Of a DNA stretch of 64,000 nt, positions 1 through 64,000 are shown in pieces (positions within the stretch are counted from its first letter, which is position 1; each line of letters starts with the position of its first letter). Under the pieces are notes generated by a model. The model made no database searches, was not told where the DNA came from, and saw only the letters and a program-made list of their open reading frames with translations. This stretch comes from Burkholderiaceae bacterium (lineage in GTDB: Bacteria > Pseudomonadota > Gammaproteobacteria > Burkholderiales > Burkholderiaceae_C), in assembly GCA_017856435.1 (NCBI GenBank), contig JAFMFB010000008.1, forward strand, positions 3,959-67,958. The letters run 5' to 3'. Position numbers and translations under genes: made by a program.

Positions 1-210
1 ATTGTGCAGGAGCTCTTGCGCGCAATCAGACGCATCACCCGGGAGGAGGGTCTGTCGGCCATCATTGTTGAACAGCATCCCCAACTGATTCTTTCCATTT
101 CAGACCGGGCCGCTGTACTGGACCGTGGCACGATCGTCCACGCCAGCGACGCCACAGAGCTGAAAAGCCAACCCGAACTGCTCGATCGACTGCTGGGTGT
201 AGCACGTTAG
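1..210 (+). CDS. ABC transporter ATP-binding protein, C-terminal fragment (LivF-like); 5' end lies outside the window
   Basis: The frame is open from base 1. The translation ...IIVEQHPQLILSISDRAAVLDRGTIVHASDATEL... matches the D-loop/H-loop region and tail of branched-chain amino-acid type ABC ATPases. Confidence 0.7.
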   Translation: MVQELLRAIRRITREEGLSAIIVEQHPQLILSISDRAAVLDRGTIVHASDATELKSQPELLDRLLGVAR

Positions 211-255
211 ACCTTATTCTCTTGTGTTCGAAATAATTTATTCAGGAGCATTTTC

Positions 256-1230
256 ATGAAAAACTCAACCATTCTTGGCTTGGCACTCAAATTTCTGGTC
301 GCTCTCTTGTTGACGCCCCCGGCTTGGGCTCAGGCCTATCCGACCAAGCCCATGAAAATCGTTGTGCCGTTTGGACCTGGAGGGGTGGCCGACTTGACGG
401 CTCGAACAGTGGCTCAAAAGCTTAGCCAGTCCATGGGTCAACCGGTCGTCATTGAAAACAAGCCAGGGGCTGGTGGCATTGCGGCGTCTGATCTGGTGGC
501 CAAGTCAGAGCCCGATGGGCACACCATGCTGTTGATGTCCAACGGAAGCGCCGTCACTGCCAATTTATTCAAGACCTTGCCCTTTGATATGGTGCGCGAC
601 TTCACACCAGCTTCGACCCTGGGGTTTTTTGACATCGCCATCGTCACCGCTACCGGGTCACGCTTCAAGACCTTGGAAGAACTGCTGGACTATGCCCGCA
701 AAAATCCGGGCAAGCTCAATCTGGGCAGCGTCAATATCGGCAGCACACAAAATCTGGCTGCTGAGCTGTTCAAATCAAATGCCGGGGTGGATATGCAGAT
801 TGTTCCATTCAATGGGACGCCTGCCTTGGTGAACGCTCTGCGGGGCGGTCAAATTGATGCCGCAGTCGAAATCCTTGCGCCAGTGATTGGCCAGATCAAG
901 GGAGGGGCACTGCAGGCCTTGGCTGTGACCAGTGAAAAACGTTCCGCTTTGTTGCCTATGGTGCCAACCGCCAAGGAAAGTGGCCTACCCGACTATGTCG
1001 CTACCTCCTGGAATGCCTTGGCTGTCCCTTCCAAAACTCCCAAGGAAGTTGTCGACAAACTTAACCAGCAAATTATTGCTGCCGTCAATTCTCCAGAAGT
1101 CAGAAATCGACTGGCAGAACTGGGCGTCGATGCCAAGGCGTCCTCTTCCAAGCAGGCCCAGGAGTTCCTTGTCAGCGAAATCAAACGCTGGGGAGAGGTC
1201 ATTCAGCGAGCCAACATTCCCAAGCAGTAA
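256..1230 (+). CDS. Bug family (TctC-like) tripartite tricarboxylate transporter substrate-binding protein
   Basis: 324 aa with a signal peptide ending AWAQAYPTKPMKIVVPFGPGG. It has the typical Bug N-terminal motif and length, and an AGGAG Shine-Dalgarno sequence upstream. Confidence 0.9.
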   Translation: MKNSTILGLALKFLVALLLTPPAWAQAYPTKPMKIVVPFGPGGVADLTARTVAQKLSQSMGQPVVIENKPGAGGIAASDLVAKSEPDGHTMLLMSNGSAVTANLFKTLPFDMVRDFTPASTLGFFDIAIVTATGSRFKTLEELLDYARKNPGKLNLGSVNIGSTQNLAAELFKSNAGVDMQIVPFNGTPALVNALRGGQIDAAVEILAPVIGQIKGGALQALAVTSEKRSALLPMVPTAKESGLPDYVATSWNALAVPSKTPKEVVDKLNQQIIAAVNSPEVRNRLAELGVDAKASSSKQAQEFLVSEIKRWGEVIQRANIPKQ

Positions 1231-1255
1231 TCAGTACCTATCGGGACGGTATTCA

Positions 1256-2155
1256 ATGGAATTCAAGATCGGCCTGGTCGGCCATGGCGAGGTTGGCAAA
1301 ATTTTTGCCAGTGGTTTGCGGATTAAAACTGCAAATTGGGTTGGTGCATGGGACACAAAATTCAATGACCCTGCACTGGGGCCAGAAGAACGCGCGTTTG
1401 CCAGCGCTCAGGGTGTTCAGCCTTGCGACTCGGTGGCTGACTTGAGTTCTAGGGCCACCATCCTGATGTCCGCAGTGACGGCCTCCAATACGCTTGCGGT
1501 AGCCTAAGAAGCTTCTCGGCATATTCAGCCCGGTACTTTTTTCCTGGATCTGAATTCTGCTTCGCCTGGCACCAAGGCCCAGTGCGCGCTGCTGATCGAA
1601 AACGCTGGGGGCCATTATGTCGAGGCGGGCGTCATGACGTCCGTGCCGCCCTACGGTATCAAGGTGCCTATGCTATTGGGCGGTGCCAGGGCGGTTGAGG
1701 TGGCTCATCTGCTGGTGTCATGGGGTATGGATGCCAGCACCGTCTCAGAGAAGGTGGGTGTCGCCTCTGCGATCAAGATGTGTCGCAGCGTCATGATTAA
1801 GGGACTGGAAGCCCTGGTGATTGAAAGCTACACCACAGCACGCGCCTATGGCGTAGAAGATTACATGATTCCAACCCTTTACGAAACCTTTCCGGGCGTT
1901 GACTGGACAGCGCAGGGGGCTTACTTTTTCAGCCGTGTTACGCAGCATGGCAAGCGGCGGGCTGAGGAAATGCGTGAATCGGCCAATACGGTGGCCGAAA
2001 GCGGTTTCTCGCCCTTCATGACCTCTGCCACTGCTGACAAACAGGCCTGGGTGGCGCGGCAATCATCCCAAGGCGTGTTTGACGGCCTTGCCAAGGACGC
2101 TCCCTGGCAGGACTATGCCGACCGTCTTCTGAAGCACGCAAGACAGGCGGACTGA
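1256..2155 (+). pseudogene. NAD(P)-binding oxidoreductase with a DUF1932 C-terminal domain, interrupted by an in-frame TAA at 1505..1507
   Basis: The N-terminal part is MEFKIGLVGHGEVGKIF (Rossmann GxGxxG), 1256..1504. The C-terminal ORF 1634..2155 is in the same frame. The stretch between them translates without further stops as EASRHIQPGTFFLDLNSASPGTKAQCALLIENAGGHYVEAGV, which is the expected middle of this family. Confidence 0.7.
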
Positions 2156-2186
2156 AGCTCCTTGCTCCGTCTCATCAGGGCTCAAG

Positions 2187-3137
2187 TTAAGCAGCAATGT
2201 CTTTTGGGTCAGGCCTGGCCGGCCGCGCAGTTTTTGCCCTTGACGGGCTCAGAGTTTGCAGCGTGACCTCTGCCAGCAGCTGGCTCATGGCTTGCTGGGT
2301 CAGGGTGGTGGTACGTCCTGACGCTGTGGCAAGCACCAGTTGGCTCGATAGTTGGGGGTTGCTGATCGAGCGCACTGTGAAAGTGTTGGGATTGGATGCC
2401 ATGGCCAAGGCATAACGAGGAAGGATGGCGTGTCCTGCGCCATCGGCCACCAGATCCAGAATAGCGGCAACGCCATCAATTTCAAGGCTGATCATGGGTT
2501 TGCAGCCAAGGGCGGCCATGCGTGTTTCAACGGCCATTCGGATGGCATTGGGGCGGCTTGGTATCACAAGCGGCAACATGGAAATCTGTCGCAGTGTTAT
2601 AGACGCCTTGACTTGTTCATGCTCACTTCGGCTGATCAGAAAAAGCCCCTCGTCCATCAGTGGGCGCACCTCAATATCAGGCGAGGCAGGGGGGTTATAG
2701 AGCAGGGCAATGTCCAATCTTCCCGTCATCAACCACTCTTGCATGTTCAGGGTGAGCCCCTCGCTGATCGACAGGGAGGCATTGGGCAGGCGCTTTCGGA
2801 ATGCACGGGTCAGCGGCACGGCCAGAATCCTTCCGATGCTGGGGGGTAGGCCAACGGCCACCCGACCGGCGAGAGCCCCACCTACCCGGCCCAGATCCTC
2901 ATGCGCCCGTGAAACCTGATGAAGGATGCCCCGCCCATGTTCCAGCAGCATTTTTCCGGCCTCTGTCGTCGTCACCCCGCGCCCATTGCGAAGGAGCAGG
3001 TTTTGTCTAAGCTCGACTTCGAGTTGACGCACCTGACGGCTCAGAGCGGGTTGCGCAATGTTGAGCACGCCTGAAGCCCGGGTAAAACTACCCAACTCGG
3101 CAACCCGAACAAAGTACTCCAATTGTTTCAGATCCAT
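2187..3137 (-). CDS. LysR family transcriptional regulator, divergent from the protocatechuate 4,5-cleavage operon
   Basis: The N-terminus MDLKQLEYFVRVAELGSFTRAS is a typical LysR helix-turn-helix and is followed by a substrate-binding domain. I chose the ATG at 3137 over the longer ORF start at 3155. Confidence 0.9.
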   Translation of the reverse strand: MDLKQLEYFVRVAELGSFTRASGVLNIAQPALSRQVRQLEVELRQNLLLRNGRGVTTTEAGKMLLEHGRGILHQVSRAHEDLGRVGGALAGRVAVGLPPSIGRILAVPLTRAFRKRLPNASLSISEGLTLNMQEWLMTGRLDIALLYNPPASPDIEVRPLMDEGLFLISRSEHEQVKASITLRQISMLPLVIPSRPNAIRMAVETRMAALGCKPMISLEIDGVAAILDLVADGAGHAILPRYALAMASNPNTFTVRSISNPQLSSQLVLATASGRTTTLTQQAMSQLLAEVTLQTLSPSRAKTARPARPDPKDIAA

Positions 3138-3175
3138 AGTAGTTTTGAATAGCAACTTACTTATTATGCCGAAGT

Positions 3176-3197
3176 GTTATATCTGATAGTGAATAAC
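3176..3197. promoter_or_regulatory. Candidate LysR-type operator (inverted repeat GTTAT-N12-ATAAC) in the divergent promoter region
   Basis: Perfect 5-bp arms at 3176..3180 and 3193..3197, in an AT-rich spacer between the LysR gene and the catabolic operon. It resembles the T-N11-A LysR box but does not match it exactly. Confidence 0.25.
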
Positions 3198-3273
3198 TTT
3201 GATGGTGTGCGACCCCTGTCCTTGTCACAATTCAAGGTTTTGGATTCTCAACAGACCGGAGCATGCGCTAGCC

Positions 3274-3963
3274 ATGAGCACTGAAATTAAATGCATTTCC
3301 TCTATGGCAACCCGTCTGTTGTTGACAGAACTTTTTGCAAGCTATCAAACCCAAGGCTCAGCCCAAGTCGTGCTAGAAGCGGTCGGGGGTGTGTTGGCCG
3401 CCAAGCGGGTACAAGCCGGTGAGCCCTTTGATGTAGTAGTGCTCGATAGCGAGGTCATCGACAAACTGATCGCCTCCGGGCAGGTCCTACCAGGCAGCAG
3501 GGTCGATCTGGTGCTGTCGGGGGTGGCTGTGGCCGTGCGACAAGCTGCCAGCCAACCGGACATTTCCAGTGAGCGTGCCGTCAAAGCCGCTGTCCTGTCG
3601 GCGCAAAGCATCAGTTATTCCACCGGTCCCAGTGGTGTTGCGCTGGCCTGGCTTTTTGAGCAGTGGGGCATCGCCGAGCAGATCAAGCACAAGATCGTAG
3701 TGCCTCCCCCGGGCACTCCGGTGGGATCCCTGGTGGCCGAAGGACGGGCTGAATTGGGCTTTCAGCAATTGAGCGAGCTGCTACCCCTGAAGGGCATCAC
3801 GATTCTGGGGCCCTTGCCTGACAGTATCCAGGTTGTGACCACCTTTTCCGGCGGTGTGTGCACCGCCAGCGGGCAGGTTGATGCTGCCAAGGCGCTGTTG
3901 GCCTTTCTGACGTCACCTCAAACCGCAGCGATCAAAAAAAAATTGGGCATGGACCCGACCTGA
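3274..3963 (+). CDS. ModA-like (type II periplasmic-binding-protein fold) substrate-binding domain protein with no recognisable signal peptide
   Basis: The translation begins MSTEIKCISSMATRLLLTELF and runs straight into the first beta-strand of the fold. The motifs YSTGPSG and ELGFQQLSEL are typical of molybdate/sulfate-type SBP relatives. GGAG lies 13 nt upstream of the ATG at 3274. Confidence 0.7.
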   Translation: MSTEIKCISSMATRLLLTELFASYQTQGSAQVVLEAVGGVLAAKRVQAGEPFDVVVLDSEVIDKLIASGQVLPGSRVDLVLSGVAVAVRQAASQPDISSERAVKAAVLSAQSISYSTGPSGVALAWLFEQWGIAEQIKHKIVVPPPGTPVGSLVAEGRAELGFQQLSELLPLKGITILGPLPDSIQVVTTFSGGVCTASGQVDAAKALLAFLTSPQTAAIKKKLGMDPT

Positions 3964-3990
3964 CTTTCTTGCGATTTACTGGAGCGTGTA

Positions 3991-5034
3991 ATGAAAAAAT
4001 CCCCCATGATCATCGACTGCCACGGCCACTTCACCACGGCCCCCAAAGCGCTGGAGAACTGGCGCAACCAGCAAATTGCCGGTATCAAGGACCCGGCCCA
4101 GATGCCCAAGGCCAGTGAACTGAAGATCAGCGACGATGAATTACGAGAGGCCATTGAAACCAACCAGCTGCGGCTGATGAAAGAGCGTGGTTCAGACCTC
4201 ACCATCTTCAGCCCACGGGCCAGTTTCATGGCCCACCATATTGGGGACTTCAATGTGTCCTCCACCTGGGCTGCGATCTGCAATGAGTTGGTGTACCGGG
4301 TGACCCAACTTTTCCCGGATCATTTTGTGGGAGCGGCCATGCTGCCACAAAGCCCGGGCGTTGATCCTAAGACTTGTCTTCCTGAGCTGGAGCGGTGTGT
4401 GCGGGACTATGGTCAGGTGGGCATCAACCTCAACCCCGACCCGAGCGGCGGCCATTGGACTAGCCCGCCCCTGACCGATCGCCACTGGTACCCGATCTAC
4501 GAGAAGATGGTGGAGTACGACATTCCCGCCATGGTCCATGTCTCGACCAGTTGCAATGCCTGTTTCCACACCACCGGCGCCCACTACCTCAACGCTGACA
4601 CCACGGCGGTGATGCAGCTGATCCAGGGTGATCTGTTCAAGGACTTTCCAAGTCTGAAATTCATCATTCCGCACGGCGGTGGCGCCGCGCCCTACCACTG
4701 GGGTCGTTTTCGCGGTTTGGCCCAGGAAATGAAGAAGCCGCTGCTCACAGAGCACTTGCTCAAGAATATCTATTTCGACACCTGCGTTTACCATCAGCCC
4801 GGGATCGACCTGCTGACCAAGGTAATTCCGGTGGACAACATTTTGTTTGCGTCCGAGATGATCGGCGCGGTGCGTGGCATCGACCCTGAAACCGGTGCGT
4901 ACTATGACGACACCAAACGCTATATCCAGGCCACCCCGCACCTGAATGAAGAGCAGCGCTACAAGGTCTATGAGGGCAACGCCCGCCGAGTGTTCACCCG
5001 GCTCGATACCGCTTTGAAACAGAAAGGAAAATAA
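3991..5034 (+). CDS. ligJ: 4-oxalomesaconate hydratase (amidohydrolase-2 family)
   Basis: Near-colinear similarity, from memory, to Sphingobium LigJ: [10 protein letters not shown]..., [70 protein letters not shown]. Confidence 0.9.
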
Positions 5035-5036
5035 TC

Positions 5037-5729
5037 ATGAGCCTCAATGCACCCCTGGGCGTCGTCAAACGCCACATACAGCGCGCCGACCGTGCCGCCA
5101 CCGATGAGTTGGCCAAATATGGTGTGGCCACCGTCCATGAAGCTCAAGGTCGAATCGGTTTGCTGCAGTCTTATATGCGTCCCATTTACCCGGGGGCACA
5201 GGTTTCCGGCACTGCGGTGACGGTCTTGCTGCACCCCGGTGACAACTGGATGCTGCACGTGGTGGCCGAGCAGATCCAGCCGGGTGATATTGTGGTGGCC
5301 GCGCTGTCCTCGCCCAACACTGATGGATTCTTTGGCGATTTGCTGGCTACCTCTTTCAAGGCGCGTGGTGCACGTGGCTTGATCATTGACGGCGGTTGTC
5401 GTGACATCAAGACGCTCAAGGAAATGGATTTTCCGGTCTGGAGTCGCGCCATCAGTGCCAAGGGCACCATCAAGGCCACGCTCGGGTCGGTCAATATTCC
5501 GGTGGTCTGTGCTGGGATGATTGTCAATCCAGGTGACGCCATCGTGGCCGACGATGATGGTGTGGTGGTGGTCAATGCAGCCGATGTCCGCAAGGTGGCG
5601 GATGCGGCGGCTGCCCGCGAGGCCAATGAAGGCGAGAAGCGGGCCAAGCTGGCTGCTGGCGTATTGGGGCTGGACATGTACAACTTCCGTCAGCCCTTGG
5701 AGAAACTCGGTTTGAAATACATTGACTAA
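5037..5729 (+). CDS. ligK: 4-carboxy-4-hydroxy-2-oxoadipate aldolase / oxaloacetate decarboxylase (RraA-like fold)
   Basis: [46 protein letters not shown] and [17 protein letters not shown] match LigK/PmdF. It starts 2 nt after the ligJ stop. Confidence 0.9.
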
Positions 5730-5763
5730 GCCGCAACCTGGCTGATGGTTACCCAAGCTTGCC

Positions 5764-6573
5764 ATGAATAATTTTCACAGACGCTTTCTGCTGGCCTTTC
5801 TCGCTGCGGCATCCCTGCTGGCGGGATGTGCCACCCAGGCTCCCCAGGCATCGCCCTTAGAGAAGTCAACTCTGGCCCCCACAGGAAAACTACGGGTCGG
5901 GGTGTATCTGGGCAGTCCGACTTCACTGGTGATCAATCCCAAAACCGGCGAGAAAAATGGGGTCAGCTATGACCTCGGCCGCGAATTGGCGCAACGTCTT
6001 GAGGTGCCGTTCGAGCCGGTCGAATTCGGGCGTGTGGCGGAGGTGGTCGAAGCCCTGCGCGCCGGCAAGATCGACTTCACCATTACCAATGCCAGTGCAG
6101 CGCGTGCCAGGCTGGTTGATTTCAGCGAACCACTGATTGACCTGGAACTGGGCTACCTGGTGCCTGCGGGCAGCCTCCTCACATCGGTCGATGACATCGA
6201 TCGGCCGGGCATGCTGGTGGGTGTGTCTCAAGGGAGCACCTCTCAAGGCGTTCTGGGAACCAGGTTCAGGCATGCCAAGGTTGTGCCGGCACCGACCCTC
6301 AAGGTTGCCGCCGAATGGCTGAAGCAAGGCAAGTTGCATACCTTTGCGACCAACAAGGGCATTCTGTTTCAGATGTCTGATGAACTGGCCGGATCCCGTG
6401 TCTTGAATGGTCGTTGGGGTGCCGAGCATTTGGCCATTGCCATTCCCAAAGGGCGAGAGGCTGGCAAGGCGTTCATCATGCGGTTTGCCCGCTCGGTGCG
6501 CGAGGAGGGTCACTTGCAAAAAGCGATTGCCAAGGCCGGACTGCGTGGCACGGCTGCGCCAGAGGCAAACTAA
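5764..6573 (+). CDS. Family-3 (amino-acid/polar solute type) extracellular solute-binding lipoprotein
   Basis: Lipobox LLAGC near the N-terminus. The PBP3-type fold is indicated by LRVGVY...GKIDFTITNASAARA. Confidence 0.8.
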   Translation: MNNFHRRFLLAFLAAASLLAGCATQAPQASPLEKSTLAPTGKLRVGVYLGSPTSLVINPKTGEKNGVSYDLGRELAQRLEVPFEPVEFGRVAEVVEALRAGKIDFTITNASAARARLVDFSEPLIDLELGYLVPAGSLLTSVDDIDRPGMLVGVSQGSTSQGVLGTRFRHAKVVPAPTLKVAAEWLKQGKLHTFATNKGILFQMSDELAGSRVLNGRWGAEHLAIAIPKGREAGKAFIMRFARSVREEGHLQKAIAKAGLRGTAAPEAN

Positions 6574-6598
6574 AACAACCATTGGAGTCTGAACCATT

Positions 6599-7573
6599 AT
6601 GTTGCATACTTTTCGATCGTCTCTCCACTTTCTTGTGGCCGGGATACTGTTCTGCGGATTAGCCGCCCAGGCACAGAACTACCCGGTCAAGCCTGTCAAG
6701 ATCGTGGTGGGCTACGCCGCCGGCGGTGCCGTCGATACCATCGCCAGAACGGTCGGTCAGGCACTTGCCGCCAGCCTGGGGCAGTCCTTCGTGGTGGAAA
6801 ACAAGCCTGGGGCCGGGACCAATATTGCGGTCAAGCAGGTGATTGATGCCGCGCCGGATGGTTACACCCTGATGCTGGCCGCCAATGCCCTTGCTGCCAA
6901 TCCTTCGCTTTACCAACCGGCCCCCTTTGATCCGGAACGCGACTTGAAACCCGTGTCGCTTGTGGGCCGTGTTCCGGTGGTCATTGCCGCCAACGCCAAT
7001 GCCCCCTTTTCCACCATCGCCCAGTTGATTGCAGCAGCCAAGGCGCGCCCAGGCCATATTTCATTTGCCAGTCCTGGCAATGGTTCCACGCCGCACATGG
7101 CCATTGAGTTCTTCAAACGTGCTGCCGGTATTTCACTGTTGCACATCCCCTATCGCGGCGGCTCTCCCGCGATCACAGATGTGATCGGCGGGCAGCTGCC
7201 CCTGGTGGCGGTCAATGCCCTGGAGGTACAGCCTCATGTCCGTAGCGGCCGGCTTAAGGTGTTGGCGGTGCTCAGTCCCAATCGCACCCCAGTATTCCCG
7301 GAGACGCCCACCATTGCCGAATCAGGCTTTCCCGGCTTTGAAGCCTCGGTCTGGTACGGATTTGTGACGCCTGCGGCCACGCCCCAGGCGGTAATTGCCA
7401 AATTGCATGCCGAAATACAAAAGGCTCTCCAGACCCAGGAGGTCAAGGCCCGCATGACCGCTGTGGGGGGTGAGGTGCTGCCCGCGAGCAGCGAACAATT
7501 TGGCGCCCTGATTCGCTCCGAGCGGCAACGCTATGCCACCCTGGTGCGCGAGGCCAACATCAAACCCGATTGA
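6599..7573 (+). CDS. Bug family (TctC-like) substrate-binding protein embedded in the lig cluster
   Basis: 324 aa with a signal peptide ending AAQAQNYPVKPVKIVVGYAAGG. Typical Bug architecture. Confidence 0.9.
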   Translation: MLHTFRSSLHFLVAGILFCGLAAQAQNYPVKPVKIVVGYAAGGAVDTIARTVGQALAASLGQSFVVENKPGAGTNIAVKQVIDAAPDGYTLMLAANALAANPSLYQPAPFDPERDLKPVSLVGRVPVVIAANANAPFSTIAQLIAAAKARPGHISFASPGNGSTPHMAIEFFKRAAGISLLHIPYRGGSPAITDVIGGQLPLVAVNALEVQPHVRSGRLKVLAVLSPNRTPVFPETPTIAESGFPGFEASVWYGFVTPAATPQAVIAKLHAEIQKALQTQEVKARMTAVGGEVLPASSEQFGALIRSERQRYATLVREANIKPD

Positions 7574-7610
7574 TGGCGCTGAACCCTTCACTGGATAAAA
7601 AGGTAACACG

Positions 7611-8525
7611 ATGGAGTTTCAAAAGACACCCGGCTGGCTCGATTGGTACAGCGGTCCAAGCAAGCCGCGTTTCAAACTGCCGGCAGGCGCAGTGGATTCG
7701 CACTGCCATGTTTTTGGCCCTGCCAATGTTTTTCCCTATGCGCCCGAACGCAAATACACCCCTTGTGATGCGTCCAAGGAGCAGCTGTTTGCGCTGCGAG
7801 ACCATCTGGGGTTCGACAGAAATGTGATCGTTCAGGCAACATGTCATGGGGCTGATAACCGAGCCTTGGTCGATGCACTGCAAGCTTCCCAAAATAAGGC
7901 GCGCGGTGTGGCCACCGTCTACCAGGATGTGACCGATGCAGAACTGCAGCGCCTGCATGCAGCTGGGGTGCGTGGTACCCGGTTTAATTTTGTCAAACGC
8001 CTGGCTGATTCCACCCCGCGCGAAGTCCTGCAGGAAATTGCCGAACGTGTGGCACCCCTGGGTTGGCACATCGTGATCTACTTTGAGGCACAAGATCTGC
8101 CCGAGTTTTATGATTTTTTCACCGCACTGCCCACGCCTGTGGTGGTGGATCACATGGGACGACCCGATGTCAGAAAGCCGGTCGACGGGCCTGAATTCTG
8201 TCTGTTCATGAAGATGATGCGCGAGCACACCAACTTCTGGAGCAAGGTCAGCTGTCCTGAACGCTTGACCGTGACCGGCCCTGCAGCGCTGCAGGGCGAA
8301 CAGCATGCCTACCGGGATGTGGTGCCGTTCGCCCGTACCTTGGTGGAAAATTTTCCGGACCGAGTGCTGTGGGGTACCGACTGGCCCCATCCCAATCTGA
8401 AAGACCATATGCCAGACGATGGCTTGTTGGTCGATTTCATTCCTCACATTGCACCGACCGCTGATCTGCAGCAAAAGCTTCTGGTGACCAACCCGATGCG
8501 CTTGTATTGGCCTGAGGAGGTTTGA
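7611..8525 (+). CDS. ligI: 2-pyrone-4,6-dicarboxylate hydrolase (amidohydrolase family)
   Basis: PAGAVDSHCHVFGP, VVDHMGRP and LWGTDWPHP are motifs typical of LigI/PmdD. It sits directly upstream of ligAB. Confidence 0.85.
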   Translation: MEFQKTPGWLDWYSGPSKPRFKLPAGAVDSHCHVFGPANVFPYAPERKYTPCDASKEQLFALRDHLGFDRNVIVQATCHGADNRALVDALQASQNKARGVATVYQDVTDAELQRLHAAGVRGTRFNFVKRLADSTPREVLQEIAERVAPLGWHIVIYFEAQDLPEFYDFFTALPTPVVVDHMGRPDVRKPVDGPEFCLFMKMMREHTNFWSKVSCPERLTVTGPAALQGEQHAYRDVVPFARTLVENFPDRVLWGTDWPHPNLKDHMPDDGLLVDFIPHIAPTADLQQKLLVTNPMRLYWPEEV

Positions 8526-8527
8526 TC

Positions 8528-9855
<1,328 letters not shown>

Positions 9856-9897
9856 ACCTCACCTGATCGTCAGGTTGGGTCACTCACGGAGATTCGC

Positions 9898-10863
9898 ATG
9901 AGTAAAGAGAAAACTATCAAGGTCGCCCTGGCTGGTGCTGGAGCTTTTGGGATTAAACATCTCGATGGCATTCGCAATATCAGTGGGGTCGAAGTGGTTT
10001 CTCTGGTTGGAAGACGACTGGAGCCAACTCAGGAGGTGGCTTCCAAATATGGCATTGGCCATGTCACCACCCAACTTGAGGAGGCACTGGCCATTCAGGA
10101 GGTGGATGCGGTGATTTTGTGTACACCCACCCAGATGCACGCGTCCCAGACGATTGCCTGCATGAAGGCGGGCAAGCATGTTCAGGTTGAAATACCCATG
10201 GCTGACAGCGGCAAGGATGCCGACGCGATTATCCGGGTTCAAAAAGAGACGGGCCTGGTTGCCATGGCAGGGCATACACGCCGCTTCAACCCCAGTCACC
10301 AATATGTACATCAAAAAATTGTTGCCAGGGAATTCAATATCCAGCAACTGAATGTCCAGACCTACTTCTTCCGGCGCACTAATATGAACGCATTGGGCCA
10401 GCCTCGTAGCTGGACTGATCATTTGCTCTGGCACCACGCTGCCCACACGATTGACTTGTTTGCTTATCAGTGCGGCAGCCCGGTTGTGCAAGCCCATGTG
10501 GTGCAAGGCCCAATTCACCCCAGCCTGGGCATTGCCATGGACATGTCGATACAACTGAAGGCCGCCAACGGCGCCATTTGTACCTTGAGTCTGTCATTCA
10601 ATAATGACGGACCGTTGGGAACTTTTTTCCGCTATATCGGTGACACGGGTACCTACATTGCGAGCTATGACGACCTGTTCAACGGCTACAACGAAAAAAT
10701 TGACGTCAGCAAGGTCGACGTCTCGATGAACGGCATTGAATTGCAGGACCGCGAGTTTTTTGCGGCAATTCGCGAAGGCCGTGAACCAAATTCCAGCGTG
10801 GCCCAGGTCTTGCCCTGTTACCAGGTCATGCAAGATCTGGAAAACCAGCTGAATGCGAATTAA
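9898..10863 (+). CDS. ligC: 4-carboxy-2-hydroxymuconate-6-semialdehyde dehydrogenase (Gfo/Idh/MocA family)
   Basis: LAGAGAFGIKHLDG, ILCTPTQMHA, GHTRRFNPSHQY, TYFFRR.NMNA.G.PRSWTDHLLWHHAAHT and LSLSFNNDGPLGTFFRY match LigC. Confidence 0.9.
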   Translation: MSKEKTIKVALAGAGAFGIKHLDGIRNISGVEVVSLVGRRLEPTQEVASKYGIGHVTTQLEEALAIQEVDAVILCTPTQMHASQTIACMKAGKHVQVEIPMADSGKDADAIIRVQKETGLVAMAGHTRRFNPSHQYVHQKIVAREFNIQQLNVQTYFFRRTNMNALGQPRSWTDHLLWHHAAHTIDLFAYQCGSPVVQAHVVQGPIHPSLGIAMDMSIQLKAANGAICTLSLSFNNDGPLGTFFRYIGDTGTYIASYDDLFNGYNEKIDVSKVDVSMNGIELQDREFFAAIREGREPNSSVAQVLPCYQVMQDLENQLNAN

Positions 10864-10960
10864 TTCAATGGCCGCAGCTATCGGCTGACTTTCGATTGCT
10901 TTATTGGCCTTGTCTTTTATCGGATAGTGCTGAAGGACTGCCGACGTAGGAATCATTACC

Positions 10961-11974
10961 ATGCAAACCCGAAAAATTGGCCCTTTTGAAGTCTCGGCTG
11001 TTAGTCTGGGCTGTATGAACATCTGCCATGCCTATGGCAAACCGCCACCCCCTGAACACGCCCAACGCTTGTTGCTGACGGCTTTGGATCAAGGGGTGAC
11101 CCACTACGATACGGCGGCCATGTATGGGTTTGGCGTCAGTGAGACGATCATCGGCAAAACCCTGTCCAGTCGCCGCAGCGAATTCATGCTGGCCAGCAAG
11201 GGGGGCATGGCTGGGGTGGATGTGGCTGGCGACGGCAAACTGGTTCGTGTGATTGACGGCCGACCTGAAACCCTGCGCCGCAATTGTGAAGACAGTTTGC
11301 GTCGCCTGCAAACAGATGTGATTGACTTGTATTACCTACATCGCTGGGATAAGAAAGTTCCCATTGAGGACAGTGTGGGCGAGTTGTCACGTCTGGTCGA
11401 ACGGGGGCTTATCCGAACGATAGGCCTGAGTGAAGTTTCTGCTGCGACCTTGCGCAAAGCCCATGCCATCCATCCCATCACCGCCTTGCAGACGGAATAC
11501 TCCCTATGGACACGCAACCCGGAAATAGCAGTGCTGCAGGCCTGTCAGGAACTCGGGGTAGCCTTTGTGGCTTTCAGCCCGACAGCGCGGGGTTTCTTGA
11601 CCAGCAGCCCACCTGACATCCGCGCATTGGATCCTAAGGATATTCGCTGCAGCATGCCTAGATTTTCGCCCGACAACTGGTCGGCGAACCTTAAACTTTT
11701 GCCCGCCTTTGAGGCGCTGTCTCAAGCAGCAGCTTGTACACCTGCTCAATTGGCCATCGCTTGGGTACTTCATCAGGCAAAACACATCATCGCATTGCCC
11801 GGAACCACGAGCCTGGAGCACTTGAAGGAGGACATCGGCGCAGCTGATGTCAGCTTGTCGGAGGAAATCTTGACCCGCGTGGGACGTCTCGTCAATCAAG
11901 ACACGGTTGTCGGAAGCCGATACAGCGCGCAGAGCAACAGCGAAGTTGATACCGAGGTCTTTACACATGTCTAA
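10961..11974 (+). CDS. Aldo/keto reductase
   Basis: LGCMNICHAYG, YDTAAMYG, DLYYLHRWD and ALQTEYSLW are AKR family motifs. 337 aa. Confidence 0.9.
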   Translation: MQTRKIGPFEVSAVSLGCMNICHAYGKPPPPEHAQRLLLTALDQGVTHYDTAAMYGFGVSETIIGKTLSSRRSEFMLASKGGMAGVDVAGDGKLVRVIDGRPETLRRNCEDSLRRLQTDVIDLYYLHRWDKKVPIEDSVGELSRLVERGLIRTIGLSEVSAATLRKAHAIHPITALQTEYSLWTRNPEIAVLQACQELGVAFVAFSPTARGFLTSSPPDIRALDPKDIRCSMPRFSPDNWSANLKLLPAFEALSQAAACTPAQLAIAWVLHQAKHIIALPGTTSLEHLKEDIGAADVSLSEEILTRVGRLVNQDTVVGSRYSAQSNSEVDTEVFTHV

Positions 11975-12692
11975 TACCCTCATGCTGTTGCCTGGTCTGA
12001 ATTGTGATGCGGCGGTGTGGGACCCTCAGGTGCAAGTCCTGTGCAAACACACAAACTGTGTTGTGCCGGCATGGGGCGTGCGAGATACGCTGACCAGCAT
12101 GGCGCAACAGGTACTGGATGAAGCGCCAACGGAATCTTTTTCGATGGCAGGGCATTCCATGGGGGGTCGTGTCGCTCTGGAAGTCATGCGCCTGGCACCA
12201 CAGCGGGTAGAACGAGTGGCTTTGTTGAGCACCGGGACCCACCGGTTGGCTGACGGTCAAGCCGGCGAGAAGGAGAAAGCCGGCCGCATGGCCTTGCTGA
12301 AAATAGCCCGGGAGGAGGGGATGCGGGCCATGGCCAAGCAATGGGCCCGCGGCATGGTCCATCCAGATCGCCTGGATACACCATTGTTCTCCGCTGTGCT
12401 GGATATGTTGGAGCGTGGAAGCCCGCAACAGTTTGCGGCACAGATCAACGCTTTGTTGAACCGACCGGATGCGGGGCACTTGTTGGCAAAAATTCAGTGC
12501 CCAACTTTAGTGCTGACGGGTCGTGAAGATAGCTGGAGTGGTCCTGCCCAGCATGAAGTGATGGCTGCGGCGATCAGCCAATCGCACTTGACTATCGTTG
12601 AACACTGTGGCCACATGTGCACTATGGAGGAGCCCAAGGCAGTCAGTGACGCGTTGGTCAAATGGTTGGATCAGCCAGTCAGATTGACCTGA
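11967..12692 (+). CDS. Alpha/beta hydrolase fold protein
   Basis: Nucleophile elbow GHSMGG, and HCGHM near the C-terminus. The ATG at 11967 overlaps the AKR stop by 8 nt, which suggests translational coupling. Confidence 0.85.
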   Translation: MSNTLMLLPGLNCDAAVWDPQVQVLCKHTNCVVPAWGVRDTLTSMAQQVLDEAPTESFSMAGHSMGGRVALEVMRLAPQRVERVALLSTGTHRLADGQAGEKEKAGRMALLKIAREEGMRAMAKQWARGMVHPDRLDTPLFSAVLDMLERGSPQQFAAQINALLNRPDAGHLLAKIQCPTLVLTGREDSWSGPAQHEVMAAAISQSHLTIVEHCGHMCTMEEPKAVSDALVKWLDQPVRLT

Positions 12693-12693
12693 A

Positions 12694-13767
12694 TCACTGA
12701 TGCGTGGGGGATGGAGCCAGTGTGCCCGTCAGATGAAGCGTTTGCGTCGGAAAAGCAAACTCGATTCCTCGCTCATTGAAGATCTGCAAAAGCTGTAAAT
12801 TGATTGCCTGCTGGGCATCCATATAGGCAGCGTAGTCCGGGCTGAGCACATAGTAGACCGCCTCAAAATCCAGCGATGACGGACCAAAGCTCTTGAAATG
12901 AGCCCGCTCAAACCGCACGCCAGGCTGGGCTTCAATGGTGGCTCGAATCAGTCCCGGGATCTTTGCAACTTCCTCATGGGGTGTGTCATAGGTCACGCCG
13001 AGGGTGAACAGGGCGCGTCGTTCCTCCATCCGTTTGTAATTGCGGATCCGGCTTTTGAGGAGGTCATTGTTGGAGAAGATGATTTGCTCACCATTAAGGC
13101 TTCGAATTCGGGTGGTCTTGAGTCCAACATGTTCGACTTTTCCCACAAGATCGTCGACCACAATCGAGTCACCGATGACAAATGGCTTGTCAACTGCAAT
13201 TGACAGTGAGGCAAACAAGTCTCCGAGAATATTCTGCACGGCCAATGCCACGGCAACGCCACCAATGCCCATGCTGGCAACCAGCGCAGTCACATTCATG
13301 CCCAGGTTATCCAGTATCAGCAGGATGACCAAACTCCATAAGATGACCCGACCCAGAAAAGACAACAGGGAATAAGTCATTGCATGGGCGCCATCCACAT
13401 TGGACTTGTCCGGCATGAATCTTTGAGTCAACCAGAAGTCAAGAACTTGACCCGCCCATAAGCCCGATTGCATGAGCAGGAGTACAAGGAAGACACGGTC
13501 AACCAGTTTCACTGACGCTGTGGAAAGCTGCAGGAATTGCATGGCGATGTAGATGCCGATTGCGGCCGACAGCAAGATACGGGTGGCAGAGATCACGGCA
13601 ATGAACAGCTGACCGGCCATATTGTCCGGGCGATGCATTCGAGTCAGACGCCGTAATACCAAACGTCTGATGAGCTCAAAGATCAGCATGCTGATCAGCA
13701 GCGCACCAAGCGCAAATAACCAGTTCTGAGTGGTGTTGGTGCTTAAAAATTGATGGAGAAAATTCAT
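12694..13767 (-). CDS. Mechanosensitive ion channel (MscS family) protein
   Basis: Several N-terminal transmembrane helices, then NILGDLFASLSIAVDKPFVIGDSIVV and a beta-domain typical of MscS. Confidence 0.9.
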   Translation of the reverse strand: MNFLHQFLSTNTTQNWLFALGALLISMLIFELIRRLVLRRLTRMHRPDNMAGQLFIAVISATRILLSAAIGIYIAMQFLQLSTASVKLVDRVFLVLLLMQSGLWAGQVLDFWLTQRFMPDKSNVDGAHAMTYSLLSFLGRVILWSLVILLILDNLGMNVTALVASMGIGGVAVALAVQNILGDLFASLSIAVDKPFVIGDSIVVDDLVGKVEHVGLKTTRIRSLNGEQIIFSNNDLLKSRIRNYKRMEERRALFTLGVTYDTPHEEVAKIPGLIRATIEAQPGVRFERAHFKSFGPSSLDFEAVYYVLSPDYAAYMDAQQAINLQLLQIFNERGIEFAFPTQTLHLTGTLAPSPTHQ

Positions 13768-13881
13768 GGAAAGATGAGAAGGTGCAACTCAACAATTAGT
13801 CTATTGTGACAAATATGATTTAGCCGATGGCAGCCAGGGGTATCCAACAGGATGTACCGCCAGCAAGCTCAGGGCTACGGT

Positions 13882-14796
13882 TTAGTCGCTGGCCGCTTCG
13901 AGGACAGTTCGGGGGCTTTTTTTCTGGCGCGGCAGCATGTAAAGCCCGGCTCCCACCAGCAGCAAAATTCCTGTCCAAGCCAGCAAGTTAGGAGTTTCAT
14001 CCCATATCAGATACCCCAGGAAGAGCGCATAAAGCAGGCTGGTGTATCGAAAGGGCGCAACAACCGAAATTTCTCCGATTCGCATGCTGGCAATCAACAG
14101 GTAATAGGCAGTTGCGATCAGACCGGCAGCAGCTGCCAGCAAACCGAGCTGAAGCACCGAGATGCTCTGCCAACCCTGAACCAGGGACAACAGGCCAGAA
14201 AGCAGCGTGGTGCCCAATGCGGTGGCCAGTGTTATCAGGATGGAAGGGACATGGGCTGGAATAAAGCGTGTGCTGGTATCCCGTAGGGCATGCAGCAAGG
14301 CTGCCGCAACCGCAATCAGTGCATAGAGATTGAAACTATCGGCCGCAGGCTGGATGACCAGTACCACGCCACAAAAGCCAACGACAATGCAGACCCAACG
14401 CACAGTATTGACTTTCTCGCCTAGGGTTGCCATGGCCAATAGTGTGATGAACAGAGGTGTGGCCATGTTGATCGCCGTGGCGTTAGCCAGGGGAAGCTGG
14501 AACAATGCCGTGAGAAAGGTGAGCGTGGCAACGGCATCAAGACTGGTACGCTTAAGAACCGGTTTGAGTCGCAAATAATTCAGGTCACGGGTGGTGCCCA
14601 TCGCGTGGGCAACTGCCAGCAACAACAGGCTGGCCATGACGCTGCGCAGAAATACCAGTTGCATGGATGGGAGGCTCTGGCTGACAAACTTTACCAAGGC
14701 ATCATTTCCAACGAAGGCAGCCGTTGAACTGCTCATGAGCAAAATGCCACGCCGGGTTGCAGAGCTTTGATCGGCCTGGAGGGGAGAAGTCGACAT
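13882..14796 (-). CDS. DMT superfamily (EamA-like) transporter
   Basis: About 10 predicted transmembrane segments in two EamA-like halves. 304 aa. Confidence 0.85.
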   Translation of the reverse strand: MSTSPLQADQSSATRRGILLMSSSTAAFVGNDALVKFVSQSLPSMQLVFLRSVMASLLLLAVAHAMGTTRDLNYLRLKPVLKRTSLDAVATLTFLTALFQLPLANATAINMATPLFITLLAMATLGEKVNTVRWVCIVVGFCGVVLVIQPAADSFNLYALIAVAAALLHALRDTSTRFIPAHVPSILITLATALGTTLLSGLLSLVQGWQSISVLQLGLLAAAAGLIATAYYLLIASMRIGEISVVAPFRYTSLLYALFLGYLIWDETPNLLAWTGILLLVGAGLYMLPRQKKSPRTVLEAASD

Positions 14797-14866
14797 GCGG
14801 ACATTCTATTGAGTACGATCGATACAATTTGATAGAACAACAGCCTGACCAAAATATTTTTCAATC

Positions 14867-15217
14867 ATGAGCGCAGACCTGCAAAAGCTAAACCTCGCCT
14901 TGCGTGATTTCGCTCAGGCCAGGGATTGGGCGCAGTTTCATTCGCCCAAGAACCTCGCTTGTGCCTTGTCGGTGGAAGCTGCGGAGTTACTGGAACATTT
15001 TCAGTGGCTGACCGATGCCCAGAGTCAGCAGCTTTCGACGCAGAAAAAAGAACTGGTTGAGCAGGAGGCGGCCGATGTCCTGCTCTATCTTCTGCAACTG
15101 TGCGACAAGCTGGATATTGACCTAATGGCAGCTGCCCAGGCCAAGCTGCTGGTCAATGCTGAAAAGTACCCTGTCCATCAGGCCCGCGGCAACAGCAAAA
15201 AATACAACGAGCGATGA
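14867..15217 (+). CDS. MazG-like nucleotide pyrophosphohydrolase
   Basis: 116 aa. FAQARDWAQFHSPKNL..ALSVEAAELLEHFQW and EEAADVLLYLL are typical of the small MazG/YpjD-type family. Confidence 0.8.
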   Translation: MSADLQKLNLALRDFAQARDWAQFHSPKNLACALSVEAAELLEHFQWLTDAQSQQLSTQKKELVEQEAADVLLYLLQLCDKLDIDLMAAAQAKLLVNAEKYPVHQARGNSKKYNER

Positions 15218-15277
15218 GCTTGCCCTGCCAATCAGCTTTGTCCGCAACTTGGTTCAGGGCCATTTAGAAGCGTAAAT

Positions 15278-16252
15278 ATGTCGATTCAGTGGTTTCCCGG
15301 TCATATGCACCTGACTCGACAAGCCATTGTCGCCCGGGTCAAGGCCATTGATGTGGTCATTGAGATGCTGGATGCGCGTCTTCCCGGCTCCAGTGCCAAT
15401 CCTTTGCTGGCGGAGCTGACCAGCCGTCGGCCTACCCTCAAGGTGCTCAACAAACAGGATCTGGCAGATCCGGAGCGAACCAGGCTGTGGCTGGACCATT
15501 TCAACCGACAGCCCGGCGTGCGCGCAATTGCCCTGGACACCACTGAACCAGCTGCCGTGCAACGCCTGATTGCGCCTTGTCATGTGCTGGCACCGCAGCG
15601 TGGGGGCATGCTCAAGCCGATGCGTGTGCTCATCTGCGGCATTCCCAATGTGGGCAAGTCCACTCTGATTAACCGTCTCGTGGGTAAGCGGGTCACCAAG
15701 GCAGCGGACGAGGCCGGTGTCACCCGAGCGGAGCAACGCATCGCGCTGGCAGATGATTTTTATCTGTTTGACACCCCGGGTCTGCTTTGGCCCCGGATCA
15801 TCGTGGCCCAGAGCGGCTACAACCTGGCGGCCAGCGGGGCGGTGGGGCGCAACGCTTTTGATGATGAGGAGGTGGCGCTGGAATTGCTGCTATACCTGCA
15901 ATCGCATTACCCCGGGCTGCTGGCAGAGCGCTACAAACTGGATATTCAGCAGGTGCCGGCCATGACCGATGAGAACCTGCTGCAGGCGATCGGCCAACAT
16001 AGGGGCGCTTTGGTGGCCGGGGCCAAGGTGAATGTCCAGAAGGCTGCCGAACTGCTCATCCACGATTTCCGGACCGGGGCGCTGGGCCGAATCACGCTCG
16101 AAACGCCTGAAGAATTTGCGCAGTGGCTGGCTGAGGGTAAAAAGCTGGATGCGCAGCGTCAACTTCGCAAGGATGAATTGGCCAGCAAGGGTTTGATTCG
16201 ACTCAGGAAAGCGCTGCCCAAGGCTATTGCCAGAAAAAAACGCGCTGTTTGA
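15278..16252 (+). CDS. rbgA: Ribosome biogenesis GTPase YlqF/RbgA (circularly permuted GTPase)
   Basis: MSIQWFPGHM..., LNKQDLAD (G4) precedes GIPNVGKST (G1) and DTPG (G3). This is the permuted G-motif order. Confidence 0.9.
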   Translation: MSIQWFPGHMHLTRQAIVARVKAIDVVIEMLDARLPGSSANPLLAELTSRRPTLKVLNKQDLADPERTRLWLDHFNRQPGVRAIALDTTEPAAVQRLIAPCHVLAPQRGGMLKPMRVLICGIPNVGKSTLINRLVGKRVTKAADEAGVTRAEQRIALADDFYLFDTPGLLWPRIIVAQSGYNLAASGAVGRNAFDDEEVALELLLYLQSHYPGLLAERYKLDIQQVPAMTDENLLQAIGQHRGALVAGAKVNVQKAAELLIHDFRTGALGRITLETPEEFAQWLAEGKKLDAQRQLRKDELASKGLIRLRKALPKAIARKKRAV

Positions 16253-16265
16253 CGGTGTGAACAGG

Positions 16266-17135
16266 TCATAGCAGCAGCGCGGCCAATCCACCTTCCGGTT
16301 CGAAGCGTTGCTGGCGGTGGTACAAACGAGTCGGGCCAGGCAGAGCGCGCGTGGCCACCGAATGATGGGGGTCTCCGGGATAGGTCAGCACTCGGGTACC
16401 GTCTTGAGTGAAAGGCTCCGGTTCGATCAGGGGCGGAAGTCTCTGGCTTGCTTCCTGCAAAACGCTGGCTACGCTGGCATGGCGTGCCAGATGCGCCAAA
16501 CTCATGATCTGAGGCGGGGCCAGATCGATCTGCCGGTCCCAGTAGTCCTGCAAGGCGGCTCTGGGGGTACGCCATATGCTATGGGTGGTTTCCAGGTTGT
16601 CGTGGCTGGCGACCTGGCCGGTGGGCACAGCCGCTACAAAAAATCGTGTGTCGAAACGCTGCCGGCTGACCGAGGGCATGCGTGGCGTAATCCAGCGGGA
16701 CCAGGGTAGCACCCCGCTGGTTGATAGACGAAGCGAGAGCTGGTTCAACACCCTGCCAAATGACTCTCCTGCGCGAAGCAGTTCAGTAGCCTGACTGAGC
16801 TGCTCTTGCGCAGCATCGACCGCAAACAGGACCCCAGATTCTTCAAATGCTTCGCGGAGTGCTGCGACATAAAGACTTGCGGCTACTTCAACAGACAGTT
16901 CAGGTTCTCCCAGCGCGTGGTGCAAAACCTGGCTGGCGCGGTCAAGCTGATTGGCCAAATCTGCATCAGCTTTATCAAGCTTGCCACCTGGAAAGACATA
17001 AGCGCCACCGAGTACGGCCGAGTCGGTGTGACGTTTGAGCAAGAATACTTCCAGCCCTTGCGATGTGTCTCGCAGCATGACTACAGTTGCAGCATCCCGG
17101 GGCGGTGCGGTAACGATTTCTGAATTGAGTTCCAT
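16266..17135 (-). CDS. NUDIX-family hydrolase
   Basis: VFPGGKLD...ALREAFEESGV resembles the Nudix box GX5EX7REUXEEXGU. 289 aa. Confidence 0.75.
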   Translation of the reverse strand: MELNSEIVTAPPRDAATVVMLRDTSQGLEVFLLKRHTDSAVLGGAYVFPGGKLDKADADLANQLDRASQVLHHALGEPELSVEVAASLYVAALREAFEESGVLFAVDAAQEQLSQATELLRAGESFGRVLNQLSLRLSTSGVLPWSRWITPRMPSVSRQRFDTRFFVAAVPTGQVASHDNLETTHSIWRTPRAALQDYWDRQIDLAPPQIMSLAHLARHASVASVLQEASQRLPPLIEPEPFTQDGTRVLTYPGDPHHSVATRALPGPTRLYHRQQRFEPEGGLAALLL

Positions 17136-17304
17136 AACCTACTTGTTGATTTCAGCTTTGTCGGAAATCGAAAAAGCCTAGGGTTACGACTATGCCATGT
17201 TCGCTGGCTTGCCCCAATTCCTGGAAAGTAATGTGTCTCAAATTGCGCGGCAGCTATGGTTCGAAGGCCACTATATTTGAACAAATAAAAATTTCAGGCG
17301 TACG

Positions 17305-19281
17305 ATGCTGATCTTGGGCAACAAGTCCAGTCTCATATCTATCGCTTCTCCAATGAAATTGTTGTCCCAAGCTTGGATCATTGCTCGAATCGAGGTTTCG
17401 ATTTTCCTGCGCTTTTCAAGGATGCGGTGGGCAGCGCTGATCGCTGCACTCGTCCCCGGTCTGTATGTGCTGTTGTATCTCTCCAGCCTATGGGATCCGG
17501 CAGCCCATACGGATCAGCTGCCCGTGGCATTGGTTAACCTGGATCGAGGTTTGGTCCACGGCAAGCAGGACCTTAATGTGGGACAGGAAGTTGTTGACCG
17601 TCTCAAAATCAAAAAAACCTTTGGCTACCGTGACCTAAATGATGAGACGTTGGCGCGTCAGATGGTCAGGCAGGGTCAGCTTGCCTTTGCTTTGATCATT
17701 CCCCCCGAATTCAGTCTGAATGCACTCCCTGGCCTCCAGCATGGCGCTGGAAAGTTGGTGCTCTATGTTTCTGAGGGTAATAGTTACCAGAGCGCTACTC
17801 TGGCTCGCCGGTTTGCACAGGACCTCGGTCATGAGGTTAACGAAAGCCTCAATGAGCAGCGCTGGGAACTGGTATTGCAAAAGGAAATGGGGTCACTGGA
17901 CACGCTGGAATTGCTGCGCCAGGGCGTTGCCCAACTACGGACCGGTTCTCTGGCGCTTTTCGAAGGCACTGCAAAAGCGTCTGACGGCGCCCATTCGCTG
18001 GCATTGGCCAGTGAGCAACTGGATAGTAGCGTCCAGCAGATGACCGGTGGTATCAAGGACCTGCGCAGCGGTTTACAGGCCGTGGAAGGCCGCTTGCCTG
18101 CAGCATCCCAACTCAATCAACTCAACGACGGTGCTCAGGCCCTGGTTTCTGGCCACCGCGAACTTGCCGGCGGCTTGCGTGAACTCGCTATTGGTTCTCA
18201 GAGTTTAAAGGAGGGCGTATCCAGGTACCATGAAGAGGCAAAGTCGAGCTTGTTTGTGACTGCGCAGGTTAGCGAAGGCCTGGAAAAAATGGTGGAGGGC
18301 ACCTCGCAATTGAGCAATGGAGTCCAGGCTGCTCAGGCTGCTCAAGGAAATTTATCCGAGGGTGCAGTTCGCTTGGGGCAAGGAATTGCAATGCTTGGCA
18401 CGGGTGTGCAGCAAGCAGGTGATAACTTGCGTACGGTGCTGGCGCGACTTCCTCAGGACAGCCAATTACAGGAACTGACAACAGCGAGCGTCCGACTGGC
18501 TACTGGAGTTGGTTCATTGGCAGAGGCCAGCGCGAATATTCATGCCGGTTCTCAGCAGGTTAACGCTGGCATCAGTGTGCTGATAGAGACCTTGCCTGAT
18601 ACCTTGGACCGTCTGGAAGGCAGCCCCCAGGGCCTGGCTCAGTCCGTCACTCCGGAAATCGAAGCCGTCGCGGCTGTCCAAAACAACGGCAGCGGGTTTG
18701 CGCCCAACATCATTCCTGTGGCCCTATGGTTGGGAGCTGGCGTGGCTGTCTTTCTGGTCAGGCTTCGTGAGTTGCCCCGCCAGGCTATTCACTTTGGTCG
18801 CACGGCACGTATGTTGGGCAAGGTGGCCTGCCCGGTGCTGCTGGTGATCACACAAGCCATGGTTGTTTTGTTGGTGATTCAGTTGCTGGGCATAAAGATT
18901 GCGCATCCTGGTGCGCTCTTGCTAACCTTAATGGTTTCCGTGCTGGGCTTCCTGATGATTGTGATTGCCCTCACACGTGCCCTTGGCGATGTGGGGACGG
19001 CCCTGGCGATGTTATTGCTGGCCATCCAACTCACCTCATCGGGTGGTTTGTTACCCATCGAGCTCAGCGCAGGCCCCTTCGCTGCAATCAGCCCTTGGCT
19101 CCCAATGACCTGGGTGGTCCACGCGCTCAAGGCTGCCATGTTTGACGCCTTCAATGGCCAATGGCAGGCCCCACTGTTACAGGTGATGCTGGCTGCGGGT
19201 ATGGCTTTCGTCATGGCCAGTTGGTTCGGGAATTGGCGTTTTGTAAGGCCTTCAAACGCAAGGCCAGCACTGAATTTGTAG
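17305..19281 (+). CDS. YhgE/Pip domain membrane protein (ABC-2 type permease-like, with a long extracytoplasmic helical repeat region)
   Basis: One N-terminal transmembrane helix, a repetitive alpha-helical middle (LRTGSLAL..GAHSLA..., LVSGHRELAGGLRELAIGSQSLKEG...), and a C-terminal cluster of 5 transmembrane helices. The start could instead be the ATG at 17353 (MKLLSQAW). Confidence 0.8.
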   Translation: MLILGNKSSLISIASPMKLLSQAWIIARIEVSIFLRFSRMRWAALIAALVPGLYVLLYLSSLWDPAAHTDQLPVALVNLDRGLVHGKQDLNVGQEVVDRLKIKKTFGYRDLNDETLARQMVRQGQLAFALIIPPEFSLNALPGLQHGAGKLVLYVSEGNSYQSATLARRFAQDLGHEVNESLNEQRWELVLQKEMGSLDTLELLRQGVAQLRTGSLALFEGTAKASDGAHSLALASEQLDSSVQQMTGGIKDLRSGLQAVEGRLPAASQLNQLNDGAQALVSGHRELAGGLRELAIGSQSLKEGVSRYHEEAKSSLFVTAQVSEGLEKMVEGTSQLSNGVQAAQAAQGNLSEGAVRLGQGIAMLGTGVQQAGDNLRTVLARLPQDSQLQELTTASVRLATGVGSLAEASANIHAGSQQVNAGISVLIETLPDTLDRLEGSPQGLAQSVTPEIEAVAAVQNNGSGFAPNIIPVALWLGAGVAVFLVRLRELPRQAIHFGRTARMLGKVACPVLLVITQAMVVLLVIQLLGIKIAHPGALLLTLMVSVLGFLMIVIALTRALGDVGTALAMLLLAIQLTSSGGLLPIELSAGPFAAISPWLPMTWVVHALKAAMFDAFNGQWQAPLLQVMLAAGMAFVMASWFGNWRFVRPSNARPALNL

Positions 19282-19309
19282 TGGGTTTGGCAGCCCACCA
19301 GGCCACTTT

Positions 19310-19936
19310 TCATACCGCAGGCAGCGCCTGGCCCCAGTAATGGAAGGTGAAAGGCTTGGGGCCTGGCAGATAGCCAGAGTTGGGCACAAGCCAGACAAAG
19401 CCGGCCGCTTTCAAGAGGCTGGGAATGTCCCTGGAGAGCTGACAGCCACCCGCCAGGGGTCCCCATACGCCCTGTAGTCTGTGCTGCCAACGACGCACAG
19501 ACGCATCCGGGGCGAGTCCATGTTCGCAGAAAAGGAGTTGCCCATCGGCGCGCAGGACGCGTCGCATTTCCGCTAACGCTGACAGGGGGTCAGGGATGGA
19601 GCACAGGGTGTAGGTGCAGACCACGCTGTCAAAACTGGCGTCGGGCTGCGCAATCCTTTGGGCGGACATGCCCAGCAACTCAACCGGCAATCCCGATGCT
19701 TCAATCCGCTTTCTGGCCAGTGGATGAAGATGCATCGCGGGATCAAGGCCCACAATCTGGCTGACACGCGACTTGTCGTAGTGACGCAGGTTCAGGCCAG
19801 TGCCGATTCCCACCTCCAGTACACGCCCCCGGGCCAGCGGAACCACCTTGCTTCGCTGCTGGCTCACCATGGGCATGCCACAGGCCAAGTCCATGACCCG
19901 TGGAAAGATGTAGCGCTCATACCACGAAGGTGTCAT
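19310..19936 (-). CDS. Class I SAM-dependent methyltransferase
   Basis: VLEVGIGTGLN is motif I. The 208-aa length is typical of Methyltransf_11-like proteins. Confidence 0.85.
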   Translation of the reverse strand: MTPSWYERYIFPRVMDLACGMPMVSQQRSKVVPLARGRVLEVGIGTGLNLRHYDKSRVSQIVGLDPAMHLHPLARKRIEASGLPVELLGMSAQRIAQPDASFDSVVCTYTLCSIPDPLSALAEMRRVLRADGQLLFCEHGLAPDASVRRWQHRLQGVWGPLAGGCQLSRDIPSLLKAAGFVWLVPNSGYLPGPKPFTFHYWGQALPAV

Positions 19937-20060
19937 GGGGCCAGTTTCCTCATGGGCAGGGAATACACGGGGTTTCCATGTGGGGCTTCATCCATTAAAT
20001 TCGAGGCTGGTCGTATCGTATGACCTTTTCTCTTTATTCGCTTTAAAAAAGGAAACCACC

Positions 20061-21038
20061 ATGCTGCGCCGACATATTGTTCGTTCTATGGCCGCATTAG
20101 CGGCCGCCGTGACACTGGCCGCTCCAGTGGCTTATGCACAAAGCTATCCGACGCGACCGATCACCATGATTGTGCCTTGGGGTGCTGGTGGGGGGACTGA
20201 TGCCACAGCGCGCATCGTGGCCTCCCTGCTTGAAAAAGAGTTGGGGCAACCGGTGAATGTGGTGAACCGCACTGGGGGTAACGGGGTGGTCGGCCACTCA
20301 GCCATTGCCATGTCACCACCCGACGGCTACACACTCGGCATGATCACCGTTGAAATTTCGATGATGCACTGGGCTGGCCTGACACAGTTGGCCCCCAAGG
20401 ACTACACCCCGATTGCCCTGATGAATCTGGACCCGGCCGGGGTGACCGTACGAGCCGACTCGTCCTACAAGTCTTTGGATGACCTTATCAAGAATGTTCG
20501 CGCCAATCCTGGCAAGTTCAAGGCTTCCGGCACTGGACAAGGAGGTATCTGGCATCTGGCCCTAGCCGGCATGCTCAAAGATCTCAAGCTCGACAACAGT
20601 GCTGTCCCCTGGGTGCCCTCCAATGGCGCCGCTCCGGCTATGGCCGATCTGGTGGCTGGGGGAATTGAATTTGTCACCTGTTCCTTGCCTGAGGCGCGAG
20701 CCATGATTGATGCCGGCAAGGCGCGCCCCCTGGCTGTCATGTCTAACCAGGCTGCCGCATTGTTTCCCAATGTGCCGACTCTGAAGGCAGCTGCCGGCAG
20801 TGACTGGATGATTGGTGCCTGGCGCGGTGTAGCTGCGCCCAAGGGCTTGCCAGCTGATATCACTGCCAAGTTGGGTGTGGCCATGAAAAAAATCTATGAC
20901 AGCAAGGAGTATCAGGGCTTTATGGCCAGCCGTGGATTTGGCACCATTTACGCTGACGCCAAGGGCTTTGAGCAGTTCATGGCCAAGGGGGATGCCGATA
21001 TGGGCAATGTGATGAAGTCACTGGGCTTGGCCAAATAG
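20061..21038 (+). CDS. tctC: Tripartite tricarboxylate transporter substrate-binding protein (Bug/TctC), first gene of tctCBA
   Basis: Signal peptide ending AYAQSYPTRPITMIVPWGAGGGTD. It is immediately followed by tctB- and tctA-like genes. Confidence 0.9.
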   Translation: MLRRHIVRSMAALAAAVTLAAPVAYAQSYPTRPITMIVPWGAGGGTDATARIVASLLEKELGQPVNVVNRTGGNGVVGHSAIAMSPPDGYTLGMITVEISMMHWAGLTQLAPKDYTPIALMNLDPAGVTVRADSSYKSLDDLIKNVRANPGKFKASGTGQGGIWHLALAGMLKDLKLDNSAVPWVPSNGAAPAMADLVAGGIEFVTCSLPEARAMIDAGKARPLAVMSNQAAALFPNVPTLKAAAGSDWMIGAWRGVAAPKGLPADITAKLGVAMKKIYDSKEYQGFMASRGFGTIYADAKGFEQFMAKGDADMGNVMKSLGLAK

Positions 21039-21113
21039 TTCAAATTTGCAAGTTCCCAGTCAGTGGCGTCGTGTGCAGTCTGCGCCGGCGCCATTTTTTT
21101 TGAAAGGCCCACC

Positions 21114-21581
21114 GTGAAAATTAATGATGCCGTAAGCGGCGTGATCCTGCTCTTGTTGTCTTTGGCCGTACTCTTCAGTATCAGTGCGTACCCAAAAATT
21201 CCTGGACAAAACGTTGGCCCGGCGGCGTTCCCAGCGATGGTGGCCTTGTTGTTGGCCGCATGCGCGATCGGACTGATCTGGCGCGGGGTGCGGGCAAAGG
21301 GTCAATGGCTGGTCCCTGGACCCTGGCTCAAGTCTGGCCCCCATGTGCGAAATTTCCTACTGACCAATCTCTGCCTTGTTTTCTACATACTCGTCTCGGA
21401 CAAACTGGGCTTCATCCCGTCTGCTGCGCTGGTGCTGGCAGTGATGTTCTGGACCTTGCGGGTGCGCCCGGCGTTCATTCTTCCCTTGTCAGTTGGGGTC
21501 ACTCTGTTGATTCACCTGATTTTCTACAAGGGTCTGCGGGTTCCTCTGCCATGGGGTGTCCTGCTGCCCTGGCAGTGGTAA
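21114..21581 (+). CDS. tctB: Tripartite tricarboxylate transporter small membrane protein TctB
   Basis: About 155 aa with 4 transmembrane helices. It begins (GTG)KINDAVSGVILLLLS, as TctB proteins do. The start is uncertain; the ORF is open from 21063. Confidence 0.8.
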   Translation: MKINDAVSGVILLLLSLAVLFSISAYPKIPGQNVGPAAFPAMVALLLAACAIGLIWRGVRAKGQWLVPGPWLKSGPHVRNFLLTNLCLVFYILVSDKLGFIPSAALVLAVMFWTLRVRPAFILPLSVGVTLLIHLIFYKGLRVPLPWGVLLPWQW

Positions 21582-21594
21582 GGAGATAGCGGGT

Positions 21595-23088
21595 ATGACG
21601 ACGGCTGTCTTGCTGCAGGCTTTGAGCCTGATCCTGGATCCTTATGTTTTGACCGTGATTTTTTTCTCAGCCCTGTTTGGCCTGTTTGTGGGCTGCATCC
21701 CCGGGCTGACGGCGACCATGGCGACCGCTTTGCTGGTCCCGATCACCTTCTTCATGCCACCTGTTCCAGCAATTGCCGCCATTGTGACGGCCACGGCCAT
21801 GGCAATTTTTTCAGGCGACATCCCCGGGGCACTGTTACGCATCCCTGGGACGCCTGCTTCAGCGGCCTATACCGATGAAACTTATCGCATGACCTTGAAG
21901 GGTCAGGCCGAGCTTGCGCTGGGAGCTGGCCTGGTGTTTTCTGCGATTGGTGGTTTATTTGGCACCCTGGTGATGATTCTCTTTGCACCAGCGCTGGCTG
22001 AATTTGCCCTCAGGTTTTCATCGTTCGAATATTTTTGGCTGGTGGTGCTTGGACTTTCAGGCGCCTTGATCGTCGGTGCTGCGGGCCGCCTCAAATCGGC
22101 CGTGTCACTGCTGCTGGGCTTATTGGTTGCCTGTATCGGACTGGAAAACCCTGCGGCCCATCCTCGCTTCACTTTTGGCATCAATGACCTGATGGGCGGG
22201 GTGGAACTGATTCCCATGATGGTGGGCATGTTCGCCGTCTCGGAACTGTTGAGGTATGTGACCAATATGGACCCGCCCGCTGTCATCGTGACAGAAAAGA
22301 TTGGCAATATTTTTTCAGGTATGTGGGGGCTGCTCAAGCAATACCGTTGGCCTTTGGTCCGTGGATGTGCGGTGGGCACTGCGGTGGGTGTGCAACCAGG
22401 CGCTGGCGCTGACATGGCCGCCTGGATGAGCTATGCCATGAGCAAGAAATTTTCCAAAGAACCTGAAAAGTTCGGCACAGGTCATGTCGAAGGCGTGATC
22501 GAATCAGGGGCGGCAAACAATTCTGCAGTTTCAGGCGCCTGGATTCCCGCCATGGTTTTTGGCATTCCGGGTGACTCGATTACTGCGATTGCAATCGGGG
22601 TGCTGTATATGAAAAACCTCAACCCCGGCCCAACCCTGTTCACCAATCATCCTGAAAATATCTACGCGATCTTCATGGTGTTCATCCTGGCCAATCTGGT
22701 GATGTTGCCATTGGGTTGGCTCACTGTGAAACTGGCCACCAAAATTCTCAAGGTGTCCAGCAATATCCTGATGCCATCGATTCTTCTGTTCTGTATCGTC
22801 GGGTCCTTTGCCATCAACAACTCGGTGTTTGGCGTCACCTTGATGTTGCTGTTTGGGCTGGCAGCATTTGTGCTGGAGGAAAACGGTTTTCCGGTGGCGC
22901 CAGCCATTCTGGGGGTCGTGCTGGGAAAAATGCTCGAGGAGAACTTTGTCACCTCGATGATCAAGTCGGATAGCGATCCAATGGTCTTTTTCACTCGGCC
23001 GATTGCCATGTGGCTAGCCCTGGGTACGATGGTGGTTCTTCTCTGGCCGCTTGGGGCAAAGATTTTGCAGCTTATCCGAGGTCGATAA
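21595..23088 (+). CDS. tctA: Tripartite tricarboxylate transporter large permease TctA
   Basis: About 497 aa and polytopic. AAGGAG SD lies before the ATG at 21595. GIPGD and SGAANNS motifs are typical of TctA. Confidence 0.9.
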   Translation: MTTAVLLQALSLILDPYVLTVIFFSALFGLFVGCIPGLTATMATALLVPITFFMPPVPAIAAIVTATAMAIFSGDIPGALLRIPGTPASAAYTDETYRMTLKGQAELALGAGLVFSAIGGLFGTLVMILFAPALAEFALRFSSFEYFWLVVLGLSGALIVGAAGRLKSAVSLLLGLLVACIGLENPAAHPRFTFGINDLMGGVELIPMMVGMFAVSELLRYVTNMDPPAVIVTEKIGNIFSGMWGLLKQYRWPLVRGCAVGTAVGVQPGAGADMAAWMSYAMSKKFSKEPEKFGTGHVEGVIESGAANNSAVSGAWIPAMVFGIPGDSITAIAIGVLYMKNLNPGPTLFTNHPENIYAIFMVFILANLVMLPLGWLTVKLATKILKVSSNILMPSILLFCIVGSFAINNSVFGVTLMLLFGLAAFVLEENGFPVAPAILGVVLGKMLEENFVTSMIKSDSDPMVFFTRPIAMWLALGTMVVLLWPLGAKILQLIRGR

Positions 23089-23174
23089 ATTCAAATTGGA
23101 GCCCTGCAGTTGGATGGCAGGAGCCAACTTGCGGGCCGCAAAACCGTAATGGTTTGAGCAGAAACCTCCCAGTG

Positions 23175-25052
23175 TCAGGGCAGGCTTTTGCGGCCTCGCA
23201 TCTGCAGCATCACAACGATTGCTATCAAGGAAAAACCGATTGCATCAGACATTAGCCCGGGCTTGATCAGGCTGATAGCCGCGATGAAGAGCAGTACGCG
23301 GTGTAATGGCGTGGCCAGTGTGATCAGCCAGCCAAACAGACTGGCAGCAAGGACAACAACGCCTATGAAAGCCGAGGCAAACGACCAGACAGCCTCATAC
23401 CACCGGGTTCCATCCTGCAGGATCAGGAGTAATGAGGGCTCATAGACAAACATGAAGGGAACAATATAGGCCGGTGCTGCTGCTCGCATGGCGGCAAAGC
23501 CTGATTCCCACATATTGGCTTTGGCCAGACCGGCCGCGGCAAACACCGCCAGCGCCACAGGCGGAGTGATCGCCGAAAGGATGGCGAAATAAAAGGCAAA
23601 CATATGCGCTGCGGGTGTGACAACCCCCAGTTTGATGATGGCCGGAACCAGCAAGGCCACCATCACGATGTAAGCGGGTGTGGTTGGCATACCCATGCCC
23701 AGAACAATACCGGCAATGGCGGTCAGCAGCAGGGCCATGAACAGGGTGTTCTGGGCGAGGTCAATAACGACCTGGGTGAAGACAATTCCCAGGCCGGTAA
23801 TCGTGACGCAACCGATCACGATACCGGCACAGGCGCAGGCCATCGCAACCGAGAGGGCCGCGCGAGCCCCTTCTTCCAGTGCGCGCATGGCAGTCTGCCA
23901 GCTAATGCCTTGGCGGGTGAGGCTTCGCATCATGGCAACCGGCAGGCAGGCCAGGGCAGCGATCAGGGCGCACAGCGGCGCTGAATAGCCCATGAACAAT
24001 CCAACCAGAATAATCAGGATCGGGGTGAACAGATGGCCTCGCTCACGCATCACCTGACCCAGTTGGGGAAGTTGATCCTTGGGTACGCCTTGCAGGTTGA
24101 AGCGTCGAGATTCAAAGTGGACTGCAAAGAAGACCGAGGCGTAGTACAGGACGGACGGAATCAGTGCCCACAGGGCGACCTGCAGATAAGGCACGGCCAG
24201 GAATTCAGCCATGACAAACGCAGCAGCGCCCATGACCGGGGGCATCAGTTGGCCGCCGGTGGAAGCAACCGACTCCACCGCAGCTGCAAAGGGAGGGCGG
24301 AACCCTGAACGCTTCATCAGCGGAATGGTGATCGGACCGTCCACCATCACATTGGCCACCGCGCTGCCTGAGACCGTGCCAAACAGGGAGGAGCTGACGA
24401 CCGCAACCTTGCCTGGGCCACCGGCACTGCCCCCGGTGATCGATAAGGCAAAGTCCATGAAAAGCTGGCCGGTACCACTTTTCTCCATGAAGGCACCGAA
24501 AATCACAAACAGCATGACGTAGGACGCTGATACGCCCAATGTCGAGCCGAAAATGCCCTCGGTCGAGAGGTACAACTGTTCCATCAGTACCGGAAATTTG
24601 ACTCCGGTAAAGGCAGCCGAGTAAATGACAAATGCCAGGGCCGTCAGAGGCAAAGCCCAGCCGATCACGCGTCGCGTACCTTCCAGCACCACCACGATCA
24701 TGACAATTGAAAAAAACATATCCAGTCGTGTCAGATCGTCGATGTAGATGATCCGGTTGACGAAGGTCTGGTAGTCCAGAAGGATATGCAGAACGCCAGC
24801 CAGGCCTAGTCCTAGAAACAGCAGATCTGTCACGCGCCAGACTAGGCCGGGCCTACTCAGCGGGTAGAGCAGGAATACCAAGCCTAGCGCAAACATCAGG
24901 TGGATGCCACGAAAAATCACCGCCTCAGGCGGGCCAAAACCAGCCACATACATGTGATACAGGGACATGGTCACTGCCAGGGCGGTGACCAACCAGCGTA
25001 GGAACCAGGCCGTCGGATCGACGGCCTGGTTTTCATCAGAAACGACTTGCAT
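23175..25052 (-). CDS. TRAP transporter fused permease (DctQ-DctM fusion, TAXI-associated type)
   Basis: 625 aa and highly hydrophobic. It lies directly downstream of a TAXI solute-binding gene on the same strand. Confidence 0.9.
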   Translation of the reverse strand: MQVVSDENQAVDPTAWFLRWLVTALAVTMSLYHMYVAGFGPPEAVIFRGIHLMFALGLVFLLYPLSRPGLVWRVTDLLFLGLGLAGVLHILLDYQTFVNRIIYIDDLTRLDMFFSIVMIVVVLEGTRRVIGWALPLTALAFVIYSAAFTGVKFPVLMEQLYLSTEGIFGSTLGVSASYVMLFVIFGAFMEKSGTGQLFMDFALSITGGSAGGPGKVAVVSSSLFGTVSGSAVANVMVDGPITIPLMKRSGFRPPFAAAVESVASTGGQLMPPVMGAAAFVMAEFLAVPYLQVALWALIPSVLYYASVFFAVHFESRRFNLQGVPKDQLPQLGQVMRERGHLFTPILIILVGLFMGYSAPLCALIAALACLPVAMMRSLTRQGISWQTAMRALEEGARAALSVAMACACAGIVIGCVTITGLGIVFTQVVIDLAQNTLFMALLLTAIAGIVLGMGMPTTPAYIVMVALLVPAIIKLGVVTPAAHMFAFYFAILSAITPPVALAVFAAAGLAKANMWESGFAAMRAAAPAYIVPFMFVYEPSLLLILQDGTRWYEAVWSFASAFIGVVVLAASLFGWLITLATPLHRVLLFIAAISLIKPGLMSDAIGFSLIAIVVMLQMRGRKSLP

Positions 25053-25081
25053 CGGTAAAGAAATCCCTGCTTAGGGTGAGG

Positions 25082-26038
25082 TCAGAGTGCACCAACTTCC
25101 TTGTAATAACGGGCAGCACCAGGATGCAGTGGCACACCAATGTCGGCCGCCATCATCTTTGGGGTAAGTTCTGCTATGGCTTTATTGATGGCTGTCATGG
25201 CAGGAATATTGCTGGCCATGGTCTTGGTCATTTCATAAACGGTTTTTTCGTTCATGTCGCAACCCACCACGATATGGGTCAGGTAACCGATTGCAGGAAC
25301 ATCCTTGGTCTGCTTGGGATAGGTGCCAGCCTTGATGATCAGTCGGTTGTAGCCGGCGTTGACTTTTTTCAGGGCGTTCATGGTGTTGTCATCTACCGGG
25401 ACCAATTCGACATCTCGGGCACTGGACAAATCCATGACCGACGAGGCCGGGGCTGTTGTGCCTAGCGTGAATACCTGAGCGTGGCCATCCTTCATCAGTG
25501 AGACCGCATCGGTGTAGCTGGCCTGGAAACTGACTTTGCTGAGCGCCTGGTAATCCATATTGTTGAGTTTGAGCACTTGGGCGGTCAGCAGTTCGGCTGT
25601 ATTGCCTCTGGGTTGCGTGACGACAGATTTACCCTTGATATCGGCAAAGGAATTGACTTTGGCGTTGGACAATGCCACCACCTGGAAATACTGTGGGTAG
25701 ATGTTGCCCAACTGGCAGACCTTGGTGGTCGCTTCCTTGTAGGGCGGGCGACCGGCTACACCGTCAACCGTGCTGCTGGAATTACCAAAACCAATTTGCG
25801 CTTTACCCGAATTAACCCCCAGCACATTGGCAATACCCGCGCCCGGCGTCGAGGTGATCTGAAGCCCAGGGACGGCTTTCTCCCACATATTTTTCAAAGC
25901 GCCGCCCAAGGGTACCCAGACACCCCCTTGAGGTCCGGTCATCATGGTGACCTGCTGTGCCATGGATACCATAGGTGTGGCGCACAATGCCATAAAGGTC
26001 ATGCTGGCAAGGGCAAAAGGACGAAGTTCCTTTTTCAT
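25082..26038 (-). CDS. TAXI family TRAP transporter solute-binding subunit
   Basis: Signal peptide MKKELRPFALASMTFMALCATPMVSMA. GGVWVPLGGAL... and the C-terminal PLHPGAARYYKE are typical of TAXI (immunogenic-protein family) SBPs. AGGAGA SD precedes the ATG at 26038. Confidence 0.9.
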   Translation of the reverse strand: MKKELRPFALASMTFMALCATPMVSMAQQVTMMTGPQGGVWVPLGGALKNMWEKAVPGLQITSTPGAGIANVLGVNSGKAQIGFGNSSSTVDGVAGRPPYKEATTKVCQLGNIYPQYFQVVALSNAKVNSFADIKGKSVVTQPRGNTAELLTAQVLKLNNMDYQALSKVSFQASYTDAVSLMKDGHAQVFTLGTTAPASSVMDLSSARDVELVPVDDNTMNALKKVNAGYNRLIIKAGTYPKQTKDVPAIGYLTHIVVGCDMNEKTVYEMTKTMASNIPAMTAINKAIAELTPKMMAADIGVPLHPGAARYYKEVGAL

Positions 26039-26362
26039 AGTTGTCTCCTGAAAAATACAAAGCAGTCCGTTGGGAAAATTATTGCAACGGGTCGAGGACA
26101 TGAATCTATCCTAAGTCTCCGCAAATCCTGTGAATCCGGGCACGGTTTGAGGGTAAGTACTAATGTTTTAGCCTCAAACCCGGGCAGGCAGGTACCCAAT
26201 CCAAGAAGATTTCATTTTCGTCGTCCCATGGACGATTGGCTGAGTCAGCTGTCTCGTATCAGGAATCGAAACTGGCTGTGCTGGGCTACAACCCCAAGGA
26301 AGGCTGTCAGTGAAACACTGAGGTGAAATGGTAAACCGTGGATAAGTTTGGTCGACCCGGTA

Positions 26363-26463
26363 GGGTGACGGACCTCGACCCCGGCACTGGCGCCACAGTT
26401 AGGGCTGCTTGGTTCCCCACCTGACCCGGTTGGCCGCTTAGCCATGCGGGAAGGCCCGTCACC
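26363..26463 (-). ncRNA. ffs: Signal recognition particle RNA (4.5S RNA)
   Basis: The minus strand reads GGUGACGGGCCUUCCCGCAUGGCUAAGCGGCCAACCGGGUCAGGUGGGGAACCAAGCAGCCCUAACUGUGGCGCCAGUGCCGGGGUCGAGGUCCGUCACCC. The 5' GGUGACGG pairs with the 3' CCGUCACC. Domain IV elements GGUCAGGU / GGAA tetraloop / AAGCAGCC and the UCCCGC...GCCGGG pairing match E. coli 4.5S RNA. Confidence 0.8.
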
Positions 26464-27765
26464 TCAGATTGTAAGGGCCCCAGGTTTATCGCGCTGACGG
26501 CTTGTCAGGGCCAGTCCTTCAGACTTCATCGTACGGCGCAACAGATAGTAGGCAATGCTTAGATTCAGCAGGTTCCAGATCAGGCCATTGACAAAGGCAG
26601 CCTGGTAAGAACCGGTGAGATCGAAAATCTTGCCCGACATCCAGCCGCCGAGGGCCATACCAAGCATGGTGCCCATGATGAGCAGACCCACAAAACTTCC
26701 GGTATGTCTGGCAGGGAAATTTTCCCGAACGATGATGGCATAGGACGGCACGATTCCGCCCTGGAACAGTCCGAACATTGCTGCAATCAGGTAAAGCGAG
26801 ACCATGCCGTCAAAGGGTAGAAAAAACAGCAGGGCCAGGCCCTGCAAGCCTGAACCCAGCAGAAGTGTGCGCAGCCCGCCGATACGGTCACAGATGGCGC
26901 CTGAAATCAAGCGGCTGGCCACCCCGGCGGCCATCATCAGGGACAACATTTCAGCGCCCCGTGCAGCGCCGTAGCCCAGGTCAGTGCAGTAGGCCACGAT
27001 ATGCACCTGAGGCATGGACATGGCGACACAGCATGAGACGCTGGCAATGGTGAGCAATACCAGGGAACGGGCCGGGCTCAGACCAAACGGCTGATCTGAA
27101 TGCTTTTCCAAGGGGCTGGTCGCATCCAGGGGACCAGCACTGGCTGCGGCAGTCGGGGGGCGACGGCGCATCAACAACGCCAACAAGGCAATGCTGGTGG
27201 CCGAGACCAGCGCCATCCCCAGATACGCAGTCCTCCAGCCTTGGGTTTCAACAAAATGCTGGACGATGGGGGGCCATAAGGCGCCGCCGAGATAGTTGCC
27301 ACTGGCGCAGATGGCGACAGCGATGCCGCGACGACGGGCAAACCACAAGGTGGTATCTGCCAGCAAGGGCGCAAATGTGGTGGAGCATCCCAGCAGGCCA
27401 ATCAGGAGGCCATGTACCAGAGAAAATTGCGTGATGTCCTGGGCCATGGCAGCACTGCCAAAACCAAGTCCCAGGCCCAGGGCGCCAATCAGGAGCGGGA
27501 AGGTGATGCCAAACCGATCGGCCAGCCGACCCATCAGCAGACCCCCCAGGCCAAAACCGATCATCACCAGGGTGTAGGGCAAGCTGGCCGCGGCACGACT
27601 GACACCAAAATCAGCCTGAACCGCCGGCAGAACAACCGGCACCACATACATGCCACTGGCGCCCAGGGTCATGATCAGCAGGGCGACCATCAGGCGAGCC
27701 CAGGCATAGGTCGAGTCGACATCGGTGGGGGCTGCCCGGTTGAATGACTCAGCGTTGGGCTTCAT
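26464..27765 (-). CDS. MFS transporter
   Basis: 433 aa with about 12 transmembrane helices. GRLADRFG is the MFS loop 2-3 signature. Confidence 0.9.
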   Translation of the reverse strand: MKPNAESFNRAAPTDVDSTYAWARLMVALLIMTLGASGMYVVPVVLPAVQADFGVSRAAASLPYTLVMIGFGLGGLLMGRLADRFGITFPLLIGALGLGLGFGSAAMAQDITQFSLVHGLLIGLLGCSTTFAPLLADTTLWFARRRGIAVAICASGNYLGGALWPPIVQHFVETQGWRTAYLGMALVSATSIALLALLMRRRPPTAAASAGPLDATSPLEKHSDQPFGLSPARSLVLLTIASVSCCVAMSMPQVHIVAYCTDLGYGAARGAEMLSLMMAAGVASRLISGAICDRIGGLRTLLLGSGLQGLALLFFLPFDGMVSLYLIAAMFGLFQGGIVPSYAIIVRENFPARHTGSFVGLLIMGTMLGMALGGWMSGKIFDLTGSYQAAFVNGLIWNLLNLSIAYYLLRRTMKSEGLALTSRQRDKPGALTI

Positions 27766-27777
27766 CGCTTCATGCTA

Positions 27778-28716
27778 TCAGTCGATCGGGTTGGTTGGAA
27801 TCTGCGGACCACGCTGACTGAACTGGGCGATGGCGACCCCCACCAAAGCCAGGCCAGCTCCCATCAGTTTGATGGTGGTGAATTGTTCACCGGTGCCAAG
27901 CCAGGCGGTGACGCCCGCTACCAGCGGCATCAAATACATCATGGGCGCCGTGCGGGCAATGCCACGAACTGAATTCACCCAGCCCCACAGCAACCAGCCT
28001 ATGAAGGCCGACACAATGACCACCCAGAACAATCCAGCCCAGGCGGCCACACTGATACTGCGCCAGTCTATGGCTAGGGCAGCTGGCGCAGTCACCAGCA
28101 ACACCGGCGGGCTGCCTAACAGGGTGGCATAGGCCATCGTTACAACCCCACCGAGCCGATCGATCACTGGCTTGGAGGCAACCGTGTAGTACGAGAAAAA
28201 GCTGGCCGCGATCAGTAGCGTCAAGTCACCCAGGCCGGCTTGCCAGCGTGCTCGCAGGAGTTTGTCCGACAGAAAGATCAGCACACCGATGCAGGCCACA
28301 ACCACCCCCGTGATTTGTGCAGGTTGCAGACGTTCCATACCGAGGTAACGCAAGATCAGCAGGGTAAAAATTGGCCCGCAGGCCAGAATCAGTGAACTGG
28401 AAAATGCTGTTGACCAGTGAATGCCATAGGTGACGATCCCGACATGCAAAAAATGTCCGACAAACCCTAGCTTGGCCAGTAGCCATAGGTCTTGTCGGGG
28501 CAGGTGAGGCAGCCGATGCCCAAATCGGTAGAACAGCAGGAGGATGGCGCAGACGGGCATGATCAGGTAGCGCGCAAAGAGAAAAGCCGGCGGCCCGAAA
28601 CTGGCAAAGACAAATTTTTGCAGGGAGAAATTGATGCCCCAGATCAAGACCAGGAAAAGCGCCATGCCCAGGGCGATGTTCTGCTGACGGCTGGTTGCGG
28701 GTATTTGAACGGGCAT
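27778..28716 (-). CDS. DMT superfamily (EamA-like) transporter
   Basis: 312 aa with 10 transmembrane helices in two EamA repeats. It is 12 nt upstream of the MFS gene on the same strand. Confidence 0.85.
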   Translation of the reverse strand: MPVQIPATSRQQNIALGMALFLVLIWGINFSLQKFVFASFGPPAFLFARYLIMPVCAILLLFYRFGHRLPHLPRQDLWLLAKLGFVGHFLHVGIVTYGIHWSTAFSSSLILACGPIFTLLILRYLGMERLQPAQITGVVVACIGVLIFLSDKLLRARWQAGLGDLTLLIAASFFSYYTVASKPVIDRLGGVVTMAYATLLGSPPVLLVTAPAALAIDWRSISVAAWAGLFWVVIVSAFIGWLLWGWVNSVRGIARTAPMMYLMPLVAGVTAWLGTGEQFTTIKLMGAGLALVGVAIAQFSQRGPQIPTNPID

Positions 28717-28819
28717 GAAGCGGGCATTCTAAAGTGTTCCCCTAGGCAAGCTGTGAACCTCCACCCAACGGGAAATGCGGCAGACTGGACCCAGGACCTG
28801 AGACCTTAGAATCCCCCTC

Positions 28820-30658
28820 ATGTCCTATCTCGTACTCGCCCGCAAGTACCGTCCCAAACGCTTTGCTGAAATGGTGGGGCAGGAGCATGTGGTACGGGCG
28901 CTGGGAAACGCGCTGAGTACACAAAGGCTGCACCATGCCTATCTGTTCACCGGAACCCGGGGGGTGGGCAAGACCACCGTTTCACGCATCCTGGCCAAGT
29001 CTCTGAATTGCACTGGGGCCGATGGCACCGGTGGCATCACGGACGAACCTTGCGGCGTTTGTCCGGCCTGCAGCGATATTGATAACGGTCGCTTTGTGGA
29101 CTACACCGAACTGGATGCTGCCTCAAACCGTGGCGTGGATGAAGTTCAGGCCTTGCTGGAACAGGCGGTTTACAAACCGGTACAAGGTCGATTCAAGGTC
29201 TTCATGATCGACGAGGTACATATGCTTTCGAGTACGGCTTTCAATGCCATGCTCAAGACGCTGGAGGAGCCGCCGGACTACCTCAAGTTTGTGCTGGCCA
29301 CCACCGACCCGCAAAAAGTACCGGTCACCGTCCTTTCTCGCTGTTTGCAGTTCAACCTGCGACCCATGGCGCCAGAGACCGTGCTGGAGCATCTGACGGC
29401 GGTGCTGCAACAGGAGCAGGTAGAGGCCGAACCGGCTGCGCTCAAATTGCTGGCCCGCGCTGCCCGCGGCTCGATGCGTGATGCCTTGTCATTGACCGAT
29501 CAGGCCATTGCTTTTGGTGCCGGTCGGCTCGAGGAGGCTACGGTGCGGCAAATGCTGGGCAGCGTGGACCACACCCATGTCTTCACCCTGATCGAGGCTC
29601 TGGCTCTCGGCGATGGCAAGACGGTTGTCCAAACGGCCGAAAACCTGCGGCTCAATGGGCTGAGTGCGGCTTCCACCCTGGAAGAAATGACAGTGGTGTT
29701 GCAGCGCATGGCAGTTATTCAGGCCGTGCCTGAGTTGGCCCCTGCCCAGGTCCAGGACGAGCCGCAAACCATCCGGCTGGCGAGTATGTTGCCAGCCGAT
29801 GAGACCCAGTTGCTGTACAGCCTGTGCCTGCAGGGTCGCGCAGAGTTGGGATTGGCCCCGGATGAATACGCCGCTCTTACCATGGTGTTGCTGCGGCTGT
29901 TGGCTTTCAAACCCACCGGTTCATCCCCATTGGCTGAAAAAAAAACACCTGAGCCGGCTCGAACCGGCATTGACAGGGCGGTTCCTTCGTCAGCTTCAGC
30001 GGACCAGCCACAGACAGTCAAGCCCTTGGCCAACACCCCACAGCCTGCGCAAACCGCAAAAATTTCGGAACCGCCCCCGAGTCTGCGTAGCCTGCCGGTG
30101 CTGGAGAGCCCACAATCAAGGTCAAGCCCACCCCGTCAGGCGGCAGCGGCTCCGACGCCAGAGCAGGTGCTGGCCGTGCCAGTGCGCGTGGCGGCTCAGT
30201 CCCAGGTTGATCAAGCCAGCTCCAACGCATCGGTTAGTCCTCTGGTGCTGACAGAGGAAGGTGATTTCTGGCACAAGACGGTGGCGCAGCTGGTTGCCAG
30301 CGATCTGATCAGTGCCCTGGTGCGTGAACTGGCACTTCAGTCTCAGCTGGTAGCGCGCGACGGTGAACATTGGTTGCTGCGGATCGAGCGAGAATCTCTC
30401 AACGCCTCCAATAACCGGGAGCGCTTGCAAAATGCGCTGCGCACGGCCGATCATCCCGCCACCCTGAGTGTGGAAGTCGGTTGGGTGACTGATAGCCCAG
30501 CCAAGCGCATCGCCCAGGCCGCTGCCCAGCGACAATCGGCTGCCGAAAAACTGATCTACGAGGATCCCCTTGTGCAAAACATGATGCGTGACTTTGACGC
30601 GAAAATCGTTCCTGGCAGCATCAAACCCTTAGACCCCAACCCACAGAATCAAGGATAG
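28820..30658 (+). CDS. dnaX: DNA polymerase III subunit tau (and possibly gamma)
   Basis: [24 protein letters not shown], Walker [10 protein letters not shown], zinc module [17 protein letters not shown] motif, a proline-rich linker and a C-terminal tau domain. Confidence 0.95.
29937..29968 (+). promoter_or_regulatory. Candidate dnaX recoding site: A9 run (slippery A AAA AAA) with a -1 frame UGA 2 codons downstream and a short GC hairpin
   Basis: GAA AAA AAA ACA CCU GAG is in frame. The -1 frame reads AAC ACC UGA (stop at 29950..29952). The hairpin GCCGG-CUCGAA-CCGGC is at 29953..29968. Confidence 0.4.
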
Positions 30659-30660
30659 AC

Positions 30661-30993
30661 ATGTTCAACAAAGGACAACTTGCCGGCCTGATGAAACAGG
30701 CGCAGGCCATGCAGGAAAACCTCAAGAAAGCGCAGGAGGAATTGGCCACCATTGAAGTCAGCGGCGAATCGGGCGCTGGGCTGGTCAAGGTGGTGATGAC
30801 CTGCAAGCATGATGTCAAGCGCATCACCATTGATCCGAGCCTGTTGGCCGAAGACAAGGACATGCTGGAAGATCTGGTGGCCGCGGCCTTCAATGCTGCG
30901 GTCCGAAAAGCCGAAGAAACCTCTGAATCCCGTATGGGCAAACTCACTGCCGGTATGCCCGGGTTGCCCGGCGGCATGAAATTTCCATTCTGA
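30661..30993 (+). CDS. ybaB: YbaB/EbfC family nucleoid-associated protein
   Basis: 110 aa. [19 protein letters not shown]... It has the canonical position between dnaX and recR. Confidence 0.9.
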
Positions 30994-30998
30994 GCTGA

Positions 30999-31589
30999 GT
31001 GTCTGACACCCATTCACTGGACGCGCTGATTCAGGCCTTGCGACGACTCCCGGGCGTCGGCCTGAAGTCAGCCTCCCGCATGGCCGTTCACCTGCTTCAG
31101 CATGATCGTGCGGGGGCGCAGCAACTGGCGCTCGCGCTTCAGGCGGCAGCGCAGAACGTGCAGCATTGTCAGCGTTGTCGAACATTTACCGAGGCCGAGG
31201 TCTGTACCACATGTCTGAATCCAGCGCGTGATGCCAGCAAGCTGTGTGTGGTTGAGACACCCTCGGACCAGATGGCGCTGGAGCGAACAGGTGCCTTCAA
31301 GGGGCTGTATTACGTGCTGATGGGCAAGCTCAGCCCGCTGGATGGCATTGGCCCCAGGGAAATTGGCTTGTCTGAGCTGATGACTCGAGCTACCGACGGC
31401 CAGGTGCGTGAAGTGATTCTGGCGACCAACTTTACCGCCGAAGGCGAGGCCACCGCCCATGTCATTGGTGAAGCGCTCAAAGCTCGGGGTGTCGCTTTCA
31501 CCCGCCTGGCTCGCGGCGTGCCGATTGGCAGCGAATTGGAGTATGTGGACCTGGGCACGATTGCCCATGCCCTGGTCGATCGACATTAG
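30999..31589 (+). CDS. recR: Recombination protein RecR
   Basis: [20 protein letters not shown] (HhH), zinc finger CQRCRTF..CTTC, then a Toprim domain. GTG start. Confidence 0.95.
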
Positions 31590-31666
31590 GACAGGCGGCC
31601 CATCGCGCGACCGAGGGGATTTGTCCTAGTGCTCAGTTGCCTCAACGCGACTCCTACAATGCCCGC

Positions 31667-32971
31667 ATGACCACAACTGCCGCCCCCAACTACCAGCCAC
31701 TGGCTGAACGATTGCGGCCTTCCACCCTGGGGGACGTGATCGGCCAGCAGCACCTGCTGGGGCTGGGCAAGCCCTTACGCATGGCTTTCGAGTCCGGGCA
31801 GCCGCATAGTTGCATTCTCTGGGGGCCGCCGGGAACTGGCAAAACCACCATTGCGCGCTTGATGGCCAACGCGTTTGACGCGCGATTTGTCACGATCAGC
31901 GCGGTTTTGGGTGGGGTCAAGGATATCCGGGAGGCGGTGGAACTGGCTCAGCTGACCCAGGCCCAGGGACGACGTACCATCCTGTTTGTCGATGAGGTGC
32001 ATCGATTTAACAAAAGTCAGCAGGATGCCTTCTTGCCTCATGTGGAAAGTGGCTTGTTCACTTTCATTGGCGCCACGACTGAAAACCCGTCATTCGAGGT
32101 GAATTCTGCGCTGTTGTCGCGAGCCGCCGTGTATGTGCTGCAACCCCTCAATGAGCAGGACCTTCAGCAGATTATCCAACGCGCTTTCGAGATCAGGGCC
32201 GTCCCAGAACTTGAGCCCAAGGCCAGCGAGCGGCTGGTTGCCTACGCCGATGGTGACGCACGACGCTTGCTCAACACGCTGGAGACACTGGCGGTAGTGG
32301 CTGAAAAAGAGCAGGTCAGTCTGATCACCGATGTGTGGTTGCTGCAAGTCCTGGGTGAGCGCATGCGCCGCTACGACAAGGGTGGCGAACAGTTTTATGA
32401 CACGATCAGCGCCCTGCACAAGTCGGTGCGTGGCTCTGACCCGGACGCCGCGCTCTACTGGCTGGTGCGCATGCTCGATGGTGGGGTCGACCCGCACTAT
32501 GTGGCGCGACGCATGATACGAATGGCCAGCGAGGATATTGGGCTGGCGGATCCCCGCGCCTTGCGCATGGCACTGGACGCCAGCGAAGTCTATGAGCGTC
32601 TTGGTTCTCCCGAGGGCGAGCTGGCACTGGCCGAGTGCATTGTTTATCTGGCCGTGGCGCCCAAAAGCAATGCTGTCTATCTGGCGTACAACCTGGCCCG
32701 GGCTTTTATCAAAAAAGATGGCACCCGGCCCGTGCCCCTGCATTTGCGCAATGCACCGACCCGGCTGATGAAGGATCTGGATTACGGCAAAGGCTACCGT
32801 TACGCCCATGACGAAGCCGGTGGTTTTGCGGCGGGTGAGCGTTATCTGCCAGACGGCATGGAAGACCCGGGTTTTTACCAACCCGTAGAACGTGGCCTGG
32901 AGATCAAGATTGCCGATAAGCTACGCTCTTTGCGAGCGCTGAATGCGCAAGCCCACAGAAAACCCCCCTGA
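31667..32971 (+). CDS. rarA: Replication-associated recombination protein A (AAA+ ATPase)
   Basis: PLAERLRP..L.DVIGQQHLLG, Walker A GPPGTGKTT, Walker B FVDEVHRFNK, and the MgsA C-terminal region YDTISALHKSVRGSDPDAALYW. Confidence 0.9.
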   Translation: MTTTAAPNYQPLAERLRPSTLGDVIGQQHLLGLGKPLRMAFESGQPHSCILWGPPGTGKTTIARLMANAFDARFVTISAVLGGVKDIREAVELAQLTQAQGRRTILFVDEVHRFNKSQQDAFLPHVESGLFTFIGATTENPSFEVNSALLSRAAVYVLQPLNEQDLQQIIQRAFEIRAVPELEPKASERLVAYADGDARRLLNTLETLAVVAEKEQVSLITDVWLLQVLGERMRRYDKGGEQFYDTISALHKSVRGSDPDAALYWLVRMLDGGVDPHYVARRMIRMASEDIGLADPRALRMALDASEVYERLGSPEGELALAECIVYLAVAPKSNAVYLAYNLARAFIKKDGTRPVPLHLRNAPTRLMKDLDYGKGYRYAHDEAGGFAAGERYLPDGMEDPGFYQPVERGLEIKIADKLRSLRALNAQAHRKPP

Positions 32972-33894
32972 TGGACATCCTTCTTCAGCAAATCATCAAT
33001 GGCCTGGTGTTGGGCAGCATGTATGCCCTGGTGGCCCTGGGGTACACCATGGTGTACGGCATCATCGGCCTGATCAACTTTGCGCACGGTGAAGTGTTGA
33101 TGGTGGGCGCCCTGGTCAGCTGGTCGGTGATCGGGATATTGCAGGGGCTGGGCTTGCCCGGCTGGCTGGTGCTGCTTTTGTCGATGCTGGTGGCCTGCGC
33201 CGTAGCGGCGCTACTCAACTACAGCATCGAGAAGGTGGCGTATCGACCGCTGCGCAATGCCCCCCGGCTGGCGCCGCTGATTACGGCAATTGGCATGTCG
33301 ATTCTCCTGCAGACCCTGGCGATGATCATCTGGAAGCCCAACTACAAGGCTTTCCCCACCTTGTTGCCAAGCACGCCCATTGCCGTGGGGGGTGCCACGA
33401 TTACCCCGACCCAGGTCATGATTCTGGTGCTGACGGGCCTGTCTCTGTCCTTGCTGATGTGGCTGGTCCATGCCACCCGACTGGGACGCGCCATGCGAGC
33501 GACTGCCGAAAATCCGAAGGTGGCTGCGCTGATGGGGGTGCAGCCTGACAAGGTCATATCGGCCACCTTCATCATCGGGGCGGTTCTGGCAGCCATTGCC
33601 GGTGTGATGTGGGCTGCCAACTATGGCACGGCCCAGCACACGATGGGGTTCTTGCCAGGACTCAAGGCCTTCACAGCGGCTGTCTTTGGCGGCATTGGCA
33701 ATCTCGCCGGTGCGGTGGTTGGCGGCATTCTTCTTGGCCTGATCGAGTCGATCGGCGCAGGCTATATAGGGCAGCTTACGGGTGGCATTTTGGGCAGCCA
33801 CTATGCCGATATCTTTGCCTTTGTGGTGCTGATTGCGGTCTTGACCCTGCGACCTTCAGGCTTGTTGGGCGAGCGGGTTGCAGACCGTGCCTGA
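32971..33894 (+). CDS. livH: Branched-chain amino acid ABC transporter permease
   Basis: MDILLQQIINGLVLGSMYALVALGYTMVYG is the typical LivH N-terminus. The start overlaps the rarA stop by 1 nt. Confidence 0.9.
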   Translation: MDILLQQIINGLVLGSMYALVALGYTMVYGIIGLINFAHGEVLMVGALVSWSVIGILQGLGLPGWLVLLLSMLVACAVAALLNYSIEKVAYRPLRNAPRLAPLITAIGMSILLQTLAMIIWKPNYKAFPTLLPSTPIAVGGATITPTQVMILVLTGLSLSLLMWLVHATRLGRAMRATAENPKVAALMGVQPDKVISATFIIGAVLAAIAGVMWAANYGTAQHTMGFLPGLKAFTAAVFGGIGNLAGAVVGGILLGLIESIGAGYIGQLTGGILGSHYADIFAFVVLIAVLTLRPSGLLGERVADRA

Positions 33895-33906
33895 AGGGTC
33901 AGAGAC

Positions 33907-34989
33907 ATGACGCAGCGTCAACGACTGTTTGCCATCCTCTTTGCCAGCGCTGGGCTGCTGGTCCTGCCTTTGTTCTTGCAAGGCTTTGGCAACGCCTGGG
34001 TACGCATTGCCGATATGGCGCTACTGTTTGTGCTGCTGGCCTTGGGCCTGAATATTGTGGTGGGTTATGCCGGCCTGCTCGATCTGGGCTTTGTGGCCTT
34101 TTTTGCAATTGGCGCCTATATGTTTGGCCTGATGGCCTCACCCCATCTGAGCGAAAACTTTCCGCTGTTCGCAGCCATGTTTCCACAGGGGCTGCACACA
34201 CCGCTGTGGCTGGTCATTCCCTTGGCCGCACTGTTGGCTGGTGCGCTGGGCATCTTGCTGGGGGCGCCTACATTGCGCTTGCGTGGCGACTACCTGGCCA
34301 TTGTGACCCTGGGGTTTGGCGAAATCATTCGGGTGTTTCTGAACAATCTGGACCATCCGATCAACCTGACGAATGGTCCCAAGGGCATCGGGCAGATTGA
34401 CTCCCTCAAGTTGTTCGGTCTGGATTTGGGAAAAAAACTTAGTCTGGGTGACTTTGAGCTGGCCTCGGTCTCGCTTTATTACTACCTCTTTCTCCTGCTG
34501 GTGGTGCTGAGTGTGCTGATCTGCCATCGTCTGGAGCGGTCGCGTATTGGCCGCGCCTGGATGGCAATACGTGAAGACGAGATTGCTGCCAAGGCCATGG
34601 GGATCAACACCCGAAATATGAAATTGCTGGCCTTCGGCATGGGGGCGACCTTCGGTGGTGTCTCAGGTGCCATGTTTGCCTCGTTCCAGAGCTTTATCTC
34701 GCCCGAATCGTTCAGCCTGATGGAGTCGGTCATGATTGTCGCCATGGTGGTGCTGGGTGGTCTGGGTCACTTGCCTGGCGTCATACTCGGTGCGGTGATG
34801 CTGGCAGCCCTGCCTGAGGTCTTGCGCTATGTGGCAGGCCCTCTGCAGGCCATGACCGATGGACGGCTTGACGCCTCGATCCTGCGTCAGTTGCTGATTG
34901 CCCTGGCCATGATTTCCATCATGCTGTTGCGACCGCGTGGTCTGTGGCCGGCTCCCGAGTTGACAAGCACTCAAAATGGCAAAGGCTAA
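33907..34989 (+). CDS. livM: Branched-chain amino acid ABC transporter permease
   Basis: LNIVVGYAGLLDLGFVAFFAIGAY and RLRGDYLAIVTLGFGEI are typical of LivM. Confidence 0.9.
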   Translation: MTQRQRLFAILFASAGLLVLPLFLQGFGNAWVRIADMALLFVLLALGLNIVVGYAGLLDLGFVAFFAIGAYMFGLMASPHLSENFPLFAAMFPQGLHTPLWLVIPLAALLAGALGILLGAPTLRLRGDYLAIVTLGFGEIIRVFLNNLDHPINLTNGPKGIGQIDSLKLFGLDLGKKLSLGDFELASVSLYYYLFLLLVVLSVLICHRLERSRIGRAWMAIREDEIAAKAMGINTRNMKLLAFGMGATFGGVSGAMFASFQSFISPESFSLMESVMIVAMVVLGGLGHLPGVILGAVMLAALPEVLRYVAGPLQAMTDGRLDASILRQLLIALAMISIMLLRPRGLWPAPELTSTQNGKG

Positions 34990-35791
34990 GACTTCCATGG
35001 GTAGCCAGGTGATTCTTGAGGTTCGAGATGCGTCCAAACGCTTCGGCGGGTTGTTGGCGCTCAGCGAGGTGGGCTTGCGAATTGAGCGTGGTCAGGTCTA
35101 TGGCCTGATTGGGCCGAATGGTGCAGGTAAAACCACTTTCTTCAATGTGATCACGGGCCTGTACACGCCCGATAGCGGAAGCTTTGTGTTATCGGGCCAA
35201 GCCTATGAGCCGACCGCGGTACACGAGGTGGCCCGTGCAGGCATTGCCCGTACCTTCCAGAATATCCGGCTGTTTGCCGATATGAGCGCCCTGGAAAATG
35301 TCATGGTGGGTCGTCATATCCGCTCTTCCTCCGGTGTCTTGGGGGCAATTTTCCGTACCGCCTCATTTCGGGCGGAAGAGTCCGTCATTGCCAATCGTGC
35401 GCAAGAGTTGCTTGACTATGTTGGTATTGGCGCCATGGCCGACTATCGGGCTCGCACGCTCAGTTATGGTGACCAGCGTCGCCTTGAAATTGCCCGCGCC
35501 CTGGCGACCGATCCGCAGTTGATTGCACTGGACGAGCCAGCAGCCGGCATGAATGCCACAGAAAAAATCCAGTTGCGTGAGCTGATCGACCGCATTCGTG
35601 ACGATGGCAAAACGGTGTTGTTGATCGAGCACGACGTCAAGCTGGTCATGGGCGTTTGTGACCGGGTGACGGTGCTGGATTACGGCCGGGTGATTGCCGA
35701 GGGTACGCCCAGGGAAGTGCAGGGTAATGAGAAAGTGATTGAGGCTTACCTCGGAACCGGTCAGGCGGACAAGGCAGGTCTGTCAACGTGA
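34976..35791 (+). CDS. livG: Branched-chain amino acid ABC transporter ATP-binding protein
   Basis: KRFGGLLAL, GPNGAGKTT, LSYGDQRRLEIARAL and LLIEHD. The start may instead be the ATG at 34997. Confidence 0.9.
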   Translation: MAKAKTSMGSQVILEVRDASKRFGGLLALSEVGLRIERGQVYGLIGPNGAGKTTFFNVITGLYTPDSGSFVLSGQAYEPTAVHEVARAGIARTFQNIRLFADMSALENVMVGRHIRSSSGVLGAIFRTASFRAEESVIANRAQELLDYVGIGAMADYRARTLSYGDQRRLEIARALATDPQLIALDEPAAGMNATEKIQLRELIDRIRDDGKTVLLIEHDVKLVMGVCDRVTVLDYGRVIAEGTPREVQGNEKVIEAYLGTGQADKAGLST

Positions 35792-35852
35792 ACTCCTTTA
35801 ACCGGAACGCCACTGACTTGGAAGAAATGTTGTTGCCAGGAACGCTGAGACC

Positions 35853-36572
35853 ATGAGCACAGAAATCCTGCTGCAGGTACGAGGTCTTAAGGTCGCCTAT
35901 GGAGGCATTCAGGCGGTCAAGGGCATTGATCTGGAAGTTCGTGAGGGTGAACTGGTCTGCCTGATTGGCTCCAATGGCGCGGGCAAGACCAGCACTATGA
36001 AAGCCGTGACTGGCATCCTGCCCAGCGTTGGCGATCTGAGCTATCTGGGCCGCAATATTCAGGGCCAGGGGGCCTGGGACCTGGTGCAGCAGGGCTTGGC
36101 TATGGTGCCCGAGGGTCGGGGCGTATTCACCCGCATGAGCATTCAGGAAAACCTGTTGATGGGTGCCTTTGTACGGACCGACAAAAGCGTGATCCATGAC
36201 GATATGGAACGGGTTTTTACGCTGTTTCCAAGACTGAAGGAGCGGCGCGATCAACTGGCGGGCACCCTGAGCGGAGGCGAGCAGCAGATGTTGGCCATGG
36301 GACGCGCCCTGATGAGCCGCCCCAGATTGCTGTTGCTCGATGAACCTTCGATGGGGCTGAGCCCCCTCATGGTCGACAAAATTTTCGAAGTGGTGCGCGA
36401 GGTGGCTGCTCAGGGGGTCACGATATTGCTGGTCGAGCAAAATGCCAGCCGGGCCCTGGCCCTTGCCCACCGGGGCTATGTCATGGAGTCAGGCTTGATT
36501 ACCTTGAGCGCACCGGCGCAGACCTTGCTGCACGATCCGGCGGTTCGGTCGGCCTACTTAGGTCACGGATGA
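35853..36572 (+). CDS. livF: Branched-chain amino acid ABC transporter ATP-binding protein
   Basis: GSNGAGKTS, LSGGEQQMLAMGRAL, LLLDEPSMGLSP and LLVEQN. Confidence 0.9.
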   Translation: MSTEILLQVRGLKVAYGGIQAVKGIDLEVREGELVCLIGSNGAGKTSTMKAVTGILPSVGDLSYLGRNIQGQGAWDLVQQGLAMVPEGRGVFTRMSIQENLLMGAFVRTDKSVIHDDMERVFTLFPRLKERRDQLAGTLSGGEQQMLAMGRALMSRPRLLLLDEPSMGLSPLMVDKIFEVVREVAAQGVTILLVEQNASRALALAHRGYVMESGLITLSAPAQTLLHDPAVRSAYLGHG

Positions 36573-36639
36573 CGGTGCTGGCTCCCAGCGCGACTTGTCC
36601 CCTAAGATAAGCATTTGAGACTCAGCATCAGGAGCATCC

Positions 36640-37131
36640 ATGAAAAACAGGTTCAGTTTCGTTCTGGCTTTGTCCTTGGCCGGTACCGCCCTGGCACAGA
36701 ACGCCACATTCCAGACCAAGTCCCTCACACCAGAGGCAGCCCTGAAGGCGGCCAGCACAGCCCTGGAGAGTTGCCGCAAGCAGGGCTACCAGGTGGCGGT
36801 GGCCGTGGTGGATCGAGGTGGGATTGTGCAGGTCTTGCTGCGCGACCGATATGCGGGCCCACACACCCCACGGGTCGCCACCGATAAAGCCTGGACTGCC
36901 AACAGCTTCAAGACCTCAACCCTACAACTCGCCAGCGAGACACAAGCCGGCAAACCCATGAGCGGCATCCGCGGCGTGCCGCGCTTTCTGGCAGTGGGGG
37001 GCGGTGTGATGATTGAAGGCGGCGGCAGCCAGTTTGGTGCCATCGGCGTTTCTGGCGCTCCCGGCGGTGAGGCCGATGAGGTATGCGCCAAGGCTGGCCT
37101 GAAAGCGATTGCCGAGGATCTCGAGTTTTAA
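36640..37131 (+). CDS. GlcG/HbpS-like (DUF336) heme-binding protein with a signal peptide
   Basis: 163 aa with signal MKNRFSFVLALSLAGTALA. VAVAVVDRGG and GAIGVSGAPGGEADEVCA are typical of the GlcG family. Confidence 0.8.
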   Translation: MKNRFSFVLALSLAGTALAQNATFQTKSLTPEAALKAASTALESCRKQGYQVAVAVVDRGGIVQVLLRDRYAGPHTPRVATDKAWTANSFKTSTLQLASETQAGKPMSGIRGVPRFLAVGGGVMIEGGGSQFGAIGVSGAPGGEADEVCAKAGLKAIAEDLEF

Positions 37132-37149
37132 GCTGCTCTCTGTATTGAC

Positions 37150-38121
37150 TCAGTCCACCCTGGCCCCGCTGGCCTTGACCAGCGGCTGGTACTTGGCCAA
37201 TTCATTGCTGATAAAGGCGGCAAAGCCCTCGGGCGAACCGGGTGCCGGCTCAGCCATCAGGCTGGCAAAGCGGGCCCGGATCTCTGGGCTGTTCAAGGCG
37301 GTCACAAAGGCCTGGTTGAGCCGCGTTACGGTGTCTCGCGGCGTGGCTGCAGGAGCGACCAGACCCCACCAGGTGTCGATGGCAAAGCCGGCATAGGTCT
37401 GGGCCACGGGCGGTATGCCAGGCAGGGCGGTTGAGGGCGCCAGTGTGGTGACAGCCAAGGCTTTCAACTTGCCTGCCCGAATGTTGGGGGCGGCAGTGGC
37501 CAGATTGTCAAAGTTGAAGTCGACCTGCCCTGACAACAGGGCCAGCTGGGCCGGATTGCCGCCGTTGTAGGGGATGTGTACCGCAAATATTCCAGCGCGC
37601 TGCTTGAACAATTCTCCCGCCAGATGACCGGCACTGCCATTGCCGCCACTGCCGTAATTGAGCTTGGCCGGGTTGGCCTTGGCATAGGCCACCAGGTCGG
37701 ACAGGGTGTGGATGTTCAACCGTTGGGCGGTCTGGGCGTTCATCACCAGCACATTGGGCACCCGCAGCATTTGGGTGATGGGTGTGAAATCACGCTGCGC
37801 GTCATAGGGCATCTTGCTGTACAGCCAGGGATTGACGGCGTGGGTCGCGGTGGCGGCAATACCTATCGTGAAACCATCAGGCGTAGCCTTGGCCACCGCA
37901 TCAGCCCCAATGTTGCCGCCCGCGCCCGGACGGTTTTCAATCACAACCAGCCCCAGACTGTCTTTCACCCGCTCGGCCAGTGCACGTGCCGTGGTATCGA
38001 TGGGGCCACCCGCCGCATAGGGCACGATCAGTCGGATTGGACGCGCTTGTGCGCGCACCGTGAACCAGGGCAATGCCAGCGAAGCGCTGGCTGAAAATGC
38101 AAGCAGGTGTCGTCGTTTCAT
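37150..38121 (-). CDS. Bug family (TctC-like) substrate-binding protein
   Basis: MKRRHLLAFSASASLALPWFTVRAQARPIRLIVPYAAGGP. I chose the ATG at 38121 over the longer ORF start at 38232. Confidence 0.9.
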   Translation of the reverse strand: MKRRHLLAFSASASLALPWFTVRAQARPIRLIVPYAAGGPIDTTARALAERVKDSLGLVVIENRPGAGGNIGADAVAKATPDGFTIGIAATATHAVNPWLYSKMPYDAQRDFTPITQMLRVPNVLVMNAQTAQRLNIHTLSDLVAYAKANPAKLNYGSGGNGSAGHLAGELFKQRAGIFAVHIPYNGGNPAQLALLSGQVDFNFDNLATAAPNIRAGKLKALAVTTLAPSTALPGIPPVAQTYAGFAIDTWWGLVAPAATPRDTVTRLNQAFVTALNSPEIRARFASLMAEPAPGSPEGFAAFISNELAKYQPLVKASGARVD

Positions 38122-38173
38122 GAGGCGAGCCTTGACAGTTGGATGTTCAGAAATTGTGTGTACATGCAGCGGA

Positions 38174-39151
38174 TCATTCGGCCGTGGCAGGTTTGGACTT
38201 GATTCTTGGTAGTGGCTGCCCCGAGGCTGCACTGGCGGTGATCAGCTGAAGGCCAGGAACAAGCCGCTCAAATTGATCCGCGGGAGCCACCGTGACAGCC
38301 ACACTAAGCTCGTGCGATCCACCCCCTTGGATCACGCCGCGCAGCGGCGACACATCGCCAAAATCGCGCCCAATGGCAACCGTTACATAGTCTTCGCCTG
38401 GGCTGGGATAGCCACATCGTTGGTTGGTGGGATCAAAGTCATACCACTTGCCTTCGCAGGCGACCGATACCCAGGCATGCGAAGCATCAGCCCCTACCAA
38501 TCGCTCCTTGCCGGGAGGTGGTTGGGTGAGCAGGTAGCCGCTCACATAGCGCGCCGCTAACCCCAACGAACGCAGACACCCCAGCATGATGTGGGCAAAG
38601 TCCTGACACACGCCCTTGCGCTGAGCCAGGGCCTGCAAGGCCGGGGTATGTATTTCCGTGCTTTGGCTCTCATAGCGCAACTCCATGTGGATTCTGTTCA
38701 TCAAGGCTTCGCAGGCGGCGAGAAGAGGGCGTCTTGGCGTGAAATCCGGGCGGGCGAATTCAGTGAAGGTATCGTCGATCACCACAAAAGGCGATGCAAA
38801 GCGAAACTCCGAGCTGGGTTCATAGGGCTGACCGGCATGGTATTGGTAGGCTTGCTGCACGTCTTCCCAAGCCGGTGAGGCTGGCAACGGGGCGCTTTTT
38901 CGGGTTTGCAACAGGCTATCGGAAATCACATCGAGCTGTTCATGGGGGCTTTGCAGGGCAAAAAATGTTCGCTGATTGCCAAAGGCGTCGCTCGTGTCCT
39001 GTCGCTGGGCGGGCACTGGCAGGATGGCCGTTTGATGACGCAGCAGCTGTTGGCCATCTGTCTGAAGCGGTTGCAGGTGGGCCAGATGCTGGGCCAGCAT
39101 GACAGGTACCTGATAGATGTATTGGGTATGGTGAATGACACGAAGCAGCAT
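38174..39151 (-). CDS. Transglutaminase-like cysteine protease fold protein (Bact_transglu_N + transglutaminase core)
   Basis: MLLRVIHHTQYIYQVPV is a typical N-terminal domain. The candidate catalytic triad is Cys in KGVCQDFAH, His in ASHAWVSV and Asp in YDFDPTN. A TTG at 39160 is an alternative start. Confidence 0.85.
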   Translation of the reverse strand: MLLRVIHHTQYIYQVPVMLAQHLAHLQPLQTDGQQLLRHQTAILPVPAQRQDTSDAFGNQRTFFALQSPHEQLDVISDSLLQTRKSAPLPASPAWEDVQQAYQYHAGQPYEPSSEFRFASPFVVIDDTFTEFARPDFTPRRPLLAACEALMNRIHMELRYESQSTEIHTPALQALAQRKGVCQDFAHIMLGCLRSLGLAARYVSGYLLTQPPPGKERLVGADASHAWVSVACEGKWYDFDPTNQRCGYPSPGEDYVTVAIGRDFGDVSPLRGVIQGGGSHELSVAVTVAPADQFERLVPGLQLITASAASGQPLPRIKSKPATAE

Positions 39152-39156
39152 GGCGT

Positions 39157-41739
39157 TCAACTGAACAGGCTTTGCTTGATGCGCTCAGCGTGGCTGAAAT
39201 AACGCTGTGTCATCTTGTCCGACAAATCAGCGGCTGCCTGCTCCAGACTGTTTAAAAGTGCCATCAACTCGGCCGGGGCCGGTAGGGCTTCGCGGGTCAG
39301 GTTCTGCGCCGCTGATTCGTTGGAGGCGACGGCGCCGCTGAGGGTGGCTAGGTCCCATGATTGGGGATCGGGCAGGAGGTCCAGCAGTTCGGGGGCGTCC
39401 GAATTTTGCTGGGGCAGCTTGATCACACGTGCGCGCAGGGATTTGAGCACCCAGCCCAGAGAGCGCGGGTTGTCTTGGTTGATGACCAGCATGTCCAACA
39501 ACGCAACGAGATCGCGCCGCTGTTGGTATTGCGCATGAAATGTGATGCTGCTGTCAAACAGACTGAGCAGGGTTTCATAACCCTGGTCATCGAAAACACT
39601 GCCAGTTTCCAGTGCCAGTCGTAGCGCCTGGGCCAGGGTTTGCAGTCGTTCAAGATGCCGGCCGATGCTCAGCATTCGCCAGCCGTTATCCCGCACCATG
39701 CGGTCAGTCTGGGCGCCAGTGATGGCAGCCAGGGATTCGCTCGCCGCGGCCAGTGACTCCAGTGCTTCCTGAGTGGCGTATTCAGAGTCCTCGCCAAGTC
39801 GGGCCTGTTGGGTTGTGAAATTTTCGTCCACTCGGCCAATCAGATTGCGTAATTCCTGAGACAGTCTTTCCCTGACCTGGTTGGCAGATTGATGCAGGGC
39901 GCGCAGGTTGTAGCCAACACTGTGCGCGCCGGAATCGGCGTCCAGCATGGCCACCAGGCTGCGCTCAAAGACCCGGCTAGACTGGCTTGGCGGTGGGGTT
40001 TGCGGCATTACTAGCCCCTGAGCCAGCGCCAGTTGACCCAGCCAGGCCGACAGCCGTGCGTCATTTGCGTCATCGCTGAGGAGGGTCCGCAAGGTCAGTC
40101 GAGCCTGACGAACCGTATTTTCAGCGCGTTCAGTGTAGCGTCCGAGCCAGAAAAGATTTTCAGCAGAACGGCTGGTGACCACACGTTTCTGCTGGGCCAG
40201 CGTGAGGGTACTGCTGGCCTGACGCAGCAGACTGGTATCGTCCGGTTCGCCATCGGAGAGGACCCAGCAATCGGCACTGCTGCCGCCGCGCTGCATTGAG
40301 GCAATCATCTGGCCTTGCGGGGCCAGTCGAACAATGCCGCCGGGCAAAACACGCCAGGAGTCGGGGCCATCGGCCAGGGCAAATACCCGCAACATGGTGG
40401 CACGCGGGGCAATGTTTCCATCGTGCCAGGTCGGGTTGTGTGACAGGGGCAGGTAGGCCTGCAAGGTATGTTCGTCGGGTCGGTGGACAATGCGACGCGC
40501 AAGTTTCTCAAGTGAAACCGCGTCCAGCGTGGGGCCAATCAGGGTTTGACTGAATTTGCCGCTGTAGTTGTTCTTGATCACGCTCTTATGCAACATGGGG
40601 AGCGCGTTTTCCAGGGTGGCTGCCTCGCCGCACCACCAGGTGTCCAGGGACGGCAGCTTCAATGGCTCACTCAGCAGGTGCTCACAAATGGCGGGCAGAA
40701 AGCCCAGCATGGCGCTGGACTCCAAGGGGGCTGAGCCAGGGGCGTTGGCCAGCAACACATTGCCAGCCTGGACAGCCTGCATCAATCCGGGCACACCCAG
40801 TGCCGAGTCGGGACGAAGTTCCAGCGGGTCCAGCCATTGGTCATCCAGGCGCTTGATCAGCACGTCCACCGGCTCCAGACCATCCATGGTTTTCAGGTAA
40901 ACATGCTGATCACGCACGGTCAGGTCATGGCCTTCCACCAGGCTCAGACCAAGATAGCGAGCCAGGTAGGCATGTTCGAAATAGGTCTCGTTGTAGGGTC
41001 CAGGTGTCAGCAGGGCAATCCGCGCGTTAGCGCCCTTGGGCGAAAGGGTCTGCAAGCCTCGCATCAGCGCCTTGTAGCTGCCGGCCAGTCGCTGGACTTT
41101 CATGGCATTGAAGGCGGCTGGAAATTCGCGAGAGATGGTGATCCGGTTTTCAAGCAGGTAACCCAAGCCCGAAGGCGCCTGCGTGCGGTGCGACACGATC
41201 CACCAGCGTCCATCCGGCCCATGTGCCAGGTCAAAGGCAGCGATATGCAGCCAGGTGCCTCCGGCCGGCTGAGCCCCTTGCATGGCTCTCAGGTAGCCAG
41301 GATGCCCCTGCACCAGCGCAGCAGGTAACAAGGCTTGTTCCAGCAGCTGCCGCGGCCCGTAGATGTCAGCCAGAATCCTGTTGAGCAGACGCGCCCGCTG
41401 CGTGACCCCCGCTTCAATGGTGGCCCAATCCTGCGCCGGAATGATCAGCGGAAAAAGATCGAGCGACCAAGGACGCGGTGTGCCTTCAGCATCGGCATAG
41501 ACGTTGTAGGTGACCCCGTTGTCATGCAGTTGACGCACCATGCCCTGCTGGCGCCGGTTCAGGTCGGCAATTCCCTCGGGGCCGAGCAAGTCGAAAAAAC
41601 GAGCCCAGTACTCTGTCAGCGCCGGGTCTTTGCCGCGCAGTTCATCAAGATGACCCCTGGGGGTGGGTCGGGCGATGGAGGCAGCCAGCGCTGAGCCGCT
41701 CAGGGACAGGTCGTTTTGAAAAAGGGATTGCAGGGCCAA
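39157..41739 (-). CDS. Fusion protein: circularly permuted type-2 ATP-grasp domain (N-terminal) + alpha-E domain (C-terminal)
   Basis: 860 aa. The N-terminal half parallels the 45507..46952 product (YFEHAYLARYLGLSLVEGHDL vs YFEHAFLAQQMGVELVEGQDL; NAPGSA vs NAIGTG). The C-terminal half parallels the 46968..47921 product (AENLFWLGRYTERAENT vs ADHLFWMSRYTERAENT). Confidence 0.85.
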   Translation of the reverse strand: MALQSLFQNDLSLSGSALAASIARPTPRGHLDELRGKDPALTEYWARFFDLLGPEGIADLNRRQQGMVRQLHDNGVTYNVYADAEGTPRPWSLDLFPLIIPAQDWATIEAGVTQRARLLNRILADIYGPRQLLEQALLPAALVQGHPGYLRAMQGAQPAGGTWLHIAAFDLAHGPDGRWWIVSHRTQAPSGLGYLLENRITISREFPAAFNAMKVQRLAGSYKALMRGLQTLSPKGANARIALLTPGPYNETYFEHAYLARYLGLSLVEGHDLTVRDQHVYLKTMDGLEPVDVLIKRLDDQWLDPLELRPDSALGVPGLMQAVQAGNVLLANAPGSAPLESSAMLGFLPAICEHLLSEPLKLPSLDTWWCGEAATLENALPMLHKSVIKNNYSGKFSQTLIGPTLDAVSLEKLARRIVHRPDEHTLQAYLPLSHNPTWHDGNIAPRATMLRVFALADGPDSWRVLPGGIVRLAPQGQMIASMQRGGSSADCWVLSDGEPDDTSLLRQASSTLTLAQQKRVVTSRSAENLFWLGRYTERAENTVRQARLTLRTLLSDDANDARLSAWLGQLALAQGLVMPQTPPPSQSSRVFERSLVAMLDADSGAHSVGYNLRALHQSANQVRERLSQELRNLIGRVDENFTTQQARLGEDSEYATQEALESLAAASESLAAITGAQTDRMVRDNGWRMLSIGRHLERLQTLAQALRLALETGSVFDDQGYETLLSLFDSSITFHAQYQQRRDLVALLDMLVINQDNPRSLGWVLKSLRARVIKLPQQNSDAPELLDLLPDPQSWDLATLSGAVASNESAAQNLTREALPAPAELMALLNSLEQAAADLSDKMTQRYFSHAERIKQSLFS

Positions 41740-41796
41740 TGTCTTCGCGATCAGATCAGATTCAGCCCTGAAGTATGCCTGTTTCTCACGGTCGTC

Positions 41797-44700
41797 CTAG
41801 CGCCGCAGGTCCAGGGTGAAGGGGAACTCGCGACTGGGTTGAGCGGGCTGGACCACAATTTGTCCCGGTGTATGGCCCATCTGGAAAAATCTTGCCAGAC
41901 GACGACTCTCGGCTTCGTAGGCATTGATCGGGAAGGTGTTGTAGTTACGCCCACCCGGATGGGCCACATGGTACTGGCATCCGCCCAATGAACGCTTCAT
42001 CCAGGTGTCGACAATGTCAAAGGTCAGTGGGGCATGCACGCCGATCGAGGGGTGTAGGCTGGAGGGCGGATTCCAGGCCTTGTAGCGAACCCCGGCCACA
42101 TAGTCCCCTGCCGTGCCAGTGGGCTGCAAGGGCAGGGCGCGGCCGTTGACCGTCATCACATAGCGACTGTCGTTATAGCCGCTGACCCGGACTTCGAGCC
42201 GCTCCAGGGAGGAGTCGACGTACCGAACTGTCCCGCCCACCGCGCCTTCTTCGCCCATGACATGCCAGGGTTCCAGGGCATTACGCAACGTCATTTCGAT
42301 GCCACGGGTCGCCAGTTGACCAATCAAGGGAAAGCGAAATTCGAAGTGGGGATCGAACCAGCTCCTCTCGAAGTGATAACCGAATTGGCCCATGTCTTCG
42401 AGGACATCATCAAAGTCCATGCGAACGAACGTGGGGAGCAGAAATCGGTCGTGCAGTTCGGTCCCCCAGCGGGTTAGCTTGCCATGCCAAGGGTGTGACC
42501 AGAAACGGGCAACCAGAGCGCGCAACAGCAGTTGCTGTGCCACACTCATGCGGGCGTGGGGGGGCATTTCAAAGGCTCGCAACTCCAGCAGGCCCAGTCG
42601 ACCGCTGGCGCTGTCAGGGCTGTAGAGTTTGTCGATACAAAACTCGCTGCGGTGGGTGTTGCCCGTCACATCGATCAGGATGTTGCGCAGCGCCCGATCT
42701 ACCAGCCAGGGTGGCATATCCTGACCATGTTTATGCCGGTTTGCTGCCATCTGGTTGAGCGCAATTTCAAGCTCATAGAGCTGATCGTTGCGGGCTTCAT
42801 CCACGCGGGGCGCCTGACTGGTCGGGCCAATGAACAGACCGCTGAAGAGGTAGCTCAGGGACGGGTGGTTGTGCCAATAGGCAATCAGGCTGCCCAGCAG
42901 CTCGGGTCGGCGCAGAAAGGGACTATCGGCGGGTGTGGCGCCCCCGAGCACAAAGTGGTTGCCGCCCCCGGTCCCAGTATGTCGGCCATCGGTCATGAAC
43001 TTCTCTGCGCATAGATGGGTCTGGTGGGCCGCCTCATACAGAAATTCGGTGCGTTCAACCAGTTCGCCCCAATGATGGGCAGGGTGGATATTGACTTCGA
43101 TGACTCCAGGGTCTGGCGTGATCTGGAGCATTTTCAGACGTGGATCGCGGGGGGGCGGGTAACCTTCGAGCACGATCTTGACGGCCAGTTGCTCAGCGGT
43201 TGCTTCGACAGCCGCCAACAGGTCGAGGTAGTCTTCCAGGCGCTGCAAGGGCGGCATGAAGACATACAGATGCTGGCTGTTGCCGCCATGGTGTTTCTCT
43301 GAGTTGGGACCATTGGCACGTTGCGGATCCCGGGCCTCAACACACAGTGCGGTACGGATCTGGCCTGAGGCAGATTCGCCACGCCGGGGCCAGGGGGCTT
43401 GCGCGCCTGTTGCCGTGGTGGAGCCCCAGCCAGACATTTGCGCACCGGGTTGGCCATTGGAGTCACCTGCAGGATGCCCTGAATCGGCGCCAGAACCTGA
43501 TACGGCTCGGCTGCTTGCAAACTGAGTGTTTGACGGGTCTTGCGCTCTGCTGAGGGACACGTTTTGGCCCGGCCTGAGCCCGGTGTACTGATGCACCAGT
43601 GTTGCGGCGCTGGGCAAGGCGCCGCGTGGTGCGAACGGGTCTAGCGGCATGGAGTAATCGGTGTCACCCGCGGCCGCCCAGGGCAGAGAGTCCAGGGGCA
43701 GTCGGTAGCCCATCGGTGAATCGCCAGGGATCAGGTACATGCGCTCATCACGCAAAAACCACGGACCGGTTCGCCAGCGCGCACTGCCCGTCGTGTCATC
43801 ATGATGGGCCTGCAGTGGGAGCACGTAGCCCACGGCGGTCTTGAGGCCCTGGCTGAAGACCCGAAACAAGCGCTGACGTTCCAGGGCATCGTCAAGCTTG
43901 GCATCAAAAGGGTCCACATTGACCGGCAGCCGGCGTTCACGCCATAGAAAGTACCAGGCATCTTCAAAACCGGTACAGACATGTTGGTCGGTCAGGCCCA
44001 ATTTGCTGGCCAGCAGCCGGATGAAATTCTGGGCGTCCTGCGAGGTGTATTGGGCAGACTGTCGCTCGTCAGCAAATAGATCCGGGTTTTGCCAGATGGT
44101 TTGGGCATCGTCTCGCCAGAACAGTGACAAGGCCCATCGGGGCAGTTGTTCGCCCGGGTACCACTTGCCCTGACCCAGATGCACAAAGCCACCAGCACCG
44201 TACTGATGGCGCAAGCGATGCAGCAGCTCAGTGGCGTAATTTCGTTTGCTGGGGCCCAGGGCATCGGTGTTCCACTCGGCAGCATCCCGGTTGCTGGTGG
44301 CCACAAAAGTAGGCTCGCCCCCCATGGTCAGACGGACATCGCCTTTTTGCAGGTCTAGGTCCACCCGCTGGCCCAGCGATTGAATCTCTTGCCACTCCTC
44401 GTCGGTATAGGGTTTGGTCACCCGAGGCGACTCATAGATCCGAGAGACTTGCATGTGATGGCTGAAGGACACCTCGCACTCGTCCAGGGCGCCATCGATT
44501 GGCGCCGCACTGGAGGGCTGAGGGGTGCAGGCCAGCGGAATATGGCCCTCGCCAGCCAGCAGACCTGATGTCGGATCCAGACCGATCCATCCTGCCCCAG
44601 GAAGGAATACTTCACACCAGGCATGCAGGTCGGTGAAGTCGTTTTCAGGCCCGTTGGGGCCGTCCACCGATTTCACATCGGGTGTGAGTTGGATCAGATA

Positions 44701-45315
44701 ACCAGAAACAAAGCGTGCCGCCAGGCCGAGGTGACGCAGCAGTTGAACCAGCAGCCAACCGGTATCCCGACAGGACCCAATGCGTTTTTCAAGTGTTTCT
44801 TCAGGCGTCTGGACACCCGGTTCCATACGGACGGTGTAGTCAATGTCCTGTTGCAGCTGCTGGTTGATCTGAACCAGAAAGTCAATCGTGCGCTGTTTCT
44901 CGGTATTGACCTGGCCCAGATAAGCCTTCAGCAAGGGCGTCAGTTTGTCCTTCACGAGGTAAGGCGCCAGTTCTGCCTGCAGTTCGGCTTCATAGCTAAA
45001 TGGAAAATGCTCGGCCGTTGGCTCCAGGAAAAAGTCGAAGGGGTTGTGAACAGCCATTTCAACCACCAGGTCCACGGTCACCTTGAATTGGCGCATGGGC
45101 TCGGGAAATACCAGACGGGCCTGGTAGTTGGCAAATGGATCCTGTTGCCAGTTGATGAAGTGCTGGGCGGGCTCGATTTTTTGTGAATAGGACAGCACCT
45201 TGCTGCGGCAATGCGGTGCAGGACGCAGGCGCACAACCTGCGGCCCGAGATTGACGAGCCGGTCGTACTGGTAGTGGGTGACGTGATTAAGGGCGACGTG
45301 GATGGCCATGCGCAA
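41797..45315 (-). CDS. Large transglutaminase-family protein with a DUF2126-type C-terminal region
   Basis: 1172 aa. The N-terminus has Bact_transglu_N plus a core with Cys (IGSCRDTGW), His (DLHAWCEV) and Asp (IGLDPTSG). This is followed by a long conserved region containing GGEPTF, GTGGGNH and ELRAFEMPPH, which are typical of DUF2126 proteins. Confidence 0.85.
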   Translation of the reverse strand: MRMAIHVALNHVTHYQYDRLVNLGPQVVRLRPAPHCRSKVLSYSQKIEPAQHFINWQQDPFANYQARLVFPEPMRQFKVTVDLVVEMAVHNPFDFFLEPTAEHFPFSYEAELQAELAPYLVKDKLTPLLKAYLGQVNTEKQRTIDFLVQINQQLQQDIDYTVRMEPGVQTPEETLEKRIGSCRDTGWLLVQLLRHLGLAARFVSGYLIQLTPDVKSVDGPNGPENDFTDLHAWCEVFLPGAGWIGLDPTSGLLAGEGHIPLACTPQPSSAAPIDGALDECEVSFSHHMQVSRIYESPRVTKPYTDEEWQEIQSLGQRVDLDLQKGDVRLTMGGEPTFVATSNRDAAEWNTDALGPSKRNYATELLHRLRHQYGAGGFVHLGQGKWYPGEQLPRWALSLFWRDDAQTIWQNPDLFADERQSAQYTSQDAQNFIRLLASKLGLTDQHVCTGFEDAWYFLWRERRLPVNVDPFDAKLDDALERQRLFRVFSQGLKTAVGYVLPLQAHHDDTTGSARWRTGPWFLRDERMYLIPGDSPMGYRLPLDSLPWAAAGDTDYSMPLDPFAPRGALPSAATLVHQYTGLRPGQNVSLSRAQDPSNTQFASSRAVSGSGADSGHPAGDSNGQPGAQMSGWGSTTATGAQAPWPRRGESASGQIRTALCVEARDPQRANGPNSEKHHGGNSQHLYVFMPPLQRLEDYLDLLAAVEATAEQLAVKIVLEGYPPPRDPRLKMLQITPDPGVIEVNIHPAHHWGELVERTEFLYEAAHQTHLCAEKFMTDGRHTGTGGGNHFVLGGATPADSPFLRRPELLGSLIAYWHNHPSLSYLFSGLFIGPTSQAPRVDEARNDQLYELEIALNQMAANRHKHGQDMPPWLVDRALRNILIDVTGNTHRSEFCIDKLYSPDSASGRLGLLELRAFEMPPHARMSVAQQLLLRALVARFWSHPWHGKLTRWGTELHDRFLLPTFVRMDFDDVLEDMGQFGYHFERSWFDPHFEFRFPLIGQLATRGIEMTLRNALEPWHVMGEEGAVGGTVRYVDSSLERLEVRVSGYNDSRYVMTVNGRALPLQPTGTAGDYVAGVRYKAWNPPSSLHPSIGVHAPLTFDIVDTWMKRSLGGCQYHVAHPGGRNYNTFPINAYEAESRRLARFFQMGHTPGQIVVQPAQPSREFPFTLDLRR

Positions 45316-45506
45316 CTTTCAGAAGGAAGGTTTTGGCTTCTTGAGGGCGGACTTCATGAAGCCATGGGGCCTGAAAAGGCCTTCCAGTCTCAATTTTCCA
45401 TGATTACGGACGGGCATGAAAAAAGGCCGTATAGCGGGGTGGACCCCAGTATTAGCCAAATTGCTATCATGGGTGGACGAAACCCTTCCCCCACCAGGCC
45501 CATGTC

Positions 45507-46952
45507 ATGACCCGCCACAGCTTTGATGAGATGTACGCAGCCCCAGAGCAGGTCAGGGAGCACTACAAAAAATATGCGGCCTGGCTTGCCCAGCAGCCGC
45601 CCGACATCATGGCCGCGCGCAAGGAAGAGGCTGAGATGATATTCAGGCGGGTGGGCATCACCTTTGCGGTGTATGGTGACAAGGACGAAGAGGGCGCTGG
45701 AACCGAGCGGCTCATTCCGTTTGACCTGATACCCCGGGTAATACCGGCTGACGAGTGGACGGTCATGGAGCAAGGTCTGGCTCAGCGGGTGACGGCGCTG
45801 AACAGATTTCTGCATGACATCTACCACGACCAGGAAATCCTCAACGCCGGTCTGGTGCCACGGGAGCAGATTGAGGGCAATGTCCAGTTTCGCAAGGAAA
45901 TGCTGGGCGTGGATGTGCCCGGCGGTGTCTATTCCCATATTGCTGGCGTCGATATCGTGCGTGCGCCCGTGCCTGGTGGGCAAGGCGAGGCACAGTACTA
46001 CGTGCTGGAAGACAATTTGCGGGTTCCCAGTGGGGTGAGCTACATGCTGGAAGACCGCAAAATGATGATGCGTCTCTTCCCAAGTCTGTTCACCCAGAAC
46101 CGGGTGGCGCCTGTCGCCCATTACCCTGACCTGCTACTTGAAACCCTGCGCGCCGTTAGCCCCGCGCACACGGCTTCTCCCACAGTGGTCGTGCTGACCC
46201 CGGGCATGTACAACAGCGCCTATTTCGAGCATGCATTTCTGGCCCAGCAAATGGGCGTCGAGCTGGTCGAAGGCCAGGACCTGTTTGTCAAAGACGGCTT
46301 TGTCTATATGCGAACCACCCGTGGGCCCCAACGGGTGGATGTGATCTACCGACGGGTGGACGATGATTTTCTGGACCCCTCGGTATTCCGTTCAGACTCT
46401 GCGCTGGGCTGCGCTGGCCTGCTGGATGTCTACCGCAAGGGCAATGTGACTCTGTGCAATGCGATTGGAACAGGCGTTGCAGATGACAAGTCGATTTACC
46501 CCTATGTGCCAAAAATGATCGAGTTCTACCTGGGGGAAAAACCTATCCTTCACAATGTCCCCACCTTTATGGGGAGAAATCCGCAGGACCTGAAGTACAT
46601 CCTGGCTAATCTCAGGGATCTGGTGGTCAAGGAGGTACATGGTGCCGGAGGCTACGGCATGTTGGTTGGGCCAGCTTCGACGCAGGCGCAAATCGAAGAC
46701 TTTCGTCAGGCGGTGCTGGCCAAACCCGACGGCTACATCGCTCAGCCCACCTTGAGCCTGTCAACCTGCCCTACTTACGTCAAGAACGGGATTGCCCCGC
46801 GCCATATCGACCTGCGCCCCTTTGTGCTGTCGGGCAAGACGGTACAAACAGTACCTGGCGGCCTGACCCGGGTGGCTTTGAAAGAGGGGTCGCTGGTGGT
46901 GAACTCGTCTCAGGGCGGTGGCACCAAGGACACCTGGGTCCTGGAACCCTGA
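45507..46952 (+). CDS. Circularly permuted type-2 ATP-grasp protein
   Basis: 481 aa. FDEMY...VREHY, RVGITFAVYGD, ERLIPFDLIPR, YVLEDNLRVPSGVSYMLE, NAIGTGVADDKSIY and VVKEVHGAGGYGM are typical of the COG2308-type family. Confidence 0.9.
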   Translation: MTRHSFDEMYAAPEQVREHYKKYAAWLAQQPPDIMAARKEEAEMIFRRVGITFAVYGDKDEEGAGTERLIPFDLIPRVIPADEWTVMEQGLAQRVTALNRFLHDIYHDQEILNAGLVPREQIEGNVQFRKEMLGVDVPGGVYSHIAGVDIVRAPVPGGQGEAQYYVLEDNLRVPSGVSYMLEDRKMMMRLFPSLFTQNRVAPVAHYPDLLLETLRAVSPAHTASPTVVVLTPGMYNSAYFEHAFLAQQMGVELVEGQDLFVKDGFVYMRTTRGPQRVDVIYRRVDDDFLDPSVFRSDSALGCAGLLDVYRKGNVTLCNAIGTGVADDKSIYPYVPKMIEFYLGEKPILHNVPTFMGRNPQDLKYILANLRDLVVKEVHGAGGYGMLVGPASTQAQIEDFRQAVLAKPDGYIAQPTLSLSTCPTYVKNGIAPRHIDLRPFVLSGKTVQTVPGGLTRVALKEGSLVVNSSQGGGTKDTWVLEP

Positions 46953-46967
46953 TTCGGAAGGCAAATC

Positions 46968-47921
46968 ATGTTGTCAAGAACCGCCGATCATTTGTTCTGG
47001 ATGTCGCGTTACACCGAACGTGCCGAGAACACGGCTCGCATGCTCGATGTGAATTACCAGACTTCCTTGCTACCCCAATCTGTGGCTGTGGACCAGTTGG
47101 GCTGGGAGGGCATGCTGCGCATCAGTGAACTGATGACGCCTTACCGGGATCTGCACGATCAATTGAACGCATCGGATGTCATGCACTTCATGGTGCGTGA
47201 GGAAACCAACCCATCCAGCATTGTCTGTTGCCTGAAGGCGGCCCGCGAAAATGCGCGTGCTGTGCGTGGCGCCCTGACCACCGAGGTCTGGGAAACCATC
47301 AACGACACCTGGCTGGACCTGCAACGAAAGCTCAAAGGCAAGGAGTTTGAACGCGATCCGGGAAAATTTTTCGAATGGGTCAAATTCCGCTCTCATCTAT
47401 CCCGGGGCGTGGCTATCGGCACCATGCTGCAGGATGAAGCTTTCAGGTTCTACCGCATGGCCACCTTCTTGGAAAGGGCTGACAACACGGCCAGGCTGCT
47501 AGATGTGAAATTTCACGCCGTACACAGCGACTTTTATGGTGCCGCCAGCCAACTCGACCAGGAGTACGACATCTACCATTGGATTGCGATATTGCGAAGT
47601 GTCAGTGCGTTCGAGGTGTACCGCAAGGTTTACCGCGATGTGATCGCCCCTGAGCGGGTCGCCGAATTGCTGATCCTGCGCGCCGACATGCCGCGCAGCC
47701 TGCACGCCAGCCTCAAGGGCGTAGTGGGCAACCTGGAGCAGTTGGCCAATCAGGCGTCTGGGGAAACCGAAAGATTTGCCGGCAAGTTGTTGTCTGAACT
47801 TCAGTACGGCCAGATCGACGAGATCATGTCGTTCGGCTTGCATACCTTTCTGACGCAGTTTCTCACCCGTATCAACCAGCTCGGTACGCGCATCAGCCAG
47901 GACTTTCTGCTTCCAGCCTGA
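46968..47921 (+). CDS. Alpha-E domain protein
   Basis: 317 aa. MLSRTADHLFWMSRYTERAENTARMLDV and FLERADNTARLLDVKF form the duplicated alpha-helical motif of the COG2307-type family. It starts 15 nt after the ATP-grasp gene. Confidence 0.9.
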   Translation: MLSRTADHLFWMSRYTERAENTARMLDVNYQTSLLPQSVAVDQLGWEGMLRISELMTPYRDLHDQLNASDVMHFMVREETNPSSIVCCLKAARENARAVRGALTTEVWETINDTWLDLQRKLKGKEFERDPGKFFEWVKFRSHLSRGVAIGTMLQDEAFRFYRMATFLERADNTARLLDVKFHAVHSDFYGAASQLDQEYDIYHWIAILRSVSAFEVYRKVYRDVIAPERVAELLILRADMPRSLHASLKGVVGNLEQLANQASGETERFAGKLLSELQYGQIDEIMSFGLHTFLTQFLTRINQLGTRISQDFLLPA

Positions 47922-47948
47922 TCGGCCTGAAAAAACAGGATCCGGCAA

Positions 47949-47967
47949 ACCTGGCAGGTGGCCAGGT
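47949..47967. terminator. Candidate bidirectional terminator hairpin between convergent genes
   Basis: ACCTGGC-aggtg-GCCAGGT is a perfect 7-bp stem with a 5-nt loop, between the alpha-E gene (+) and the reductase gene (-). There is no strong U tract. Confidence 0.3.
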
Positions 47968-47992
47968 CAAGTTGTCTTAAGACCTTCGCGCT

Positions 47993-49081
47993 TCAGGCCC
48001 CGTGCTTGTCTGCCTCGCTGGTGAAGGAATCGGCAAAGAACTCTTCTTCGGGCAAGCCAGCCAGGCTGACATAGTCGCGCCGGGCCGAATCGACCACGAT
48101 GGGCGCCCCACAGGCATACACCTGGTGGCTCGACAGGTCAGGCAGGTCCTGCAAGACCGCTTGATGGACAAAACCGGTGCGACCTTGCCAGCCATCTTGA
48201 GGCAGCGCATCTGAAATCACAGGGATGTACTTCAGGTTGGTCATCTCCCTGGTTTTTTGCAGCACCCAGTCGTTCAAGTAAAGGTCGGTGGGTCGTCGGC
48301 CGCCCCAGTAAAGGACCAGGGATCGGTCAATCGCTTTGTGCTGAATGTGTTCGATGATGGCCTTGATCGGGGCAAACCCAGTCCCTGATGCCAGCAGCAC
48401 GATCGGTTTGTCGGAATCTTCGCGCAGGTAGAAGCTGCCAAGCGGCCCTTCGATGCGCAGGATGTCCTTCTCTTTCAAGGCGCCAAAGACATGGTCGGTG
48501 AATTTGCCGCCTGGCATGTGACGGATATGCAGTTCAATGGCGGGGCCCACGGGTGGGGTGGCATCTTTTTGTCCGATGCCCAAGTGGGGAGCTGTGGCCA
48601 TCGAGTAACTGCGCCGGGCGCCGTCGCGCAACAGAAAATCGACATATTGCCCGGCATGAAAGGCAAAATTGTCGTTGGCGGGCAACTGCAGCCGCAGCAG
48701 CATCACATCAACAGATTTTTTATCCAGCTGACTGACTCGAACTGGCAGCTTGCGTACCGGATAGGACCGCTCATCGGTGACCTGCCGCGATTCCAGCACC
48801 ACATCGCTTTGCGGGACGCCACAACAGGCCAGCACCATGCCCTGGGCCTCTTCATCCTGACTGAGGGCCTTGGTCTGATGCTGACCATGGGTCACCCTAC
48901 CTTCTAGTTTTTTGCATTTGCAAGAGCCGCAGGCGCCATCCTTGCATCCGTAGGGCAGTCCGATGCCTTGGCGAATGGCAGCAGCCAGCAGGGTTTCGCC
49001 CGGCTGCACGACAAAACTGCGGCCACTGGGTTGAACGGTGACCTTGAATTCGGCCTGGGGCAGTGATTCATTGGCTGACAT
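47993..49081 (-). CDS. 2Fe-2S ferredoxin / FAD-NAD(P) oxidoreductase fusion (CDP-6-deoxy-delta-3,4-glucoseen reductase-like, FNR family)
   Basis: The plant-type ferredoxin motif CKDGACGSCKC is followed by FNR-like RSYSMA, a GG..T region and LLASGTGFAP. I chose the ATG at 49081 (MSANESLPQAEFKVTV). Confidence 0.85.
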   Translation of the reverse strand: MSANESLPQAEFKVTVQPSGRSFVVQPGETLLAAAIRQGIGLPYGCKDGACGSCKCKKLEGRVTHGQHQTKALSQDEEAQGMVLACCGVPQSDVVLESRQVTDERSYPVRKLPVRVSQLDKKSVDVMLLRLQLPANDNFAFHAGQYVDFLLRDGARRSYSMATAPHLGIGQKDATPPVGPAIELHIRHMPGGKFTDHVFGALKEKDILRIEGPLGSFYLREDSDKPIVLLASGTGFAPIKAIIEHIQHKAIDRSLVLYWGGRRPTDLYLNDWVLQKTREMTNLKYIPVISDALPQDGWQGRTGFVHQAVLQDLPDLSSHQVYACGAPIVVDSARRDYVSLAGLPEEEFFADSFTSEADKHGA

Positions 49082-50067
49082 TTTTTTGTATCCTTCAGGG
49101 GTTCGAACACGCAAAGCCTGAGATTGTGCCTTCAAATCAAACTCCACTAGGCGCCCTGCCGGCCCGTTTCCGTCGCCCCCGACTGTTGATCATTGGTTGT
49201 GGTGATGTAGGCCTTCGGGTCGTCCGCGAGCTGGCTGGCCGGGGCAGGGCGCTGGCTCTGACATCATCGCCTGAGCGACTGCCCCAACTGCGCAAGCATG
49301 GACTGGTGCCGCTGGTGGGTAACCTGGATCAGCCCGCTACCTTGCGTCGGCTGGCGGGGCTGGCTACACAAGTGCTTCATCTGGCGCCGCCGCCGGCGCA
49401 GGGCTGGACCGATCCCCGTACCAAAGCGCTGGTTCAGGCCCTGAGTCGGCGCTGCCCGCCGGCAGAATTCGTTTATGCATCGACCAGTGGTGTCTACGGC
49501 GACTGTGAGGGAGCGCTGATCGGGGAGTCACGGCCCGTCAAGCCGCATACCCAGCGTGCAGTTCGAAGGGTTGATGCTGAGCGTACGGTTCGCTTCTTTG
49601 GCCGGTCAGCAGCACTTCGCACCAGCATTCTGCGTGTGCCAGGAATTTATGCACCAGATCGGGAGGGGGGAACGCCGCGCAATCGCTTGCTCAAGGGTAC
49701 GCCGGTATTGCAGGCCAGTGATGATGTTTTCACCAACCATATTCACGCAGACGATCTGGCGCGTGCCTGCATTGCTGCGCTTTGGCGGGGACGACCCCAG
49801 CGCGTGTATCACGTCAATGATAAGACTGATCTCAAGATGGGAGACTACTTTGATCTGGCGGCAGATCTCTATGGTTTGCCCAGGCCCCCCCGGGTGGCTC
49901 GCAGTACCGCCCCTGATCAACTGCCTTTGATGCTCCTCAGTTTCATGAGTGAATCGCGACGACTGGACAATACCCGGTTATTGACGGAGCTGAACCTCAA
50001 ACTGCGGTACCCAACCGTTCGGGAGGGGCTGATAGAGCGAAAAGCGCTAAAAGAGACAATGCCGTGA
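49063..50067 (+). CDS. NAD(P)-binding SDR/epimerase-family protein
   Basis: Rossmann motif LLIIGCGDVG near the N-terminus, with a later YASTSGVYGD segment. The true start is uncertain. The first ATG (49063) overlaps the divergent gene, and a TTG around 49186 is possible. Confidence 0.7.
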   Translation: MIHWLTFFCILQGFEHAKPEIVPSNQTPLGALPARFRRPRLLIIGCGDVGLRVVRELAGRGRALALTSSPERLPQLRKHGLVPLVGNLDQPATLRRLAGLATQVLHLAPPPAQGWTDPRTKALVQALSRRCPPAEFVYASTSGVYGDCEGALIGESRPVKPHTQRAVRRVDAERTVRFFGRSAALRTSILRVPGIYAPDREGGTPRNRLLKGTPVLQASDDVFTNHIHADDLARACIAALWRGRPQRVYHVNDKTDLKMGDYFDLAADLYGLPRPPRVARSTAPDQLPLMLLSFMSESRRLDNTRLLTELNLKLRYPTVREGLIERKALKETMP

Positions 50068-50196
50068 GTATTCTCAAACTTTGAGCCCTGGGCGTGCCAA
50101 ATTAACCTTGTGAAGCTGCTCTGGCAGGATTAGGATGTTCTTGCAAGTTCCTCAAGTGGCGCAGGAAGTCGGACCGACAACTCAAATTTCATTCAA

Positions 50197-51225
50197 ATGG
50201 GCAGCACAGTCAGAAAAACAAAGCTGAAACCTGAGCAGCATTCGGCCCGACCGGTGAATTCGGCGACGTCGTCAACTGGACCTGCCTGGAAGACTCAAGA
50301 GGTCACCATCATCATGGCGGACATCCGTGGCTTTACCACCATGTCAGAAACCCATGCGCCTGATGTGGTGGTGGAAACTCTGAACCGTTACCTTTCCAAA
50401 ATGAGTGAAGTGGCGGTTGCCAATGGTGGGGTCGTTGACAAATTCATGGGTGATGCGGTGATGCTGCTTTTTGGGATTCCCAATGCTGCGCCCGATGATG
50501 TACAACGGGCTCTGATATGCGCGGTGCAGATGCAGATCGCCATGAAAGAGATGAATCGTGAGAACAAGTCACTGGGTCTTCCTGCCTTGTTCATGGGCGT
50601 TGGCATCAATACTGGAGAAGTGATCGCTGGTACGCTTGGTTCTGCACTGCATTCAGAAAATACCGTCATCGGTAATGAAGTCAATGTGGCGGCGCGCATT
50701 GAATCCTTCAGCTTGCGTGGACAAATCCTGATCAGTGAATCCACCTACGCACGCTGTGCAGATTTTGTCCAGGTTGAGGAACCCATGGAGGTTCACATGA
50801 AGGGCAAAACCCAACCCGTCACCCTGCGGGAGGTGTTGGGGATTCCCTCCTTGTCGCTACAGGTGCCTCGACAGGAAATTCGAAAGAGTCCACGGGTGGA
50901 GGTGCGCTTGCCCTTTGTCTACCAGTCCGTCAAGGGCAAGGTGGTCATCCCTACCGAACACAAGGGACTGGCCCACGACCTCAGTTATGAAGGACTGCTG
51001 GCCGAAGTGTCCCCGGACGTGATGGAGCATGATGAAATTCTGGTCCGCATGGATTTGTCCCTGATTGGCAGCGATATGCAGGAACTCTATGCCAAGGTGC
51101 GCAGTATCCGGGAAGTTGACCAGCATCGAATGGCGGGTATTGAGTTCACCACCGTCAAGGATGATATTGAACGTGACCTGCACCGTCTGGTCCAACTGCT
51201 GATGCAGGGTTCCAGCCATAAATAA
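50197..51225 (+). CDS. Class III adenylate/guanylate cyclase domain fused to a C-terminal PilZ domain
   Basis: Cyclase motifs: VTIIMADIRGFT (metal Asp), DKFMGDAVMLLFG (Lys + second Asp), TVIGNEVNVAARIES (Asn/Arg). PilZ motifs: RKSPR (RxxxR) and DLSYEG (DxSxxG). Confidence 0.8.
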   Translation: MGSTVRKTKLKPEQHSARPVNSATSSTGPAWKTQEVTIIMADIRGFTTMSETHAPDVVVETLNRYLSKMSEVAVANGGVVDKFMGDAVMLLFGIPNAAPDDVQRALICAVQMQIAMKEMNRENKSLGLPALFMGVGINTGEVIAGTLGSALHSENTVIGNEVNVAARIESFSLRGQILISESTYARCADFVQVEEPMEVHMKGKTQPVTLREVLGIPSLSLQVPRQEIRKSPRVEVRLPFVYQSVKGKVVIPTEHKGLAHDLSYEGLLAEVSPDVMEHDEILVRMDLSLIGSDMQELYAKVRSIREVDQHRMAGIEFTTVKDDIERDLHRLVQLLMQGSSHK

Positions 51226-51418
51226 GTTGTTGGCGGCAAGCTGTTGCGGTTTAGGGTAAAGGCTCAAGATTTCAAGGTTGGTGTCGATAATGAAGCTGGT
51301 CAACAGTAATTACAGAGCTCACTTTTGAAAAATTGCTGCTGGGATGCTGGTTGTTCGAGCTCTAATTAAAAGCTGACTTCAGATTTCCCTGAAGCCCTCT
51401 GAAACATAGGAATTTGGC

Positions 51419-51925
51419 GTGTCTAGAACCTTGTCTGTTCTCTTGAGCCTTGGACTGGTCTGGGTGCTGGTGGGCAGTGCCTGGGGCCAAGCCAACAGGC
51501 CACAAGGTGCAAATCCAAACGCCAACGCCAAGGCAGCCTGTCTGGTATCTCATTTCAGGGCGGTAGCCCTGGGCACCCATGATGTTGAGTTGCGCGCCAG
51601 CCGCGCCGAGCAATGGCTGACAACCTATTCGCCCAACTGCACCTTGGAGCAACTCAACGCGATCAAAGGCAACAGTTCAAGTTGGCTGGGTCATGCCTTA
51701 ACGCCGCAACTCAGCGGGATTATTGAGGGGCTGGTTGAGGCCAAGATAGCGGGAAAGCCCGAGTCGATGGCACAAATGTATGAATCGGTGGGCAAGGAAG
51801 GTAAAGTGTCCAACAATGTGACCCAGACGCCGACACCACGTCCTCCAGTCACCGTGCCCAGTTCGATGCAGGTATCACCGGTTTTGCTGACGGCGCCTGT
51901 TCCTGCGCAGATTTGTCCGCGCTGA
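51419..51925 (+). CDS. Hypothetical secreted protein
   Basis: GTG start with AGGAA upstream. Signal peptide MSRTLSVLLSLGLVWVLVGSAWG. It has three Cys residues and a Pro/Thr/Val-rich tail. I recognise no family. Confidence 0.5.
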   Translation: MSRTLSVLLSLGLVWVLVGSAWGQANRPQGANPNANAKAACLVSHFRAVALGTHDVELRASRAEQWLTTYSPNCTLEQLNAIKGNSSSWLGHALTPQLSGIIEGLVEAKIAGKPESMAQMYESVGKEGKVSNNVTQTPTPRPPVTVPSSMQVSPVLLTAPVPAQICPR

Positions 51926-51997
51926 TTCAACTGTTGTAGGGACGGGGTGCTAAACCTTCGAGAGGGGTTTGGCAAGATTCGGATTAGAGATTCATCC

Positions 51998-52082
51998 TGG
52001 TGCCCGGGGCCGGACTCGAACCGGCACGCCTTGCGGCGGGGGATTTTGAGTCCCCTGCGTCTACCAATTTCACCACCCGGGC
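51998..52082 (-). tRNA. tRNA-Leu (anticodon CAA)
   Basis: The minus strand reads GCCCGGGTGGTGAAATTGGTAGACGCAGGGGACTCAAAATCCCCCGCCGCAAGGCGTGCCGGTTCGAGTCCGGCCCCGGGCACCA. It has a 7-bp acceptor stem, anticodon stem GGGGA/TCCCC with loop CTCAAAA, a long variable arm, a GGTTCGAGTCC T-arm and an encoded CCA. Confidence 0.9.
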
Positions 52083-52123
52083 AAGGGGAAAAACAGAGCC
52101 CGGATTATGGCACAGTGTGGGTT

Positions 52124-53026
52124 ATGAATTACCCAACCATTGAAGACGCCATCGGTAAAACGCCGCTGATAAAACTGCAGCGAATCGGGCAGCCCGCCTG
52201 CAGCGAGAGGGGCAACGTCATTCTGGGCAAGCTGGAGGGAAATAACCCGGCCGGATCAGTCAAGGACAGGCCTGCCCTGTCGATGATTCAGCGTGCCCAG
52301 GAGCGTGGCGAAATCAAACCGGGTGATACCCTGATCGAAGCCACCTCTGGAAACACGGGCATTGCCTTGGCCATGGCGGCCGCCATCAAGGGCTACCGCA
52401 TGGTGCTGATCATGCCCGAAGACCTGTCAATCGAGCGCGCACAAACCATGAAAGCCTTCGGCGCCGAGCTGATCCTCACACCCAAAACGGGGGGGATGGA
52501 GTACGCAAGAGATTTGGCTGAGCAAATGCAGGCCAGCGGCAAGGGCAGGGTGCTCGACCAATTTGGCAATCACGACAATCCAAGGATTCATTATGAGACC
52601 ACGGGCCCGGAGATCTGGGAGCAAACCGGTGGGCGAATCACACATTTCGTCAGCGCCATGGGAACAACCGGCACCATCACCGGTGTGAGTCATTTTCTGA
52701 AAGAGAAAAATCCACATATCAGAATCATTGGCGCACAACCTGCTGAGGGCTCTCGCATTCCTGGAATTCGCAAATGGCCGCAGGAGTATCTGCCCCAGAT
52801 TTATGATCCTGCCGCGGTGGATGAATTGGTGCTGGTCAGTCAGGCCGATGCTGAAGAGATGTGCCGTGCCATGGCGCGGGAGGAAGGCATCTTTGCTGGC
52901 ATTTCAGCCGCCGGGGCATGCTGGGTGGCGCAACAGATTGCTGCGCGTGATCAAAATGCCACCATCGTGTTTATTGTCTGTGACCGGGGTGATCGATACC
53001 TCTCCACGGGCGTCTTTCCCGCCTAA
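52124..53026 (+). CDS. cysM: Cysteine synthase B (O-acetylserine sulfhydrylase, PLP-dependent)
   Basis: MNYPTIEDAIGKTPLIKLQRI, NPAGSVKDRPA (PLP lysine), TSGNTGIALA and GTTGTITG. The upstream part of the ORF (51947..52123) overlaps the tRNA and I discarded it. Confidence 0.9.
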   Translation: MNYPTIEDAIGKTPLIKLQRIGQPACSERGNVILGKLEGNNPAGSVKDRPALSMIQRAQERGEIKPGDTLIEATSGNTGIALAMAAAIKGYRMVLIMPEDLSIERAQTMKAFGAELILTPKTGGMEYARDLAEQMQASGKGRVLDQFGNHDNPRIHYETTGPEIWEQTGGRITHFVSAMGTTGTITGVSHFLKEKNPHIRIIGAQPAEGSRIPGIRKWPQEYLPQIYDPAAVDELVLVSQADAEEMCRAMAREEGIFAGISAAGACWVAQQIAARDQNATIVFIVCDRGDRYLSTGVFPA

Positions 53027-53110
53027 GCGGGCCTGCGATAGAGACAATTTGCAAAAGCCCTGAAACTGCTACGGCCCTAATTGAGAGAAAAGCTTGTTCA
53101 TGGAGTGCTT

Positions 53111-53347
53111 ATGAGTGCTAACAATATAGATCGAGAACTGGATACCCGGGGCCTGAACTGTCCCTTGCCCATACTCAAGGCGAAGAAAGCTTTGTCCGAG
53201 ATGGAGACTGGCCAGACCTTGAAAGTGGTCAGCACCGATCCGGGATCAATGCGTGATTTCGCGGCCTTTGCCAAACAGACGGGTAACGAGCTGATTGGCC
53301 AGTCCAGCGAGGGTGACGAATTTACCCACTTGCTGCGTCGCCGCTAG
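53111..53347 (+). CDS. TusA-family sulfurtransferase
   Basis: LDTRGLNCPLPILKAKKAL contains the conserved CPxP active-site motif. About 78 aa. Confidence 0.85.
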   Translation: MSANNIDRELDTRGLNCPLPILKAKKALSEMETGQTLKVVSTDPGSMRDFAAFAKQTGNELIGQSSEGDEFTHLLRRR

Positions 53348-53385
53348 GCGAGGGTTGTCTGCCCTGAGCAGTCCAGCTCTGATGA

Positions 53386-54270
53386 TCAGAGCTTGAGATT
53401 CTTCAGATAGTCTCTGAAGAAATTGCCCACTTCAGGGTGATCGAGTGCGATTTCCACCGTGGCCTGCAAAAAACCTTCCTTGCTGCCACAGTCGTAGCGC
53501 TTGCCTAGATAGCGGTAGGCATAAACAGGTTCCAGCGTCAGCAGGCCGGCAATACCATCGGTCAGCTGGATCTCACCGCCCGAACCCCGGGGCTGCTGCC
53601 GAATCTGCTCAAAAATTGCAGGCGTCAGGATATAGCGGCCAGCAACGGCCAGTTGGGAGGGGGCCTGATCAGGAGCAGGTTTTTCCACGATTCTTTCGAT
53701 CTTCAGGAGCCGGTCTTCAGTTTGAGTGCCGGCCACAATGCCGTAGCGCCTGACCTCTTGCAGGGGGACTTCCTGCACGGCCAGCACCGCCGCTTGCCGG
53801 CGCTGAAACACCTCGACCATCTGGGCTAAAACTGCTTGCCCTCCGGTGGGACCCAGCATCAGGTCATCGGCGAGCAGGACTGCAAATGCGGCACCAGCCG
53901 TCAGGTGTTCAGCGCACAGCACGGCATGACCCAGTCCGAGCGCACGGGGTTGGCGCACATAGGAACACAGCATGTCTGGTGGCGCCACAGAGTTGGCCAC
54001 AGCCAGCAGGGCATGCTTGCCGGACTGCTCGAGTTCATTTTCGAGCTCGTAGGCGGTGTCGAAATGGTCCTCGATCGCCCGTTTGTTGCGCCCGGTGACA
54101 AACACCATGTGACGGATGCCTGCGGCATAGGCCTCTTCCACCGCATACTGAATCAGCGGCTTGTCCACCACGGGCAGCATCTCCTTGGGGCTGGCCTTGG
54201 TGGCGGGTAAAAAGCGAGTACCCAAACCTGCCACGGGAAAAACTGCGGTCTTGATAGGGCCATGGGTCAT
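53386..54270 (-). CDS. galU: UTP--glucose-1-phosphate uridylyltransferase
   Basis: [41 protein letters not shown] is the canonical GalU N-terminus, with VEKP further on. I chose the ATG at 54270. Confidence 0.9.
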
Positions 54271-54315
54271 GGGAATATCCTCAATGCGGGCTTGTAGATG
54301 GACCAATTTCTCCTG

Positions 54316-57183
54316 CTAGCCAAGCCGGGACAACTGGTCTTGCAGCTTTGACAGGGTGGCACTGAAGTCGGCCAGTCGCTTGCGCTCCTGGTCGATCACG
54401 GCAGGCGGCGCTTTGGCGACAAAGGCTTCGTTGGATAACTTACCCTGGGCCTTGGCGATCTCTCCCGTCAGTCGCGCAGTTTCCTTGGTCAGCCGGGTCT
54501 TTTCAGCAGCCACATCGACTTCCATGTGTAGACACAAGCGCATCTCTCCCACCACGGCCAGTGGCGCAGCCTGGGCAGCGTTGACCCATGCGGGTTCATC
54601 GCTGAAGATGCGTACCTCACTCAACTTGGACAGGGCTTGCAATACGGCCGACCAGGACTGGATGAAGGCTGCGTCCTGATTAGCCAACAAGACATACAGC
54701 GGTAGCCGGGTCGAGGGCGAGACATTCATCTCGCCGCGTAAATTGCGGCAGGCATCCACCAGCGATTTGAGACGGGTGATGTCCTGCAGCGCCTGTGGGT
54801 CAACCCGCTCCAACTGGGCGACCGGGTAAGCCGCGATGCTCACCGAGTCGCCTGCGCGTCCGGCCACCGGAGCCACCCTCTGCCACAACTCCTCGGTGAT
54901 AAAAGGAATCAACGGGTGAGCCAGCCGTAGGATGGTCTCCAGGGTACGGATCAGGGTGCGGCGAGTGCCGCGCTGTGCGCTGGGCGCTCCACCCTGGATT
55001 TGAACTTTGGCGATTTCGAGGTACCAGTCGCAGAATTCATTCCAGACGAAGTCGTAAATGGCGTTGGCCACCAGATCCAGGCGGTAATCGGCAAATCCTT
55101 GTGCCACCTGGGCTTCGACCTGTTGCAGTAATGAAACGATCCAACGGTCGGCAGCGCTGAATTCCAGATAGCCGCCTGGCAGACATTCGCCCGCGCCGTG
55201 GTCCTTCAGTCCGCAATCGTGGCCCTCGCAGTTCATCAGCACAAAGCGGGTGGCATTCCACAATTTGTTGCAGAAATTGCGGTAGCCTTCACAGCGCTTG
55301 CTGTCAAAGTTGATGTTGCGCCCCAGTGTGGCCAACGAGGCAAAAGTGAAACGCAGGGCGTCGGCGCCAAAGGCTGGAATGCCGTTGGGAAACTCCTTCT
55401 CGGTGTTTTTTCTCACCTGGGGGGCGGTTTCCGGGCGGCGCAGACCGGTGGTGCGCTTGACGAGCAGGGGTTCTAGCGCGATGCCGTCGATCAGGTCCAC
55501 CGGATCGAGCACATTGCCCTCAGACTTGCTCATTTTCTGGCCCTGCGCATCCCGCACCAGGCCATGGATATAGACATCCCTGAACGGCACCCGTCCGGTG
55601 AAATGGGTTGTCATCATGATCATTCGGGCGACCCAGAAGAAGATGATGTCGTAGCCGGTGACCAGCACCGTTGACGGCAGATAAAGGTCATAGTCCTCAG
55701 TAACCTGCGGCCAGCCCATGGTGGAAAAAGGCACCAGGGCGGATGAGTACCAGGTATCCAAGACATCCTCATCGCGTACCAGTTTGACGCCCGCACCAGC
55801 CTGCGCCTGGGCCTCGGCCTCGTTGCGGGCAACGTAGACCTTACCCTGTTCGTCATACCAGGCCGGGATCTGGTGACCCCACCACAATTGCCTGGAGATG
55901 CACCAGTCCTGGATGTTGTTCATCCACTGGTTGTAGGTGTTGACCCAGTTTTCCGGCACGAACCTGACAGCGCCACTTTCGACCGCGTCAATGGCCTTTT
56001 GGGCAATGCTTTTTCCAGTTGGATCCTGCGGGCTGACTGTGCTCATGGCGACGAACCACTGGTCGGTCAGCATGGGCTCGACGATCTGGCCAGTCCGGGT
56101 GCAGATCGGCACCATCAGCTTGTGTTTTTTGGTTTCAACCAGCAGGCCAAGATCCTGCAGGTCGTTGACGATGGCTTTGCGGGCTGCGAAACGGTCCAGG
56201 CCGCGGTATTTTTCAGGGGCGTTGTCGTTGATCCTGGCTTGCAGGGTCAGCACGCAGATCTGTTCCAGTTTGTGCCGCTGACCCACGACATAGTCATTGG
56301 GGTCATGCGCAGGCGTCACCTTGACCACGCCGGTGCCAAAGGTCTGGTCCACATAGCTGTCGGCGATGACAGCAATCTGGCGTCCAACCAGCGGCAGGGT
56401 GACCTTCTTGCCAATCAGATCCCGGTAGCGTTCATCCTCAGGGTGAACCATCACCGCCACGTCACCCAGCATGGTCTCGGGTCGGGTGGTGGCCACAGTG
56501 AGTGAGCCTGAGCCATCGCTCAGCGGGTAGGCGATATGCCAGAGGTGGCCGTCCCTTTCCTCGCTTTCCACTTCCAGGTCCGATACAGCTGATTGCAGAA
56601 CCGGATCCCAGTTCACCAGGCGTTTGCCGCGATAGATCAGGCCTTGTTCATAGAGGCGTACAAAGGTCTCGGTCACCACCCGTGACAACTTGTCGTCCAT
56701 GGTGAAATATTCACGGCTCCAGTCCACGCTGTCGCCCATGCGGCGCATTTGGGTGGTGATCGTGTTGCCCGACTGTTCTTTCCATTCCCAAACCCGGGCG
56801 ACAAAGTTCTTGCGTCCCAGCTCATGGCGGTTGATCTTTTGCTCCTGCAACTGGCGTTCCACCACAATCTGGGTGGCAATGCCGGCGTGATCGGTACCCG
56901 GTACCCAGACCGTGTTGGCGCCCGACATGCGGTGGTAGCGTGTCAGCGAGTCCATGATGGTCTGATTGAAGGCGTGACCCATGTGCAGTGTGCCGGTCAC
57001 ATTGGGAGGGGGTAGCTGGATGGCGAACGATGGGACGTCTGCCTTGGCTTTGCCGGTTCCCCGGAATCCAGCCTTGCCGTAGCCCTGCTGTTCCCAGGCT
57101 GCCCCCCAATTCGCCTCCAGGGCAGCGGGTTCGAAAGATTTGGCCAGGCTGCTCAAGCCGGGTTGCTGGGGTGAGTCGCTCAT
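54316..57183 (-). CDS. valS: Valine--tRNA ligase
   Basis: 955 aa. [13 protein letters not shown] (HIGH), KMSKS, a CP1 editing domain and a C-terminal coiled coil. Confidence 0.95.
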
Positions 57184-57199
57184 GGTGCCGGAATAAGTG

Positions 57200-57220
57200 A
57201 AAAGGCGCCCAGCGGGCGCC
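57200..57220 (-). promoter_or_regulatory. Terminator-like GC hairpin plus U4 in the valS 5' leader
   Basis: The minus strand reads GGCGCCC-GCU-GGGCGCC followed by UUUU, ending 16 nt before the valS AUG. No gene lies upstream on that strand that it could terminate. Confidence 0.3.
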
Positions 57221-57312
57221 GTCTTTCTGAGGTTGAAACTTGATTTGTATTCTACCGATCCGAGGGATGTGTTGGATCCCAGTGACCTAGGGTTGGTAAG
57301 CGTTACTTTTGG

Positions 57313-57335
57313 AAAAATTAATTGAAATAATTTTT
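57313..57335. promoter_or_regulatory. AT-rich near-perfect palindrome; candidate operator upstream of the rubrerythrin operon
   Basis: AAAAATTAATT-G-AAATAATTTTT (10 of 11 arm positions complementary), about 140 nt upstream of the rubrerythrin start, in the valS/rubrerythrin divergent region. Confidence 0.25.
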
Positions 57336-57476
57336 AGATAGAAACGCTTAATAGGAAATCACAATCTCGCGTATTGAAACTCACAATTAGACGCCGGCAG
57401 CCTGAGGGTTTAGAGTCACCTCTGTCTTTGACGAGTTCAAAGCAACTGAGTCCTTAACCTCTACTAGGAGATTTCC

Positions 57477-57899
57477 ATGAGCACACTGAAAGGTTCCAAA
57501 ACGGAACAGTGCCTGAAAGATGCCTTTGCCGGCGAATCTCAGGCCAATCGGCGTTACCTGTATTTCGCAAACAAGGCTGACGTTGAAGGCCAGAACGACG
57601 TGGCTGCGTTGTTTCGCTCGACCGCTGAAGGTGAAACTGGGCATGCCCACGGTCACTTGGAGTTCTTGGAGGCTGCCGGCGACCCCGCTACCGGCCTGCC
57701 CATCGGCTCTACCCGTGACAACCTGAAGTCCGCCGTGGCTGGCGAAACCCATGAGTACACCGACATGTACCCGGGGATGGCCAAGACCGCTCGCGCAGAA
57801 GGTTTTGACGAGATCGCCGACTGGTTCGAGACCTTGGCCAAGGCGGAGCGCTCCCACGCCAACCGCTATCAGAAGGCCCTGAACGAACTGGTGGATTAA
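57477..57899 (+). CDS. Rubrerythrin-family (ferritin-like diiron) protein without a rubredoxin domain
   Basis: 140 aa. [16 protein letters not shown] and [13 protein letters not shown] ... [12 protein letters not shown] ... [11 protein letters not shown] are the E..H diiron ligand helices. AGGAG SD upstream. Confidence 0.85.
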
Positions 57900-58010
57900 T
57901 CCTCCGGTTCACCACCATGCCAGTTGGCGTGGTGGTTGGAGAGCGCGTTTGCTGGCACCTTGCGCAAGCGCCTTGTCCAACCACTTGACTTAGTTTTTAA
58001 AGGATCAATC

Positions 58011-59360
58011 ATGTCTCGCGAAGGTAATCTGGAAGCCCCGACCCGACATCCCCTGGACTGGAAGAACCCGGATTTCTACAACGAAGCGTCCACCTTCAAG
58101 GAGTTGGAAAGAATCTTTGACATCTGTCATGGCTGCCGTCGTTGTGTCAGCCTATGCGGCGCATTTCCAACCTTGTTTGACCTGGTGGATGAGAGTGCCA
58201 CCATGGAGGTGGATGGGGTGGCCAAACAGGATTACTGGAAAGTAATCGACCAGTGTTATATGTGCGACCTCTGCTATATGACCAAGTGCCCCTATACCCC
58301 GCCGCATGAGTGGAACCTGGATTTCCCACACACCATGCTGCGCGCCAAGGCCATTAAATTCAAGAAGGGCGAGGTCAAGACTAGCGAGAAGCTGCTGGCT
58401 TCCACCGACTTGCATGGCTCATTTGCCGGCATTCCGATCGTGGTGCAAGTGGCCAATGCGGTCAACAAGACCAAAGTGGCCCGTAGTGCCATGGAAAGCG
58501 TGCTGGGCGTGGATAAGGATGCCTGGATGCCTTCCTTTGCGTCCCGAAAATTCCGCTCTAGTGCTGCCGAAAGCCCAACCCATGAAGTGAAGAATGGCGA
58601 GCGCACCCCAGGCAAGGTGGCGATTTATTCCACTTGCTATGTCAATTACAACGAGCCCGGCATCGGACATGACCTGCTGAAAATCCTGGACCATAACGAG
58701 ATCCCCTACGTGTTGGTTGAAAAGGAAAAATGTTGCGGCATGCCCAAGCTTGAGTTGGGTGATCTCGACTCGGTCAATCTGAGCAAGGAAGCCAATATTC
58801 CGGTTTTGCACCAGTACGCCAAGCAAGGCTACGCCATTCTGGCTGCCGTACCTAGCTGTACCTTGATGTTCAAGCAGGAAATACCGCTGATGTACCCTGA
58901 TGACCCGGCGGTTCAGGAGGTCAAGGACGCCATGTGGGATCCGTTCGAGTACCTGATGGCGCGCAAGCGCGATGGCTTGCTGAAAACCGAGTTTCCTCAA
59001 AAGCTTGGCAATATCAGCTACCAGATCCCCTGCCATGGCCGCGTCCAGAACATTGGCAAGAAGACTGAGGAAATGCTCAAGATGATCCCTGACACCACGG
59101 TCAACACGATTGAACGGTGTTCCGGTCATGCGGGCACCTTTGGGGTCAAGAAGGCCTATCACCAGACTGCCATGAAGATCGGCAAACCAGTGTTCAAGGC
59201 CATGGCCAGCATGAAGGATGGCAGCAAGCCCGATTACATCAGTTCGGACTGCCCCCTCGGTGGCCACCACATTGCCCAGGGCTTTGAGGTGAATCAGTTG
59301 GGTGCACCCGAGTTGCAACACCCGTTATCCCTGGTACGCAAGGCCTACGGCCTGACATGA
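58011..59360 (+). CDS. Fe-S oxidoreductase with two 4Fe-4S ferredoxin motifs and CCG domains (HdrD/GlpC-like)
   Basis: CHGCRRCVSLC and CYMCDLCYMTKCPY cluster motifs, with CCGMP and C..H..G CCG-type motifs in the C-terminal half. I chose the ATG at 58011 (MSREGNLEAP). Confidence 0.85.
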   Translation: MSREGNLEAPTRHPLDWKNPDFYNEASTFKELERIFDICHGCRRCVSLCGAFPTLFDLVDESATMEVDGVAKQDYWKVIDQCYMCDLCYMTKCPYTPPHEWNLDFPHTMLRAKAIKFKKGEVKTSEKLLASTDLHGSFAGIPIVVQVANAVNKTKVARSAMESVLGVDKDAWMPSFASRKFRSSAAESPTHEVKNGERTPGKVAIYSTCYVNYNEPGIGHDLLKILDHNEIPYVLVEKEKCCGMPKLELGDLDSVNLSKEANIPVLHQYAKQGYAILAAVPSCTLMFKQEIPLMYPDDPAVQEVKDAMWDPFEYLMARKRDGLLKTEFPQKLGNISYQIPCHGRVQNIGKKTEEMLKMIPDTTVNTIERCSGHAGTFGVKKAYHQTAMKIGKPVFKAMASMKDGSKPDYISSDCPLGGHHIAQGFEVNQLGAPELQHPLSLVRKAYGLT

Positions 59361-59410
59361 TCAATCAACGGCCTGCGCCAACTGGCAGACTTTTTGAATG
59401 GAGTAATTCA

Positions 59411-60001
59411 ATGCAAATGACCGGACATATCGCACCTGACAACCTGATGTCGCTTGAGGCTTACAGCAAATGGCGTAAAGCCCACAAAGCCGAGGTAATT
59501 GCGCACCGCAAATTGCGCAGCGTACAGTTGGGCGAGCACATCAACCTGCAATTTGAGTCTGAGCTGACCATCCGCTACCAAATCCAGGAGATGTTGCGAA
59601 TCGAAAAGATTTTCGAGGAAGATGGCATTCAGGACGAAATTGAAGCCTATGCGCCCTTGGTGCCAGATGGTAGCAACTGGAAGGCCACCATGCTGATCGA
59701 ATACCCCGATGTCAACGAGCGCAAGCGTGAACTGGCTCGCCTGATCGGCGTTGAAGACCGCATGTTTATTGAGGTCGAGGGCCAGCCCCGTGTTTATGCC
59801 ATCGCCGATGAAGACCTTGATCGCGAGAACGAGCAAAAGACATCAGCCGTACATTTTGTGCGTTTTGAGTTGACGCCTGCCATGTGTGCTGCGGTCAAGG
59901 CTGGCGCCGGTGTCAAACTGGGATGCGACCACACCAATTACCCAGCCCACTTGAGTATCTCGCCAGAAACCCTTGCCTCTTTAGCGGGCGACCTGAAGTA
60001 G
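59411..60001 (+). CDS. DUF3501 family protein
   Basis: About 196 aa. The start MQMTGHIAPDNLMSLEAYSKWRKAHKAEVIAHRKLR and the position directly after the CCG Fe-S protein fit the DUF3501 family as I remember it. I chose the ATG at 59411. Confidence 0.7.
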   Translation: MQMTGHIAPDNLMSLEAYSKWRKAHKAEVIAHRKLRSVQLGEHINLQFESELTIRYQIQEMLRIEKIFEEDGIQDEIEAYAPLVPDGSNWKATMLIEYPDVNERKRELARLIGVEDRMFIEVEGQPRVYAIADEDLDRENEQKTSAVHFVRFELTPAMCAAVKAGAGVKLGCDHTNYPAHLSISPETLASLAGDLK

Positions 60002-60026
60002 GTTGCTCAACCCTGGGCTTCAGGAT

Positions 60027-60071
60027 CGGCTAAGCCGGCAGGGCTTAGCCGGACTTGGCGGCTTAGTCCGG
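60027..60071. terminator. Two adjacent, partly overlapping stem-loops between convergent genes (candidate bidirectional terminator)
   Basis: Hairpin 1 is CGGCTAAGCC-ggcag-GGCTTAGCCG (10-bp stem, 60027..60051). Hairpin 2 is CCGGACT-N9-AGTCCGG (60049..60071) and overlaps the Bug gene stop codon. Confidence 0.35.
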
Positions 60072-61031
60072 CTTGAAGCCCGATTCCCGGATGGGCGGAC
60101 CCCAGCGGTCATAATCCTCTTTCATGATGGCAGCCAGCCGTTCAGGGCCGTAGCCCGTGGGTTCAAGTCCCATGTCCTGGAGTCGTTTCTGAATGGCCGG
60201 GTCAGCAATTGAGTCCATGGCCGCTTTGGCCAGTCGCTGCACAACCGCAGGAGGCGTGCCGGCCGTCGTAAAGAGGGCATACCAGGGGGATGCCACCAGG
60301 TCGTAGCCCTGTTCACGGAAGGTTGGCACATTGGGAAAATTGCTGCTGCGCTTTTGCCCCGCAACGGCCAGGAGTCTGGCCTTGTTGCTATCCACCATGG
60401 ATTTAATATCCGCAGCCACGGTGGACAGTGCCGTGATTTCTCCGGCTGCCAAAGCCTGCATTGAGGGCGCGGTCCCTCGATAGGGGACATGCTGCAGGCT
60501 GATTCCGGCGCTCTTGGCAAACATCACGCCAAAAAAGTGGGGCAGGGTACCATTGCCGGCTGAACCGTAAAAGCTGTTGTCTTTAGGATTGGATTTCACC
60601 CAACTCACATACTCCTTGAGTGTCGTAGCTGGTACGCCTGTGCCCACCCCAAGTCCGATCTGGAAGTTACTCAAATGAGCAACCGGGGCAAAATCCTTGA
60701 ACGGGTCGTATTTCACCTTATCGGCTAGGCTGTGCGGAAAGATTGACATGGTGGCCACTGGGGTCATCAGCAGTACGGTGCCGTCTGTTGGGGCAGCCTT
60801 GACGGCCATATTGGCCAGCATGCCACCCGCTCCGGTTTTGTTTTCAACAACCACGGCTTGGCCAAGTCGTCGGGACATGGCTTCGGCGACGATGCGCGTC
60901 AGAGCATCCGAAGTGGCACCAGCGGGATAGCCCACGACGATTTTGATGGCCCCGGTCTGCGCGGTGCTGATGGTGCTGCCCAAAGTCAAAAGACCGGTGA
61001 TCACTGCAGAAACTAAAAATTTTGGGGTCAT
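60063..61031 (-). CDS. Bug family (TctC-like) substrate-binding protein
   Basis: 322 aa with a signal peptide ending TAQTGAIKIVVGYPAGATSD. Typical Bug architecture. Confidence 0.9.
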   Translation of the reverse strand: MTPKFLVSAVITGLLTLGSTISTAQTGAIKIVVGYPAGATSDALTRIVAEAMSRRLGQAVVVENKTGAGGMLANMAVKAAPTDGTVLLMTPVATMSIFPHSLADKVKYDPFKDFAPVAHLSNFQIGLGVGTGVPATTLKEYVSWVKSNPKDNSFYGSAGNGTLPHFFGVMFAKSAGISLQHVPYRGTAPSMQALAAGEITALSTVAADIKSMVDSNKARLLAVAGQKRSSNFPNVPTFREQGYDLVASPWYALFTTAGTPPAVVQRLAKAAMDSIADPAIQKRLQDMGLEPTGYGPERLAAIMKEDYDRWGPPIRESGFKPD

Positions 61032-61763
61032 TCAGTGGGCTCCAAGGGGTAAGGGTGAACGGTATTTATACCATTCACGCCATACCAGATCTGGTGGGGC
61101 CGCAATGACCAGGGGCGCCTGGACAGCGCTGAGCCGCAATTCAAGCCTAGCGGCATGAAGCCACAGGCGTTGGGTAGCCAGCAGGCCAGCCAGTGCTCGG
61201 TTCAAGGGACCTTTCCCGTGCGTGGCATCGCCAATGATCGGGTGCGCGATGTGTTTGAGGTGGCGTCTGAGCTGATGGCGACGGCCAGTCAGGGGCTGCA
61301 GTTCAACCAGAGCGCAGCGGGTGGTGGCATACGGGCCGGTCACCAGGGGCAATTCATAGCGCTCAAGGCAGCGGAAGTGGGTTTGAGCCGCTTGCGCCGA
61401 CAAGCGATCGGGTCGGTGATCATCTCGCATGCGACCCAGCGGGTGATCTATCAGGCCCTGTCCGACTGGCCAGCCGCGCACAATCGCAAGGTAGGTCTTG
61501 TGAATATCACAACCTGTGGCATCTGCGGCGACAAACGCCCGGCCGATCTGGCGCGCGGCATCTGCATTCAGGGCAAACAGCAGAACACCGCTGGTACCCT
61601 TGTCGAGTCGGTGGACAGGCCAAACGGTCTGGCCAAGCTGGTCTCTGACGGCCTGCAGGGCAAAACGGGTCTCTGCTGCATCCAGCCCGGTCTTGTGCAC
61701 CAACAGTCCGGGCGGTTTGTTCACAGCCACGAGATAATCGTTCCGGTATAGGATTTCCAACAT
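61032..61763 (-). CDS. truC: RluA-family pseudouridine synthase, TruC-like (tRNA pseudouridine 65 synthase)
   Basis: MLEILYRNDYLVAVNKPPGLLVHKT parallels the E. coli TruC N-terminus. The catalytic HRLDKGTSGVLL motif is present. The stop abuts the Bug gene start (TGAATG). Confidence 0.85.
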   Translation of the reverse strand: MLEILYRNDYLVAVNKPPGLLVHKTGLDAAETRFALQAVRDQLGQTVWPVHRLDKGTSGVLLFALNADAARQIGRAFVAADATGCDIHKTYLAIVRGWPVGQGLIDHPLGRMRDDHRPDRLSAQAAQTHFRCLERYELPLVTGPYATTRCALVELQPLTGRRHQLRRHLKHIAHPIIGDATHGKGPLNRALAGLLATQRLWLHAARLELRLSAVQAPLVIAAPPDLVWREWYKYRSPLPLGAH

Positions 61764-62538
61764 GTTGTTTCTACTATCTCCCGCCAAGTCTCTGGACTAT
61801 GACACGCCGGCAGGCGATTTGCCCCACACCTTGCCGCAGTTCGCCAGTGAAGCTGCCGAGTTGATTGGCATTCTGCGCGGCTATTCGCCGCCGCAGCTGG
61901 CCGAGCTGATGGATCTGAGCGATCAATTGGCCGGATTGAATGTGGCAAGAAACCAGGCCTGGAGTAAAAAGTTCAGCGTAAAGAACTCCAAGCAGGCTGT
62001 ACTTGCATTCAATGGGGATGTTTACGATGGCCTCAATGCCAAGACCCTCAAGCCCGAGGCGCTGGCCTGGGCGCAAGACCATGTGTGCATCCTGAGCGGC
62101 TTGTACGGGGTGTTGCGACCGCTGGACTGGATGCAACCCTACCGACTTGAAATGGGCAGCAAGCTAGCCAATGCCAGGGGCAAGGACTTGTACAAATTCT
62201 GGGGCAGCGCGATAGCGGAGCATCTGAACCAGCGGTTGACCGCAGACAAAACCGCCGTGGTGGTGAACCTGGCTTCGCAAGAGTATTTCAAGGCGGTGGA
62301 CCGCAAATCGCTCAAGGCGCGCGTGGTCGAGTGTGTCTTTGAGGACTGGAAAAACGGTCAGTACAAAGTGATCAGTTTTCTGGCCAAGCGGGCGCGTGGC
62401 TTGATGGCCCGCTATGCCATCAGCAAGCGCCTGACGACCCCCAAACAGCTGGAAAAGTTCAATCTGGAAGGGTATGCCTTTGAGCCATCCGCCTCTGAGC
62501 CGGATCGTCTGGTCTTTCGCCGCAAGGTGGCGGCTTGA
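61762..62538 (+). CDS. yaaA: Peroxide stress protein YaaA (DUF328)
   Basis: MLFLLSPAKSLDYDTP, AFNGDVYDGL, LSGLYGVLRPLDWMQPYRLEMG and ISFLAKRARGLMARY closely parallel E. coli YaaA. Confidence 0.9.
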   Translation: MLFLLSPAKSLDYDTPAGDLPHTLPQFASEAAELIGILRGYSPPQLAELMDLSDQLAGLNVARNQAWSKKFSVKNSKQAVLAFNGDVYDGLNAKTLKPEALAWAQDHVCILSGLYGVLRPLDWMQPYRLEMGSKLANARGKDLYKFWGSAIAEHLNQRLTADKTAVVVNLASQEYFKAVDRKSLKARVVECVFEDWKNGQYKVISFLAKRARGLMARYAISKRLTTPKQLEKFNLEGYAFEPSASEPDRLVFRRKVAA

Positions 62539-62565
62539 GCTGATGCGAAGCACGGAGATTGACCG

Positions 62566-63411
62566 ATGAGTTCACCAGAAAATTCAGCTCTTGGCAGAGC
62601 GGTGCCGTACGCCGACCAATACGATCCTTCGCTGCTTTACCCCATCTCACGGGCACCCAAGCGCGCTGAGATCGGCGTGCCTCACCAGGTGCCCTTCATG
62701 GGGGCCGACCTCTGGACAGCCTATGAAGTGAGCTGGCTAAACGCCCGCGGCAAGCCCCAGGTCGCCTTGGCCCAGATCACGGTACCGTGTGAGTCGCCCA
62801 ACATTGTTGAAAGCAAATCAATCAAGCTGTACCTCAACAGTTTCAACAATACCCGTCTGGATGATGTATCTCAGCTGCTGGGGCATTTACGTGCTGATCT
62901 GAGTGAAGCGAGCTGGCGGGGCACTGATCAAAACGGGTCGGTGGGTGTGCGCCTGATTGCGCCCGAACAGTTTGACCAACAGGCTGTCCATGAACTGGAC
63001 GGGGTCAACCTGGATCGGCTTGATCTGGAATGCAGCCAATATACCCCCGCCCCAGAGCTTTTGACGGCAGCTTTTGATGAACAACCGGTAACCGAGACGC
63101 TGGCCAGCAACCTGCTCAAGAGCAACTGCCTGGTCACTGGTCAGCCCGATTGGGCCAGCCTGCAGATCAGCTACAGCGGCCCGCAAATTGACCAGGCCGG
63201 GCTGTTGCGCTACATCGTGAGCTTTCGCAACCACAATGAGTTTCACGAGCAATGTGTTGAGCGGATTTACATGGATCTCTGGCGCCACTGTCGCCCTACC
63301 AAGCTGACGGTGTACGCACGCTACACCCGGCGCGGCGGGCTGGACATCAGTCCCTGGCGCACCAGCCATCCGCAGGCCTTACCGCCTAACATTCGGACGG
63401 CGCGGCAATAA
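62566..63411 (+). CDS. queF: NADPH-dependent 7-cyano-7-deazaguanine reductase (two-domain type)
   Basis: 281 aa. [37 protein letters not shown] and [15 protein letters not shown] are QueF motifs. Confidence 0.9.
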
Positions 63412-63419
63412 CCACTCCC

Positions 63420-64000
63420 TCAAAACAGCGACTCGGTCACTGGCGAGGTCTCTTTTGCAGGGACAGTGCCGTTTTCGCACAATGGCAGAAGCGAGCCCAC
63501 GCGAACGCCCAGCAGGCGCAGGCGTCGACTCAAGTCGACCCGTTTAAGACACTGACCGGCAGCCTGACGGATCACCTTTGCATCAGCGGTGTGGGTTTCA
63601 AGGGTCTGGTCGCGGGTCACAGACCGGAAATCGTTGTAGCGAATTTTGATGCCGATGGTCCGACCCATATAGCCCTGGCGTTGCAGATCGGCTGCCACCT
63701 GCTCGCACAGTCGGGTGAAGACGGCGCCCAGTTCGGCCTTGTCATGCATCGCGTGCAAGTCACGCTCAAAAGTGGTCTCCCGGCTCATGGAAACGGGTTC
63801 GCTCTCGGTCACCACCTGGCTCTCGTCGCGGCCCCAGGCCGCTTCATGCAGCCAGGCGCCGTAGCTTTTGCCAAAATTCTCTATTAGCCAGAAAGGGTCG
63901 AAGGCAGCCAATTGCCCGATGGTCTCGATCCCTAAGGCCTTGAGTTTGGCGTCAGTCTTGGGGCCAATCCCGTTGATCTTGCGGCAGGGCAGGGGCCAGA
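63420..64000 (-). CDS. dinB: DNA polymerase IV, C-terminal part (the gene continues beyond the window end)
   Basis: The frame is open to base 64000. LPCRKINGIGPKTDAKLKALGIETIGQLA (HhH), SRETTFERDL and little-finger domain sequence are present. Confidence 0.85.
   Translation of the reverse strand, partial: WPLPCRKINGIGPKTDAKLKALGIETIGQLAAFDPFWLIENFGKSYGAWLHEAAWGRDESQVVTESEPVSMSRETTFERDLHAMHDKAELGAVFTRLCEQVAADLQRQGYMGRTIGIKIRYNDFRSVTRDQTLETHTADAKVIRQAAGQCLKRVDLSRRLRLLGVRVGSLLPLCENGTVPAKETSPVTESLF

Follow-up and report, generated by a model that had tools for sequence, protein, structure and literature searches.

An open reading frame (ORF) check of the entire window, the 64,000-nt stretch of Burkholderiaceae DNA analysed here, recovered three ORFs exactly where an earlier note on this sequence had placed them, all on the minus strand, a detail which the note had left unsaid. 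With the ATG starts of genes 1 and 3 taken from public gene calls on an identical contig, the spacing given in the note for the three same-strand genes is correct, at 57 nt between genes 1 and 2 and 5 nt between genes 2 and 3. Once a divergent upstream pair of genes is counted, the cluster amounts to five genes and seven domains, featuring transglutaminase (TG)-like, DUF2126, circularly permuted (CP) ATP-grasp and Alpha-E modules:

41797–45315, minus strand: gene 1, TG-DUF2126 protein; longest ORF 1172 aa, likely ATG at 45309 giving 1170 aa
39157–41739, minus strand: gene 2, CP ATP-grasp/Alpha-E fusion; 860 aa, TTG start
38174–39160, minus strand: gene 3, small TG-like protein; longest ORF 328 aa, likely ATG at 39151 giving 325 aa
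45507–46952, plus strand: stand-alone CP ATP-grasp gene; 481 aa, Pfam CP_ATPgrasp_2 (E 1e-162)
46968–47921, plus strand: stand-alone Alpha-E gene; 317 aa, Pfam Alpha-E (E 2e-97)
45310–45506, no strand: spacer between the divergent genes; 197 nt counted from the gene 1 ATG and 191 nt counted from its longest ORF

The stand-alone CP ATP-grasp and Alpha-E genes are separated by 15 nt, and the latter is followed by a gap of 71 nt. No terminator-like sites were found in the 57-nt or 5-nt gap, and the gaps of 57, 5, 15 and 71 nt are all too short for a gene encoding a tag or precursor peptide, a check that covered these four gaps. None of the five proteins contains signal-peptide-like or transmembrane-like segments or matches an NCBIfam model, and an Rfam search (E up to 1) across positions 37000–48200 yielded no riboswitch or other RNA element. 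A protein 100% identical to the gene 1 product (P0001) is present in three public assemblies.

Profile-HMM searches matched all of the expected Pfam models unambiguously in the three minus-strand proteins, bearing out the domain assignments proposed earlier. The gene 1 product is divided as follows:

44572–45294, minus strand: N-terminal TG module, residues 8–248; Pfam Bact_transglu_N and Transglut_core, with Cys182/His231/Asp247
41803–44484, minus strand: DUF2126 region, residues 278–1171; Pfam PF09899, a predicted GS/GCS2-like core followed by a C-terminal beta-sandwich
43402–43566, minus strand: disordered Gly/Ser/Ala-rich insert within DUF2126, residues 584–638; pLDDT below 50

The TG module, composed of Bact_transglu_N (residues 8–86, E 6e-25) and Transglut_core (residues 136–248, E 2e-16), matches the putative cysteine protease of PDB entry 3isr (E 2e-13; target TM-score 0.76 in Foldseek). 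In a 110-sequence family alignment, the Asp of the gene 1-type triad is kept in every sequence and the His in 108, but the Cys in only 57; given that about half of the sampled members lack the gene 1-type cysteine, the TG domain need not be catalytic throughout the DUF2126 family. The small TG-like protein encoded by gene 3 likewise contains Bact_transglu_N (E 1e-19) and Transglut_core (E 2e-18), and matches 3isr (E 5e-11). Its triad, Cys185/His228/Asp243, is near-invariant across phyla (Cys in 73 and Asp in 74 of 74 aligned sequences). The motifs quoted earlier as intact Cys/His/Asp sets are indeed present in both TG proteins, and the triads correspond in an alignment of the two.

The DUF2126 match spans residues 278–1171 (E 0, 1342 bits), although phmmer alignments to family representatives pass over approximately residues 578–680, a segment that includes the disordered insert. 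An AlphaFold2 model of the region (mean pLDDT 85–87, pTM 0.86) was most similar to YbdK (PDB 1r8g; Foldseek probability 0.91, E 0.023). Its 50 best fold neighbours are mostly glutamine synthetases (GS) or gamma-glutamyl-amide synthetases, including GmaS and 1-naphthylamine GS, each match being individually weak (none at E 1e-3; target TM-scores of about 0.25–0.36). Neither the Pup ligase PafA nor Dop appears among these 50. No tie to glutamine synthetase or GCS2 was recovered at the sequence level by phmmer, by profile comparison with the PDB or by low-stringency Pfam scans of sub-regions, so that the GS/GCS2 signal for DUF2126 comes from the fold comparison only. Many Glu, Asp, Arg and His residues are invariant in the family alignment, for instance H817, R837, D839, E840, R874, R877, E891, R906 and E1015. 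On the strength of the modelled fold, DUF2126 is probably a second ATP-dependent ligase, predicted to be of the GS/GCS2-like carboxylate-amine type, and the same carboxylate-amine ligase assignment was made for Rv2566 of Mycobacterium tuberculosis (Iyer et al., 2008; PMC2588565).

Gene 2 encodes a fusion of CP_ATPgrasp_2 (residues 97–473, E 6e-141) with Alpha-E (residues 522–848, E 9e-55). The fusion matches PDB 3n6x (E 6e-79), and this structural-genomics entry is the sole match of the CP ATP-grasp profile in the PDB; its depositor name, 'putative glutathionylspermidine synthase', is an annotation without experimental test. No PDB-solved relative of Alpha-E was found. The ER motif of gene 2 lies in GRYTERAENTV from residue 533; YTERAENT is common to the fusion and the stand-alone Alpha-E, and the latter has a second ER motif, FLERADNT. 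Both stand-alone proteins are paralogues of the corresponding halves of the fusion, the CP ATP-grasp of the N-terminal half (33% identity, BLASTP E 2e-86) and Alpha-E of the C-terminal half (26% identity, BLASTP E 9e-13). The cluster had initially been described as one ligase accompanied by two thiol enzymes; the thiol pair stands, but the single ligase does not, given the predicted ligase activity of DUF2126 and the second CP ATP-grasp/Alpha-E pair at 45507–47921. A homologous CP ATP-grasp protein from Yersinia frees phosphate from ATP, and pull-downs with the proteins of that related operon gave no stable complexes (PMC6376114).

The expectation that the neighbourhood would be conserved was borne out: the order TG-DUF2126, fusion, small TG is kept in 65–67 of 71 genome loci, which represent at least five phylum-level groups, among them Proteobacteria, Verrucomicrobiota, Planctomycetota and Acidobacteriota. 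The stand-alone CP ATP-grasp and Alpha-E genes are adjacent to the cluster in 23 of 53 loci. Overall, the cluster occurs in at least 600 genome stretches and the DUF2126 protein forms at least 3073 clusters at 50% identity, with identity between phyla of 56–62% over about 1100 residues, placing this cluster among the most widespread conserved, uncharacterised gene sets of bacteria. A second, profile-based homology search returned the same close relatives and left the diversity unchanged. Clustering of flanking ORFs of at least 90 aa revealed clade-specific synteny and no broadly conserved additional neighbour, be it a tag, a transporter or a protease; nine examples of conserved neighbours with real-protein-like translations are all clade-specific. 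In some genomes, for example in Methylococcales, DUF2126 genes form tandem pairs with one copy devoid of the catalytic cysteine. Membership in an anti-phage defence system was considered and rejected, as the PADLOC models returned nothing meaningful: four of the five proteins had no match and the stand-alone Alpha-E had a marginal one, to Csx21 (E 0.002).

Relatives of the cluster are linked to nitrogen control. In 20 of 32 loci, a sigma-54-type site precedes the stand-alone CP ATP-grasp gene, whereas the antisense strand has one in 2 of 32 loci and shuffled sequences in 2.8%; for the DUF2126 gene, such upstream sites occur in 16 of 79 loci, compared to 14 of 395 controls. In an ntrC mutant of Burkholderia cenocepacia grown under nitrogen limitation, expression of BCAM1233–1236, which includes a 'large transglutaminase-like protein', drops 6- to 9-fold, indicating that this counterpart is NtrC/sigma-54-dependent (PMC5491218), and the promoter of Pseudomonas putida PP_2688, from the related Anbu operon, is induced by nitrogen limitation. 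In the window, a search with the sigma-54 consensus allowing up to two mismatches and a scored GG/GC scan detected, in the divergent intergenic region, no -24/-12 promoter (GG-N10-GC) having both GG and GC, the best candidate there being:

45450–45465, no strand: degenerate sigma-54-type site, TATTAG-N5-TTGCT

Nor was a recognisable sigma-70 promoter found in this region, where the sigma-70 and terminator scans were uninformative. As the window lacks a sigma-54 promoter, the case for nitrogen control comes from the relatives rather than from the source organism. A neighbouring ABC transporter was examined as a candidate for urea uptake and rejected: its best score was LivHMGF-like and below the cut-offs, and it is not conserved with the cluster.

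Several features reported for neighbourhoods of this kind are present at the locus, namely, CP ATP-grasp, Alpha-E with the ER motif, TG with Cys-His-Asp and a conserved gene order. The neighbourhood of CP ATP-grasp, Alpha-E, TG and GS-like ligase genes goes back to the comparative genomics of Iyer, Aravind and colleagues in 2008–2009, who reportedly predicted that it serves in peptide modification. The ties drawn earlier to this amidoligase work of the Aravind group and to M. tuberculosis Rv2566/Rv2567/Rv2569c hold. The M. tuberculosis proteins, which published descriptions liken to this set, are of the same three types, although the neighbourhood is actinobacterial, unlike the source of the window. 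Rv2566 combines TG-like and carboxylate-amine ligase domains in one protein (PMC2588565); Rv2567 entered a shortlist of candidate enzymes after passing a filter that demanded an ATP-binding domain, and was negative when tested for GABA-trehalose synthesis; and Rv2569c has a conserved domain of the cysteine-protease type and is reported to be cell-wall-associated, whereas its counterpart in the window looks cytoplasmic.

A close parallel comes from Burkholderia, in which BCAM1233–1236 of B. cenocepacia corresponds to I35_5080–5083. In a Burkholderia congener (L016), a single strand carries, in order, the stand-alone CP ATP-grasp, the stand-alone Alpha-E, TG, TG-DUF2126, the fusion and TG. In B. 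cenocepacia the stand-alone pair is co-directional and followed by an extra TG gene, whereas in the window the pair is divergent and has no TG gene of its own; furthermore, expression is NtrC/sigma-54-dependent in B. cenocepacia, whereas the window has no recognisable sigma-54 site. The Anbu operon (P. putida PP_2685–2688; Yersinia bercovieri) shares with the locus the conserved order CP ATP-grasp, Alpha-E and TG-like, and participates in the nitrogen-limitation response, but it ends with the proteasome-like Ntn-hydrolase Anbu and lacks DUF2126, which the window has. No proteasome-family Pfam match was found among the genes called in a 23.5-kb locus (L001) extending about 10 kb to each side, and the locus therefore belongs to the Anbu-less DUF2126 subtype. 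The analogy with PafA/Dop, drawn by Iyer et al. (PMC2588565), consists in a ligase of the carboxylate-amine ligase superfamily combined with a bond-reversing partner; by contrast, the window has no Pup-like small gene in the four short gaps checked and no proteasome gene called in the locus, and its reversal enzyme would have a thiol TG fold rather than a GS-like one. Glutathionylspermidine synthetase/amidase follows a shared logic, an ATP-dependent amide ligase being coupled to a Cys-based amidase.

The literature searched gave no substrate for the cluster, did not contain the term 'DUF2126' and yielded no functional studies under the COG and Pfam accessions; for no member did it report a substrate, a product or an enzyme activity beyond ATP hydrolysis, and the mycobacterial GlnR papers do not mention the cluster genes under the name 'transglutaminase'. 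The earlier statement that no substrate, product or phenotype has been established thus stands for the first two, within this literature, but is too strong for phenotype, considering the NtrC dependence, the induction of the Anbu operon and the Rv2569c claim. The designation 'undescribed biological system' was likewise overstated, given that the neighbourhood was described bioinformatically in 2008–2009 and that at least 600 genome stretches contain it. The locus in the window is an ordinary, typical copy of a known, widespread gene set, a predicted peptide-modification system, in its Anbu-less version.

The reading we favour, at a probability of roughly 40%, is that the cluster encodes a cytoplasmic five-gene module which makes amide bonds and then removes or transfers them. 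Judging from fold chemistry, DUF2126 and the CP ATP-grasp enzymes, each of the latter with a fused or separate Alpha-E helical partner, would spend ATP on converting a carboxylate into an acyl-phosphate. The activated carboxylate would be joined to an amine, and the peptide or protein substrate would end up with an amide of the gamma-glutamyl or isopeptide type. The two TG-like domains, with their papain fold and Cys-His-Asp triads, would attack these bonds via a thioester acyl-enzyme and hydrolyse or transfer them, whereby the amine nitrogen would be released or relocated. Because the cluster of the relatives is part of the NtrC/sigma-54 nitrogen-limitation response, the likely role is recycling or scavenging of nitrogen in starvation. 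One version of this scheme, which we consider unlikely, is a nitrogen-starvation-induced system that tags protein side chains without a dedicated tag gene. Here, DUF2126 and the CP ATP-grasp/Alpha-E units would attach amino acids, such as glutamate, to Alpha-E itself or to the carboxylates or amines on proteins of the cell. By erasing or transferring these marks, the TG-like thiol enzymes would direct protein turnover and nitrogen recycling; the Cys-less DUF2126 paralogues of tandem pairs might serve as regulatory pseudo-enzyme subunits. Such tagging, if true, would be a bacterial counterpart of pupylation or of tubulin-type glutamylation, present in thousands of genomes.

Nitrogen might instead be scavenged through gamma-glutamylation of small molecules, an explanation we regard as possible but somewhat doubtful. 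DUF2126, and perhaps the ATP-grasp enzymes, would load scarce free amine or ammonia onto glutamate or another carboxylate, following the example of PuuA, GmaS and the aniline- and naphthylamine-type GS-like enzymes, and the fused and stand-alone thiol hydrolases would later free the nitrogen, as do PuuD and, in glutathionylspermidine synthetase/amidase, the amidase half. Small-molecule ligases account for all of the best fold neighbours of DUF2126, with protein ligases such as PafA missing from the top 50, and the fusion of a thiol hydrolase to a ligase parallels known bifunctional enzymes. NtrC regulons consist mostly of scavenging genes, among which the B. cenocepacia cluster is listed (PMC5491218), and the domains of the cluster have been published to co-vary with urea-metabolism domains in marine metagenomes. 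However, the conserved surroundings of the cluster contain no catabolic gene such as a transporter or an oxidase, three ligases and two Alpha-E domains appear excessive for a simple glutamylation route, and TG-fold enzymes usually work on peptide-bound glutamine or peptides. Furthermore, the extent of inter-phylum identity, 56–62% over about 1100 residues, suggests a universal rather than a niche substrate.

The presence of two different ligase folds and of duplicated ATP-grasp/Alpha-E units would also fit the synthesis and mobilization of a non-ribosomal polyamide, a nitrogen/carbon reserve or protective polymer comparable to cyanophycin or poly-gamma-glutamate, in which each of the two ligase types would account for one kind of amide bond and the TG-like enzymes would act in priming or degradation. 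Cyanophycin synthetase likewise pairs an ATP-grasp domain with a second ligase domain, and the link to nitrogen status is consistent with such a reserve. We nevertheless consider this improbable: induction by nitrogen starvation suits breakdown better than ATP-consuming synthesis, the proteins show no sequence relationship to CphA or Pgs proteins in Pfam or NCBIfam, and, to our knowledge, no such polymer occurs in the many well-studied hosts, Pseudomonas, Burkholderia and Mycobacterium among them. Finally, the small TG-like protein could be a secreted or cell-wall broad-range protease and virulence factor resembling Rv2569c, with functionally unrelated neighbours. The model for this is a published, weakly supported claim of protease activity and virulence for Rv2569c, described as cell-wall-associated. 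That activity was stopped by serine-protease inhibitors and unaffected by E-64 or N-ethylmaleimide, and the text of the paper contains neither 'catalytic' nor 'active site' and therefore describes no active-site mutant. With a gene 3 product devoid of signal-like or hydrophobic segments and a gene that free-living bacteria from numerous phyla keep within a conserved operon encoding cytoplasmic ligases, this explanation is highly improbable.

Carriers of the gene set include M. tuberculosis, Pseudomonas and Burkholderia, and since the same system is available in tractable organisms, the locus in the window offers no new opportunity of its own. Useful for the design of experiments are the resemblance of the modelled DUF2126 fold to glutamine synthetase and YbdK, the conserved sigma-54 promoters that precede the stand-alone ATP-grasp gene of the relatives and the tandem pairs with a Cys-less DUF2126. 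Once solved, the chemistry of this module would add to the nitrogen-starvation response either a novel protein modification or a novel pathway of ATP-dependent amide formation.

The three large ORFs claimed by the earlier note lie exactly where it had placed them, on the minus strand, and its gaps of 57 nt and 5 nt were reproduced when counted from the ATG starts of genes 1 and 3 in the public gene calls for an identical contig (ENA ERZ27275020 k141_836291, 130 kb), which is also present in a JGI and a Logan assembly. Neither gap contains a terminator-like hairpin. The profile-HMM searches establish the domain identities, with Pfam E-values that exclude chance for every domain that had been named, and two further genes were recognized on the opposite strand (TG, transglutaminase; CP, circularly permuted).

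Genes and domains of the locus
41797-45315, minus strand: gene 1, TG-DUF2126 protein, 1172 aa as the longest ORF, 1170 aa with the ATG start; Bact_transglu_N, residues 8-86 (Pfam E 6e-25), Transglut_core, residues 136-248 (Pfam E 2e-16), DUF2126, residues 278-1171 (Pfam E 0, 1342 bits)
39157-41739, minus strand: gene 2, CP ATP-grasp/Alpha-E fusion, 860-aa ORF; CP_ATPgrasp_2, residues 97-473 (Pfam E 6e-141), Alpha-E, residues 522-848 (Pfam E 9e-55)
38174-39160, minus strand: gene 3, small TG-like protein, 328 aa as the longest ORF, 325 aa with the ATG start; Bact_transglu_N, residues 6-83 (Pfam E 1e-19), Transglut_core, residues 148-244 (Pfam E 2e-18)
45507-46952, plus strand: stand-alone CP ATP-grasp gene, 481 aa, E 1e-162
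46968-47921, plus strand: stand-alone Alpha-E gene, 317 aa, E 2e-97

The motifs quoted earlier as intact Cys/His/Asp sets exist, and the two thiol triads, C182/H231/D247 in gene 1 and C185/H228/D243 in gene 3, match residue for residue when aligned. The stand-alone pair (45507-47921) extends beyond the coordinates of the earlier note and was overlooked there. Between the gene 1 ATG and the start of its CP ATP-grasp gene lie 197 nt of upstream sequence (191 nt when the longest ORF is used); 15 nt then separate the CP ATP-grasp gene from the Alpha-E gene, and the pair is paralogous to the two halves of gene 2 (33% identity for CP ATP-grasp and 26% for Alpha-E). The locus is composed of five genes with seven domains, namely, two TG-like, two CP ATP-grasp, two Alpha-E and one DUF2126. 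Given that no hydrophobic or signal-like segment was found in any of the five proteins, all are predicted to be cytoplasmic.

The DUF2126 family is large, with 12,599 representatives at E ≤1e-3 and at least 3073 at E ≤1e-30 (50%-identity clusters), and at least 600 genome stretches were matched. A protein identical to that of gene 1 is already in public collections, and the closest named relatives among the matches listed are Hydrogenophaga and other Comamonadaceae (74-80% identity), a kinship with which the TctC/Bug-type neighbour gene is consistent. We sampled 80 loci from Beta-, Gamma-, Alpha- and Deltaproteobacteria, Verrucomicrobiota, Planctomycetota and Acidobacteriota. The order TG-DUF2126, CP ATP-grasp/Alpha-E fusion, small TG is retained across several phyla, in 65 of 71 loci that extend far enough downstream (two further apparent misses being ORF-calling artefacts), which establishes the tight and ancient linkage of these genes. 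The triad of the small TG is near-invariant (Cys in 73/74 and Asp in 74/74 sequences). Of the 53 loci with sufficient flanking DNA, 23 have a stand-alone CP ATP-grasp/Alpha-E pair no more than 10 kb away, in divergent (10), co-directional and upstream (9) or other (4) orientation. Clustering of flanking ORFs of ≥90 aa revealed clade-specific synteny only and no further conserved neighbour, be it a transporter, a protease or any other protein of that size. The flanking genes of the window, which are kept with the cluster only in close relatives, include those for a TctC-type binding protein, an HbpS-like protein, a Liv-type ABC transporter and a ferredoxin reductase. The TctC/Bug-family gene (37150-38121, minus strand) begins 52 nt past gene 3, has the same orientation and is a candidate for co-transcription with it. 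On the other side, a single product (50197-51225, plus strand) combines an adenylate/guanylate cyclase domain with PilZ (public Pfam annotation, positions 4085-4996 of L001, the 23.5-kb public locus of the window), an unusual fusion with no relation to the amide-ligase/TG cluster.

Pfam at present labels DUF2126 a 'putative amidoligase', and neither phmmer and profile searches against PDB sequences nor low-stringency Pfam scans gave sequence-level support for a ligase assignment. We therefore turned to structure. The full-length model of gene 1, built from a 110-sequence alignment (36-83% identity), has a mean pLDDT of 87 and a pTM of 0.86, with low confidence confined to the 584-638 loop and a short 1120-1136 segment. 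Its N-terminal part resembles a TG-like putative cysteine protease of Cytophaga (PDB 3isr; E 2e-13, target TM-score 0.76). For the DUF2126 region modelled alone (pLDDT 85), the top fold neighbour is the GCS2-family protein YbdK of E. coli (PDB 1r8g; E 0.023, probability 0.91), and the rest of the top 50 are mostly glutamine synthetases, gamma-glutamylmethylamide synthetases and a 1-naphthylamine glutamine-synthetase-like enzyme; no individual ligase match reaches statistical significance, with target TM-scores of just ~0.3. The DUF2126-type ligase, which Iyer et al. are said to have described in 2009 as circularly permuted, would for that reason give lowered fold-match scores. The consistency of the match list supports the ligase assignment, so that gene 1 in itself is predicted from the models to be a thiol-enzyme/ligase fusion. 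The single ligase envisaged in the earlier note gives way to three predicted ATP-dependent ligases: the stand-alone CP ATP-grasp protein, gene 2 and DUF2126.

Several features of the DUF2126 region deserve separate mention. A Gly/Ser/Ala-rich insert (residues 584-638; 43402-43566, minus strand; pLDDT <50) interrupts it and differs between homologues in both length and sequence, as family matches omit approximately residues 578-680. The C-terminal beta-sandwich (residues ~997-1115; ~41970-42325, minus strand) has separate weak fold matches of Cu,Zn-superoxide-dismutase-like and immunoglobulin-like type. Six homologues (P0057, P0063, P0070, P0071, P0278 and P0390) are called 'IMP dehydrogenase' in public records without domain evidence, which looks like a propagated misannotation.

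Window gene 1 is of the Cys-containing type, as are 57 of the 110 aligned TG-DUF2126 sequences; the other 53 carry Pro, Ala, Ser or another residue at this position, often in a 'GSPWE' context. The remaining triad-region residues are retained (His231 in 108/110, Trp233 and Asp247 in 110/110). Methylospira mobilis (L084, 5735-12360) and Methylomagnum ishizawai (L085, 5648-12375) encode overlapping tandem TG-DUF2126 pairs in which the first gene (53-56% identity to window gene 1) has the Cys and the second carries Pro or a different residue instead, with His, Trp and Asp kept. Genes for CP ATP-grasp, Alpha-E or small TG proteins are absent from the vicinity of these pairs, indicating that TG-DUF2126 can work in other genomic surroundings and may do so as a hetero-oligomer in which one partner is a pseudo-enzyme.

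The most useful published data on the cluster concern its regulation, with control by nitrogen limitation established in two model organisms. In Burkholderia cenocepacia H111, I35_5080-5083 (BCAM1233-1236) is among the clusters most strongly dependent on NtrC and sigma-54 under nitrogen limitation, being down 6- to 9.4-fold in an ntrC mutant (PMC5491218); in a congeneric genome (L016), genes for stand-alone CP ATP-grasp, stand-alone Alpha-E, TG and TG-DUF2126 precede the fusion and one more TG gene, all on one strand. The Anbu-type operon PP_2685-2688 of Pseudomonas putida is expressed more highly on nitrate than on ammonium, and its promoter answers nitrogen depletion (PMC8050072). In marine metagenomes, the cluster domains co-vary with urea-metabolism domains (PMC3597751). 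We scanned 300 nt upstream for -24/-12 sites (TGGCAC-N5-TTGCW, ≥9 of 11, both GG and GC needed). Sites precede the stand-alone CP ATP-grasp gene in 20/32 loci, compared with 2/32 on the antisense strand and 2.8% of mononucleotide shuffles of these regions, and the DUF2126 gene in 16/79 loci, compared with 14/395 intragenic controls; many of the loci are mutually related, so these counts are not independent. The former sites, from Comamonadaceae, Burkholderia and Chromatiaceae, lie mostly 19-30 nt before the start codon (19-90 nt in L005, L006, L008, L021, L035, L016, L027 and others). This enrichment marks putative sigma-54 control as a recurrent feature of the cluster in relatives. In the window intergenic region, neither a -24/-12 site combining GG and GC nor a sigma-70 consensus site or Rfam element was found, so nitrogen control of the window cluster is inferred from relatives only. 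The nearest resemblance, TATTAG-N5-TTGCT (45450-45465), is missing the -24 GG, which suggests that regulation may have been altered in this lineage.

By the chemistry of their folds, the ATP-grasp and glutamine-synthetase-like enzymes would convert a carboxylate to an acyl-phosphate and join it to an amine, and the papain-fold TG-like enzymes would attack amides through a thioester, leading to hydrolysis or transfer. We tentatively favour (probability roughly 0.4) a cycle in which amide bonds on peptides or proteins are formed and edited, serving nitrogen recycling in starvation. In favour of this reading are the duplication of the ligases, each of which has its own Alpha-E partner, the lack of any conserved neighbouring gene for small-molecule catabolism or transport, the general preference of TG-fold enzymes for substrates that are peptide-bound and the very high degree of sequence conservation from phylum to phylum. 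For the four-gene operon in which CP ATP-grasp, Alpha-E and TG-like genes are joined by Anbu, a proteasome-like Ntn-hydrolase, Iyer et al. (2009) proposed peptide synthesis or peptide tagging, as relayed in the Anbu structure papers; according to these papers, the hypotheses remain untested, stable complexes of the operon proteins were not found, and the Yersinia ATP-grasp protein frees phosphate from ATP, which establishes ATP hydrolysis for one homologue (PMC6376114, PMC5666114).

The main rival, gamma-glutamylation of free amines for nitrogen scavenging, appears somewhat less probable than the peptide or protein cycle; all good fold neighbours of DUF2126 are small-molecule ligases, which speaks for it. 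A reserve polymer of polyamide type is improbable. Expression of the M. tuberculosis counterpart Rv2567 did not yield GABA-trehalose (bioRxiv 10.64898/2026.04.15.718621). Rv2569c is reported as a cell-wall-associated 'serine protease' cleaving E-cadherin, on the basis of inhibition by AEBSF and PMSF and not by E-64 and N-ethylmaleimide; from the conserved domain, as its authors point out, a cysteine protease would be expected, no active-site mutant was found, and 'catalytic' and 'active site' are missing from the text (PMC11081392). In our view, this report does not settle what the conserved cytoplasmic operon does, and a secreted protease is very improbable. Some wholly different function takes up the remaining probability.

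No paper was found under the term 'DUF2126' in the literature searched. The locus is not the undescribed biological system that had been suggested: it is an ordinary example of a neighbourhood that is covered by Pfam families, has been described in published comparative genomics and exists in thousands of copies. The window copy, from an uncultured Comamonadaceae genome, is no more testable than those of Burkholderia, Pseudomonas and Mycobacterium. To a biological question that is real and long-standing, our analysis adds the divergent gene pair, fold-level backing of the ligase assignment, a recurrent putative sigma-54 promoter in relatives and the Cys-less tandem paralogues.
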